This document shows, piece by piece, positions 1 through 43,661 of a stretch of DNA of 43,661 nucleotides. How positions within the stretch are numbered: the stretch's first letter is position 1; each line of letters begins with the position of its first letter. Source of the stretch: Candidatus Bathyarchaeia archaeon (GTDB taxonomy: Archaea > Thermoproteota > Bathyarchaeia > Bathyarchaeales > Bathycorpusculaceae). The position numbers were made by a program, and so were the translations under genes. The stretch is from the NCBI GenBank assembly GCA_038883795.1, contig JAVZLK010000009.1, forward strand, positions 1 through 43,661, written 5' to 3'. A model generated the notes under the pieces. That model searched no databases. It had not been told where the DNA came from and worked only from the letters and a program-made list of their open reading frames with translations.

Positions 1-1
1 A

Positions 2-31
2 ATTTCCGAAATCTTGAAGGCTGAATACTGA
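2..31 (+). CDS. 3' end of upstream gene, probably ABC transporter permease (partial)
   Basis: Frame reads ISEILKAEY-TGA, with a TGATG overlap onto the ATPase start. Resembles the C-terminus of FtsX/MacB-type permeases. Confidence 0.5.
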   Translation: MSEILKAEY

Positions 32-705
32 TGAAAATCAAAACTGTGGACTTAACAAGGACATACAATTTGGGCTTATTGGAAATAATTGCAATTAATA
101 AAATCAGCTTTGAAATTGGCGAAAAACAGTTCGTCACAATAGTTGGACCCACAGGTTCTGGAAAAACTACTCTTTTAAACCTTATAGGATTAAATGATTA
201 TCCAACTTCTGGAAAAATTTTCATCGACAACATTGACACTTCACTTCTTTCAACCAGCGAACGTAAAAAAATTAGACTTTTCCGCATAGGTTTTATCTTT
301 CAATCTTTCAATTTGCTACCAACACTTACTGCCCTAGAAAATGTGGAGTTGCCAATGGCTTTGGCTGGCAAACCCGAAGAAGAGCAAAAGAAAAGGGCTG
401 TTAGGCTTCTTGAGGCTGTTGGTTTAAGTGCGAGAGCTTATCATAGGCCTAAAGAGTTGAGTATGGGTGAGATGCAGCGTGTAGCCATAGCCAGAGCATT
501 AGCCAACAATCCAGAAGTAATCATTGCTGATGAGCCTACTGGCGAGTTGGATTCAAAAACCGCTAAAGAGATTATCGCTTTGCTTTTTGACATAAACAGA
601 AATGAGAAGAGAACAGTTATTGTGGCGACGCATGATGAAAAAATAGTTGACGTGGCAGATGCAGTTTATACGATTCATAATGGAAAAATAAAAATTCAAG
701 GCTAA
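31..705 (+). CDS. ABC transporter ATP-binding protein, LolD/MacB-like
   Basis: Walker A GPTGSGKT, FIFQSFNLLP, signature LSMGEMQRVAIARAL, Walker B/D-loop IIADEPTGELD, H-loop ATHD. Confidence 0.95.
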   Translation: MKIKTVDLTRTYNLGLLEIIAINKISFEIGEKQFVTIVGPTGSGKTTLLNLIGLNDYPTSGKIFIDNIDTSLLSTSERKKIRLFRIGFIFQSFNLLPTLTALENVELPMALAGKPEEEQKKRAVRLLEAVGLSARAYHRPKELSMGEMQRVAIARALANNPEVIIADEPTGELDSKTAKEIIALLFDINRNEKRTVIVATHDEKIVDVADAVYTIHNGKIKIQG

Positions 706-711
706 AATTGT

Positions 712-939
712 CTATAGAAGCGCAAAGTCTGTTGATTTAATTTTTCCTTTTTGGTCGACGAAAACTTCGAATTTTTCAGCCCAAGGATGTCCTTCTAAAT
801 CTATTGGACATGTGCCCCTTACAATCCAACAGTCGCCTTTCTGCTCAACCGTGGAAATTTCTATTTTCTCTGTCTTTTTTCTCTGCTTAAGAAATTCTAT
901 GGCTATTTGACGGGCAGCCTCATGTGATATTTCCTTCAT
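712..939 (-). CDS. Small hypothetical protein, PepSY-like alpha/beta pattern
   Basis: ATG with upstream GGAGG SD. 'ISHEAARQIA...W.V...FEVFVDQKGKI' resembles PepSY-type domains. Confidence 0.65.
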   Translation of the reverse strand: MKEISHEAARQIAIEFLKQRKKTEKIEISTVEQKGDCWIVRGTCPIDLEGHPWAEKFEVFVDQKGKIKSTDFALL

Positions 940-1115
940 ATTTGTTCCTCCAACTTTTCTTTATTTTTTGGTTTGGATGGCATTAAGGGTTATGAATGGA
1001 AAATCGTTAGTATAGTTAAACATAGTCTAAATTTCGTACACATTCTTTTTGCGATAGATTCAAATCATCAAACAATCAATTCTAAAATTAGAGCAACCGT
1101 ATCGGAAAAGAAATT

Positions 1116-2189
1116 ATGAGCGAAAAAAGGCGAATAATATTCCACGTAGACATGGACCACTTCTTCACAGCCGTTGAGGAACGGGAGCATCCAGAATATA
1201 AGGGAAAGCCGGTCATTGTTGGAGCAGACCCGAAGGGTGGAAAAGGAAGAGGAGTTGTAAGTACATGCAATTATGAGGCAAGAAAATTTGGCGTACGCTC
1301 GGGAATGCCCATCTCCAAGGCTTGGAAACTGTGCCCACAAGCCGTTTATCTTCCAGTAAATTTTGAGCTTTACATGAAAGTTTCCGACAAAATAATGGGT
1401 TTGCTGCGAAAATACGCGGACAAGTTTGAACAGTGGGGCATAGATGAGGCTTTCTTAGATGTAACGTCAAAAGTTAGGGATTATGCGGAAGCCGAAACTT
1501 TGGCAAGTGAAATTAAGAAGGAAATCTATGAGAGGGAGGGGCTTACCTGTTCTATAGGCGTAGGTCCAAACAAACTTGTTGCCAAAATCGCAAGCGACTA
1601 TAGAAAACCGGACGGCTTAACCATCGTCAGGGAAGAGGAAACTGAAAAATTTCTAGCCCCATTACCAGTACGTAAGCTTCTTTGGGTTGGAAGAAAAACT
1701 GAACAAAAACTGAAGACTATGGGAATAACAACCATAGGCGACTTGGCTCATTACGACCCTATGGCTTTGGCGGAAGTTTTCGGCGTTATGGGAACCCAAA
1801 TGTATTTGATGGCACATGGCGTTGACAAGAGTGAGGTTGAGGAAAGAGAAGAAATAAAATCCATAAGCCGCGAAACAACATTCGAAGAAGACACTTCAAA
1901 TTCTGAACTTGTTTTAAGAACTTTAGATGCACTCTCAGAAGAAGTGCACAAGGACGTTTTGAATCAAAGGCTCTATTTTAAAACTGTCACAGTTAAAGTG
2001 CGTTACGAAAACTTTGAAACCCACACCCACAGCAAAACCTTGTCTTTAATAACAAACCGCTTAGAAGAGTTGAAGAAAACATCAAAGGAATTGTTGAAGA
2101 CATATTTGAAGTCGGACAGAAAAATAAGGCTGGTAGGCGTTAGAGTTTCAAACTTCACATCAGCAGAAAAACAAAAAACCCTCGTTTAG
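1116..2189 (+). CDS. dinB: DNA polymerase IV (Y-family, DinB/Dbh)
   Basis: HVDMDHFF, STCNYEARKFGVRSGMP, IDEAFLD, AKIASDYRKPDG, and a little-finger domain ending IRLVGVRV. Confidence 0.96.
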   Translation: MSEKRRIIFHVDMDHFFTAVEEREHPEYKGKPVIVGADPKGGKGRGVVSTCNYEARKFGVRSGMPISKAWKLCPQAVYLPVNFELYMKVSDKIMGLLRKYADKFEQWGIDEAFLDVTSKVRDYAEAETLASEIKKEIYEREGLTCSIGVGPNKLVAKIASDYRKPDGLTIVREEETEKFLAPLPVRKLLWVGRKTEQKLKTMGITTIGDLAHYDPMALAEVFGVMGTQMYLMAHGVDKSEVEEREEIKSISRETTFEEDTSNSELVLRTLDALSEEVHKDVLNQRLYFKTVTVKVRYENFETHTHSKTLSLITNRLEELKKTSKELLKTYLKSDRKIRLVGVRVSNFTSAEKQKTLV

Positions 2190-2196
2190 AGATTGG

Positions 2197-2457
2197 CTAT
2201 TTTCTTATTCTTCGGATTTCAAAGACTACCGGATTTTCGGCATCTGGGCAAGCATTGAAAATGACATCTTTGTCTTCGCTCCATGGAAATTCAACGCCAT
2301 AACGCATTGCATAGACTTTTGGCAATAAAACCATAAGGGCACTATAGCATATGTCGCCCTTCACAGATTTTCCATCAAAAACTATTTTATCGCCCACTTT
2401 ATGTCCGAAGGCACATTTTCCTTTCTGACTCACAACCTTAACTTCAATTGTGGACAT
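2197..2457 (-). CDS. TIGR04076-family Cys-containing protein
   Basis: Motifs KGKCAFGHKVGD, ICYSAL and CPDAENPVVFEI typical of this family. Confidence 0.8.
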   Translation of the reverse strand: MSTIEVKVVSQKGKCAFGHKVGDKIVFDGKSVKGDICYSALMVLLPKVYAMRYGVEFPWSEDKDVIFNACPDAENPVVFEIRRIRK

Positions 2458-2472
2458 ATATGCTTCACCGCA

Positions 2473-2754
2473 TTAAGGTTTTATATCCGGATATTTTTCT
2501 TTTATCCTTTCATTTGCTATTTTAGCAATCATGGCATTAGAAATCAAAACATATTTGACGCCCATAAGCTCTGCAAGGTCCGCTGGCTTCTGGTCTTGCG
2601 TAACTAATAATAGATTGTTTTTCTTTGCATACTCCACCACATCCTTGTCTCTTGCCCCTTGAAGTCCAACCTCTTGAACGGTTAAAACTTCCCAACCGAA
2701 AGTTTCAAAATACTCTTTTAAACCTGCATACATCTCGTCAAGCAATATCCTCAA
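2473..2754 (-). CDS. PIN-like domain protein (DUF5615/Mut7-C N-terminal type)
   Basis: MRILLDEM, G..D.DVVEYA and LLVTQD acidic motifs. Confidence 0.8.
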   Translation of the reverse strand: MRILLDEMYAGLKEYFETFGWEVLTVQEVGLQGARDKDVVEYAKKNNLLLVTQDQKPADLAELMGVKYVLISNAMIAKIANERIKEKYPDIKP

Positions 2755-2839
2755 CTTAATCGCTCCCTCCTTCGCTTAACCTTTAAGAGGTTTCTTTATA
2801 TCTTAAAAGTTACAAATAAATTGCGAGGGCAAAGTTACC

Positions 2840-3223
2840 GTGAAAGCCTTAAACTGTCCACTATGCGAGTTGGATTTGGATAAGGAGAAAATATTCTATG
2901 CGGATCAATCTTTCATTGTTTTGAGAACAAAAACCTTGAAGGGGCATAGAGAAAGGATTATGATAGTTTATAGGAAGCATGAGCATACAATTCCATATAA
3001 GGCTGTTGAACGGGCTTTGGATATTCTTTCAAAGATAGGGAGAAAAGTTTTCAGTTACGCTCCAAAATTTGTCATCATGGATTCAACCTTCGCCACAATA
3101 AATGACCATTGGCACTTGGTTGCTAGCGATCTTGACCCTAAAAGCGAAGACTTCAACCAAATTTTAGCCACGAGATGGATTAAAGTTGTGGATAACACTA
3201 TTCCAGAAGAAGGCGAAGTTTAG
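2840..3223 (+). CDS. HIT-like fold protein with degenerate triad
   Basis: N-terminal CPLC, IFYAD, MIVYRKHE and DHWHLV (HxH only). Confidence 0.6.
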   Translation: MKALNCPLCELDLDKEKIFYADQSFIVLRTKTLKGHRERIMIVYRKHEHTIPYKAVERALDILSKIGRKVFSYAPKFVIMDSTFATINDHWHLVASDLDPKSEDFNQILATRWIKVVDNTIPEEGEV

Positions 3224-3227
3224 CGCT

Positions 3228-3875
3228 ATGCAAAACAATAATCAATCAAAAACTGAGAAGTCAGAAACGACAGAGGCTTTCTTATGCCCCTTTTGCGGAG
3301 CACCCTATAAAGAGTTAATTCCGGCAGGCGTTGTTCAAGTAAAATGCACTTATTGCGGAGCCACCGTGCTTGTTCCACCACGTTTGGGAGGCTTAACCCA
3401 AAGATGTCCAAATCATCCAGACACTTTAGCTATAGGACTTTGTAATGATTGCGGTAAAAGTTACTGTGACGATTGCCTATATATTTTCGAAATTGAACAT
3501 GGAAAACTGCATCTTTGTGCACAATGCTATAAAAATCGAATGCAAAAGGTACAAGTAGGGGGAATTTTTATGTTCATATTATCTATGATTTTTATTGGAT
3601 TATTTTTTGTAATAACAGCAACACAGCCATCTCCTGGTTCAGCAGTTGAGATTTTAATAGGCGGGCTGATACTTTTAATAAGCTCAGCGGTGCTCTTTTT
3701 TGCTAAAGGAAGACCGATTAGTGTGCGAGAAGCACGTTTATATCCAACACTTAGTCCATACACGCCAAAAATGTTTTTAAAGAAATGCATCAAATGCGGC
3801 AGAGAAATTCCCATAGCTTCAGAAAATTGTAAATACTGCGGAGAAAAACAGTTGGAAAATAAGGTAGATAAGTGA
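3228..3875 (+). CDS. Multi-zinc-finger membrane protein
   Basis: CPFC/CTYC ribbon, B-box-like CPNH..CNDC..CDDC..CAQC, two hydrophobic helices, C-terminal CIKC/CKYC ribbon. ATG 3228 preferred over GTG 3186, which overlaps the previous gene. Confidence 0.75.
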   Translation: MQNNNQSKTEKSETTEAFLCPFCGAPYKELIPAGVVQVKCTYCGATVLVPPRLGGLTQRCPNHPDTLAIGLCNDCGKSYCDDCLYIFEIEHGKLHLCAQCYKNRMQKVQVGGIFMFILSMIFIGLFFVITATQPSPGSAVEILIGGLILLISSAVLFFAKGRPISVREARLYPTLSPYTPKMFLKKCIKCGREIPIASENCKYCGEKQLENKVDK

Positions 3876-3890
3876 TAGCTATGCATTCTT

Positions 3891-4433
3891 TTAAGGAAAT
3901 TTGAATTCCCATTTGCACCATAAATCTTTGGGGTGCTTGTCTGGTGGACAAACTAGGCAGTTTACTTCCACTTTTGGGTTTAATGTTTTTGCAAAATTTT
4001 TCAAATAGCCAAAACGCACTTTCTTGCATGGAAATTCGCCTAATCCCTTACTTAAACGGGTTTCCTGCGTTCTACAACGGTTAATGCTCAAAACAGCCCT
4101 TTTATTACTTATTTTAACCGTCTTGAATGGTTGGTCTAAAGACCAACTTGACTTTCTCAAAAGCTCCATTATCGTCGGTATGTCTGGGTTTTCGCCAACC
4201 TGAAACATTTTTTGCAAGCTTTTTGCTTCGATTGTTGCCATAGCCTCCCAAACTCCAGCATCAATCTCTGTTGCCGCTTCGGTTCCAAACTTCTTTTCTA
4301 TACCCAGAAAGTATAGGCCGTCAACCCTCCATAGGTTTCGGATTTGAAGGAAAAAGTAGTCAAGCAACTTTTCAATGGGCATTTTAGCCAGCATTCCACG
4401 GTCTTCAACACTTCCAGGCGGATACTCGCTCAT
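3891..4433 (-). CDS. DUF6125-family protein
   Basis: W.VDGLYFLGIE..FG..AA, CRTQETR...LGEFPCK and CLVCPPDKHP...WCKWEF motifs. Confidence 0.75.
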   Translation of the reverse strand: MSEYPPGSVEDRGMLAKMPIEKLLDYFFLQIRNLWRVDGLYFLGIEKKFGTEAATEIDAGVWEAMATIEAKSLQKMFQVGENPDIPTIMELLRKSSWSLDQPFKTVKISNKRAVLSINRCRTQETRLSKGLGEFPCKKVRFGYLKNFAKTLNPKVEVNCLVCPPDKHPKDLWCKWEFKFP

Positions 4434-4501
4434 ACTTGGACACCAGCTTTAGAGGATAATGCTATATGAATTAATCTTTTAAACTTAACCAGAGAATAAA
4501 G

Positions 4502-5317
4502 GTGGAAAGCGGCGAACCCCCTTTGGAGCAGTTAATAGAAACAATAATCCTCGGCATAATTCAAGGCTTAACAGAGTGGCTTCCTATTTCAAGCACTGGG
4601 CATCTTAAACTGGCTGAACATTTTTTAGGCTTAAAAGTTCCAATTTTATTTGATATTACATTACACATTGGGACATTGATAGTTATTTTATTCTATTTTA
4701 AAAGGGAAATAAAAGAGGTAATTTCAGCGTTTTTTCGATTTGATTTTAAAACAGAATATGGAAGGCTAATACCATTAATAATTGTTGGAGCGATACCGAC
4801 AGCCCTAATAGGCTGGTTTTTTGGCGATGTCATAGAAGGGATTTTTCAAACTCCTCTACCAATTGCTGCTGCTTTCATTTTATGTGGCATAATCCTCTAC
4901 TCAACAAAAGCTTCAGAGGAAAGAACCGAAAACATAAGCTATCTAAAAGCCTTGATAATTGGAATAGCCCAAGGCATAGCCATAACGCCAGGCATTTCAC
5001 GAAGCGGAACAACAATCGCTGTTGCACTTTTGTTGGGAATAAGACGCGGAAAAGCCTTCCAATTCTCTTTCCTACTTTCAGTTCCAGCAATCCTTGGCGC
5101 CTTCAGCTTAAAAACGTATACTCAAGCCGAAGCGTTAACCTCTGCTGGATATGGTTGGATGGAAGTTTTAATAGGCTCTGTTGTGGCGATGGTCGTTGGC
5201 TATTTTGCTTTAAAACTTTTGTGGAAAATTCTTGCTAAGCAAAGGCTTCACTTTTTTGCCTTCTATTGCTGGTTTGTCGCTTTATTGTCTCTTGCGCTCG
5301 GTTTTAGCGGTTTCTAG
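4502..5317 (+). CDS. uppP: Undecaprenyl/polyprenyl-diphosphate phosphatase (BacA/UppP)
   Basis: GIIQGLTEWLPISSTGHL and AQGIAITPGISRSGTT motifs; multi-pass membrane protein. Confidence 0.93.
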   Translation: MESGEPPLEQLIETIILGIIQGLTEWLPISSTGHLKLAEHFLGLKVPILFDITLHIGTLIVILFYFKREIKEVISAFFRFDFKTEYGRLIPLIIVGAIPTALIGWFFGDVIEGIFQTPLPIAAAFILCGIILYSTKASEERTENISYLKALIIGIAQGIAITPGISRSGTTIAVALLLGIRRGKAFQFSFLLSVPAILGAFSLKTYTQAEALTSAGYGWMEVLIGSVVAMVVGYFALKLLWKILAKQRLHFFAFYCWFVALLSLALGFSGF

Positions 5318-6727
5318 CCATTTAGGCTTTCCAGAAAGGAAATCTGTTAGAAAAACCGCAAAATCCTTGTTTCGCTTATAAACCTCAACAATTTCGTCAT
5401 CAACGAAAATTTTAAATCCTTTGCTGAGAGTTTGCGAAATTCCCTCGGCAACGCCAGCGTTTCTACCACCATCTTTCAATTTTTCCTTAAGCAAAGCCAC
5501 AGCATCCGTGTATTTTCGTTTGATATGTGCCACCCATCGCCCATCTTCAATATATGGCCCAGAAATGGTGTTAGGATTGTTCAAGTGTTTTTTCAAGAAT
5601 TTTTCGCATTCGCCTTCCTTATCCAATGGCGGTCCCAAATGTTTCTTGACTGGCGAAAGGAAGCGCTTTTCAATTTCAAAAATGAACATGTTGATGCTTT
5701 TTTCGTCGCTCCATGGCATATCCCTTAATATGGTGAAATCGTTAACTTCGAGAAGTTTGTGCAGTGAACGTTGTGATTTGTAAAGTTGTCCCCATAAAAC
5801 GTCTGGAACCGCCTCAACTTTTGGAAAAGTAAGAAAAATAAGTGTTGAGCCATGTTTTGCTAATTCTTTTTTTAGCTCTTTTAGGGTTAGGGCTTTCGTT
5901 TTTGGAGGATAGAAGAAGTCTAAATTTGGGTTTTTTAGGAAAGCTCTGGCGGCGGCTATGAAAGTGTAAAGTTTTTGGGGTTGAACGGCTGAGGCAACAT
6001 TTCTTCCCTTATCCACTGGGTCAACAATTAATAATGGTTCTTGGAAGAGGAGTTGCAGTTCATTCTCTCTTCCCTTATATTGGTTTCCAATGTCTATGAT
6101 TATTCTCTTTTTATGCTTGGCAAAGGCTTCAAGAGTTTCCAAGAAAGATTTAAAATTTAGGATTAATAGTTCGCAGAGGTATCCGCTGAATCCGCCAATT
6201 TTTATTTCTGCACCGTAAACGCCTATTCCCTTCATAAATTTCTTTAGCAATCGCACTTCTCCGCGCATTTGCACGTTCAAATTTTTTTTAACATAGTCTG
6301 TATGGTATGGTGTGCGGTCTGTGGCGCTTAACCACTCTCCACGCTTTGCATCATAGCATGGAACAATATTCACTCTAACACCTTCAACAAAAGCCTCCAA
6401 GTAGGGGTGTTCGGCGAACCTTTCAATCTGCCTTGAACCTTCTGTGGCTTTTCTGGCTATTTGTAGGCATATGTCCCCCAAAGATTTTCGTGGCACCGTT
6501 GTTGGAACCCGCATGAAAATGTCAATTTCTGGATCTTCGCTCAGCCATGTATCTTTAGCAACAGAACCCTCCAATCGAACCTTAGCTTCAACGCCGAAAG
6601 CTTTGGCTGTTTCTGCAACTTTCCCTTCCAATTTCTTAGCTAAAGCTTCAACTTTTATACGCTGGGCTTTTTTTGGCGTAACTTTCTCTAAAACTGTTGC
6701 GCAAACTTTCGCTATATTGTGTTGCAT
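5282..6727 (-). CDS. cca: Archaeal class I CCA-adding enzyme
   Basis: GSVAKDTWL..EIDIF, AEHPY, SATDRTPYHT, GVYGAEIKIGGFSGYLCELL, DPVDKGRNVASA. Confidence 0.97.
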   Translation of the reverse strand: MQHNIAKVCATVLEKVTPKKAQRIKVEALAKKLEGKVAETAKAFGVEAKVRLEGSVAKDTWLSEDPEIDIFMRVPTTVPRKSLGDICLQIARKATEGSRQIERFAEHPYLEAFVEGVRVNIVPCYDAKRGEWLSATDRTPYHTDYVKKNLNVQMRGEVRLLKKFMKGIGVYGAEIKIGGFSGYLCELLILNFKSFLETLEAFAKHKKRIIIDIGNQYKGRENELQLLFQEPLLIVDPVDKGRNVASAVQPQKLYTFIAAARAFLKNPNLDFFYPPKTKALTLKELKKELAKHGSTLIFLTFPKVEAVPDVLWGQLYKSQRSLHKLLEVNDFTILRDMPWSDEKSINMFIFEIEKRFLSPVKKHLGPPLDKEGECEKFLKKHLNNPNTISGPYIEDGRWVAHIKRKYTDAVALLKEKLKDGGRNAGVAEGISQTLSKGFKIFVDDEIVEVYKRNKDFAVFLTDFLSGKPKWLETAKTERKRQ

Positions 6728-6745
6728 GTTCTTGCCCTTTTCTAT

Positions 6746-7318
6746 CTATTTTTGTGGACAAAACTCCTTAAGAGTAGAATATATGGGACCTTTAGGTGTT
6801 AAATCGCTTCTCTTAAGCCTCAAACATTCAGCACGCACAACGCCAAACTCATAATTCGCATTTTGAGTGAGGAATTTGGCAAGTTCTGCTTTATTCCTTC
6901 CAGACTTAACACGGGCAATGGTTAAATGGGGACTAAAACCCTTTGAGTCTGGCGCAAATCCTAAATTGCGCAAACGGGACTCCAACTGATTGAAAATACT
7001 TCGTAACTGGTCGGCGCCTTCGGTTATTCCAGCCCAAACAACTCTTGGATAGCGGAGATTTGGAAAGGCGCCGAGCCCTTGGATTTTAACGTCAAAAGGA
7101 GCAAACTGAACTTTCTTCATTTCCTCATAAATTTTTTCCACCATTTGCATCGTGATATTTCCGAGAAAGCGAACAGTGATATGAATGTTTTTGGGTTCGA
7201 CAAGTTTTAAGTCCGCTCCAGTTTTTGCTATCATGTCTTGGGCTTCTGTTATTCTTTTTATTATTGATTCGCTTTCCATGTCAAAGGCTATAAAACTTCT
7301 AATTGTTTCCGGCATCAA
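6746..7318 (-). CDS. thpR: RNA 2',3'-cyclic phosphodiesterase (2H family)
   Basis: Two HxT motifs (HITVRFLG, PHLTIAR), RSFIA, S.LTPKGPIY; adjacent to cca. Confidence 0.93.
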   Translation of the reverse strand: MMPETIRSFIAFDMESESIIKRITEAQDMIAKTGADLKLVEPKNIHITVRFLGNITMQMVEKIYEEMKKVQFAPFDVKIQGLGAFPNLRYPRVVWAGITEGADQLRSIFNQLESRLRNLGFAPDSKGFSPHLTIARVKSGRNKAELAKFLTQNANYEFGVVRAECLRLKRSDLTPKGPIYSTLKEFCPQK

Positions 7319-7410
7319 TATTCCTTCGCAACTTTACTTTTTACATTAAAAGCATTTATGAGTAAAAAGCTATCTGTTAATAAACTCCCAAAATAGCAAG
7401 AAGTGACAAC

Positions 7411-7977
7411 ATGAGTTTCCAAAAGCTTGTTGTTGGTTTAGCTGGGATGCCCGGAGCCGGCAAGTCTTTAGTTGTTTCTGTTGCTAAGGAAATGATGTAC
7501 GGCGTTGTTGTTATGGGTGATGTGGTTAGAGAAGAAGCAGCCAAAAGAGGTTTGGACCCAACTCAAGAGAATCTTGGAAGAATAATGCTTGAGCTAAGGC
7601 ATAAGGAAGGAGAAAATGTCATAGCAAAGAGATGTGTTCCAAAAATAGAAAATATGAAAGAGAGTAAGGTTGTTGTTGATGGCATAAGAAGCCTAAGCGA
7701 AGTTGAAGAATTTAAAAAGCATTTTCCACAATTCACATTAATCGCCATCCACTCATCCCCAGAAACAAGGTTTAAGAGGCTATACCATCGCCAAAGAAGC
7801 GACGACCCAAAAAATTGGGAAATATTCCATGAAAGAGACATGCGCGAATTAAGTGTGGGGTTGGGTGAAGCCATAGCGATGGCTGAATATTTAATAGTTA
7901 ATGAGGAGAATTTGGATGTTGTGAAGGGAAAAGTTAGGACTGTTTTGAGAAAGGTTGAGGAGAAATGGATGAAGTAA
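7411..7977 (+). CDS. UPF0200 P-loop kinase-like protein (dephospho-CoA kinase-like fold)
   Basis: GMPGAGKS, MGDVVREEA, VVVDGIRS..EV, RD.REL..GLG.AIAMA. Confidence 0.85.
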   Translation: MSFQKLVVGLAGMPGAGKSLVVSVAKEMMYGVVVMGDVVREEAAKRGLDPTQENLGRIMLELRHKEGENVIAKRCVPKIENMKESKVVVDGIRSLSEVEEFKKHFPQFTLIAIHSSPETRFKRLYHRQRSDDPKNWEIFHERDMRELSVGLGEAIAMAEYLIVNEENLDVVKGKVRTVLRKVEEKWMK

Positions 7978-8366
7978 GCGTTTATGTGGAAGCTGAAGTT
8001 AATCCAACGGAATCAGAAGAGAAAGTGAAAAGAGCTATAGAAAATATTTTTGGTAACATCCAAACAAAAATCCAACCACTTTATAAAGGAAGTTTGCTAA
8101 CGGGAGAAGTGAAAGGCTTAGAAACGCTAACGAAACTCTATAATTTGCTGCGAAGGGAACGTATTCGTGATGCCGCTCGAGGGGTTCTCTTTAAGGGATT
8201 AAGCGGTGAAACTATAAGCTTCTGTTTAAATAAGCAAGTAGCCTATGTGAGGCATGTTTCCTTTTCTGAAGAAACGGCGGAATCCCCCCTCGGACCAATA
8301 AAAGTTAAAATAAAATGTGACAATCCAAGAGAGTTAATCGATTGGCTTGCCCCAAAAACGGGATAG
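7965..8366 (+). CDS. UPF0201/DUF54 RNA-binding-like protein
   Basis: VNPTESEEKV..AI.NIF, RRERIRDAAR, LNKQVAY, ESPLGPI, IDWLAP. Confidence 0.88.
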   Translation: MDEVSVYVEAEVNPTESEEKVKRAIENIFGNIQTKIQPLYKGSLLTGEVKGLETLTKLYNLLRRERIRDAARGVLFKGLSGETISFCLNKQVAYVRHVSFSEETAESPLGPIKVKIKCDNPRELIDWLAPKTG

Positions 8367-8377
8367 GCGAATTAGGA

Positions 8378-9733
8378 ATGAGTTTAGAAAAAGTTTACAA
8401 AAACATAGATGCTAATGCTGAAAATTTTGTTAAAGCCCTTGTAAAACTTGTTAAGCAGCCAAGCGTTTCAGCAAAAGGCGAAGGAATAGAAGAGTGCGCA
8501 AATCTTGTGGAAGAGATGTTGCGGGAAACTGGTTTTTCAACAAAAATTCTTCGCCATGAAAAGGGAAACCCCGTTGTCTGTGGAGAAATGAAGTCGACGA
8601 AGGCTAAGAAAACCATCCTCTTCTATGACCATTATGATGTGCAACCGCCTGAGCCAATTGAAAAATGGACTTATGAACCTTTTAGCGGAAAAATAGCTGA
8701 TGGAAAAATTTTCGGCAGAGGCGCTTCGGATAACAAGGGAAATTTTGTTTCTAGGCTGAAGGCTGTTCAAGCTTTGTTGGATGTTTTTGGCGATTTGCCA
8801 GTGAATGTAAAGTTTTTTGTGGAAGGGGAGGAAGAAATTGGAAGTCCAAACCTTGAACCCATAATAAGGAAGAATAAGCATTTACTTTCTGCGGATGCAG
8901 CCATATGGGAGTTTGGTGGTACGGATAGGCGGGGTAGACCACATTTGTATTTGGGTTTGAAGGGGGTTTTGTCTGTTGAGATAAAAGCGTATGGTGCTTC
9001 TAAGGATGTTCACTCTGCAAATGCTCCTTTGATACCGAACCCTGCTTGGCGTCTTGTTTGGGCATTAAACCTTCTTAAGAATGGCGAAGAAAGGGTTTTG
9101 ATTGATGATTTCTATGAGAATGTGCTGTCGCCTTCGGCAGAAGAAATCGAGTGTTTGAAAGGTATTCCATTCGAGGAAGAGGAGACGAAGAAAGAACTTG
9201 GAATAAGAGAGTTTTTAGGAAATAAGCGTGGACTGGAAGCCTTGAAGACTTTGCTGTTTCAGCCAACATGCACCATAAACGGTTTGATATCCGGATATAC
9301 GGGTATAGGCTCAAAAACAGTTTTACCCCACGAAGCCACCGTAAAGCTTGATTTTCGATTGGTTCCAAACCAAACATCCAAGGAAATTTATGCCAAACTT
9401 GTTAAGCATTTGAAAAAACATGGTTTTGATGATTTGGAAGTTATTCAACACGGCTCCACTGATCCCACCAGAACGCCTATTAATGACCCATTTGTGGGTT
9501 TGGTTGCAAAAACCGCAGAGAAGGTTTATGGTAAAAGGGCTGTGATTTACCCAACAAGTGCGGCTTCAGGACCTATGCATTTGTTCAGAAACTTTTTAGG
9601 CTATCCCGTCGTGTCGGCTGGTTGCAGCCATCCCGAGGCTAATCAGCACGCTCCGGATGAAAACTTGAAAATTGAAAGTTTCATTCTTGGGACGAAGTTT
9701 ATTGCAACTTTGATTAACGATTTTGCTTTTTGA
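8378..9733 (+). CDS. M20/M25/M40 metallopeptidase/deacylase
   Basis: HYDVQP, GRGASDNKG, EGEEEIGSP, HAPDENL metal-binding motifs. ATG 8378 chosen to avoid overlap. Confidence 0.93.
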   Translation: MSLEKVYKNIDANAENFVKALVKLVKQPSVSAKGEGIEECANLVEEMLRETGFSTKILRHEKGNPVVCGEMKSTKAKKTILFYDHYDVQPPEPIEKWTYEPFSGKIADGKIFGRGASDNKGNFVSRLKAVQALLDVFGDLPVNVKFFVEGEEEIGSPNLEPIIRKNKHLLSADAAIWEFGGTDRRGRPHLYLGLKGVLSVEIKAYGASKDVHSANAPLIPNPAWRLVWALNLLKNGEERVLIDDFYENVLSPSAEEIECLKGIPFEEEETKKELGIREFLGNKRGLEALKTLLFQPTCTINGLISGYTGIGSKTVLPHEATVKLDFRLVPNQTSKEIYAKLVKHLKKHGFDDLEVIQHGSTDPTRTPINDPFVGLVAKTAEKVYGKRAVIYPTSAASGPMHLFRNFLGYPVVSAGCSHPEANQHAPDENLKIESFILGTKFIATLINDFAF

Positions 9734-9746
9734 TTGGTGCTTGGTT

Positions 9747-10748
9747 TTGTCTTTAAAAGCCACAATAACCCCTCGCGGAGCCATCTTACTTGGAAATTAT
9801 GTGGCTTGCGATGCCTTTGACGAAACCAGACCATTAAGGGTTGTAACTCATGCCCATGCAGACCACATGATGGGTTTACAGCAGAGCCTCAAAACATGCG
9901 AAAGGGTTTTGATGACTAAAGCCACTAAAGATTTGATTGATGTTATGAGGGGCCCCCTTTTTCTTATGGGCGGGTTTGTTGAGGCTCTTGATTATGGTAA
10001 AACCATTCGTTACGGGGACGAAGCCATAACGCTTTTTCGTGCAGACCACATTTTAGGTGCTGCCCAGGTGCTTGTTGAGGATGCTGAGGGAGCCAGAATC
10101 GTTTATACTGGAGATTTTAGGGTTGAAAAGACTCCTGTTTTGGAGGCTGACATCCTCGTTATGGAAGCCACTTATGGAAATCCCTCCTGTAAGCGTTCTT
10201 TTGATAAAAGGGTTGAGGATTTGCTTGTTTCTTTGGTGGAAGAGGGTTTGAAGCATGGTGCGGTTTACGTTTTTGGTTATTATGGAAAACTTCAGGAGGT
10301 TATGGAGATTTTGCATGAGGCTGGTGTGAAAGCGCCTTTTGTTGCCCCTGAAAGGGTTCTTCATGTTTCAAGAATTTGCCAGCAGCATGGCATGCGGGTT
10401 GGGCGTTTGTTGCTTTCTGAGGAGAAAGAAGCCCGAGAGCTTTTGGAGAAAAATGAGCCTTGTGTGGCTTTTTATCATATGGGTTCTCGGAAAAGGTTTG
10501 GTGGGGATGTTTTTCGGGTTTATGTTAGTGGTTGGGAGTTTGACGTTCCATGTCGTGAACTTTCTGATAGGGAGTATATTGTAGCTTTGAGTGATCATTC
10601 GGATTTTGATGGTTTGATGGAGTATGTTAGGCGTTCTAAGCCCAAGTTTGTTGTTACGGATAATTTTCGGGTTGGTTATGCGGAGACGCTTGCGAGGGAG
10701 ATTCGTAAGCGTTTTGGGATTAGTGCTTTGGCGCTTCCTAAAAGATAG
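9747..10748 (+). CDS. Metallo-beta-lactamase fold nuclease (beta-CASP-like, COG1236)
   Basis: THAHADH, HILGAAQ, YTGDF, MEATYG, LSDHSDF. TTG 9747 follows a GGTG SD. Confidence 0.88.
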   Translation: MSLKATITPRGAILLGNYVACDAFDETRPLRVVTHAHADHMMGLQQSLKTCERVLMTKATKDLIDVMRGPLFLMGGFVEALDYGKTIRYGDEAITLFRADHILGAAQVLVEDAEGARIVYTGDFRVEKTPVLEADILVMEATYGNPSCKRSFDKRVEDLLVSLVEEGLKHGAVYVFGYYGKLQEVMEILHEAGVKAPFVAPERVLHVSRICQQHGMRVGRLLLSEEKEARELLEKNEPCVAFYHMGSRKRFGGDVFRVYVSGWEFDVPCRELSDREYIVALSDHSDFDGLMEYVRRSKPKFVVTDNFRVGYAETLAREIRKRFGISALALPKR

Positions 10749-10816
10749 ATCACTAAGATGTGTGTATTGTTTATTACTACACAATATTTATCTTCTATTT
10801 CTGCTCTTTTAATTCT

Positions 10817-10856
10817 TGAATTCGGATTCAAATTCCGAATTCATACGACTTAAATA
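10817..10856 (+). promoter_or_regulatory. Inverted repeat followed by TATA box
   Basis: TGAATTCGGA-n7-TCCGAATTCA (10817-10843), then CTTAAATA (10849-10856) upstream of the 10877 gene. Confidence 0.55.
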
Positions 10857-10876
10857 AACAGAAACCAGACATTCGA

Positions 10877-11596
10877 GTGCGATACCGCATGCCCTCCCCA
10901 CTACAGCCAGAATTCTTCGCACTGCTGGGCATAGACCTTTTCCTAGCCATAAGTCTGCTAACATGTCTATTGGATAGACATTTTCCATGGGCGCTGCCGT
11001 ACATTTACCAGTTGGCTGCTTTGGCTGGCTTTGGACAATTACTCGTGAGCAGAGAGTTTATGGCGTTCTTTGGCGAGTACATGCGCTTTTGGTATAGCCT
11101 CCTCTATTTAATAGTGGCTTTGGCGAACATAATCGCCATCAACGCCTATCTTGGCTTAATGAAAAAACTGCTGAATTACGCTAAGGTTTTCATGTTCACA
11201 GTAACATTTCCAGCCCTAACATTGGCTGCCTTCTTCCTAACAAGCTATTCGGAAGTTGCCATACATCCGTTCATAATTGCTCCTCAAATGTCTTGGGAAG
11301 CCACCTTCGTGGGCATAGTTGCCTTCGACACTTTGGTAGTGGGTGTGGGCACATACGTGTTTTTCAAGCCTAAATGGTGGTACATCGCCCTAGGCGCAGG
11401 CACAGCAATAACTGGCGCAGCATTATACGCTTTCTTTAAGCCTTCGTGGGGAGCGGCAGCCTTCGTAACTTCAGCCATAGCCCTAGCAATAGCCTGCGTC
11501 CTAGTCCTCGGCGTAAGCATCTACGTCCTCGCAAAAATTTGGATAGAAACCCTAAAAGAAAGAAAAAAACGAAAAGGAGGTGAAAACACAAAATGA
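10877..11596 (+). CDS. Polytopic membrane protein of unknown function
   Basis: About 7 hydrophobic helices and a basic C-terminal tail. Stop overlaps the next start (ATGA). Start may be ATG 10889. Confidence 0.8.
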   Translation: MRYRMPSPLQPEFFALLGIDLFLAISLLTCLLDRHFPWALPYIYQLAALAGFGQLLVSREFMAFFGEYMRFWYSLLYLIVALANIIAINAYLGLMKKLLNYAKVFMFTVTFPALTLAAFFLTSYSEVAIHPFIIAPQMSWEATFVGIVAFDTLVVGVGTYVFFKPKWWYIALGAGTAITGAALYAFFKPSWGAAAFVTSAIALAIACVLVLGVSIYVLAKIWIETLKERKKRKGGENTK

Positions 11597-12111
11597 AAAT
11601 AAACTATAAGAAAAGCCTAAAATTGATAACTCTATTGATAACTTCTTTATTCATAGCTACCGTCAGTGCGCAAATCTACAGCTATATGTACATTGAAGGA
11701 AGCGGTACCATCACTACTGGAGGATTAAGCTGGCAGTTAGGAAATTATGCACCAGCGGGAGCAAGCATTGTTGGATACACCGTAAAAAACTTGAATTTAT
11801 CAGTGCCACAGAATCAATTTAAAAATATCACTGACTGTCTTCGCATAATTAACAATGATGCCACTGGGCATACGTTTGGCTTAGAGGTAACATATGTAGG
11901 CGGCGATACAGGTAACTTTACCACATTCAACCTTGCAGTGTATAACGCAACTGGTACTTATGGCACATTAAACCTTAAAGTACAAGGAAATAGCGTAACA
12001 GGTTTATACATTGGTGGATCAGCAACACTATACGTTCGATTTGAGATAGAACCAGCTACTGACAAGACTGGATCCATGTACTTCACCGTGAAATTAACAT
12101 ACGAGTCGTAA
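11593..12111 (+). CDS. Secreted beta-rich protein of unknown function
   Basis: GGAGGTGA SD; signal peptide ending TVSA; G/T/N-rich mature part with sequons NLS, NIT, NFT, NAT. Confidence 0.8.
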   Translation: MKINYKKSLKLITLLITSLFIATVSAQIYSYMYIEGSGTITTGGLSWQLGNYAPAGASIVGYTVKNLNLSVPQNQFKNITDCLRIINNDATGHTFGLEVTYVGGDTGNFTTFNLAVYNATGTYGTLNLKVQGNSVTGLYIGGSATLYVRFEIEPATDKTGSMYFTVKLTYES

Positions 12112-12350
12112 CTTTCTTCCCCATTTTCTTTTTCGCATTTTGACAACCTATGCTTTCTTGGATTTAGAGAGCTAGAAAAGCTTGCTTGCTGAATTACCAA
12201 CGACCTCAAACGAGATTAGCGTCTTTCTTATATAAGTAAACTTTTGGAATCAAGTTTTTGAAATCCAAAAATCGTGTATTTTGCTAAAGTTTAAAAGTGA
12301 AAGGGAGTATTGCTGTTACTGAAATTATCAAAAAGTATAAAGTGATGTAA

Positions 12351-13628
12351 ATGGGTAAGTCGTCTTTGGTTTCGGGTTTCTATAAGCTTAGTCCAAAAGA
12401 GCGTTTAGCGTTTGTTAAGGAGTTTGCCAATTTAACTGATGATGAAGCCGCTTTATTGCAGAATACTGGTTCTTTACCCTTAGATTTGGCTGACCGCATG
12501 ATAGAAAATGTTGTTGGCGCCATCCCCATACCATTGGGCATTGCAGTAAACTTTCTCATAAACAAACGTGATTATTTGATTCCAATGGCTATTGAAGAGC
12601 CTTCCGTCGTCGCTGCGGCAAGTTATGCAGCTAAAATGGCAAGAGACGGCGGAGGCTTCTTCACGAGTAGTACGCCGCCCATAATGATTGGTCAAATCCA
12701 AGCCGTGGGCATAAAAGACCCTTACGCGGCTAAAATGCGAGTAATCCAAGCAAAAGAAGAAATCCTAAAAAAGGCTAATGACCAAGACCCAGTTTTGGTT
12801 TCGGTTGGCGGCGGAGCAAAAGATTTAGACGTAAAAGTAATTCAAACAACTCAAGGACCAATGCTAATCACGGAGTTGCATGTGGACTGCCGAGACGCCA
12901 TGGGCGCCAACGCCGTAAACACAATGGCAGAAGCCGTAGCACCCCTAATAGAACGCATAACAGGCGGACGTGTTTATTTGCGCATAATTTCTAATTTGGC
13001 TGTTAAACGCTTAGCACGCGCATGGTGCACCGTGCCAAAAGAATCAGTCGGCGGCGAAGAAGTAGTCGACGGCATTGTAAATGCTTGGGCTTTCGCGGCT
13101 GCAGACCCATACCGCGCTGCTACGCACAACAAGGGCATAATGAATGGCATAATAGCCGTCATAATCGCTACATGCAATGACCACCGCGCAATAGAAGCGG
13201 GAGCTCACGCCTACGCAGCCAAAAATGGACACTACACAACATTATCCATATGGGAGAAAAATGAAAACGGCGACCTAGTAGGCTCAATAGAACTGCCAAT
13301 GGCAGTAGGCCTAATAGGCGGAGCAGTAAAAACTCATCCGATAGCGAGAATATGCCTAAAAATCTTGGGCGTAAAAACAGCCAACGAACTCGCAGAAGTT
13401 TTAGCCGCTGTGGGCTTAGCCCAAAATTTGGGCGCTTTAAGAGCTTTGGCGCATGAAGGAATACAGCGCGGGCATATGTCGCTTCATGCAAGAAACATAG
13501 CCATAGCCGCAGGCGCCACCGATGAGCTAATAGATTTGGTGGCTGAAAAAATGGTTGAAGAGCGAAAAATCCGCATGGACAGAGCCAAAGAACTAATAGA
13601 ACAGTATAAGGCTACTGGAAAAGTCTAA
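12351..13628 (+). CDS. mvaA: Class II (bacterial-type) HMG-CoA reductase
   Basis: SGFYKLS, MIENVVG, EEPSVVAA, DAMGAN, RIISNL, RAATHNKGIMNG, EGIQRGHMSLHAR. Confidence 0.95.
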   Translation: MGKSSLVSGFYKLSPKERLAFVKEFANLTDDEAALLQNTGSLPLDLADRMIENVVGAIPIPLGIAVNFLINKRDYLIPMAIEEPSVVAAASYAAKMARDGGGFFTSSTPPIMIGQIQAVGIKDPYAAKMRVIQAKEEILKKANDQDPVLVSVGGGAKDLDVKVIQTTQGPMLITELHVDCRDAMGANAVNTMAEAVAPLIERITGGRVYLRIISNLAVKRLARAWCTVPKESVGGEEVVDGIVNAWAFAAADPYRAATHNKGIMNGIIAVIIATCNDHRAIEAGAHAYAAKNGHYTTLSIWEKNENGDLVGSIELPMAVGLIGGAVKTHPIARICLKILGVKTANELAEVLAAVGLAQNLGALRALAHEGIQRGHMSLHARNIAIAAGATDELIDLVAEKMVEERKIRMDRAKELIEQYKATGKV

Positions 13629-13662
13629 AAGAAATGGGACCGAACTTAATTGCGGCGAGAAA

Positions 13663-14547
13663 ATGAAAATAATACCTGGACCAGCATCAAAAGAATTAGG
13701 CGAAAAAATAGCAGAGCTTTTAAATGCGCAAAAAGTGCTGGTAGCCTTCAAAACATTCCCAGACGGCGAATCCTACATAAGATTAGAGAGTGAAGTGCAA
13801 AGCCAAGAAGTTTTCATAGTGCAAACCACAAGCCCACCCCAAGACGCCAAAATTATTCAATTAGCCTTTTTGGCAGATGCAGCGAAAAGAAACGGAGCAA
13901 AAAAAGTAACCGCAATAGTGCCCTATCTTGCTTATGCCCGCCAAGATAAGGCTTTTCTGCAAGGCGAAGCCATAAGCATTGAAACCATTGCACGGATGTT
14001 GAAGGCTGCTGGAGTAGATAGCCTCATAACCGTGAACGTTCACCAAGAAAAAGTGTTAAGTAAATTTCCGTTTCCAGCAAAAAGTATTTCAGCAATTCCG
14101 CTTTTGGCTGAATATTTCAAAAATAAGGGCTATGCTGGGGCTTTTGCGCTTGCGCCAGACCGAGGCGCCATGCACATTGCTGAAGAAGCCAGAAAAGTTC
14201 TGGGTGGAGAATGTGGTTATTTGGAAAAGCAAAGAGATCGTTACACTGGGCAGATTAGTGTTGAAAAGAAAACTTTCGACGTTAGAGGAGAAACTGCCAT
14301 AATCTTTGATGACATAATAAGCACGGGCGGCACAATTGTTGCCGCTTCTAAAATTTTGAAGGAACTTGGAGCCGAAAAAGTTTTGGCTGCTTGTGTTCAC
14401 CCGCTGCTGGTTGGAGATGCTGAAAGGCGAATTCTGGAAGCTGGAGTTGAAGAAATCGTTGGCACAGACAGTGTTCCAAGCCATGTGAGCAAAGTTTCTA
14501 TTGCGCCATTAATATGTAAGGAAATTTGGGAGCATAAAAGTGGCTAA
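13663..14547 (+). CDS. prs: Ribose-phosphate pyrophosphokinase
   Basis: FPDGE, PYLAYARQD, APDRGA, DDIISTGGT. Confidence 0.96.
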   Translation: MKIIPGPASKELGEKIAELLNAQKVLVAFKTFPDGESYIRLESEVQSQEVFIVQTTSPPQDAKIIQLAFLADAAKRNGAKKVTAIVPYLAYARQDKAFLQGEAISIETIARMLKAAGVDSLITVNVHQEKVLSKFPFPAKSISAIPLLAEYFKNKGYAGAFALAPDRGAMHIAEEARKVLGGECGYLEKQRDRYTGQISVEKKTFDVRGETAIIFDDIISTGGTIVAASKILKELGAEKVLAACVHPLLVGDAERRILEAGVEEIVGTDSVPSHVSKVSIAPLICKEIWEHKSG

Positions 14548-15577
14548 ACTCTTCTTTCTCTTGTCAGGCGAGCATGAAACCCTGCCAGTTTCCGAATTGA
14601 AAGCCATCCTTGAAGCAGAAGATTACGCATATAAAATATTAGAAAAGCTTGACCAAGCGTTAAGGCTTGAAGCAGAATTAAAATGCATTGAAGCCATAAA
14701 GCGCAGAGCTGCCCTCACAAGGCTTTGCGGATTAGAGCTATTCAGCTGTGAAGCAGAGATGAGTAAAATAGTTAAAGCTGTAAACTCTGCAAACTTTAGC
14801 CAGATTTTAAAGGAAGGTGAAAGCTTCGCTGTTCGCATAAGGCGCATAAAGAATCACGCTCCAAACATTGACAGCATGGCTCTTGAAAGAAAAATTGGAG
14901 AAATAATCCTAAATAAGAAAGAAAAAGCTAAAGTGAACTTAGGAAATCCTGAAAAAACCTTTACTGGAATATTGACAGATAAGAGATTTCTTTTCGGCAT
15001 AAAAATGGCTGAAATTTCACCAACACCATTTATGGAGAGACGCCCAAAGAAAAAACCCTTCTTTCACCCATCCGCCATGCCAGCAAAACTTGCAAGATGC
15101 ATGGTAAACTTAGCTAAACCAAAAATTGGCGAATTGGTTTTCGACCCCTTTTGTGGAACTGGAAGCATGCTCATAGAAGCTGCGCTTATCGGCTGTCGTG
15201 TTTTGGGTTTGGATATTCAAAAGCGCATGGTAAAGGGGGCCTTAAAAAATATGACTTACTTTAACATTAAACCAGAAAGCCTCATACTCGCCGACGCCAA
15301 AAACCCGCCAATAAGGAAGGTTGATTGCGTGGTAACAGACCCGCCATATGGAAAGTCTGCAACCACTTTAAGAAGAACCACGAAACAGATAGTCGAGGAA
15401 ACTTTAACGGCTGTTTGTGACATGCTTGATAAAGGAAAAAGGGTTTGCATGGCCGCGCCAAAAACATTAAACATTGGAAGGATAGGCGCAGCCTTTGGGT
15501 ATAAACATTTAGAGTCTCATTTCGTTTATGTTCACAGAAGCCTAACAAGAGAAATAGCAGTATTCGAAAAGGTGTAA
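14540..15577 (+). CDS. trmG10: THUMP-domain tRNA G10 N2-methyltransferase (Trm11/TrmG10)
   Basis: LSGEH, PFFHPSAMPAKLARCMVNL, DPFCGTG, TDPPYG, VHRSLTR. Confidence 0.88.
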   Translation: MAKLFFLLSGEHETLPVSELKAILEAEDYAYKILEKLDQALRLEAELKCIEAIKRRAALTRLCGLELFSCEAEMSKIVKAVNSANFSQILKEGESFAVRIRRIKNHAPNIDSMALERKIGEIILNKKEKAKVNLGNPEKTFTGILTDKRFLFGIKMAEISPTPFMERRPKKKPFFHPSAMPAKLARCMVNLAKPKIGELVFDPFCGTGSMLIEAALIGCRVLGLDIQKRMVKGALKNMTYFNIKPESLILADAKNPPIRKVDCVVTDPPYGKSATTLRRTTKQIVEETLTAVCDMLDKGKRVCMAAPKTLNIGRIGAAFGYKHLESHFVYVHRSLTREIAVFEKV

Positions 15578-15582
15578 CCCCC

Positions 15583-16506
15583 ATGAGCTTAAACGTGATT
15601 TTCTTGGGCACAGCCGGAAGCGTTCCAACACCAAAAAGAAGCTTGCCCTCCATCCTCATACAACGCAAAGGCGAACAAATAATGTTCGATTGCGGCGAAG
15701 GTGTGCAAAGACAAATGATAAAGGCTAAGACTGGATTCCACAAAAAAATGAAAATTTTCATAACGCATATGCATGGAGACCACGTTCTAGGCTTGCCAGG
15801 ACTCTTACAAACCATGGCTTTACTCGACAGAGAAAAAAGGCTTGACGTTTATGGGCCGTCGGGAATAAAGCGCTTTTTAGAGGGCATTAGGGAAACGGTG
15901 CAGTTTGTCCTAACCTTTCCGGTTGAAATCCACGAAATACGGAAGGCGGGTGTTATTTGTGAAGAGGAAGAATATTATGTTCAAGCGGTTTGGGCAAACC
16001 ATGTAATTCCAAGTTTGGCGTACGCCTTAATAGAAAAGCCCCGTCCAGGAAAATTTTATCCGGAAAAAGCAAAAGCCTTAGGCGTTCCAGAAGGTCCATT
16101 GTGGTCGAAACTGCAGCATGGACAAAAAATTAAGCTATCCAATGGACGAATCATCAAACCCGAAGATGTTAGTGGACCGCCAAGACTTGGAAGAAAAATT
16201 GTTTACACTGGCGATACAAGACCCTTTAAAGGTTTTGTGAAGTTTGCTTTTGGCGCGGATTTGCTTATTCATGACGCCACTTTAGATGATGAAATGGTTG
16301 AAAGAGCTGAAGAAGATGGGCACTCGACGCCTGAGCAGGCGGCAAGAAATGCGAAAAAGGCTAAGGTGAAGCAGCTAATTTTGACGCATGTAAGCGCAAG
16401 ATATGAGGATGCAAGCATACTTTTGGAACAAGCAAAGAAAATTTTCAAAAACACAAGCGTGGCTGAGGATTTTATGAGAATAGAGATTCCGCTTTCAAGC
16501 GCCTAA
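15583..16506 (+). CDS. rnz: Ribonuclease Z
   Basis: FLGTAGSVPT..R, FDCGEG, THMHGDH, GP exosite motif, YTGDTRP, GHST, LTHVSARY. Confidence 0.97.
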   Translation: MSLNVIFLGTAGSVPTPKRSLPSILIQRKGEQIMFDCGEGVQRQMIKAKTGFHKKMKIFITHMHGDHVLGLPGLLQTMALLDREKRLDVYGPSGIKRFLEGIRETVQFVLTFPVEIHEIRKAGVICEEEEYYVQAVWANHVIPSLAYALIEKPRPGKFYPEKAKALGVPEGPLWSKLQHGQKIKLSNGRIIKPEDVSGPPRLGRKIVYTGDTRPFKGFVKFAFGADLLIHDATLDDEMVERAEEDGHSTPEQAARNAKKAKVKQLILTHVSARYEDASILLEQAKKIFKNTSVAEDFMRIEIPLSSA

Positions 16507-17291
16507 AGGAACAGTTTTCTTAATTTTTCCATGCTTTCCTTAACATGCTCAACAGACTCAACGATTAGAATCTTGTTATAGGAAATTTTCTTGAATAGTT
16601 TTGCTACATTCTCCCAATCAATTGTGCCATAGCCTATTCCCAAATGCTGGTCTGCTCTCCCATCATTATCGTGCAAATGCACATGCATAATCTTATCTTT
16701 AAAGGCGGTTAGAAAACGCTCTATCTCTCCGTTCAAGTTGGCATGTCCAACATCAAAAACTAGGCTTACGTCCTCGTCAATCTCTTCATAAAACTTGGCG
16801 AAATCTTCAACGCTTTTCATTAGGAATGGATATGGTTCTGGCACGTTTTCTATAGCTATTTTAACGCCATAATCCTCAGCCTTTTTAAGCAGTAGGCGTG
16901 TTGTCTTTAAGTTTTGAAGCCAATCCATGCCAGGATAAAACATGCTAACACCAGTTTTTAATCCTGGATGGAAAACCCAAACAGAAGCGTTTAGGGCGCT
17001 TGCATAAGCCATTGATTTTTCTAATCTTTTAAGCATGGCGTTTAACATGGGTTTTGAGGGTGAAGCAATGTTTATATCAGCAAAAGGCGAGTGGACAGAA
17101 TAGCTTAAGTTGTAAGAGTTGCCAATCTCTTTTAATATCTGGACTCTTCGGTTGTTTAGTGTGTGAAAGCCATCATCAACCACTTCGATGTATGATGTTT
17201 TTGCGTCCAGAATTTGTGTTGGAATTTTGTTGAAAGGGTGGCTTAGACAGTACAGCGTTGACATGCCAATTTTGGGTTTAGCCATAGGCAA
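16503..17291 (-). CDS. Sugar phosphate isomerase/epimerase (AP endonuclease 2 TIM barrel)
   Basis: VHSPFADINIAS, FHPG, IENVP, FDVGHA, HLHDNDG..DQHL. Confidence 0.88.
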   Translation of the reverse strand: MPMAKPKIGMSTLYCLSHPFNKIPTQILDAKTSYIEVVDDGFHTLNNRRVQILKEIGNSYNLSYSVHSPFADINIASPSKPMLNAMLKRLEKSMAYASALNASVWVFHPGLKTGVSMFYPGMDWLQNLKTTRLLLKKAEDYGVKIAIENVPEPYPFLMKSVEDFAKFYEEIDEDVSLVFDVGHANLNGEIERFLTAFKDKIMHVHLHDNDGRADQHLGIGYGTIDWENVAKLFKKISYNKILIVESVEHVKESMEKLRKLFL

Positions 17292-17492
17292 ATCCTGCTG
17301 TTTAGCTGAGCTTTATAATTCATAATCTTCTCTTATAAAACTCTAATTTTGAAAGTCTTCTGCTACATGGTTTGAATCAGATTCTGAATATGTATGGTTA
17401 CTCTTAATCTAGACTCTACATTCACACAAGTTAAATGCCAAAACTCTAGAAAACATTTTGAGTCATTTGCTGCGTATAGCGGAAGTGCTAAA

Positions 17493-19478
17493 ATGTCCAA
17501 AAAAGCCAACAATGTAACAGAATTTGCGGAATTTTTGATTTCTGAGCAAGGTTTCCGCAGTTTAGTTGAAAATGCGGCTGTAGCTGTTGCTATTACAGAC
17601 ACTAAAGGACGTTTTACGTATGTCAATAAGGCAATGGTTGAATTGCTGGGCTATTCTGTGGATGAGTTGCTTGGTCGTCCATTCAAATTTTTCTTACATC
17701 CGGAAGACAGAGCAAAAATAACACGCTTATTCCTTAGAATTGTGGTATTACGGAGGCAACCGAGAGATTTAGAATTTCGAGCTTTACGTAAAGACGGGTC
17801 AGTTATTCATTTATGGTCAAAACCCACACGTTTTATGATTAATGGCAAAACTGTTGGGTTCCAAGCACTTATTGTGGATATAACCAAGCTTAAAGAAGTT
17901 GAAAGGAAGTTGATGGAAACAAACAGAAGGCTTGAGACTATTTTTGAAACTGCATCGGAAGGCATAATGACTGTGGATGAAAATGAGAACATAACCTTTG
18001 TAAATAGGGCATTTGCCGAAATGCTCGGATACAACGAGCAGGAGCTTATAGGCGTTAATCTTCGCAGATTTGTCGACGAAGAAGACTTCAAAAAGATAAG
18101 AAAGCAAACAGAAATTAGAAAAAGGGGAGAAACTAGCCGCTACGAAATAGCCTTATACCATAAAGACGGCAAACCACGAATTTTGCAGGTTTCAGCATCG
18201 CCACTCTGGAATGAGAAAGGCGAATATGAAGGCGCCCTCGGCATCATAATGGACGTTACTGAACGCAGAAAAATGGAGGAAAAACTCAAAGAGTCTGAGG
18301 AAAGGCTTAAACGCCTGATAGAATATGCCCCAGACGCCATTTACATTAATGACTTACAAGGCAGATTTATAGACGGAAACAAGCAGGCTGAAGCATTGAT
18401 AGGCTATAGGAAGGAAGAGCTTATTGGAAAGAGCATATTTGAAGCTGGAATTTTCCCAGAAAAATGCTTGCCAAAAATTAAGGAAGCCATCAAAACAAAC
18501 ATGAGAGGAGAAAGGTATGGTCCAGAAGAATTTGAACTCGTAAGGAAAGACGGAAAAACTGTTTTTGCTGAAATATCTGCTTTTCCAATAGTTAGCGGTG
18601 GAAAAATTGAGGTTATTGGCATCGCAAGAGACATAACTGAAAGAAAGCAGATGCAGCAAAAGCTTGAAGAGTATGCACAACACTTGGAGGAACTCGTCGA
18701 GCAAAGAACCAAAGCGCTGAAAGAAGCTCAAGAACAGCTAATAAAATCTGAAAGGCTCGCCGCCATTGGGCAAGTTGCAGCTATGGTTGGGCATGATTTG
18801 CGTAATCCGTTGACTGGCATAAAAAGCGCTGTTTACTACCTAAAAAACAGGCTGGGCTCGCTTATAGATAAAAATGTTGAGGAAATGTTACGACTTATTG
18901 AAGAAAATGTGGAGTATGCGAATAAAATAATTTCAGACCTTATGGAATATTCGCGAGAAGTAAAATTGGAGTTTAGAGAAACAACTCCAAAAGCAATAGT
19001 AACAGAAACATTATTAACGGTGGAAATTCCGAAAGGAATAGAAATTTTAGATTTAACACAAGACAGCCCAAAAATAAAAGTTGATGTTGACAAAATGAAA
19101 AGGGTTTTCGGCAACCTAATTAGGAATGCAGTAGATGCTATGCCAAAGGGCGGCAAAATTACGATAACAAGTAAGGAATTAAACGGTAATGTGGAAATAG
19201 CTTTTACGGACACTGGAACTGGTATTCCTAACGATGTTTTAGAGAAAATTTGGACGCCATTTTTCACAACTAAATCGAGGGGTATGGGTTTAGGCTTACC
19301 TATTTGTAAACGCCTTGTGGAGGCGCATGGCGGCAAAATCTCAGTTGAAAGCACAGTTGGGAAGGGCACAACTGTTACCGTGATTGTTCCTATCAAAGCA
19401 AAAATTGTTGAAGAAGGAGGTGAAAAAATATGGTTAAAGATGCCAGAATCCTTGTCGTCGACGATGACGAAAGCATAA
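17493..19478 (+). CDS. Cytoplasmic sensor histidine kinase with three PAS/PAC domains
   Basis: Three PAS repeats ending DIT/DVTERR/DITERK; H-box GHDLRNPL, N-box NLIRNA, G1 DTGTG, G2 GMGLGL; no TM segment. ATG 17493 preferred over 17394. Confidence 0.93.
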   Translation: MSKKANNVTEFAEFLISEQGFRSLVENAAVAVAITDTKGRFTYVNKAMVELLGYSVDELLGRPFKFFLHPEDRAKITRLFLRIVVLRRQPRDLEFRALRKDGSVIHLWSKPTRFMINGKTVGFQALIVDITKLKEVERKLMETNRRLETIFETASEGIMTVDENENITFVNRAFAEMLGYNEQELIGVNLRRFVDEEDFKKIRKQTEIRKRGETSRYEIALYHKDGKPRILQVSASPLWNEKGEYEGALGIIMDVTERRKMEEKLKESEERLKRLIEYAPDAIYINDLQGRFIDGNKQAEALIGYRKEELIGKSIFEAGIFPEKCLPKIKEAIKTNMRGERYGPEEFELVRKDGKTVFAEISAFPIVSGGKIEVIGIARDITERKQMQQKLEEYAQHLEELVEQRTKALKEAQEQLIKSERLAAIGQVAAMVGHDLRNPLTGIKSAVYYLKNRLGSLIDKNVEEMLRLIEENVEYANKIISDLMEYSREVKLEFRETTPKAIVTETLLTVEIPKGIEILDLTQDSPKIKVDVDKMKRVFGNLIRNAVDAMPKGGKITITSKELNGNVEIAFTDTGTGIPNDVLEKIWTPFFTTKSRGMGLGLPICKRLVEAHGGKISVESTVGKGTTVTVIVPIKAKIVEEGGEKIWLKMPESLSSTMTKA

Positions 19479-19894
19479 GAAAAGTTCTAAAAACCATACT
19501 GGAAGAAGAAGGATATAGTGTTGACACTGCTGCAAATGGTAAAGAAGCCATCAGAAAATCCTACAAAAAATTCTACAACCTAGCCCTTATAGACATTAGG
19601 CTTCCAGACATGGAAGGAACAAAACTCCTAAAAAGAATTAAAGAGACTGTGCCGAAAATGCGAAAAATAATTATTACGGGCTATCCGTCACTTCAAAATG
19701 CCATAGAAGCATTAAACAAAGGAGCAGACGGCTACATAGTAAAACCTTTTGACATTCCAGAAGTTCTAACAAAAATTAAGGAGCAGTTGAGGAAGCAGGA
19801 AGAAGAGAAAAAATACAGTCAAGAGAAAGTCAAAGAATTCATAGAAACCCGCGTGAAAGAACTGGCAGAAGAAACCATAACCAACAAAAAGTAG
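19430..19894 (+). CDS. Response regulator receiver protein without DNA-binding output
   Basis: ILVVDDD, phosphoacceptor LIDIRLP, ITG, KPF; GGAGGTGA SD; short helical C-terminal tail. Confidence 0.92.
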   Translation: MVKDARILVVDDDESIRKVLKTILEEEGYSVDTAANGKEAIRKSYKKFYNLALIDIRLPDMEGTKLLKRIKETVPKMRKIIITGYPSLQNAIEALNKGADGYIVKPFDIPEVLTKIKEQLRKQEEEKKYSQEKVKEFIETRVKELAEETITNKK

Positions 19895-19927
19895 ACCGTG
19901 TTTTAATGTGAGTTTAAATTTTTATTG

Positions 19928-19941
19928 GAAAAGTTTATTTC
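19928..19941 (+). promoter_or_regulatory. BRE/TATA promoter of the rpl15e operon
   Basis: GAAAAG-TTTATTTC about 100 nt upstream of the ATG, implying a ~70-nt leader. Confidence 0.55.
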
Positions 19942-19965
19942 ACTCCAAAGTGCTATGAAACAGAA

Positions 19966-20039
19966 GCGCTGGCGGATAATTTTCCGCTGGGATGTAGCCC
20001 CCTAAAGGCTGAACCATAAACTAATGGAGAGGTGAAAAT
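19966..20039 (+). ncRNA. Candidate structured rpl15e 5' leader
   Basis: Hairpin CTGGCGGA-TAATTT-TCCGCTGG, then GATGT-AGCC-CCCTAAA-GGCT-GAACC, then CCAT-AAACTA-ATGG abutting SD GAGGTGA. Confidence 0.6.
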
Positions 20040-20618
20040 ATGGCGTATAAATATATTGCAGAAGCATGGGCTAAACCAGAAAAATCCTTCGTAGACGAGT
20101 TAATGCGTCAAAGACTAATAGAGTGGCGCAGACAGCCAGCTATAACCCGCGTGGAAAAACCCACGAGGCTGGATAGAGCTAGAAAATTAGGCTACAAAGC
20201 AAAACAGGGCTTCATCATAGTTCGGGTCCGCGTTAGAAGAGGTGGACTGCGAAAAAAGAGGCCTAAGGCTGGAAGACGACCAAAGCGTATGGGTGTTAAA
20301 AAGTTTAAGCCAGCCAAAAGCATGCGCTTAATCGCTGAAGAAAAAGCGGCAAGAAAGTTTCCAAACCTTGAAGTTTTAAACTCTTACTGGGTAGGCGAAG
20401 ACGGACGCTCAAAATGGTTCGAAGTCATAATGGTCGACCCAAACCACCCAGCAATAGCAGCAGACAAAGACATAAACTGGATAACTCAAAAACAGCATCG
20501 CGGAAGAGTTTTCAGAGGCTTAACAAGCGCAGGCAAAAAAGTTAGAGGCTTAAGAACGAAGGGGCGTGGAGCAGAAAAACTTAGACCAAGCAGAAAAGCT
20601 GCCAGAGGAGAAAAATAA
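20040..20618 (+). CDS. rpl15e: 50S ribosomal protein L15e
   Basis: [43 protein letters not shown]. Confidence 0.98.
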
Positions 20619-20621
20619 CGC

Positions 20622-20861
20622 ATGATTATGGCGCTTAAGCCAAAAGTTTTCAAAAAGGGCGGAAAACAGCGTTATGGAAAGGGTTTCAGCCGCGAAGAAC
20701 TTAAAAAGGCTGGAATAAGCCTAAAAGAAGCCTTAAAATCTGGAATTCCAGTGGATTTCAGGCGAAAAACAGTTCACATGGAAAATGTTAAGGCCGTTAA
20801 AGCCTTCATAGAAAAAGAGAAACCCAAGCCCAAAAAATCTAAGGGAAAATCTAAAAGTTAG
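20622..20861 (+). CDS. rpl13e: 50S ribosomal protein L13e (short archaeal form)
   Basis: R.GKGFS.EELKKAGI...A...GIPVD.RRKT...ENV core motif. Confidence 0.85.
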   Translation: MIMALKPKVFKKGGKQRYGKGFSREELKKAGISLKEALKSGIPVDFRRKTVHMENVKAVKAFIEKEKPKPKKSKGKSKS

Positions 20862-20892
20862 AGAATGCTTTAATGAAAATAGTGATGAGGTT

Positions 20893-21339
20893 TTGTCTTC
20901 TAAAATTCCAATAGGATACATTGACATAAGGGTTTTCGCCCACGCCACAGAAGAGGTAGATAAAGTTTTGAACGCTGTCCACAACCTCCTTCCAGCAGAA
21001 GTGGTTGACACAATCACTTTTAAAAGAACTGTTTTAACTGGACATCATGGAAACCCCATAACCCTTTTAGAAGCGAGAGTTAAAGATAAAAACGCCGTTC
21101 AAGCAGTTTTTAAGAAATTAGCCTCCAGTTTAAGCCCCTTAGACAAGAAGCTTTTACGAAATGAGATTAAACAGCATTTGGAAGGGGGAAACCTTTACAT
21201 TAGAATTGACAAACAATCAGCCTACCTAAATGAGGTTAAACTTTGCACAACAGACCCCATCCACTTCCGAATACACTTCCAAAAGCATAATCCAGAGGAA
21301 ATAATTGAAATCTGCAGAAAATTTGGGTTGCTACCATGA
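20893..21339 (+). CDS. COG1325 predicted RNA-binding protein (exosome superoperon)
   Basis: HATEEVDKV, GHHGNPI, LYIRIDKQSAY. Confidence 0.88.
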   Translation: MSSKIPIGYIDIRVFAHATEEVDKVLNAVHNLLPAEVVDTITFKRTVLTGHHGNPITLLEARVKDKNAVQAVFKKLASSLSPLDKKLLRNEIKQHLEGGNLYIRIDKQSAYLNEVKLCTTDPIHFRIHFQKHNPEEIIEICRKFGLLP

Positions 21340-22070
21340 AAAGAGTATACGCTGATTTGCATTTATGCCCAAACCTTAATGACTTGAAAAAAGTTGCTAA
21401 CATGATTAGTAAAGCCTCAAAGCTTGGATACAGCCTCATAGCCATAACTTTTTCATTAACCGCGAAGAAAGAAGAAATTGAAAAAATGCGAAACATGTGC
21501 GGAGAATACAAGATGGATATGGCTTCTAGAACAGACCTAAAACCCAGAACCCCAAAAGAGCTAATATACAGTCTAAGAAAGTTTAGAAGAAAATTTGAAA
21601 TAATTGCGGTAATTTGCGAATCCAAAACCATTGCGAGGCAAGCAGCAAAAGACCGCCGCGTAGATCTCCTAAACTTTCCGTCCCCTAATCCTCACCAAAG
21701 ATTTTTTGATAAGGCAGAAGCTGAATTGGCTTCGAAAGCTTTAGCATCCTTTGAAATTGACATAAAATCGCTCCTCACCTTAGAGGGTCCAGCGAGGGTT
21801 AGGCTTCTTTCGAGTTTGCGGAAAGAAACGGCAATTGCTCAAAAATTTCATGTACCAATAGTCATATCAAGCGGCGCTTCCGACGAATTTCTCATGCGAA
21901 AGCCAATGGATATGGCTTTTTTGGCTTCGCTCTTCGACTTGGACGAGGCATCAGCAATGGAGGCGGTTTCAAAAAATCCAATTCAAATCATCAAAAGAAA
22001 TAGGGAAAATCTCAGTCCAAAGTTTGTTGCGCCTGGAATAAAGATAGTTCGTAAGGGGAAGGATTGTTGA
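21336..22070 (+). CDS. rnp3: RNase P protein component 3 (Rpp30)
   Basis: PHP-like ADLH, RVDLL, PIVISSGA...MRKP; operon context. Confidence 0.88.
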   Translation: MKRVYADLHLCPNLNDLKKVANMISKASKLGYSLIAITFSLTAKKEEIEKMRNMCGEYKMDMASRTDLKPRTPKELIYSLRKFRRKFEIIAVICESKTIARQAAKDRRVDLLNFPSPNPHQRFFDKAEAELASKALASFEIDIKSLLTLEGPARVRLLSSLRKETAIAQKFHVPIVISSGASDEFLMRKPMDMAFLASLFDLDEASAMEAVSKNPIQIIKRNRENLSPKFVAPGIKIVRKGKDC

Positions 22071-22393
22071 AGAAAGTGAGGCGGCGCTATTTAGCCTTAA
22101 AAATAGATTCTAATGAAACTTTTAGCTCAAAAGATTTTATGGACGCTGTTTGGAACGCAATTTCAAAGCTTTATGGGGAATATGGTGCAAGCCAAACAGG
22201 CTTAGCCCTAATTGATTACGATATGGAGAAGGAGTTTGCTGTTTTACGTGCTGCGCATACGGCTGTTAAAATGGTTAGAACAGCCCTAGCATCAATAACA
22301 AAAATTGGAAATAAACCAGCAACTATTCATGTTTTAACGGTTTCTGGAACAATAAAAGCTCTTTACAAGAAATTGGAAAATACGCTTTTGTAG
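22064..22393 (+). CDS. rnp2: RNase P protein component 2 (Pop5/Rpp14)
   Basis: RRRYL, LYGEYGA, VSGTIKAL. Confidence 0.9.
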   Translation: MLKKVRRRYLALKIDSNETFSSKDFMDAVWNAISKLYGEYGASQTGLALIDYDMEKEFAVLRAAHTAVKMVRTALASITKIGNKPATIHVLTVSGTIKALYKKLENTLL

Positions 22394-22405
22394 AAAGTTT
22401 ATTTG
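22393..22405 (+). promoter_or_regulatory. BRE/TATA promoter of the C/D sRNA
   Basis: GAAAG-TTTATTTG about 25-30 nt upstream of GGGG at 22428. Confidence 0.6.
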
Positions 22406-22427
22406 ACAGTTTTCAGTTTTATACTTT

Positions 22428-22491
22428 GGGGAATGATGTAGCCGTCCCAGTCTGATTTATGCAGATGAGGAACTCATGACGGACAGACCCC
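22428..22491 (+). ncRNA. Box C/D guide sRNA (two predicted 23S rRNA guides)
   Basis: Terminal stem (TTT)GGGG/CCCC(AAA); box C ATGATGT 22433; D' CTGA 22452; C' CAGATGA 22462; D CAGA 22484; guides AGCCGTCCCAGT and GGAACTCATGACGGA. Confidence 0.85.
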
Positions 22492-22504
22492 AAAAACCTA
22501 ACAA

Positions 22505-23191
22505 TTACAAGCGAAAACGAGCTTCCCGAGCCTTCTTCCTTTTTAACCCGAAAACTAAAGCCAGAAACATTCCAGCAAGGAAACCACCAATATGCGCCCA
22601 ATAAGCAACCCCACCAGCAATATCGAAGATTCCGTAAAACCACTGCAATAAAAACCAAACTCCCAAAAAGATGAAGGCGGGCAAGGGCAAAATAGCATAA
22701 AAAACTAATGTTAAAATCTTTGCGTTGGGATAAAGAACAAAATAGGCGCCTAAAACTCCAGAAATCGCTCCAGAAGCCCCTACAACACCCTCAGCTAAGC
22801 TTCCCATTTCATGGAAAAATAGTATGCTTAAAATATGTGTGAACGCCGCAGCCACTCCAGAAAGTAAATAGAAACCTATATACCCCACATGCCCAAATAC
22901 ATCTTCAACATTATCTCCAAAAACATAAAGAAAAAGCATATTTCCCAACAAATGAAGCCATCCAGCATGCATAAACATTGAAGTGAAAAGCGTGTAAAGC
23001 CGCTGCCCATGAATTATCTCGTTTGGAAACATCACAAATTCTTGTTCCATTTCACCCGCAAACCGAGAGTTTAAAAAAATGTTACTGTTTGAAAGCCAAT
23101 ATACAGTGAAAATGATGATGTTTGCAATTAAAATTAGACGGTTAACGTGAGGAGTCGTTAAAGACTTATTAATATCTCTAAGCGGAAGCAA
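22505..23191 (-). CDS. Rhomboid intramembrane serine protease
   Basis: TSMFMHAGWLHLLGNM, FGDNVED, GASGAISG, AYWAHIGGF. Confidence 0.95.
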   Translation of the reverse strand: MLPLRDINKSLTTPHVNRLILIANIIIFTVYWLSNSNIFLNSRFAGEMEQEFVMFPNEIIHGQRLYTLFTSMFMHAGWLHLLGNMLFLYVFGDNVEDVFGHVGYIGFYLLSGVAAAFTHILSILFFHEMGSLAEGVVGASGAISGVLGAYFVLYPNAKILTLVFYAILPLPAFIFLGVWFLLQWFYGIFDIAGGVAYWAHIGGFLAGMFLALVFGLKRKKAREARFRL

Positions 23192-23236
23192 ACATCACTC
23201 ACTGAACTGAATAAAAACCCTACAGAGTATTTATGT

Positions 23237-23599
23237 TTAATGAATGAGACATTCAACCATTTTATCACACACTAGACACTCATCCGGAATGGATGTGCCC
23301 TTAGGACGTTTCTTTAAATATCCAAGGAAATGCTTACACTCCACCGCACTTTCATGCTTAACCTCAGCCTTCTTAACTTTTTCAGAAGAAGACGAAACCT
23401 CTTCTTCTTTTCTCTCTTTAGAATCTTTTATCACAGCTACTTTAGTGAGACAACGAGGACACGCATAATATGTTTGCGCATGCCCACGAGAGTTAACGGT
23501 TGCCAAAATCGGTTTTTGGAATGTTCCATGACATTCGCTGCATTTAAAGAAAATTTGATGACCTTCTTCAAGCTTTAAGGATGTTAAGCTTTTCTCCAT
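23237..23599 (-). CDS. Cys-rich zinc-finger hypothetical protein
   Basis: CSEC..CPRC ribbon, charged linker, C-terminal CKHFLGYL..IPDECLVC..MVEC; GGTG SD. Confidence 0.75.
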   Translation of the reverse strand: MEKSLTSLKLEEGHQIFFKCSECHGTFQKPILATVNSRGHAQTYYACPRCLTKVAVIKDSKERKEEEVSSSSEKVKKAEVKHESAVECKHFLGYLKKRPKGTSIPDECLVCDKMVECLIH

Positions 23600-23764
23600 T
23601 TTATTGCACCATCACTATGTATAGCAAATATTAATATTTAATAAATCTTTTTGCGTACATGTCCAACAAAAAGACACAAAAGAAAATTTAACAAAAATAA
23701 AACTCTCACCTTCTAATTCCAAATACAGATTCTGCCTTCACAACATTATTATTTCCTCAACCCT

Positions 23765-24082
23765 ATGGAATTTTGGGTGCAAAATTTGAGCGCCTGGCAT
23801 GAACTTGAAGATTTACAAAAGAAAAGGGCAGAACTAGAATTTCAACTCCACTCACTAGAAGAAAAAGAAAGGACACTTGAAGAGAAAGCAAGAATAATGC
23901 AAGAAAAACTCGCCATCCAAGAACTAGAAGAACACCTCAAGATCAAACATGAGGCTGTAGAGCAACTAGAATCAAAAATCATGGAACTCGAAAAAAGAAT
24001 AAAAGAGCAAGAAAAGAAACAAGAACGCCCCATAATCTCCGAACCCCAAGAGGAAGAAAAAACAGAATACTTCTTCCATTAA
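23765..24082 (+). CDS. Coiled-coil hypothetical protein
   Basis: E/K/Q/L heptad-rich sequence; start uncertain. Confidence 0.65.
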   Translation: MEFWVQNLSAWHELEDLQKKRAELEFQLHSLEEKERTLEEKARIMQEKLAIQELEEHLKIKHEAVEQLESKIMELEKRIKEQEKKQERPIISEPQEEEKTEYFFH

Positions 24083-24098
24083 ACCGTATTTTAAAATA

Positions 24099-24172
24099 TG
24101 GGCCTGCCCGGATTCGAACCGGGGACCTTCGCCGCGTGAGGGCGACGTCCTAACCAACTAGACCACAGGCCC
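24099..24172 (-). tRNA. tRNA-Val(CAC)
   Basis: GGGCCTG/CAGGCCC acceptor stem, TCGCC-CTCACGC-GGCGA anticodon arm, TTCGAAT T-loop; no encoded CCA, no intron. Confidence 0.96.
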
Positions 24173-24296
24173 TTCCACCTTATTTTACTCTTTTAACTCT
24201 CATAATCTTTGCTATAGAATCTGAAATACATATTCTTATTTCATAAAATCTTTCCAGAAGGACATTTTAAAAAGTTCACAATAGGGCGAACTATTC

Positions 24297-24413
24297 ATGG
24301 CCGCTTCAAAAAACGAGGAAACATTTGAGAAGAAAGAAAAGTTTTTGATGATGCTATGTTTTCTGATCTTCGCTCTAATTGGCTATTTCTTAACCCATTA
24401 TTTTAAATTTTAG
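24297..24413 (+). CDS. 38-aa single-pass membrane microprotein (not in ORF track)
   Basis: MAASKNEETFEKKEKFLMMLCFLIFALIGYFLTHYFKF; upstream TTTTAAAA box. Confidence 0.5.
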   Translation: MAASKNEETFEKKEKFLMMLCFLIFALIGYFLTHYFKF

Positions 24414-24414
24414 C

Positions 24415-24576
24415 TTAATTTTCCTTCACAACAACATCTTTAACATCCTTAACCCAAGGAATGTAAATAGCATCCTCTCGGAACCAATCAAGCAGTTCCT
24501 GCACTATTCTTCCATTGTCTTCAACAGCGCTTTCCGCCACCAACTCAACGGTTATTATTGCCTTTTTCTTTTTCAC
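24415..24576 (-). CDS. 53-aa hypothetical protein (not in ORF track)
   Basis: GTG start after purine-rich GAAGGGATGG; MKKKKAIITVELVAESAVEDNGRIVQELLDWFREDAIYIPWVKDVKDVVVKEN; stop is 1 bp from the convergent ORF's stop. Confidence 0.65.
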   Translation of the reverse strand: MKKKKAIITVELVAESAVEDNGRIVQELLDWFREDAIYIPWVKDVKDVVVKEN

Positions 24577-24877
24577 AACCCATCCCTTCTTAGCGCATTT
24601 AACTTTAACTTTTAAAGTTTTAAAGGATGTTTCCCTTTCTGATGTATTAAAAATTAGGATTCTGAATCAGAACAACTATGAAACAATGTTCCATAAACCT
24701 TTTCTATAACCAAAAACGCTGATTTAAACTTGGGGTGCAAGTCCGGGAAATTCGCATAAATTTCTCCCTTCTCTCCCTTCTCCTTCGACAAGGTGAGAAA
24801 ACTTGCGCCCCAACCTTCTTCTGCTAACAAATTCAGAAAACTTAAAAGCAAAACTGCACTTGATTAAATTGCAAATA

Positions 24878-24954
24878 GCCGAGGTAGCTCAGCCTGGGAG
24901 AGCGCCCGGCTGAAGACCGGGTTGTCGCCGGTTCAAGTCCGGCCCTCGGCACCA
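24878..24954 (+). tRNA. tRNA-Phe(GAA)
   Basis: GCCGAGG/CCTCGGC stem, CCCGG-CTGAAGA-CCGGG anticodon arm, TTCAAGT T-loop, encoded ACCA; upstream GAAAA-CTTAAAA promoter. Confidence 0.97.
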
Positions 24955-24964
24955 GAATGCTATT

Positions 24965-26221
24965 TTAAAATAGAAAATAAATTAGAAGTGCGGTTATGAA
25001 AGTCACTAAAAATGATGGAACTACGTATTTGTAGGTTTTTCCGAGAGAGCATTTGAAATATTCTGCTGTGAATGTGAAGCAGAGATGGGTTGGCGCTATT
25101 ATGTATCCGAGGTAGGCGCTCATGTAAATGAGTGAGGCAACACTTGGCAGGAACTGTATTATTCCTTCCATTATTGAAACGCTTATGGATATTCCTGCTA
25201 GGGGTGAACCAGTAAGAAATCCTAAAACGCTTGGAATTATTGTTAAAAGGGCTACAATGTTGATGTTTCCGTTCGAAACGAGAGTGTTGAAGACTTCAGA
25301 AACTCCTGTAGCCTTAATAACATTTCTTAGTAAGAAAGCTCCATAAGTTGCAAGTGTAATTGCGTAAATTCCGCTGTTTTTTAAAGGTTTTGTGAGGACG
25401 TTTGAGTTTGGTTTTGAAATAAAAATTAAAACTGATATTCCAAGAAGTGTTGCTATGAACACGTCAAAACCTTGCTGAGACAAATTTAAACCAGTTAAAC
25501 CTAAAGCGACAACCATAAAGATTGTCGCCAAAATCGGAGAAAAGGAAACAAAAGATTCCCTTATGTTTAAGACTAAACTGCTTTCTCCTAGGGGTTCTGG
25601 GTTTTTAGCATAGGGAACTTTCCAAAATGCAATAAAGTATCCAACCAACACCATAACAATGACCACTGGAATTTGGCGCAAAATTATCAGGAACATGGGT
25701 ACACCAGTAAGGGCAGCGGTCGTTATTAGCAACTGACTAATTGGGTATACCGGAAAAATTGTGTGTCTAAACCATAAATTTATGTAAGTTTTCTTTTCAG
25801 GCGATAACTTCAATTTTTCTGTTTCTTCATCTACTATTGGCGCTGACATTAACGCTCCACCAGCCACTGGGAGAAAACCAATAATGGCTGGGAGAACACT
25901 TGAAATTATTTTCGAATTTTTAACGATTTTGCTTAAGCTTTCGCTTAGGCGCTTAATTTCTCCTGTTTCGTTATAGAGTTGGCTTAAAAAGGTAATTCCA
26001 AAGGTTGCAAGCACAACCAAAATTGCTTGCATGCCCTCAACCTTTGAATAATCCGTGGTGTCAAAAACTACCTTTGGAATATTTGTCCAGTCAAGCGTAA
26101 GCAAAGCCAAAAGCAATGCTGTAGCATTTAATGTTATCGCCAAATTCACACGCTTATACAACAGCACTCCAAGAAAGGAGAATGTAAGGATAACTGCTGT
26201 TAGAGGGGCAAGGAATCCCAT
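24965..26221 (-). CDS. DUF401-family membrane protein (IT-superfamily-like transporter)
   Basis: PAIIGFLPVAGGALMSAP, NLWFRH, PTHLC; about 11 hydrophobic helices. Confidence 0.85.
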   Translation of the reverse strand: MGFLAPLTAVILTFSFLGVLLYKRVNLAITLNATALLLALLTLDWTNIPKVVFDTTDYSKVEGMQAILVVLATFGITFLSQLYNETGEIKRLSESLSKIVKNSKIISSVLPAIIGFLPVAGGALMSAPIVDEETEKLKLSPEKKTYINLWFRHTIFPVYPISQLLITTAALTGVPMFLIILRQIPVVIVMVLVGYFIAFWKVPYAKNPEPLGESSLVLNIRESFVSFSPILATIFMVVALGLTGLNLSQQGFDVFIATLLGISVLIFISKPNSNVLTKPLKNSGIYAITLATYGAFLLRNVIKATGVSEVFNTLVSNGNINIVALLTIIPSVLGFLTGSPLAGISISVSIMEGIIQFLPSVASLIYMSAYLGYIIAPTHLCFTFTAEYFKCSLGKTYKYVVPSFLVTFITALLIYFLF

Positions 26222-26326
26222 CGAGTTGGTTCTCCATTTAATTAGATGTGTAGAAAGAGCAAAATATTTGCCACCTTCTTAATTCTTTCGTTTGATATAG
26301 AAAGTTTCCACTAATCGCATGATGGG

Positions 26327-26743
26327 TTGTTTATGAAACGAAAGATTTTCATTTCAGGTCCTATCCAAGGCATGGAAGAAAAACAGTTTTATAGGCAAAT
26401 TATCCGCGAAATTTGTTTCCGCTGCGGCTACGAACCAATTGACCCTTGGGAACGTGAAAAAATTATTTATCGTGGAACCGAGCCTGGCTGGTGGAATAAG
26501 GTTCCAGCAGCAAATTTCATAAAGAGAGATTTGGAAGATATAGAAAAATGTGACATCTTAGTTGCATATCTTCCAGAACTTTCAGCTGGAACATGTATGG
26601 AACTCTTCTATGCCAAGCTAAAGGGAAAAAGAACCATCTGCATATGCAAAATTGAAAACCCTAGCCCATGGATAATAATCCACTCAGACGTAATTCTGAA
26701 AAAGATAGAAGAACTCGAAAACATCCTAAAACCAACGCCCTAA
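26327..26743 (+). CDS. Nucleoside 2-deoxyribosyltransferase-like protein
   Basis: IFISGP, DLEDIEKCDILVA, SAGTCMELFYA. Start probably ATG 26333. Confidence 0.8.
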   Translation: MFMKRKIFISGPIQGMEEKQFYRQIIREICFRCGYEPIDPWEREKIIYRGTEPGWWNKVPAANFIKRDLEDIEKCDILVAYLPELSAGTCMELFYAKLKGKRTICICKIENPSPWIIIHSDVILKKIEELENILKPTP

Positions 26744-26814
26744 AACCTTTATCACCAAACTCTTTTTAGAAAAAGAAAATAAGAACCTTAACAAAATCTC
26801 TTTAGCCAATACAA

Positions 26815-26892
26815 GCGGTCGTAGTCTAGCCTGGTCTAGGACATCAGCCTGCCACGCTGACGACCCGGGTTCAAATCCCGGCGACCGCACCA
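26815..26892 (+). tRNA. tRNA-Gly(GCC)
   Basis: GCGGTCG/CGACCGC stem, TCAGC-CTGCCAC-GCTGA anticodon arm, TTCAAAT T-loop, encoded ACCA. Confidence 0.97.
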
Positions 26893-27005
26893 ACAACACA
26901 TACTAATTTTCCTTGAAACAATAAAACTGCAGGATCTTGCAGAAAATCTAGAGAGGGTAGGTCCGTATTGGTTTGATTTTACGCCAAAAGTATGGAAAAC
27001 GAAGG

Positions 27006-27752
27006 TTAACGGTTTATTTTGTTTAAAATTTTTGGAAACATCCTGTAAAGTATACAGACATTCTTTACGATGAAATCTGGTTTTTGTTGATTTTTCTTCA
27101 ACTCTTTAAGGGAGTAAAACTGTGATGGAACAAAAATTGTCTTCATTCCAGCCTTTTTTGCACCTGCTATGTCTTCTGCTGGGCTATCTCCAACGTAAAC
27201 TGCTTCTTCCGCTTTTACTTTAAGCCTCTGTAAAGCTTCTTGAAAAATTTTTATGTGTGGTTTGCGCCAGCCCACGTCTTCCGAAACTAAAACTACGTTG
27301 AAGAAGTGGTTTATGCCTAATTTTCTGAGACCAGCGTAAATTACGGGTGCGTATGTAAAGTTCGAAATTACGCCCAACTTATACTCCGTGGAAGCTTTCT
27401 CTAAGAGCCTTTTTGCGCATGGTCTAAGCTCCAGCGAGTTTAAATAGTCTTCGAAGAATATGTTTACAGCTGTTTTTATGCGTACATCTTCAAGGCTTGC
27501 CTTAAATCCAAGATTATTTAGGGCTTCTGAAATCCAAACGGCGTTTGTCACTTCCACTAATTTTTCGTATCTTATAACACGATATTTCTCGTGGGCTTGA
27601 GTGTAGGCTTCCAAAAAACTTTCTGTGGTGATGTTAAAGCCCGCATCAACTAAAGCCTTATGCAGTTTCATTTTCGAGTTTTCTAGATTGTAGTTTTTGA
27701 CGTTTGTCAGTGTGCCGATGAAGTCGAAGATTACTGCTTTTATATGTGGCAA
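27006..27752 (-). CDS. HAD-superfamily hydrolase
   Basis: FDFIGTL, ISN, KPH..IF, YVGDS..EDI.GAK. Confidence 0.9.
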   Translation of the reverse strand: MPHIKAVIFDFIGTLTNVKNYNLENSKMKLHKALVDAGFNITTESFLEAYTQAHEKYRVIRYEKLVEVTNAVWISEALNNLGFKASLEDVRIKTAVNIFFEDYLNSLELRPCAKRLLEKASTEYKLGVISNFTYAPVIYAGLRKLGINHFFNVVLVSEDVGWRKPHIKIFQEALQRLKVKAEEAVYVGDSPAEDIAGAKKAGMKTIFVPSQFYSLKELKKNQQKPDFIVKNVCILYRMFPKILNKINR

Positions 27753-27861
27753 GGCTATACCTTTTCCATTTTATGTTTATTATTAATTCATTTCTGCAAT
27801 GTTTATTTCCACATAATAATATTTACGTATACGTTCGCTAATTTGACATATTTGAACATCA

Positions 27862-28251
27862 ATGTCCTTCAGAGAATATTTACATGAGAAAGCTGAAGAG
27901 TCAAGGCATAACGAGTCAGTAGCCTACCTCATGTTTTTGGCTGGCGTAGTGTTTTTTGTTGGCGGAATGTTAGAAACCATAAGCTTAGCTAAAGCAATTT
28001 TTTCTGAACAACCAGAATGGTTCATCTTCATACCATATTATGCACAAGCGCATCCAGGTGCAATCTTGGGATTAGCCATGATAATTTGTGGTTTATCTTT
28101 GATGGTTTTGGGAATAGCCTTCGGCATAAACTATTCAAGAGATAGAAGCTGGTATATGCAAGAGCTTCGCAAGGCAAACTCTTTAGAAGAGGCTATGATG
28201 CAAGGCAAGCCTGTAAAAAATGTGCTTAAGAAGAAAAGGACGAAAGCCTAA
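27862..28251 (+). CDS. Two-TM hypothetical membrane protein
   Basis: Two hydrophobic helices flanked by charged termini. Confidence 0.75.
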   Translation: MSFREYLHEKAEESRHNESVAYLMFLAGVVFFVGGMLETISLAKAIFSEQPEWFIFIPYYAQAHPGAILGLAMIICGLSLMVLGIAFGINYSRDRSWYMQELRKANSLEEAMMQGKPVKNVLKKKRTKA

Positions 28252-28973
28252 ATAATTTTAGAGGCTATTCCATCCACTTTTTCTGCGAACACCGTTTTTA
28301 GAAGCTTGCTGGTTTTTCCTATGGATTCTTCAATTTTAGTGTCGAAGGGAATTTCACCCAAAAATGGTACGCTTAAACTCTGAACTCTTTCTTGTATAGC
28401 CTTAGAATGGTTCATTTTCATATTTTCAACAACGCCTATAATTGGAACATTCAAAGCTTTTAGTAGACTTACGAGTTTTCTGACTGTTTCAAAAGCCAAA
28501 AGGGAGGATGTGGTTACGATTAGAAACTTCACGTTTTTAATTAAACGTAACAAGTCTAGGGTTGCGTCGCCTATGCCAGGCGGCATATCCACAATCAGAA
28601 AATCCAATCTGCCCCATCGTGTAATGGCAAGTAGCTCGATTAAAGCGTTTGAGACATCTGTTCCTCTTAACGGAGATGCATATTCGCCAGAATAGTAAAC
28701 TATTGACATATACTTTAAACCGTAAACCTCTGGCGGAACCAGACCTTTCTCTTCTTTAGGTTGCACGCCCTCAATGCCCAGTATCGCATGCGTTGATGGA
28801 CTTGTAAAGTCCAAGTCGAAAAGACCGACACTGTAACCCTTTTTTGCTAGTATTAATGCGAAGGTTGATGCCACTAAGCTTTTGCCAACTCCACCCTTGC
28901 CGCTTGAGACAGCAATTATATTGCGAATTTCCTTAATGCGCTCGTTTATTATGCTTATTCTTGGGTCTGCCAT
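28248..28973 (-). CDS. Mrp/MinD-family ATPase, probable ATP-type HypB
   Basis: DPR N-terminus, SGKGGVGKS, DMPPG, VENM without a following CxxC; directly downstream of hypA. Confidence 0.88.
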   Translation of the reverse strand: MADPRISIINERIKEIRNIIAVSSGKGGVGKSLVASTFALILAKKGYSVGLFDLDFTSPSTHAILGIEGVQPKEEKGLVPPEVYGLKYMSIVYYSGEYASPLRGTDVSNALIELLAITRWGRLDFLIVDMPPGIGDATLDLLRLIKNVKFLIVTTSSLLAFETVRKLVSLLKALNVPIIGVVENMKMNHSKAIQERVQSLSVPFLGEIPFDTKIEESIGKTSKLLKTVFAEKVDGIASKII

Positions 28974-28974
28974 G

Positions 28975-29373
28975 CTATTTCAGTCCTTTAACGCTTTCAA
29001 GCCAGATTCCGCGTCCTTCTAGTATTTCGAAGTCTAGACTCCCACATTTTGGACATTTTATGTAGGTGTGGGCGATTTCTGGAACAAAATGGATGGCTTC
29101 TGCTGTTTTTTCATCCAAATTTTCTTTGCTAAAGAACCATTGGTTTCCGCAGACTCTGCATTTCAGCTTTGCCTTCATAGTTTCTACCTGAAACTTTGCC
29201 TTTTGGAGCTTACCAGACTTCAACTGCGAAAGGGCAAATTCCAAAATGTCTGATTCGACTTGTTGCAGTTCGCCAACTTTTATTTTCACTTCAGTAACTT
29301 CGGTTAACCCTTCCTTTTCTGCTATTTGCGTTGCTGTTGTGATTATTGCTTCTGCCAAGGCCCATTCATGCAT
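28975..29373 (-). CDS. hypA: Hydrogenase nickel incorporation protein HypA
   Basis: MHE N-terminus, GELQQV, CRVC and CPKC zinc ligands, AIHFVPE insert. Confidence 0.95.
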   Translation of the reverse strand: MHEWALAEAIITTATQIAEKEGLTEVTEVKIKVGELQQVESDILEFALSQLKSGKLQKAKFQVETMKAKLKCRVCGNQWFFSKENLDEKTAEAIHFVPEIAHTYIKCPKCGSLDFEILEGRGIWLESVKGLK

Positions 29374-29398
29374 AAACAAGCCTTCTCAAAGCCATAAT

Positions 29399-30196
29399 TT
29401 AAGTTATCCGTTTCAAGGCTTTCTCCACTTCTTCCCGTATTATGTAGCCTCCCATGTGGAGTATGGGTTCTTTGGTTTCTGGGTCTACGTTCATTGTTGC
29501 TGTGCATGGGTAACTGTGGTGGGCTTTTGCTATGGCATCGTAAAGATTTTCCTTTTTCAATTCTACTCCAACAAGTTTTTTGGCTATATACCATGTGGAA
29601 CCGCATGGGGCGCTTCGCCTAACAACCGCAGAGTCTATAACTTCTTGTTTGCCCCTTTTCGCAGTGGTTATCTCCAACGATGGTCTTCCAACCTTCATTT
29701 CCTCTATAAACCTTGAGATTGTAGGCTTATCCTTCGATGGTTCCAAAGAACAGAAAGGTTTCGGAAAAGCATATTCCAATCCAAATTCCAAGCATTTTTC
29801 TTCCAATTGCTTCTTCAAGCCTGAGGGGACTTCGTTAAAATCTTCTATAGGCACAATCAACCCTTTAATTTCAGCATTTTTTATGTATTTTGGCAGTTCC
29901 AAAAGCAAATCCTTGTGCAGTCCAGATGTTACGCATAAATCAGCCTTTGGAATTTTCTTTGGCATATACTCTTCTGGATTGTCTATGAAAGCTGGCAGCT
30001 CTGTAGGATTCGGAAGTTGTATTGCCGCTCGAATGTTGCGGACGAAGCTGTAAACGTTGTATTTGCATGAGTCGCAATAAAGCCCACATGATTTGCAGAA
30101 GCTTGGGTCGTTTATCAAGTTTCTTATAACGCGTTCTGCGAATTCTCCGCTGTAAATGAAGATTAGCTGCAAAGTTTCTTTGTTTGTCAAGCTCAA
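29399..30196 (-). CDS. DUF166-family protein with an extra Cys cluster
   Basis: FIDNPEEY.P, LHKDLL, PKPFCSL, RSAPCGSTWYIA, HHSYPCTA; N-terminal CKSCGLYCDSC. Confidence 0.8.
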   Translation of the reverse strand: MSLTNKETLQLIFIYSGEFAERVIRNLINDPSFCKSCGLYCDSCKYNVYSFVRNIRAAIQLPNPTELPAFIDNPEEYMPKKIPKADLCVTSGLHKDLLLELPKYIKNAEIKGLIVPIEDFNEVPSGLKKQLEEKCLEFGLEYAFPKPFCSLEPSKDKPTISRFIEEMKVGRPSLEITTAKRGKQEVIDSAVVRRSAPCGSTWYIAKKLVGVELKKENLYDAIAKAHHSYPCTATMNVDPETKEPILHMGGYIIREEVEKALKRIT

Positions 30197-30214
30197 AACC
30201 CAATTATGGCAATA

Positions 30215-30859
30215 TTAAGTTGCTGCAAGCAGCACGTGTTCAAGGAAAAGGTCTTCTGGAAAAGCTCCCACAAACTCTACCTTCTCATTTATAACAGTCT
30301 TCGGTGTTCCCATAACCGCATATTTTAGGGCTAAATGGGGAAACTCGCTTATATCAACCACATCAGCCCTTATCAAATCATTCTCTATGGCGAATTTTTG
30401 GGCTGTGCTTGCAACCATTGGACAGTACGGGCATGTTAAGGTCACAAAAACTTGGATGTGAACTGGAGCTTTGATTTCTTTAAGCTTATTCTTTGTTTCT
30501 TCTGAAAGGTCTGTCCTTCCTCTTGAAACGTTTATTATGCTTTCCAGAAGGGTTTGGAACTCATAGCCATAAGGCAGTCCATAAAACCTTATTCCATAAT
30601 CCTTCTCGCCCATAATAACTAAGGCTGGAACCTTGTCAACACCATATCTTTTAGCCTTATCCGCATCAACAAGAAAATCGTAAATTTCAACCCTAATCTT
30701 ATCATTTAAGGCTGCCAACTCATTGATTAATTGTCTTGTCTGGGCGCAAAATTGGCATTCAACCTCTTGAGTGAACATAACGATTTTTACTGGATTTTCC
30801 ATTTTCTCTTGGAGTTCAGCTTTAATGTGCTCCTTATGTTCTTCAGGTATTAAACTCAC
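30215..30859 (-). CDS. Protein disulfide oxidoreductase (PDO, two thioredoxin folds)
   Basis: CQFC and CPYC sites, IRFYGLPYGYEF, VEFVGAFPE. Confidence 0.93.
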   Translation of the reverse strand: MSLIPEEHKEHIKAELQEKMENPVKIVMFTQEVECQFCAQTRQLINELAALNDKIRVEIYDFLVDADKAKRYGVDKVPALVIMGEKDYGIRFYGLPYGYEFQTLLESIINVSRGRTDLSEETKNKLKEIKAPVHIQVFVTLTCPYCPMVASTAQKFAIENDLIRADVVDISEFPHLALKYAVMGTPKTVINEKVEFVGAFPEDLFLEHVLLAAT

Positions 30860-30878
30860 TTTGGCTCACCATTCCTTA

Positions 30879-31313
30879 TTATTCTTTTAACTTTTCTAAA
30901 ATTATTGCTGGGCAAACCCTTTTTACTCCTTCAATAGTTCCAATCCTCTCTGATATAAGTTTTGTAAGTTCCCTTCCGTCCTTTGTCCAGATTTCCGTCA
31001 TTATCATGTGGTCTCCACTGGATGTGGCAACGCATTTAATTTCTGAAAATTCGCAAAGTCTTTGGGCTACTTCTAAAAGTTTCGTGGGGTCAGTTTCCAA
31101 TCCAACTATGGCGACAGTGTTTATTCCCAGCTTTCTCGGGTCAACTTTAACAGTGAACCTTTTTATTATTCCTTCCTTCTGCATTGCTAAAACCCGTTTT
31201 CTGACGGTTGACTCGTTTATTTTCAGTTTTTCAGCTATTTCCGTGAAAGATTTTCGCCCATCTTCTTCTAGCATTTGAAGGATTTTTTCGTCAATTTTAT
31301 CAAGTTCTAACAT
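30879..31313 (-). CDS. lrpA: Lrp/AsnC regulator, Pyrococcus LrpA-like
   Basis: HTH D.R.SFTEIA..L...ESTVRKR; C-terminal SSGDHMIM..IW.KDG and VCPAIILEKLK. Confidence 0.9.
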   Translation of the reverse strand: MLELDKIDEKILQMLEEDGRKSFTEIAEKLKINESTVRKRVLAMQKEGIIKRFTVKVDPRKLGINTVAIVGLETDPTKLLEVAQRLCEFSEIKCVATSSGDHMIMTEIWTKDGRELTKLISERIGTIEGVKRVCPAIILEKLKE

Positions 31314-31327
31314 ATGCTTTCACCCTA

Positions 31328-31413
31328 TTTCAGTATTATTTTATCTAAATTTCGTCTATTTTTATCCGAAAAATATATAAAATAGTCTGAAATAAAAGTT
31401 TTTTGTTCCGAAA
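31328..31413. promoter_or_regulatory. Phased 21-bp motif array, putative LrpA operator
   Basis: TCTAAAT 31344, TCCGAAA 31365, TCTGAAA 31386, TCCGAAA 31407. Confidence 0.6.
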
Positions 31414-31434
31414 AAATGAATGAGGCAGATAAAA

Positions 31435-32076
31435 ATGGAAGAAAAAAGACCTTTATTGAGACTTGGCGAACCAGTTCCAGATTTCGAAGCAGTAACAACG
31501 CATGGGAAGATTAAGCTTTCAGATTTTAAGGGAAAATGGGTTATATTGTTTTCTCATCCAGCGGATTTTACGCCAGTTTGCACTACGGAGTTTGCTGCTT
31601 TTGCAAAAATTCACGATGAACTCGTGAAGCGAAATGTTCAATTGATTGGTTTGAGCATAGACAGCGTTTACTCCCACATAGCATGGGTTAGACGTATAAA
31701 GGAAAAGTTAGGTGTAGAAATTCCCTTCCCAATAATAGCCGACTTAGACATGAAAGTTGCCACAATTTTCGGTATGATCCACCCAGGAATGAGTGCCACC
31801 GCAGCCGTTCGTGCCGTGTTCTTCATAGACCCAGAAATGACATTAAGAGCCATGATATACTATCCATTAAATGTTGGAAGAAACATGGACGAAATTTTAA
31901 GGGTCATTGACGCCTTACAAACAGCCGACAAATACAAAGTTGCTTGTCCAGCCAATTGGCGTCCAGGCGAAGCAGTTATTGTTCCACCGCCTCTAACGCA
32001 GGATGCAGCAGAAAAACGCTTGCAAGAAGGCTACGAATGTGTGGACTGGTTCCTATGCAAAAAGAAACTCCCCTAA
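31435..32076 (+). CDS. Peroxiredoxin (Prx6/archaeal type)
   Basis: [27 protein letters not shown]-terminal C.DWFLC. ATG 31435 preferred. Confidence 0.95.
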
Positions 32077-32112
32077 ACCCCTTTCTTTTTTAATTTAAAG
32101 GGAGGTGAAAAT

Positions 32113-32529
32113 TTGGCACAAAAACTTCACGCAAACGCAAAGTTGGTTAAGGAATTAAGGATAGTAGTTGATGATGGCAGAGCGCATAGCATATGCCTTG
32201 ACCTTCCACCAGAACTTGGCTCAGACATGGGACCAACTGCCCTCGAATGCGCTGTAATGAGTTATGCTGGATGCTTTGCGACAATTTTTGCTTTAACAGC
32301 CAAGAAAATGCGTGTTCCATTGAAGGATTTAGACGTTAAATTGGAAGCAGTAAAATCAGAGGAAGAAGGCACAATAACGGAAGCCAACTTTGACATTCAA
32401 GTTAAAGCTGACGCTTCAGAAGATAGGATTCAAAGAATCTTTAAACTAACATTAGAAAATTGTCCAGTTGGAAAACTTTTCGAAAAAGCCGGAGTCAAAA
32501 CAAACTACAAAATGAAAACCACGCCGTAA
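32113..32529 (+). CDS. OsmC-family protein
   Basis: GGAGGTGA SD; DLP..LGSDMGPTALE, AGC, CPVG. Confidence 0.9.
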   Translation: MAQKLHANAKLVKELRIVVDDGRAHSICLDLPPELGSDMGPTALECAVMSYAGCFATIFALTAKKMRVPLKDLDVKLEAVKSEEEGTITEANFDIQVKADASEDRIQRIFKLTLENCPVGKLFEKAGVKTNYKMKTTP

Positions 32530-32555
32530 AACCAACCCTTTTTGTTTAGATTGCA

Positions 32556-32908
32556 TCACTTAATCAGAGAATTACTTCTTAAAACGTTTATCACTTGGTC
32601 TCCAGACTTGGCAGCTAATATTTTTATTTTAAGTTCATTAAGCATGGTTGCGGCGCCAGGTCCAACTTCTCCTGAAATAACTAGGTCTACCTTCATGGCT
32701 GCCAAATATTTTGCTACAACTGGTCCTTTTCCATGACTAAGCGACGCAGCTGGATTCTCTATTACCTCCACATTTTTAACGCGTTTATCTTTTATGTCTA
32801 CAATTGTGAAGGTTTTTGCGTGACCAAATTCATGCGAAACCTATCTTCAAGTCCCTTTTCGCCAATCGTTGCAACGGCAACTCTTAAACTCTTAGGTTGT
32901 GCTGCCAT
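32556..32908 (-). pseudogene. NifB/NifX (dinitrogenase FeMo-cofactor-type) family gene with a 1-nt frameshift
   Basis: Frame A: MAAQPKSLRVAVAT..KGLED. Frame B continues VSHEFGHAKTFTIVD..VIENP..HGKG..VDLVISGEVGPGA. One base is missing near 32841. Confidence 0.85.
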
Positions 32909-32915
32909 TAAGCCA

Positions 32916-33128
32916 TCACTTTTTCTCTTGAATTAGCTTCTTAAGCTCTTCTATGCGTTTATTTATGTCTGCAAGTTCCAATTCTATGCTCTTTCTTAAA
33001 TCCTCTAAGGCTTTCAGTTCTTCATTTGGGTCGGATGGATAAGGATAATACTGGCTTTGAGCCCAAGGTGGAGGCCACGGATGTCTTGGACACCACCATC
33101 CTCTTGGCCAGTAGCGCCACCCCCTCAT
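32916..33128 (-). CDS. DUF5320-like small protein (W/P-rich head plus coiled coil)
   Basis: GAGGTGA SD; RGWRYWPRGWWCPRHPWPP then EELKALE...ELADINKRIEEL. Confidence 0.75.
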   Translation of the reverse strand: MRGWRYWPRGWWCPRHPWPPPWAQSQYYPYPSDPNEELKALEDLRKSIELELADINKRIEELKKLIQEKK

Positions 33129-33146
33129 TTTTAGCGTTCACCTCTA

Positions 33147-33210
33147 TTTTGTGATATAGCACATAATATTTTAGGCGCAAACTATTTAAGTTTTGTGATA
33201 TATCCCATAA
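33147..33210. promoter_or_regulatory. Twin 20-bp palindromic operators around a TATA box
   Basis: TTTTGTGATATAGCACATAA (33147-33166) and TTTTGTGATATATCCCATAA (33191-33210), with TATTTAAG between them. Confidence 0.7.
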
Positions 33211-33213
33211 ACC

Positions 33214-33531
33214 ATGTCAGGATGGCAATGGCGCAGAAGACGAAGACACGGCAGAGTTGGAAGACCACCAAAACCCATAGCAATAACCACAAACCCCGCA
33301 ACAGAAAAACTTGAACCCTCACCCAAAAAAAGTTTAGAACCCATCTATATGGAACCAGCCGAAATAGAAGCGTTAAGACTCATAGATTTAGAAAAATTGT
33401 CTTTTGAAGAAGCCGGTGAAAGAATGATGGTTTCAAGAAATACCGTTTGGCGATTTGTCGAAAACGCTAGGGAAAAACTCGTAAAAGCCATATTTGAAGG
33501 CAGAGAGATCATTATACAAAAAGAAGAGTAA
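33214..33531 (+). CDS. DUF134/UPF0251 HTH protein
   Basis: GRPPK, EIEALRLIDLE.LSFEEA..M.VSR.T.WR....AR.KL..AI.EGR. Confidence 0.9.
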   Translation: MSGWQWRRRRRHGRVGRPPKPIAITTNPATEKLEPSPKKSLEPIYMEPAEIEALRLIDLEKLSFEEAGERMMVSRNTVWRFVENAREKLVKAIFEGREIIIQKEE

Positions 33532-33547
33532 ACACTGTGAGAGTGTT

Positions 33548-35641
33548 TTAACCTGGGAAGGGACATGTTTTTGTTGGGCAACCACCAGCATACTCAGATT
33601 CCGCCATAACAAATTGCTTTTCCTTAGCTTTTATTTCTCCTATGTATAGAACTTGTTCCGGTTTGCTTCCATACCTAAAAACGGTCACGCCCTTACATTT
33701 TAGCTTCCAAGCAAGCTCATAAACCATCCTCACATCTTCCACTGTGGCTTCTGTTGGCATGTTAACAGTTTTTGAAACAGCATTATCTGTATACTTTTGG
33801 AAGGCAGCTTGCATCCGCACGTGCCATTCAGGCTTAATGTCCAAGGCTGTTACGAAAACTTTCTTAACATCTTCTGGAACTTCATCAATTTTTTGAACTG
33901 AACCAGTTTTGGCAATTTCCTCCAAAAGTTTGGCGCTGTAAAATCCTCTTTCTTTTGCTGTTATCTCAAACAATGGATTGGTTTCGAAAAGTCTTGTTCC
34001 ACCTAAAACGTTTCTTATGAAGGAAATGGCGAATATTGGTTCAATTCCTGAAGAGCAGCCGGCTATTATGCTTATGCTTCCAGTGGGCGCTATTGTTGTT
34101 ACGGTGGCGTTTCGCATAGCCTTATATTTGTCTTTCCAAATGCTATTTTCAAAGTTTGGGAATGAACCCCTTTCCTCGCCTATTTCCATGGATTTCTTGT
34201 GGGCTTCTTCGTCGATGAATTTCATAAGCCTTTCAGCAAGAGCCAAAGCCTCTTCGGAGTCGTAGCGAATTCCAAGTTTTATGAGCATGTCCGCAAAACC
34301 CATGACCCCCAAACCTATCTTTCTATTCGCTCTGGTTATGGCTTCTATTTCTTTTAGGGGATACTTGTTAGCGTCAATAACGTTATCAAGAAAATGAACA
34401 GCGTTCCTCACGGTTTCCCTCAATTTTTCCCAATTTATTTTTCCATCCTCAACCATTCTTGAAAGATTTATTGAACCCAAATTACAAGACTCATAAGGCA
34501 AAAGCGGCTGCTCACCACATGGGTTGGTCGCCTCTATCCTTCCAACCGTTGGCGTTGGATTATGCCTATTAATCTCATCTATGAAGATAACGCCGGGGTC
34601 TCCGCTCATCCAGGCAGATTTTATCATCAAATTCCAAACATTTTGGGCTTTAAGCTTTCTCATCCTTTCCTTATTTCTCGGGTTTATTAGCCAATATTCG
34701 CCATCTTCTTCCAAAGTTTTCATAAAATCGTCTGTCACAGCAACAGAAATGTTAAAATTTGAAAGGAAGCCTGGCTTTTGCTTTGAGGTTATGAATTCAA
34801 GAATGTCCGGATGGTCAACCCTTAAAATTCCCATCATGGCGCCTCTCCTTTTTCCTCCAGCCTTTATCACTTCCGTGGCTGTGTCAAAGACACGCATGAA
34901 ACTTACTGGACCGGAGGCTACGCCTTTTGTTGACCTTACAATGTCTCCGTTTGGTCTCAATTTTGAAAAGTCGAAGCCTACGCCTCCTCCGCTTTTTTCT
35001 ATTAAAGCCATGTTTTTAACGGCTGAGAAAATGCTTTCTAGTGAATCTTCCACCGGCAAAACGAAACACGCAGACAACTGGCCCAATTCTGTTCCAGCAT
35101 TGAAAAGGGTGGGGGAGTTCGGTATAAATTCAAGCGTCGTCATCATGTTATAAAAAACTTTTGTACTTTCACTTGGGTCTTCGCCATATAATTTGTCAAC
35201 ACTCGCTATGGCTTTGGCTATTCGTTCAAACATTTGCGCTGGAGTTTCTATAATCCTTTCCGTCTCATCTTTTAAGAGATAACGCCTGTTCAAAACTTCG
35301 AGGGCGTTAACGGTTAATTTTGGTTCTACAATTCCCAACTTCTCTCTTAACTCTCTTATCTCGTCTTTCTTTTTCCTATAACTCGCATATTCCTCAGCAA
35401 CTTTTCCATAACCGCTTTTCTTTAAAATTTCGATAACGGCGTCTTGGGCGTCTTCAACTGATGGAATTTTCTCCTTAAATCGCTCTTCAAGAAGCCTAAC
35501 AACCTCCTTTGTAAGACTTTCGGCTCTTTCACCATTCTCAAGCTCCACAGCAATAAACGCTCTGTGTATTGCATCCTTTATTTTTGCAGAATCGAAATCA
35601 ACAACTCTTCCGTCTCTCTTCCTTATTTTCGTAATAGACAT
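33548..35641 (-). CDS. nrdJ: Class II (adenosylcobalamin) ribonucleotide reductase with N-terminal ATP cone
   Basis: IRKRDGR ATP cone, [21 protein letters not shown]...[18 protein letters not shown]-terminal CxxxxC; no intein. Confidence 0.95.
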
Positions 35642-35704
35642 GAGAGGTAACCATTTCAAAAATAACAAAATCATAATATAAAAAGTTTGAAAAATTGGCG
35701 TCTA

Positions 35705-35866
35705 CTATTCCTTTTTCACAAATTGACTTTTGGGTGCGCCGCAAACGGGGCAAACCCAATCTTCTGGCAAATCCTCGAAGGGTGTTCCAGGCTTTATGTT
35801 GTGTTCCGGGTCTCCCACTTCTGGGTCGTATATATAACCGCAAACTGTGCATTCCCACTTATCCAT
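35705..35866 (-). CDS. Rubredoxin (53 aa, not in ORF track)
   Basis: [53 protein letters not shown]; GGTGGA SD. Confidence 0.97.
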
Positions 35867-35957
35867 TTTATCCACCGCTTATTTTCTAATATGAAGCAGC
35901 GAGGACAAAATATAAAGCTTCTATAAGCCCCATATAGAAAAGTTAAAGGTGTGAAGG

Positions 35958-36572
35958 ATGGAGAAAACAAAATTTTACGTTTTACCATCATTGCCCTACG
36001 ATTATAAGGATTTAGCACCATACATGTCTGAGGAACAGTTAAGAATACACCATAGTAAACATCATCAAGCCTACGTTAACGGCGCCAACGCAATTCTTCA
36101 AAAGCTAGATAAGGCCAGAAAGGAAAATACTGAAATAGACATTAAATCAACCCTAAAAGAACTCTCATTCAACATAGGCGGCCACCTACTTCATTCGCTT
36201 TTCTGGGGAAACTTGGCGCCTCCCAGCAAAGGTGGTGGAAAACCCAGCGGAGTTCTAGGAGAAGCCTTGAATGAAGAATTTGGAAGTTTTGAAAGGTTTA
36301 AGAAAGAGTTTTCCCAAGCCGCAGTTAGCGTAGAAGGTTCTGGATGGGCAGCATTAACCTTCTGCAAACAAACCAGCAGACCAATAATAATGCAGATAGA
36401 GAAGCACAATGCGAATGTTTATCCAATGTTTAGAATCCTTATGGTTTTGGATGTTTTCGAGCATGCCTACTACATCGATTACAAGAATGATCGAGCCAAG
36501 TTTGTCGAAGCCTTCTGGAACATTGTCAACTGGGAAGAAGTAAACAAGAGGTTAGAAGAAACGCTAAAATAA
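35958..36572 (+). CDS. sod: Fe/Mn superoxide dismutase
   Basis: [41 protein letters not shown]. Confidence 0.97.
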
Positions 36573-36654
36573 AAACGTCTAAGTTAAGAAAAAGTGCATT
36601 AAACAATCTACAGTATCGGGCTACGAAAAAGAAGAGTAAGTTAGTGATTCACCT

Positions 36655-36975
<321 letters not shown>

Positions 36976-37090
36976 TCACCTAATCATAGGTTGAAAGGTG
37001 AAAATATTAGCTTTTCTAATTTTGAAGTCGCCCATATAGTAAATAGTTATATTATGCGCTAAATCTAAAGGAAATGCGTGGGTTGAGAAA

Positions 37091-37375
37091 ATGAACATTG
37101 TAAAGGTTCCAGGAAAAAACAAAAAGCATAAGGTTTTGGTTTATGCATTAAGCACGTGCGCATGGTGCAAATTAACAAAACAGTTTCTGAAAGAGAACGA
37201 AATCGAATACGAGTATGTGGATGTGGATCTGAGCAACGATGAAGACAGAGAAAAAATCCGAAAAGACATTTTGAGGAGAAATGGAAGCCTCAGCTATCCA
37301 GCAATAATAATAGACGACAAAATTTTGATTAACGGTTTCCGCAAAGACAAGCTAAAGGAGATTCTAGAAATTTGA
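37091..37375 (+). CDS. Glutaredoxin/NrdH-like protein
   Basis: YALSTCAWC, SYPAIII, INGF. Confidence 0.92.
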   Translation: MNIVKVPGKNKKHKVLVYALSTCAWCKLTKQFLKENEIEYEYVDVDLSNDEDREKIRKDILRRNGSLSYPAIIIDDKILINGFRKDKLKEILEI

Positions 37376-37905
37376 TAACCATTGAAAAAGTTCGCCAAAG
37401 AGCGGAAAGCGACGCAAAAACCCACGGCTACTATTTAAACCCGAACCCAGATTTTCTCAGAGACCTCCTTGAAGGATTAAAAAGGAATGAAGAACGTTAT
37501 GGATATCCTTCATGCCCTTGTAGATTGGCTTCAGGAAAACTTGAGTGGGACAGAGACATAATTTGCCCATGCGATTACAGAGACCCAGATGTTGAAGAGT
37601 TTGGAGCTTGCTACTGCGCACTTTACGTTAGAAAGGATGTATATGAAGGCAAAACTCCGCTTATGCCAGTTCCTGAACGAAGACCCTCAGAAAAGCAAGC
37701 TAGAGCTTATGGAAAAGCCGAAGGAACCTCCGAGGCTGTTGCATTAACTGTTAAAAAGCCTTCAGAGATTAAGCTAAAACTCTGGTATTGCAAACAATGC
37801 GGTTACGTGGTTTTTCGGGAAGACCCACCCTATATTTGTCCCATCTGCAAGGCGAAGAGGGAAATGTTTGCACCAATAGAAATATCAACAATTTTAAGCG
37901 GATAA
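37372..37905 (+). CDS. Ferredoxin:thioredoxin reductase catalytic subunit fused to a rubredoxin-like domain
   Basis: CPCR, ICPC, CYCALY; C-terminal CKQCGY..PP..CPIC. Confidence 0.92.
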   Translation: MITIEKVRQRAESDAKTHGYYLNPNPDFLRDLLEGLKRNEERYGYPSCPCRLASGKLEWDRDIICPCDYRDPDVEEFGACYCALYVRKDVYEGKTPLMPVPERRPSEKQARAYGKAEGTSEAVALTVKKPSEIKLKLWYCKQCGYVVFREDPPYICPICKAKREMFAPIEISTILSG

Positions 37906-37915
37906 ACGCAAGCAT

Positions 37916-38065
37916 TTACCTTGTAACTTTTATTTCAATTTCTTTCCAGTCCTTCTTTATTCCTCTTAAGGAAGTTACTGCTCCAACAATGGTTCCGCTT
38001 AAGATTTTTACGACAAACTCATTAAGGCTTATTTCTTCGCCATCCACAATTAATTTTGCTTTCAC
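37916..38065 (-). CDS. 49-aa protein resembling the MobB C-terminal extension (not in ORF track)
   Basis: GGGTGA SD, GTG start; MKAKLIVDGEEISLNEFVVKILSGTIVGAVTSLRGIKKDWKEIEIKVTR. Confidence 0.75.
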   Translation of the reverse strand: MKAKLIVDGEEISLNEFVVKILSGTIVGAVTSLRGIKKDWKEIEIKVTR

Positions 38066-38110
38066 AAAGTATCACCCTACCACACTTAAAGGAATAAAGA
38101 AGCTATATTT

Positions 38111-38995
38111 TTAATGTTCGCTAATCGCCTTTGGATATCCCTCATCTTCCAATTGAATGGTTGTGTGGTCTATTCCAAACTCTTCGCTTAAAATTTTCAT
38201 CAAATCCGAAAGAAGTTTCCTCTTATCTATATCCTTTTTCACCACAATGTGGCAGCTCATGCAACACATCTTAGTCGGGGTAATACACCAAACATGGAGG
38301 TCGTGAACTTCGTTCACGCCTTCTTGCTCCATAATTCTTCGCTCCACAGCATTCAAGTTAATGCCATAAGGGACTCCTTCGAGAAGAACGTTTATGGATT
38401 CTCGAACAAGTTTCCAAGAACTGTAAAAGATTAAGGCGCCCAACATCATGCTGATGATGGCATCTGCTTGATACCACCCTGTAAAATACATTATTACTCC
38501 AGCGGAAATTGCTCCAATAGAACCTAAAGCATCAGCTAAAACGTGGAGGAAAGCGCCCTTAACGTTTAGACTTTCGCTCTTTGATTTGGAAAGGGTGATG
38601 GCTGACAATCCATTGGCTGCCAAACCAGAGAAGGCTATGATTAGCATGTTTAAACTTTCAACTCGAATTGGATTTTGAAGTCGCTGGATTGCCTCATAAA
38701 AAATGAAAATGACAATGCCCCATAAGAAGACACCATTCAAAAAAGCCGCCAAAATTTCAGCCCTGTAATATCCAAAAGTCTTTTTCACGTTAGTTGGGCG
38801 CATGGAAATCCATGAAGCCATAAGAGCAAAAATTAGGGCTGCAGCATCATTTAACATGTGCCAAGCATCCGCTAAAAGGGCAAGACTATTTGTTAGGATT
38901 CCACCAACCAGCTCGATAACAAAGAATGTGAGGGTAATGCCTAAAGCTATTTCCAAGTATTTCACACTTCTTATTGGACCACTGTTTTTGTGCAT
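38111..38995 (-). CDS. Cation diffusion facilitator (CzcD/ZitB-like Zn/Co/Cd exporter)
   Basis: SLALLADAWHMLND, TFGYYRAEILAA, AFLHVLAD, VHDLHVW, HTTIQLE. Confidence 0.93.
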   Translation of the reverse strand: MHKNSGPIRSVKYLEIALGITLTFFVIELVGGILTNSLALLADAWHMLNDAAALIFALMASWISMRPTNVKKTFGYYRAEILAAFLNGVFLWGIVIFIFYEAIQRLQNPIRVESLNMLIIAFSGLAANGLSAITLSKSKSESLNVKGAFLHVLADALGSIGAISAGVIMYFTGWYQADAIISMMLGALIFYSSWKLVRESINVLLEGVPYGINLNAVERRIMEQEGVNEVHDLHVWCITPTKMCCMSCHIVVKKDIDKRKLLSDLMKILSEEFGIDHTTIQLEDEGYPKAISEH

Positions 38996-39017
38996 TGAGA
39001 CACGCTGCTTATACTAT

Positions 39018-39611
39018 TTAATGTCTTGTTTTTATTTTTTGAACGAAATAAGCCAAAATGATAAGACAAGCTGCAAAAGTTAGCATGCTTGATACGGTTG
39101 TAATTAGGATATTTTCTGTTTCTAAGATGAATGCTACCGAGACTACGGCAAGGAAGACGCCAAAATATAGGCTTGCGTTGCTGCGCAAAAATTGCGTGAA
39201 TTCCATGCGGATGAGTTTTGAATATCTATTTAACAAAATGAGGATAGATGCAAAGGCGAGAAATGTGATTATAATTGTGTAGGTTATCCCAGCCCAATAA
39301 TTCTCACTTTCTAAGGTTAGCAAAAGCCCAACTTCGTCCCCTATAAGCCCGCCTCCAGCGCCGAAAAGGATTGCTGCCAATCTGTTTATTCTTTCGCTTT
39401 CATAGCTTATGCCCAACCAACCGCCTATGGCAAGCATGGCTAAACCGTACCAAAAATGGTGGATGTGAAGGTCGCCGCTGATTAAGACAAGGTTTGGATT
39501 AAAAGTTGTGAAGGTTCTGGCGATTATGAAAGAACCTATGAAAGAGACTAATGCTAACAATGAAAGGTTAGGTTTTGTTTTTACTATTTCTTCGGAAGAG
39601 ATTTTCTGCAC
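39018..39611 (-). CDS. Membrane protein with HIHH motif
   Basis: About 6 TM helices; LHIHHFWYG and GGGLIGDEVG. Confidence 0.8.
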   Translation of the reverse strand: MQKISSEEIVKTKPNLSLLALVSFIGSFIIARTFTTFNPNLVLISGDLHIHHFWYGLAMLAIGGWLGISYESERINRLAAILFGAGGGLIGDEVGLLLTLESENYWAGITYTIIITFLAFASILILLNRYSKLIRMEFTQFLRSNASLYFGVFLAVVSVAFILETENILITTVSSMLTFAACLIILAYFVQKIKTRH

Positions 39612-39627
39612 GCACTCCTAAACTTGC

Positions 39628-40563
39628 TTAAGGCATTTTGCTCAAAATGACTTCAAAACGCCGTTCCAAGCCCCCACTGACAGCAAATATTCTCACCTTG
39701 TCTCCAACTCTCCTCTTGTGAAGCTCCCTAACTAAGTCTTCAATGGTGTAAATGACTGTGCCGTTCATTCTCAAAATTATGTCGCCAACAGCCATTCCAA
39801 CACGGTCTGCTGGGCTTCCATCTACAACCCTTGTAACAAGCACTCCATGTTCCACTGGTAAATCGTAGTAACGAGCCATTTCCTCCGTAATGCTTAAGCC
39901 TATTATTCCAAGCCAAGGTCTTGTTGAAATTCCGTTCGTAATTATTTCACTTGCACATCTCTTTGCGGAGTTTATTGGGATGGCAAATCCTATTCCTTGA
40001 GCATATGGGATTATGGCAGTGTTTATTGCTACAACTTTACCTTCAAGATTCACTAGGGGTCCGCCACTATTTCCAGGGTTTATGGCAGCATCAGTCTGCA
40101 CAAGATTTTCCAAAAATTCATTTTGAGACTCTATCGTTCGGTTTACCGCACTTACAACACCAGTGGTCACGGTTGGACCGCCTGCTAATCCGAAAGGATT
40201 TCCAATGGCATAGACTCTCTGCCCAACCCTTAGCTTGTCAGAATCTCCAAGCTCGGCTGATGGAAGCGAATCTCTGTCAACTTTTACAACCGCTATGTCA
40301 TGCACGGTGCAAGAACCCACCAATTTTCCTTCCAAAATTTCGCCATTCCATAAGGTTACGGAAATTTTTTCTGCTCCTCCAACAACGTGATTGTTGGTTA
40401 ATATATACCCTTTAGGGTCTATTATTGTTCCCGAACCCATACCCTTCACTGGAACAACTTGATAAAATATGTGGTGGACAAGTTTTATTGTACTTATGTT
40501 GACGACACTTTTGCTCACATTTTCTAATATGTCAAGAAAAGCTTCTTCGTCAAAGTTAGGCAA
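39628..40563 (-). CDS. HtrA/DegP-like serine protease with one PDZ domain
   Basis: GSG, TNNHVV, DIAVV, QTDAAINPGNSGG, PWLGI PDZ; no signal or TM segment. Confidence 0.93.
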   Translation of the reverse strand: MPNFDEEAFLDILENVSKSVVNISTIKLVHHIFYQVVPVKGMGSGTIIDPKGYILTNNHVVGGAEKISVTLWNGEILEGKLVGSCTVHDIAVVKVDRDSLPSAELGDSDKLRVGQRVYAIGNPFGLAGGPTVTTGVVSAVNRTIESQNEFLENLVQTDAAINPGNSGGPLVNLEGKVVAINTAIIPYAQGIGFAIPINSAKRCASEIITNGISTRPWLGIIGLSITEEMARYYDLPVEHGVLVTRVVDGSPADRVGMAVGDIILRMNGTVIYTIEDLVRELHKRRVGDKVRIFAVSGGLERRFEVILSKMP

Positions 40564-40596
40564 TCACTTTCACCTCTAAACTTTTCAACTCCTATT

Positions 40597-40986
40597 CTAA
40601 TAAGTTTTTACCGCCAAACAAAAATCGCATTCTTCTATGGTTATTTTTGGCTCGGTTTTTTGGCAGAATTGGCACATGATGCCCGTTTTTCTTATAGTCA
40701 TGCAGGTTTGGCAGAAAACTTTCAGAAATTCCCTTCTTTGATACGTCCCATCCTCAAGGAATTCGACCATTTTCTCTATTAAGGGGTCTATTTCTGTTAT
40801 GCTGTCAATTTTTATTGCATAACCTCTAACTTTTCGTGTGTATTTACTTACGGCGCTTTGGGAGATTCCCAAAATTTCCGCAACCCTTTCCTGTTTTAGA
40901 CCATGCTTTTCCACGAGTTGTTTTGCTATTAACGCTTTTACTGCTGGTATGACGGATTTTACGGCGATTTCGCATGGAACTATCAA
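40597..40986 (-). CDS. COG2522-like HTH transcriptional regulator with Cys-rich C-terminus
   Basis: PCE...VIPAVKALIAK.L, Q..VAEILGISQSAVSKY; CxxC x8 CxxC and CxxC tail. Confidence 0.85.
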   Translation of the reverse strand: MIVPCEIAVKSVIPAVKALIAKQLVEKHGLKQERVAEILGISQSAVSKYTRKVRGYAIKIDSITEIDPLIEKMVEFLEDGTYQRREFLKVFCQTCMTIRKTGIMCQFCQKTEPKITIEECDFCLAVKTY

Positions 40987-41021
40987 TTTTATGCACCGTT
41001 TAGGTATTTTGTTGGGAAAAG

Positions 41022-41148
41022 TATTTAAGCATGACGTATGTCATAATAGCTTAACGTATGCCACGACAAACCAAACAATAACCAATCTAATTTTAAACCG
41101 AACTCTCCTTTCTCCCCAAAGTCGTGGCATACGTCAAAACATTTAAGC
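41022..41148. promoter_or_regulatory. Three TGACGTATGYCA-type operators between divergent TATA boxes
   Basis: ATGACGTATGTCAT 41031-41044; TTAACGTATGCCACGAC 41051-41067; inverted copy GTCGTGGCATACGTCAA 41121-41137; TATA-like boxes at 41022 (-) and 41141 (+). Confidence 0.75.
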
Positions 41149-41215
41149 AGAAAAATTTTAAGAATCTCAAAAACATAACTCATATCGCCATTCTAAAATT
41201 GAGCGTGATACACAA

Positions 41216-42079
41216 GTGAAAGTTAACATAATTTCTTTGACATGCTGCGCCGGATGCGTATCCTCCTTTTTAAATGCTGGCGATGCTTTATTAGAAATTC
41301 TTTTGGGCGATTTCGAGATCGTTTATTCTCCAACTTTTATGGATTTAAGGGAGATTTCGGAAGTTGATTTAGCCATAGTTGAAGGTGGAGTTAGAACAAC
41401 CGATGACGAGAAATTGATTAGAGAAGTGCGGGCTAAATCCAAAATTCTCACAGCTTTAGGAATATGCGCAACCCACGGCGGAATAACAAGCCTCGGAAAC
41501 GCACTATCTGTTAAGAAGCTTTTAGAAAAGGAATATTCCGTTTCCCTTTCAAGCGCACTTCCAGAACTGAAGGATTTGATGTATCCTATATGCAGCTTCG
41601 TCGATGTCGACTATTACATTCCGGGATGCCCACCCATGCCGTTCCTAATGGTTCACAGTTTAAAGAATATGGTAAGCGGAAAAGCGCCAGTTCGCCATCA
41701 AAGCGTTGTTTGCACAGAATGCCACAGAAAAATAATTCCAGCAAAACTTGACCGCCTTTATGGGATATATGAGAAAGAGGCAAATCCAGAATTATGTCTA
41801 GTAAGCCAAGGCTTCATATGTCTTGGTTCCTTGACAAGGGACGGATGCGGAGCGCCATGCCCAAGAGCCGGTTTTACATGCTTCGGATGTAGGGGTCCCG
41901 CTGATTCCCTATTGTATAGGTCGAGGGATATGTACGCTTTTCTCGTCAAAGTGATTTCAAAAAGAACCAGTATTCCAGAAGAGAAAGTGAAAGAGGAGCT
42001 TTATCGCAACCCATTCATTTTCCACACATTCATTTTCTCAAAATTTGCACGTTCCAAAGCAAGGGAGAGAATCATTTGA
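41216..42079 (+). CDS. [NiFe] hydrogenase small subunit, group 3 (MvhG-like)
   Basis: CCAGC, VEGGV, GICATHGGI, IPGCPP, VCTEC, CL..QG..CLG..T..GC.A.CP....C.GCRGP. Confidence 0.9.
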   Translation: MKVNIISLTCCAGCVSSFLNAGDALLEILLGDFEIVYSPTFMDLREISEVDLAIVEGGVRTTDDEKLIREVRAKSKILTALGICATHGGITSLGNALSVKKLLEKEYSVSLSSALPELKDLMYPICSFVDVDYYIPGCPPMPFLMVHSLKNMVSGKAPVRHQSVVCTECHRKIIPAKLDRLYGIYEKEANPELCLVSQGFICLGSLTRDGCGAPCPRAGFTCFGCRGPADSLLYRSRDMYAFLVKVISKRTSIPEEKVKEELYRNPFIFHTFIFSKFARSKARERII

Positions 42080-43494
42080 GCCAAAATAAAGAAATAACGA
42101 TTTCACCCACAACAAGAATCGAGGGTCACGGAAAAGTAACCATAATCCTTGACGAGTTCGGCAACGTTTCAGAAGCATACTTTTACGCCACAGAAATTAG
42201 AGGCTTCGATTACTTCGTAAAGGGCATGGAAGCAGAGAGGCTTCCGTTCATAATTTCTAGAATCTGCGGAGTCTGTTCTACAGCCCACATTATAGCCTCT
42301 GTTAAAGCCATAGAAAGCATTTATGGAACAGAAATAACAGAAACAGCCAAAAAACTTCGTGAACTCTTACTCATGGGACAAATAATAAGCAACCATTCCC
42401 TAGTCTTCTTTTTCCTAACTCTTCCAGACTTTTGGTTCTCTCCAGAGGAAAATCCTTCAAAGAGAAATGTTTTCCAAATAATGCGGGAAAAACCAGAAAT
42501 AGGCAAAAAAGCCATCATGCTCAGAAGTTTTGGAGCACAAATATTAGACGTTGTTGGAAAACGGGAAGTCCACATAATCTCAACCATACCGGGAGGCTTA
42601 ATCAACCCGCTAAAGGAAAGGGAAAGAGAGGAACTTCTAAAAAAGGCACGAGAGGCATGCGAAATAGCCAAGGAAGCCCTTGAACTTGGGAAGGAGCTTT
42701 TTGACAAAAATTGGCAGGATTTCAAGAGAGCAGGAGATTATAAAACCCATTATATGGCTTTGACGAAGGATGATGCCTTAGAATTTTATGATGACGAAAT
42801 TCGTATCATTAACCCGGAAGGTGAGACCTTATGCAAGTTCAAAGTGCAAGATTACATGGAGCACATAGAAGAAAAACGTTATGAATGGACGTATGCAAAA
42901 TTTGCCTACCTAAAAAGCTTAGGCTTGCCAGAAGGGATAATTCAAGTTGGACCAACCGCAAGAATGAACGTAAACAAAAAAGCCACAACAAGCCTCGCCC
43001 ATAAAGAATTGGAAGAGTTTAAAAGAAAATTTGGAACCCCAGCCCATGCCACTCTCCTTTTTGATTATGCCCGTCTCATAGACCTAATTTATGCATGCGA
43101 AAGGGTGAAAGAACTTTTAGAAGACGAAACCATAACACGAACAAACACGAGGGTTAAAGTTAAACCTAAAGGCGGAAAAGCCATAGGGGTTGTTGAGGCT
43201 CCGCGGGGAACCCTCGCCCATGAGTATGAAATTTCCAGAAATGGACGTCTAAAAAATATGAAGTTGATAATACCAACACAAGTAAACAATGCCGCCATAA
43301 ACGTTAACGTGAAAGATGCGGCAATGGAGTTCATTCAAAAAGGCGAAATCAAGCAAGGTCTCTTAAATAGGATTGAGATGGTGATAAGGGCTTATGACCC
43401 ATGCATAAAATGCGCCACAAGAAACGCTAATGAATGGTTGAGGGTGGAAATAAGAAGCAAGGAAGGCAAACTGCTGAAAATTTTGGGAGTTTAG
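42076..43494 (+). CDS. [NiFe] hydrogenase large subunit, group 3 (MvhA-like)
   Basis: TRIEGHGK, L1 RICGVC, VGPTAR, EAPRGTL.H, L2 RAYDPCIKCATR plus C-terminal extension. Confidence 0.93.
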   Translation: MSQNKEITISPTTRIEGHGKVTIILDEFGNVSEAYFYATEIRGFDYFVKGMEAERLPFIISRICGVCSTAHIIASVKAIESIYGTEITETAKKLRELLLMGQIISNHSLVFFFLTLPDFWFSPEENPSKRNVFQIMREKPEIGKKAIMLRSFGAQILDVVGKREVHIISTIPGGLINPLKEREREELLKKAREACEIAKEALELGKELFDKNWQDFKRAGDYKTHYMALTKDDALEFYDDEIRIINPEGETLCKFKVQDYMEHIEEKRYEWTYAKFAYLKSLGLPEGIIQVGPTARMNVNKKATTSLAHKELEEFKRKFGTPAHATLLFDYARLIDLIYACERVKELLEDETITRTNTRVKVKPKGGKAIGVVEAPRGTLAHEYEISRNGRLKNMKLIIPTQVNNAAINVNVKDAAMEFIQKGEIKQGLLNRIEMVIRAYDPCIKCATRNANEWLRVEIRSKEGKLLKILGV

Positions 43495-43661
43495 GTTTGA
43501 ATTTTTATGGCTTGGCTTGGACAGTTAACTTCGCATGTTCTGCACAAAATACAATTTTCTTCATTCACAACCGTTGGTTTCTTTGACTTTTCATTGCGGA
43601 AAATGTAAACTGGGCAAATTTCAACGCAGATTCTGTCGGCGTCTCCAACACATTTTGCATA
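43491..43661 (-). CDS. Dicluster-type ferredoxin, 5'-truncated by window end (not in ORF track)
   Basis: ...YAKCVGDADRICVEICPVYIF...NEENCILCRTCEVNCPSQAIKIQT-TAA. Confidence 0.88.
   Translation of the reverse strand, partial: YAKCVGDADRICVEICPVYIFRNEKSKKPTVVNEENCILCRTCEVNCPSQAIKIQT

Follow-up and report, generated by a model that had tools for sequence, protein, structure and literature searches.

Does the short gap behind a ribosomal protein and RNase P gene cluster of a hot-spring archaeon hold a gene for a small RNA (sRNA) of the box C/D type, and which nucleotides of the ribosome would such an RNA mark for methylation? Bathyarchaeia form an uncultured and abundant class of archaea. The window analyzed here is the whole stretch of 43,661 nt from Candidatus Bathyarchaeia archaeon (GenBank assembly GCA_038883795.1, contig JAVZLK010000009.1), in which an original prediction, made from the sequence, had placed a box C/D sRNA at positions 22428-22491 with both guides aimed at the peptidyl-transferase centre of 23S rRNA. 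In archaeal C/D ribonucleoproteins (RNPs), L7Ae binds the kink-turn and the K-loop of the RNA, then Nop5 and fibrillarin join, and the 2′-OH of the nucleotide opposite the fifth guide position is methylated.

In this study, we analyzed the architecture and the promoter of the putative gene, its distribution and its rRNA targets, and compared it with known guide RNAs and enzymes acting at the same nucleotides.

Materials and methods

The host assembly is 87% complete, consists of 81 contigs and contains no 23S rRNA and only a partial 16S rRNA. Because of the missing 23S rRNA, the guides were tested on the rRNAs of relatives. A guide was required to pair with rRNA or tRNA over at least 9-10 bp and to form a Watson-Crick pair at N5; guide nucleotides are numbered N1 to N12, counted from the D or D′ box. 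E. coli numbering was checked on rrlH, in which CUGGGGCGG starts at 2248 and CGUCGUGAG at 2591. A tenth bathyarchaeal 23S locus (L008) was left out as uninformative, since it carries a run of 100 N and neither target motif is visible.

For the search for further genes of this type, a box scanner based on explicit enumeration was used, which looked for the four boxes at spacers of 11-13 nt and tolerated up to two mismatches. The D′-guide module was searched with a pattern consisting of C box, D′ guide, and D′ box. For promoter analysis, 61 upstream regions of family members were aligned on the first G of the terminal stem. The footprint of constraint on the D guide was derived from 38 family members whose D spacer is 12 nt long; these yielded 23 distinct helix-93 guides. 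Statements on cited papers refer to the accessible part of their text.

Results

Architecture of the sRNA gene

By sequence inspection, a 64-nt archaeal box C/D sRNA gene with the full layout is present at 22428-22491 on the plus strand. The order of its elements is GGGG-A-AUGAUGU-AGCCGUCCCAGU-CUGA-UUUAUGCAG-AUGAGGA-ACUCAUGACGGA-CAGA-CCCC, and the features are as follows:

22395..22406, plus strand: promoter, AAAG followed by the TATA-like TTTATTTG (22399-22406), about 22-33 nt 5′ of the first G of the sRNA
22428..22491, plus strand: whole sRNA gene, 64 nt, delimited by its boxes, its homologues, and the block shared in community contigs
22428..22431, plus strand: 5′ half of the terminal stem, GGGG, complementary to 22488-22491
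22433..22439, plus strand: C box AUGAUGU (consensus RUGAUGA, 6 of 7 positions); UGAUG is invariant across homologues
22440..22451, plus strand: D′ guide AGCCGUCCCAGU, 12 nt, N1-N11 opposite 23S 2247-2257, N5 = C22447 opposite G2251
22452..22455, plus strand: D′ box CUGA; relatives also show CGGA and CCGA
22456..22464, plus strand: D′-C′ loop, 9 nt, variable in length and sequence among homologues
22465..22471, plus strand: C′ box AUGAGGA (6 of 7 consensus positions; kept as AUGANGA), with a 12-nt spacer to the D box
22472..22483, plus strand: D guide ACUCAUGACGGA, 12 nt, N2-N11 opposite 23S 2590-2599, N5 = A22479 opposite U2593
22484..22487, plus strand: D box CAGA, a variant of CUGA, kept in 52 of the 53 two-guide matches of the class
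22488..22491, plus strand: 3′ half of the terminal stem, CCCC, abutting the D box CAGA

Every element named in the original prediction, i.e. the terminal stem and the C, D′, C′, and D boxes, was found at the position given for it. Both guide spacers have the length of about 12 nt expected of an archaeal box C/D sRNA. The terminal stem comprises 4 bp; in other lineages its bases differ and the complementarity is kept, e.g. GCGGA/UCCGC in the copy of Baldrarchaeum. The minimum-free-energy fold of the 64-mer resembles that of shuffled sequences (z = -1.02; an equal or better fold is reached by 27 of 200). In this fold the two guides pair with each other over 5 bp, which we judge to be incidental.

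The gene lies inside a 111-nt gap, 34 nt past the stop codon that ends the upstream cluster, which encodes eL15, eL13, a PF01877 protein, and the RNase P proteins Rpp30 and Pop5; downstream follows a convergent rhomboid gene. This arrangement is retained widely: across the loci of the family, Pop5 is found in 14 of 20 and rhomboid likewise in 14 of 20.

Promoter

The usual archaeal TATA position is the one seen upstream of this sRNA family. In the 61 distinct upstream regions, the A/T content at -29 to -25 is 0.80, 1.00, 0.98, 0.93, and 0.90, compared with about 0.3-0.7 in the surrounding positions, and TATA-like words are most frequent at -31 to -28. The proposal that the sRNA has its own promoter is borne out by this position-fixed A/T block, which also supports a transcription start near 22428.

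The D box variant CAGA

That CAGA serves as D box, as had been proposed, is confirmed by its retention in 52 of the 53 two-guide matches and by its position next to the stem. The nearby CGGA (22480-22483) was tried as D box as well. This parse was rejected because CGGA is not conserved in relatives and lies away from the stem, whereas CAGA is conserved and abuts it. CAGA is thus a lineage-wide D-box variant. The canonical CUGA box together with P-loop and helix-93-type guides was found in one "Thermoprotei", one Jordarchaeia, and one bathyarchaeal genome.

With CAGA as D box and AUGAUGU as C box, both GA dinucleotides for the sheared pairs are kept, so that the C and D boxes are able to form a kink-turn with tandem G·A pairs; internal D′ and C′ boxes are present as well. 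The U·U pair after the sheared pairs is replaced by a Watson-Crick pair between U22437 of the C box and A22485. According to the accessible text of PMC4382518, a Watson-Crick pair after the G·A pairs blocks k-turn folding in metal ions alone, and the pairing predicted for CAGA would fit k-turn folding only upon L7Ae binding. Since the lineage-wide CAGA places a Watson-Crick pair at a position that governs folding, the family offers a natural test case for protein-dependent k-turn folding.

Conservation and distribution

With a 141-nt query, homologues with an E-value below 1e-8 were detected in 20 of 31 genomes, the own genome counted. An alignment of 19 copies shows conservation of the boxes and of both guides, but variation in loop and flanks. 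The box scanner reported five sites in the 2.18-Mb genome, none in the reversed genome, and one in each of two shuffled genomes.

The D′-guide module is present in 110 of 401 genomes of the class, and a backwards control pattern gave no match. By family, it was found in 84 of 103 genomes of f1, 17 of 18 of f7, 4 of 11 of f6, and 0 of 25 of f11, with no match in the other orders sampled among the 401 class genomes. Both guides together occur in 53 of the 401 genomes (38 of 103 in f1, 5 of 11 in f6, 5 of 18 in f7, and one genome of another order). The sRNA block is conserved across one order of Bathyarchaeia. Among the 80 loci listed from a species-genome collection, 57 are labelled as archaeal, 45 of those under Bathyarchaeota-type names. 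None of the 23 bacterial matches among these 80 listed loci has the architecture of the sRNA, and their number fits the roughly 35 chance matches which, by our own arithmetic, are expected for the pattern in 596 Gb.

Contigs from hot-spring metagenomes stack exactly on 22416-22503, their loose ends falling at 22423-22429 and at 22491-22496. Since they stack on this block only, many co-occurring relatives share just the sRNA block. The pile-up delimits the gene and represents shared sequence, not transcripts; two of the runs bear a metatranscriptomic label but are probably DNA.

At gathering thresholds, Rfam reported no C/D family in the window, and at a permissive threshold it reported sub-threshold C/D matches only. 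The model snoPyro_CD (RF00095) aligns over its full length with stem, boxes, and spacing (model positions 1-58) and reaches 18.7 bits (E = 0.13), i.e. below its gathering score of 45. The RNA is accordingly not assigned to this Pyrococcus family. The model gave nothing above cut-off in 14 control genomes and is therefore not a useful membership test outside Pyrococcus, nor suitable for counts of C/D sRNAs.

Targets in 23S rRNA

For the D′ guide, the best site over 23S and 16S rRNA is the P loop with N5 at G2251 in all five relatives for which both rRNAs are available (score 9.5); for the D guide, it is helix 93 with N5 at U2593, again in five of five (score 9.5). The runner-up rRNA sites of both guides in these relatives score 8.5 or less. 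Both 12-nt target strings are identical in nine of nine complete bathyarchaeal 23S genes, and a pairwise alignment of the relative G012 places the sites at G2251 and U2593.

The D′ duplex consists of 11 bp with 23S 2247-2257, which is the whole P-loop hairpin of helix 80, with G·U pairs at N1 and N7 and a C:G pair at N5. The D duplex consists of 10 bp with 23S 2590-2599, covering the 5′ strand and the GUGA loop of helix 93, with a G·U pair at N7 and an A:U pair at N5. On the 23S rRNAs of the five relatives, both guides therefore offer the required length of complementarity and the Watson-Crick pair at the fifth position. Duplex energies are -23.7 kcal/mol (D′) and -17.8 kcal/mol (D) at 37 °C, and -13.3 and -8.8 kcal/mol at 70 °C. 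The observed score is reached by 32 of 1000 shuffled D′ guides and by 8 of 1000 shuffled D guides; each guide match is modest alone, and the two are jointly unlikely.

The target claims of the original prediction held on the 23S rRNAs of relatives: the D′ guide pairs with the P loop and meets G2251 by the +5 rule, the D guide pairs with helix 93 including one G-U and meets U2593, and the distance between the two nucleotides, given as about 340 nt, is 342 nt in E. coli numbering and 345 nt in G012. The prediction had mentioned no G·U pair in the D′ duplex, where those at N7 and N1 occur.

In the 50 tRNAs of the genome, no comparable match was found for either guide; the best scores were 7.5 and 6.5, with mismatches, and tRNA targets were rejected against the 9.5 on 23S rRNA. 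A 16S site near position 126 for the D′ guide was also rejected, as it is not conserved (7.5 in G012, 5.5 in G018).

Taken alone, helix 93 folds into the expected hairpin, in which GUGA forms the loop and one A is bulged (-11.1 kcal/mol, z = -2.33), and the local fold of the P-loop segment is uninformative (z = -0.44). G2251 and U2593 are both located at the ribosomal P site. From the complementarities, it is very likely that the D′ guide directs formation of Gm2251 and the D guide that of Um2593, the latter being a predicted modification.

Constraint and replacement of the helix-93 guide

In the 23 distinct helix-93 guides, N4 and N5 are invariant (23 of 23), and a single change each was seen at N3, N6, N7, N8, and N10. 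At N9 and N11, most substitutions are C to U opposite G, by which pairing is kept, and N1 and N12, which lie outside the duplex, show all four bases. From this pattern of variation, the constrained stretch is exactly the predicted 10-bp duplex of the D guide. As counter-evidence, however, 5 of the 23 guides carry an A at N2, opposite C2590. In the Asgard archaeon Baldrarchaeum, compared with its own 23S rRNA, the loop of helix 93 is GCGA and not GUGA, and the guide, CUCGCGACG, is changed to match; its D box UUGA would place C2591, not U2593, at the fifth position.

Of the 110 genomes that have the D′ module, 57, about half, lack the helix-93 guide and carry a different D guide instead; helix-93 targeting is therefore dispensable in close kin. 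In two genomes with complete 23S rRNA, no convincing 23S target was found for the replacement D guides (scores 7.0 and 5.5). Micrarchaeota, Iainarchaeum, and one genome labelled as Nitrososphaerota combine the P-loop guide with other D guides; in the Micrarchaeota genome, the D guide can form 9 bp with 23S rRNA at a site located about 190 nt 3′ of the P loop. Among the matches listed, every archaeal copy carries U opposite G2253, and the variant with C occurs only in chance bacterial matches. The D′ guide against the P loop is the stable module of the family, and the second guide has a modular history.

Discussion

The RNA, its machinery, and a proposed mechanism

Taking boxes, promoter, conservation, and guide complementarity together, we regard it as highly probable that 22428-22491 of the window is a genuine methylation-guide sRNA of the archaeal box C/D class, a known class, in a hot-spring archaeon. 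The proteins of the RNP are encoded in the same genome as the sRNA, and all three exceed the Pfam cut-offs: fibrillarin and Nop5 adjacent to each other on the minus strand (C18:5292-5972 and 6070-6744; 326 and 265 bits), and L7Ae at C2:139048-139320 (99 bits).

From this architecture, the gene's own TATA promoter would give rise to an RNA of about 64 nt. In it, the C and D boxes together with the closing stem GGGG/CCCC would form the kink-turn and the D′ and C′ boxes the K-loop; L7Ae would bind to both, and a Nop5 dimer with two fibrillarins would assemble on them. By the known mechanism of the family, fibrillarin would then 2′-O-methylate G2251 and U2593. Since both targets are hairpins in the mature RNA, the RNP would have to act on unfolded pre-23S rRNA, ahead of the formation or burial of these hairpins, and the bound RNP may keep the segments of helix 80 and helix 93 open, a chaperone-like effect intrinsic to its binding. 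The folding-chaperone role suggested in the original prediction would be of this kind; the one fact on which it is based is that the guides cover hairpin segments.

Comparison with known guides and enzymes

In the available text of Dennis et al. 2015 (PMC4644070), methylation at the G2251 position is predicted from sRNAs in three of seven archaea (alignment position G2520; M. kandleri sR13 and sR45), and helices 90-93 are named a methylation hotspot. The RNA class, the RNP, and the P-loop target nucleotide of these sRNAs are the same as here, whereas in the bathyarchaeal RNA the partner guide is directed at U2593 and the D box is CAGA. Alignment positions 2866-2868, the equivalent of U2593, are absent from the main text of PMC4644070. 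The same text defines a double guide by both targets lying within 100 nt in the rRNA, and the bathyarchaeal RNA, with targets 342 nt apart, falls outside this definition.

The modified nucleotide itself is described in cryo-EM work, as far as the accessible texts go, as Gm2260 of M. acetivorans (PMC12605026) and as Gm2353 of T. kodakarensis, beside m7G2354 (PMC12124282), both at the equivalent of G2251. This is the modification predicted for the D′ guide, at the equivalent nucleotide; in these two Euryarchaeota, however, the Gm was observed and the accessible texts name no guide RNA, while in Bathyarchaeia the site is predicted. Since archaea are already known to carry Gm at the equivalent of G2251, the D′ target is ordinary. 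For U2593, a full-text search of the literature, limited to the text accessible in this way, found no 2′-O-methyl group, one of its matches being an m3U in fungal numbering; a published C/D sRNA for Bathyarchaeia was likewise not found, the wider search covering its eight top results.

In eukaryotes, the P-loop Gm is guided by snoRNAs, with Gm2620 in Arabidopsis 25S, Gm2619 in yeast, and Gm4196 in human given in the accessible text of PMC11542601. TtnuCD11 of Tetrahymena (RF02288) has the same target nucleotide and a near-identical guide (consensus UAGCCGCCCCAGU, compared with UAGCCGUCCCAGU here), but the Rfam match, at 15 bits, stays below the gathering score of 70 and is confined to the C box and the first guide; the similarity of the guides may be forced by the shared target. 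In contrast to the eukaryotic P-loop guides, the archaeal copies all have U and not C opposite G2253. In E. coli, Gm2251 is made by RlmB (PMC12605026, PMC11542601, in their accessible parts). This enzyme shares nucleotide and chemistry with the predicted archaeal reaction, but it is a stand-alone SPOUT protein which uses no guide RNA and is unrelated to the C/D RNP. The bathyarchaeal RNA belongs to a known class and brings no change to the known mechanism of the C/D RNP.

Alternative explanations

The reading that needs most attention is one in which only the D′ guide works, directing Gm2251 in the P loop, while the D guide beside CAGA is weak, vestigial, or binds helix 93 without methylation. 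Its strength is the far wider retention of the P-loop guide (110 compared with 53 of 401 genomes), together with the varying D guides that accompany the D′ module in other lineages, DPANN among them, and the A/U-rich D guides of members in G420 and G421, for which no convincing 23S target is seen. CAGA also lacks the consensus U of a D box, and in the accessible literature no record of methylation at U2593 was found. On the other hand, where helix-93 guides are kept, the constraint coincides exactly with N2-N11 and all 23 share the same N4 and N5, which fits selection on the methylation register and not mere binding, and the guide of Baldrarchaeum changes in step with its target; CAGA moreover retains the GA for the sheared pairs and occurs where the guide is well conserved. 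We therefore consider a D′-only function unlikely. Much further removed is the idea that the block acts in cis, as an L7Ae-binding kink-turn or a 3′-end element of the eL15-eL13-Rpp30-Pop5 operon, with fortuitous rRNA complementarity. L7Ae-binding regulatory kink-turns do exist in archaeal mRNAs (PMC5539422, PMC6298567, accessible text), and the position after Pop5 and before the convergent rhomboid gene (14 of 20 loci each) would suit such an element; yet the sRNA has a TATA box of its own at a fixed distance, in community contigs and in other lineages the same RNA has flanks unrelated to these, and both guides reach conserved rRNA sites in the N5 register with a footprint of constraint that equals the duplex, which makes a cis element very improbable. 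Hardly any weight can be given either to an action of the guides on tRNA, 16S rRNA, or mRNA instead of 23S rRNA: the D′ guide does find 8 Watson-Crick pairs and one G·U near position 126 of the 16S rRNA of G012 (7.5), but this site is unconserved (5.5 in G018), the best tRNA matches (7.5 and 6.5) contain mismatches, and the 23S sites reach 9.5 in all relatives scanned.

A wider reading goes beyond the dual guide itself and takes the RNA as the bathyarchaeal form of an old TACK/Asgard sRNA, in which the fixed pairing of P-loop and helix-93 guides holds helices 80 and 93 apart during assembly of the peptidyl-transferase centre. We put it forward as a doubtful, though conceivable, extension. Pairing between the P-loop and helix-93 segments is about as stable as that of helix 93 with itself (-9.3 compared with -9.2 kcal/mol at 37 °C). 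The U opposite G2253, never C in the archaeal copies seen, is consistent with such a descent. A second conserved sRNA of the order is aimed at C2498, the site of the bacterial Cm2498, and the order tentatively appears to keep only a handful of C/D sRNAs, a count that comes from an uncalibrated scanner. If the reading of an old sRNA were true, the C/D system of the order would be reduced to a core set at nucleotides of the catalytic centre which in bacteria are methylated by stand-alone enzymes.

Significance for Bathyarchaeia

As a dual methylation guide, the sRNA gives Bathyarchaeia a concrete and testable guide for rRNA modification, with two predictions, namely Gm at a universally important nucleotide of the P loop and a 2′-O-methyl group at U2593 in helix 93. 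Considered with the second sRNA, the one against C2498, it suggests a use of RNA guides in this lineage where bacteria employ RlmB and RlmM. RNA guides at the sites of these two enzymes bear on the question whether modifications of the catalytic centre were inherited or reinvented.

Conservation of a wobble pair in the P-loop guide

The D′ guide of the 64-nt box C/D sRNA (window 22428–22491, plus strand) pairs with the P loop of 23S rRNA and places G2251 opposite its fifth nucleotide (N5). Two nucleotides further from the D′ box, at N7 (window 22445), the guide forms a G·U pair with G2253. In all archaeal family members this nucleotide is U and never C, which was checked for every match listed in the class-wide census (D′-guide pattern in 110 of 401 Bathyarchaeia genomes) as well as for the DPANN, Asgard and Thermoprotei-labelled copies. 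The G·U pair of the D guide, which is directed at helix 93, likewise lies at N7.

In one branch of the family, comprising loci L040 and L111 together with about 27 other genome-contig loci, the stem, the boxes, CAGA and the P-loop guide are retained. The D guides of this branch are A/U-rich and variable, and no convincing 23S target was found for them in the two genomes checked.

Complementarity between the two target segments

In the 23S rRNA of relatives (e.g., at locus L002), the P loop is complementary in its 3′ half (E. coli 2252–2256) to the 5′ strand of helix 93 (2590–2594). The predicted free energy of this duplex is −9.3 kcal/mol at 37 °C, compared to −9.2 kcal/mol for the helix 93 hairpin. 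Because the two target segments are complementary, the two guides of the sRNA can likewise form a 5-bp duplex with one another. The complementarity of the segments itself may be due to chance.

Genomic context and rRNA gene arrangement

The sRNA gene directly follows a cluster of ribosomal protein and RNase P genes, and a leader element is located upstream of the eL15 gene:

19972–20020, plus strand: eL15-Euryarchaeota ribosomal-protein leader (40.8 bits; Rfam gathering score 33.7)
20040–22393, plus strand: genes for eL15, eL13, a PF01877 RNA-binding protein, and the RNase P proteins Rpp30 and Pop5

The leader match is thus above the Rfam gathering score. Since the relatives of the organism are Bathyarchaeia and not Euryarchaeota, this leader family may be broader than its name implies. 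The arrangement Rpp30, Pop5, sRNA and a convergent rhomboid gene is conserved throughout the sRNA family and in parts of the order.

In the nearly closed genome of the relative G012, the 16S gene at 1,372,047 and the 23S gene at 545,363 are located far apart on the same contig (C1; loci L002 and L032). Therefore, the 16S and 23S genes are unlinked in the family, in G012 as in other relatives. In another relative, G018 (contig C1:47204–51219; loci L005 and L015), the sRNA is found about 880 nt past the 3′ end of the 23S gene with the rhomboid gene in between; this layout was not seen at the other loci examined.

Further box C/D sRNAs in the genome

Two further box C/D sRNAs or candidates were detected in the same genome on contigs outside the window:

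contig C7:39540–39595, minus strand: second C/D sRNA, well formed
contig C2:132033–132082, plus strand: third C/D candidate (snoPyro_CD, 25.1 bits)

The C7 sRNA has the terminal stem GGAC/GUCC, and its D′ and D boxes are both CUGA. Its D′ guide matches the 23S rRNA of relatives perfectly over 10 bp and places N5 on E. coli C2498, the position of the bacterial Cm2498. The D guide of this sRNA pairs with a segment close to E. coli 2051. This sRNA was recovered in 18 of 31 genomes, the genome under study included, at an E-value of 1e-5 or better.

The C2 candidate is the top match to snoPyro_CD (Rfam RF00095, a Pyrococcus C/D sRNA model) in the genome, and the gene for L7Ae is located about 7 kb away from it. 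Its guides pair with the 23S rRNA of G012 at 2570, with a score of 9.5, and at 2076, with a score of 9.0.

An explicit scanner, uncalibrated against any genome of known C/D repertoire, identified only about 5 box C/D-like sites in the whole genome, a count that is tentative for this reason. Hyperthermophiles typically have dozens of C/D sRNAs, and this hot-spring archaeon may tentatively be regarded as having far fewer.
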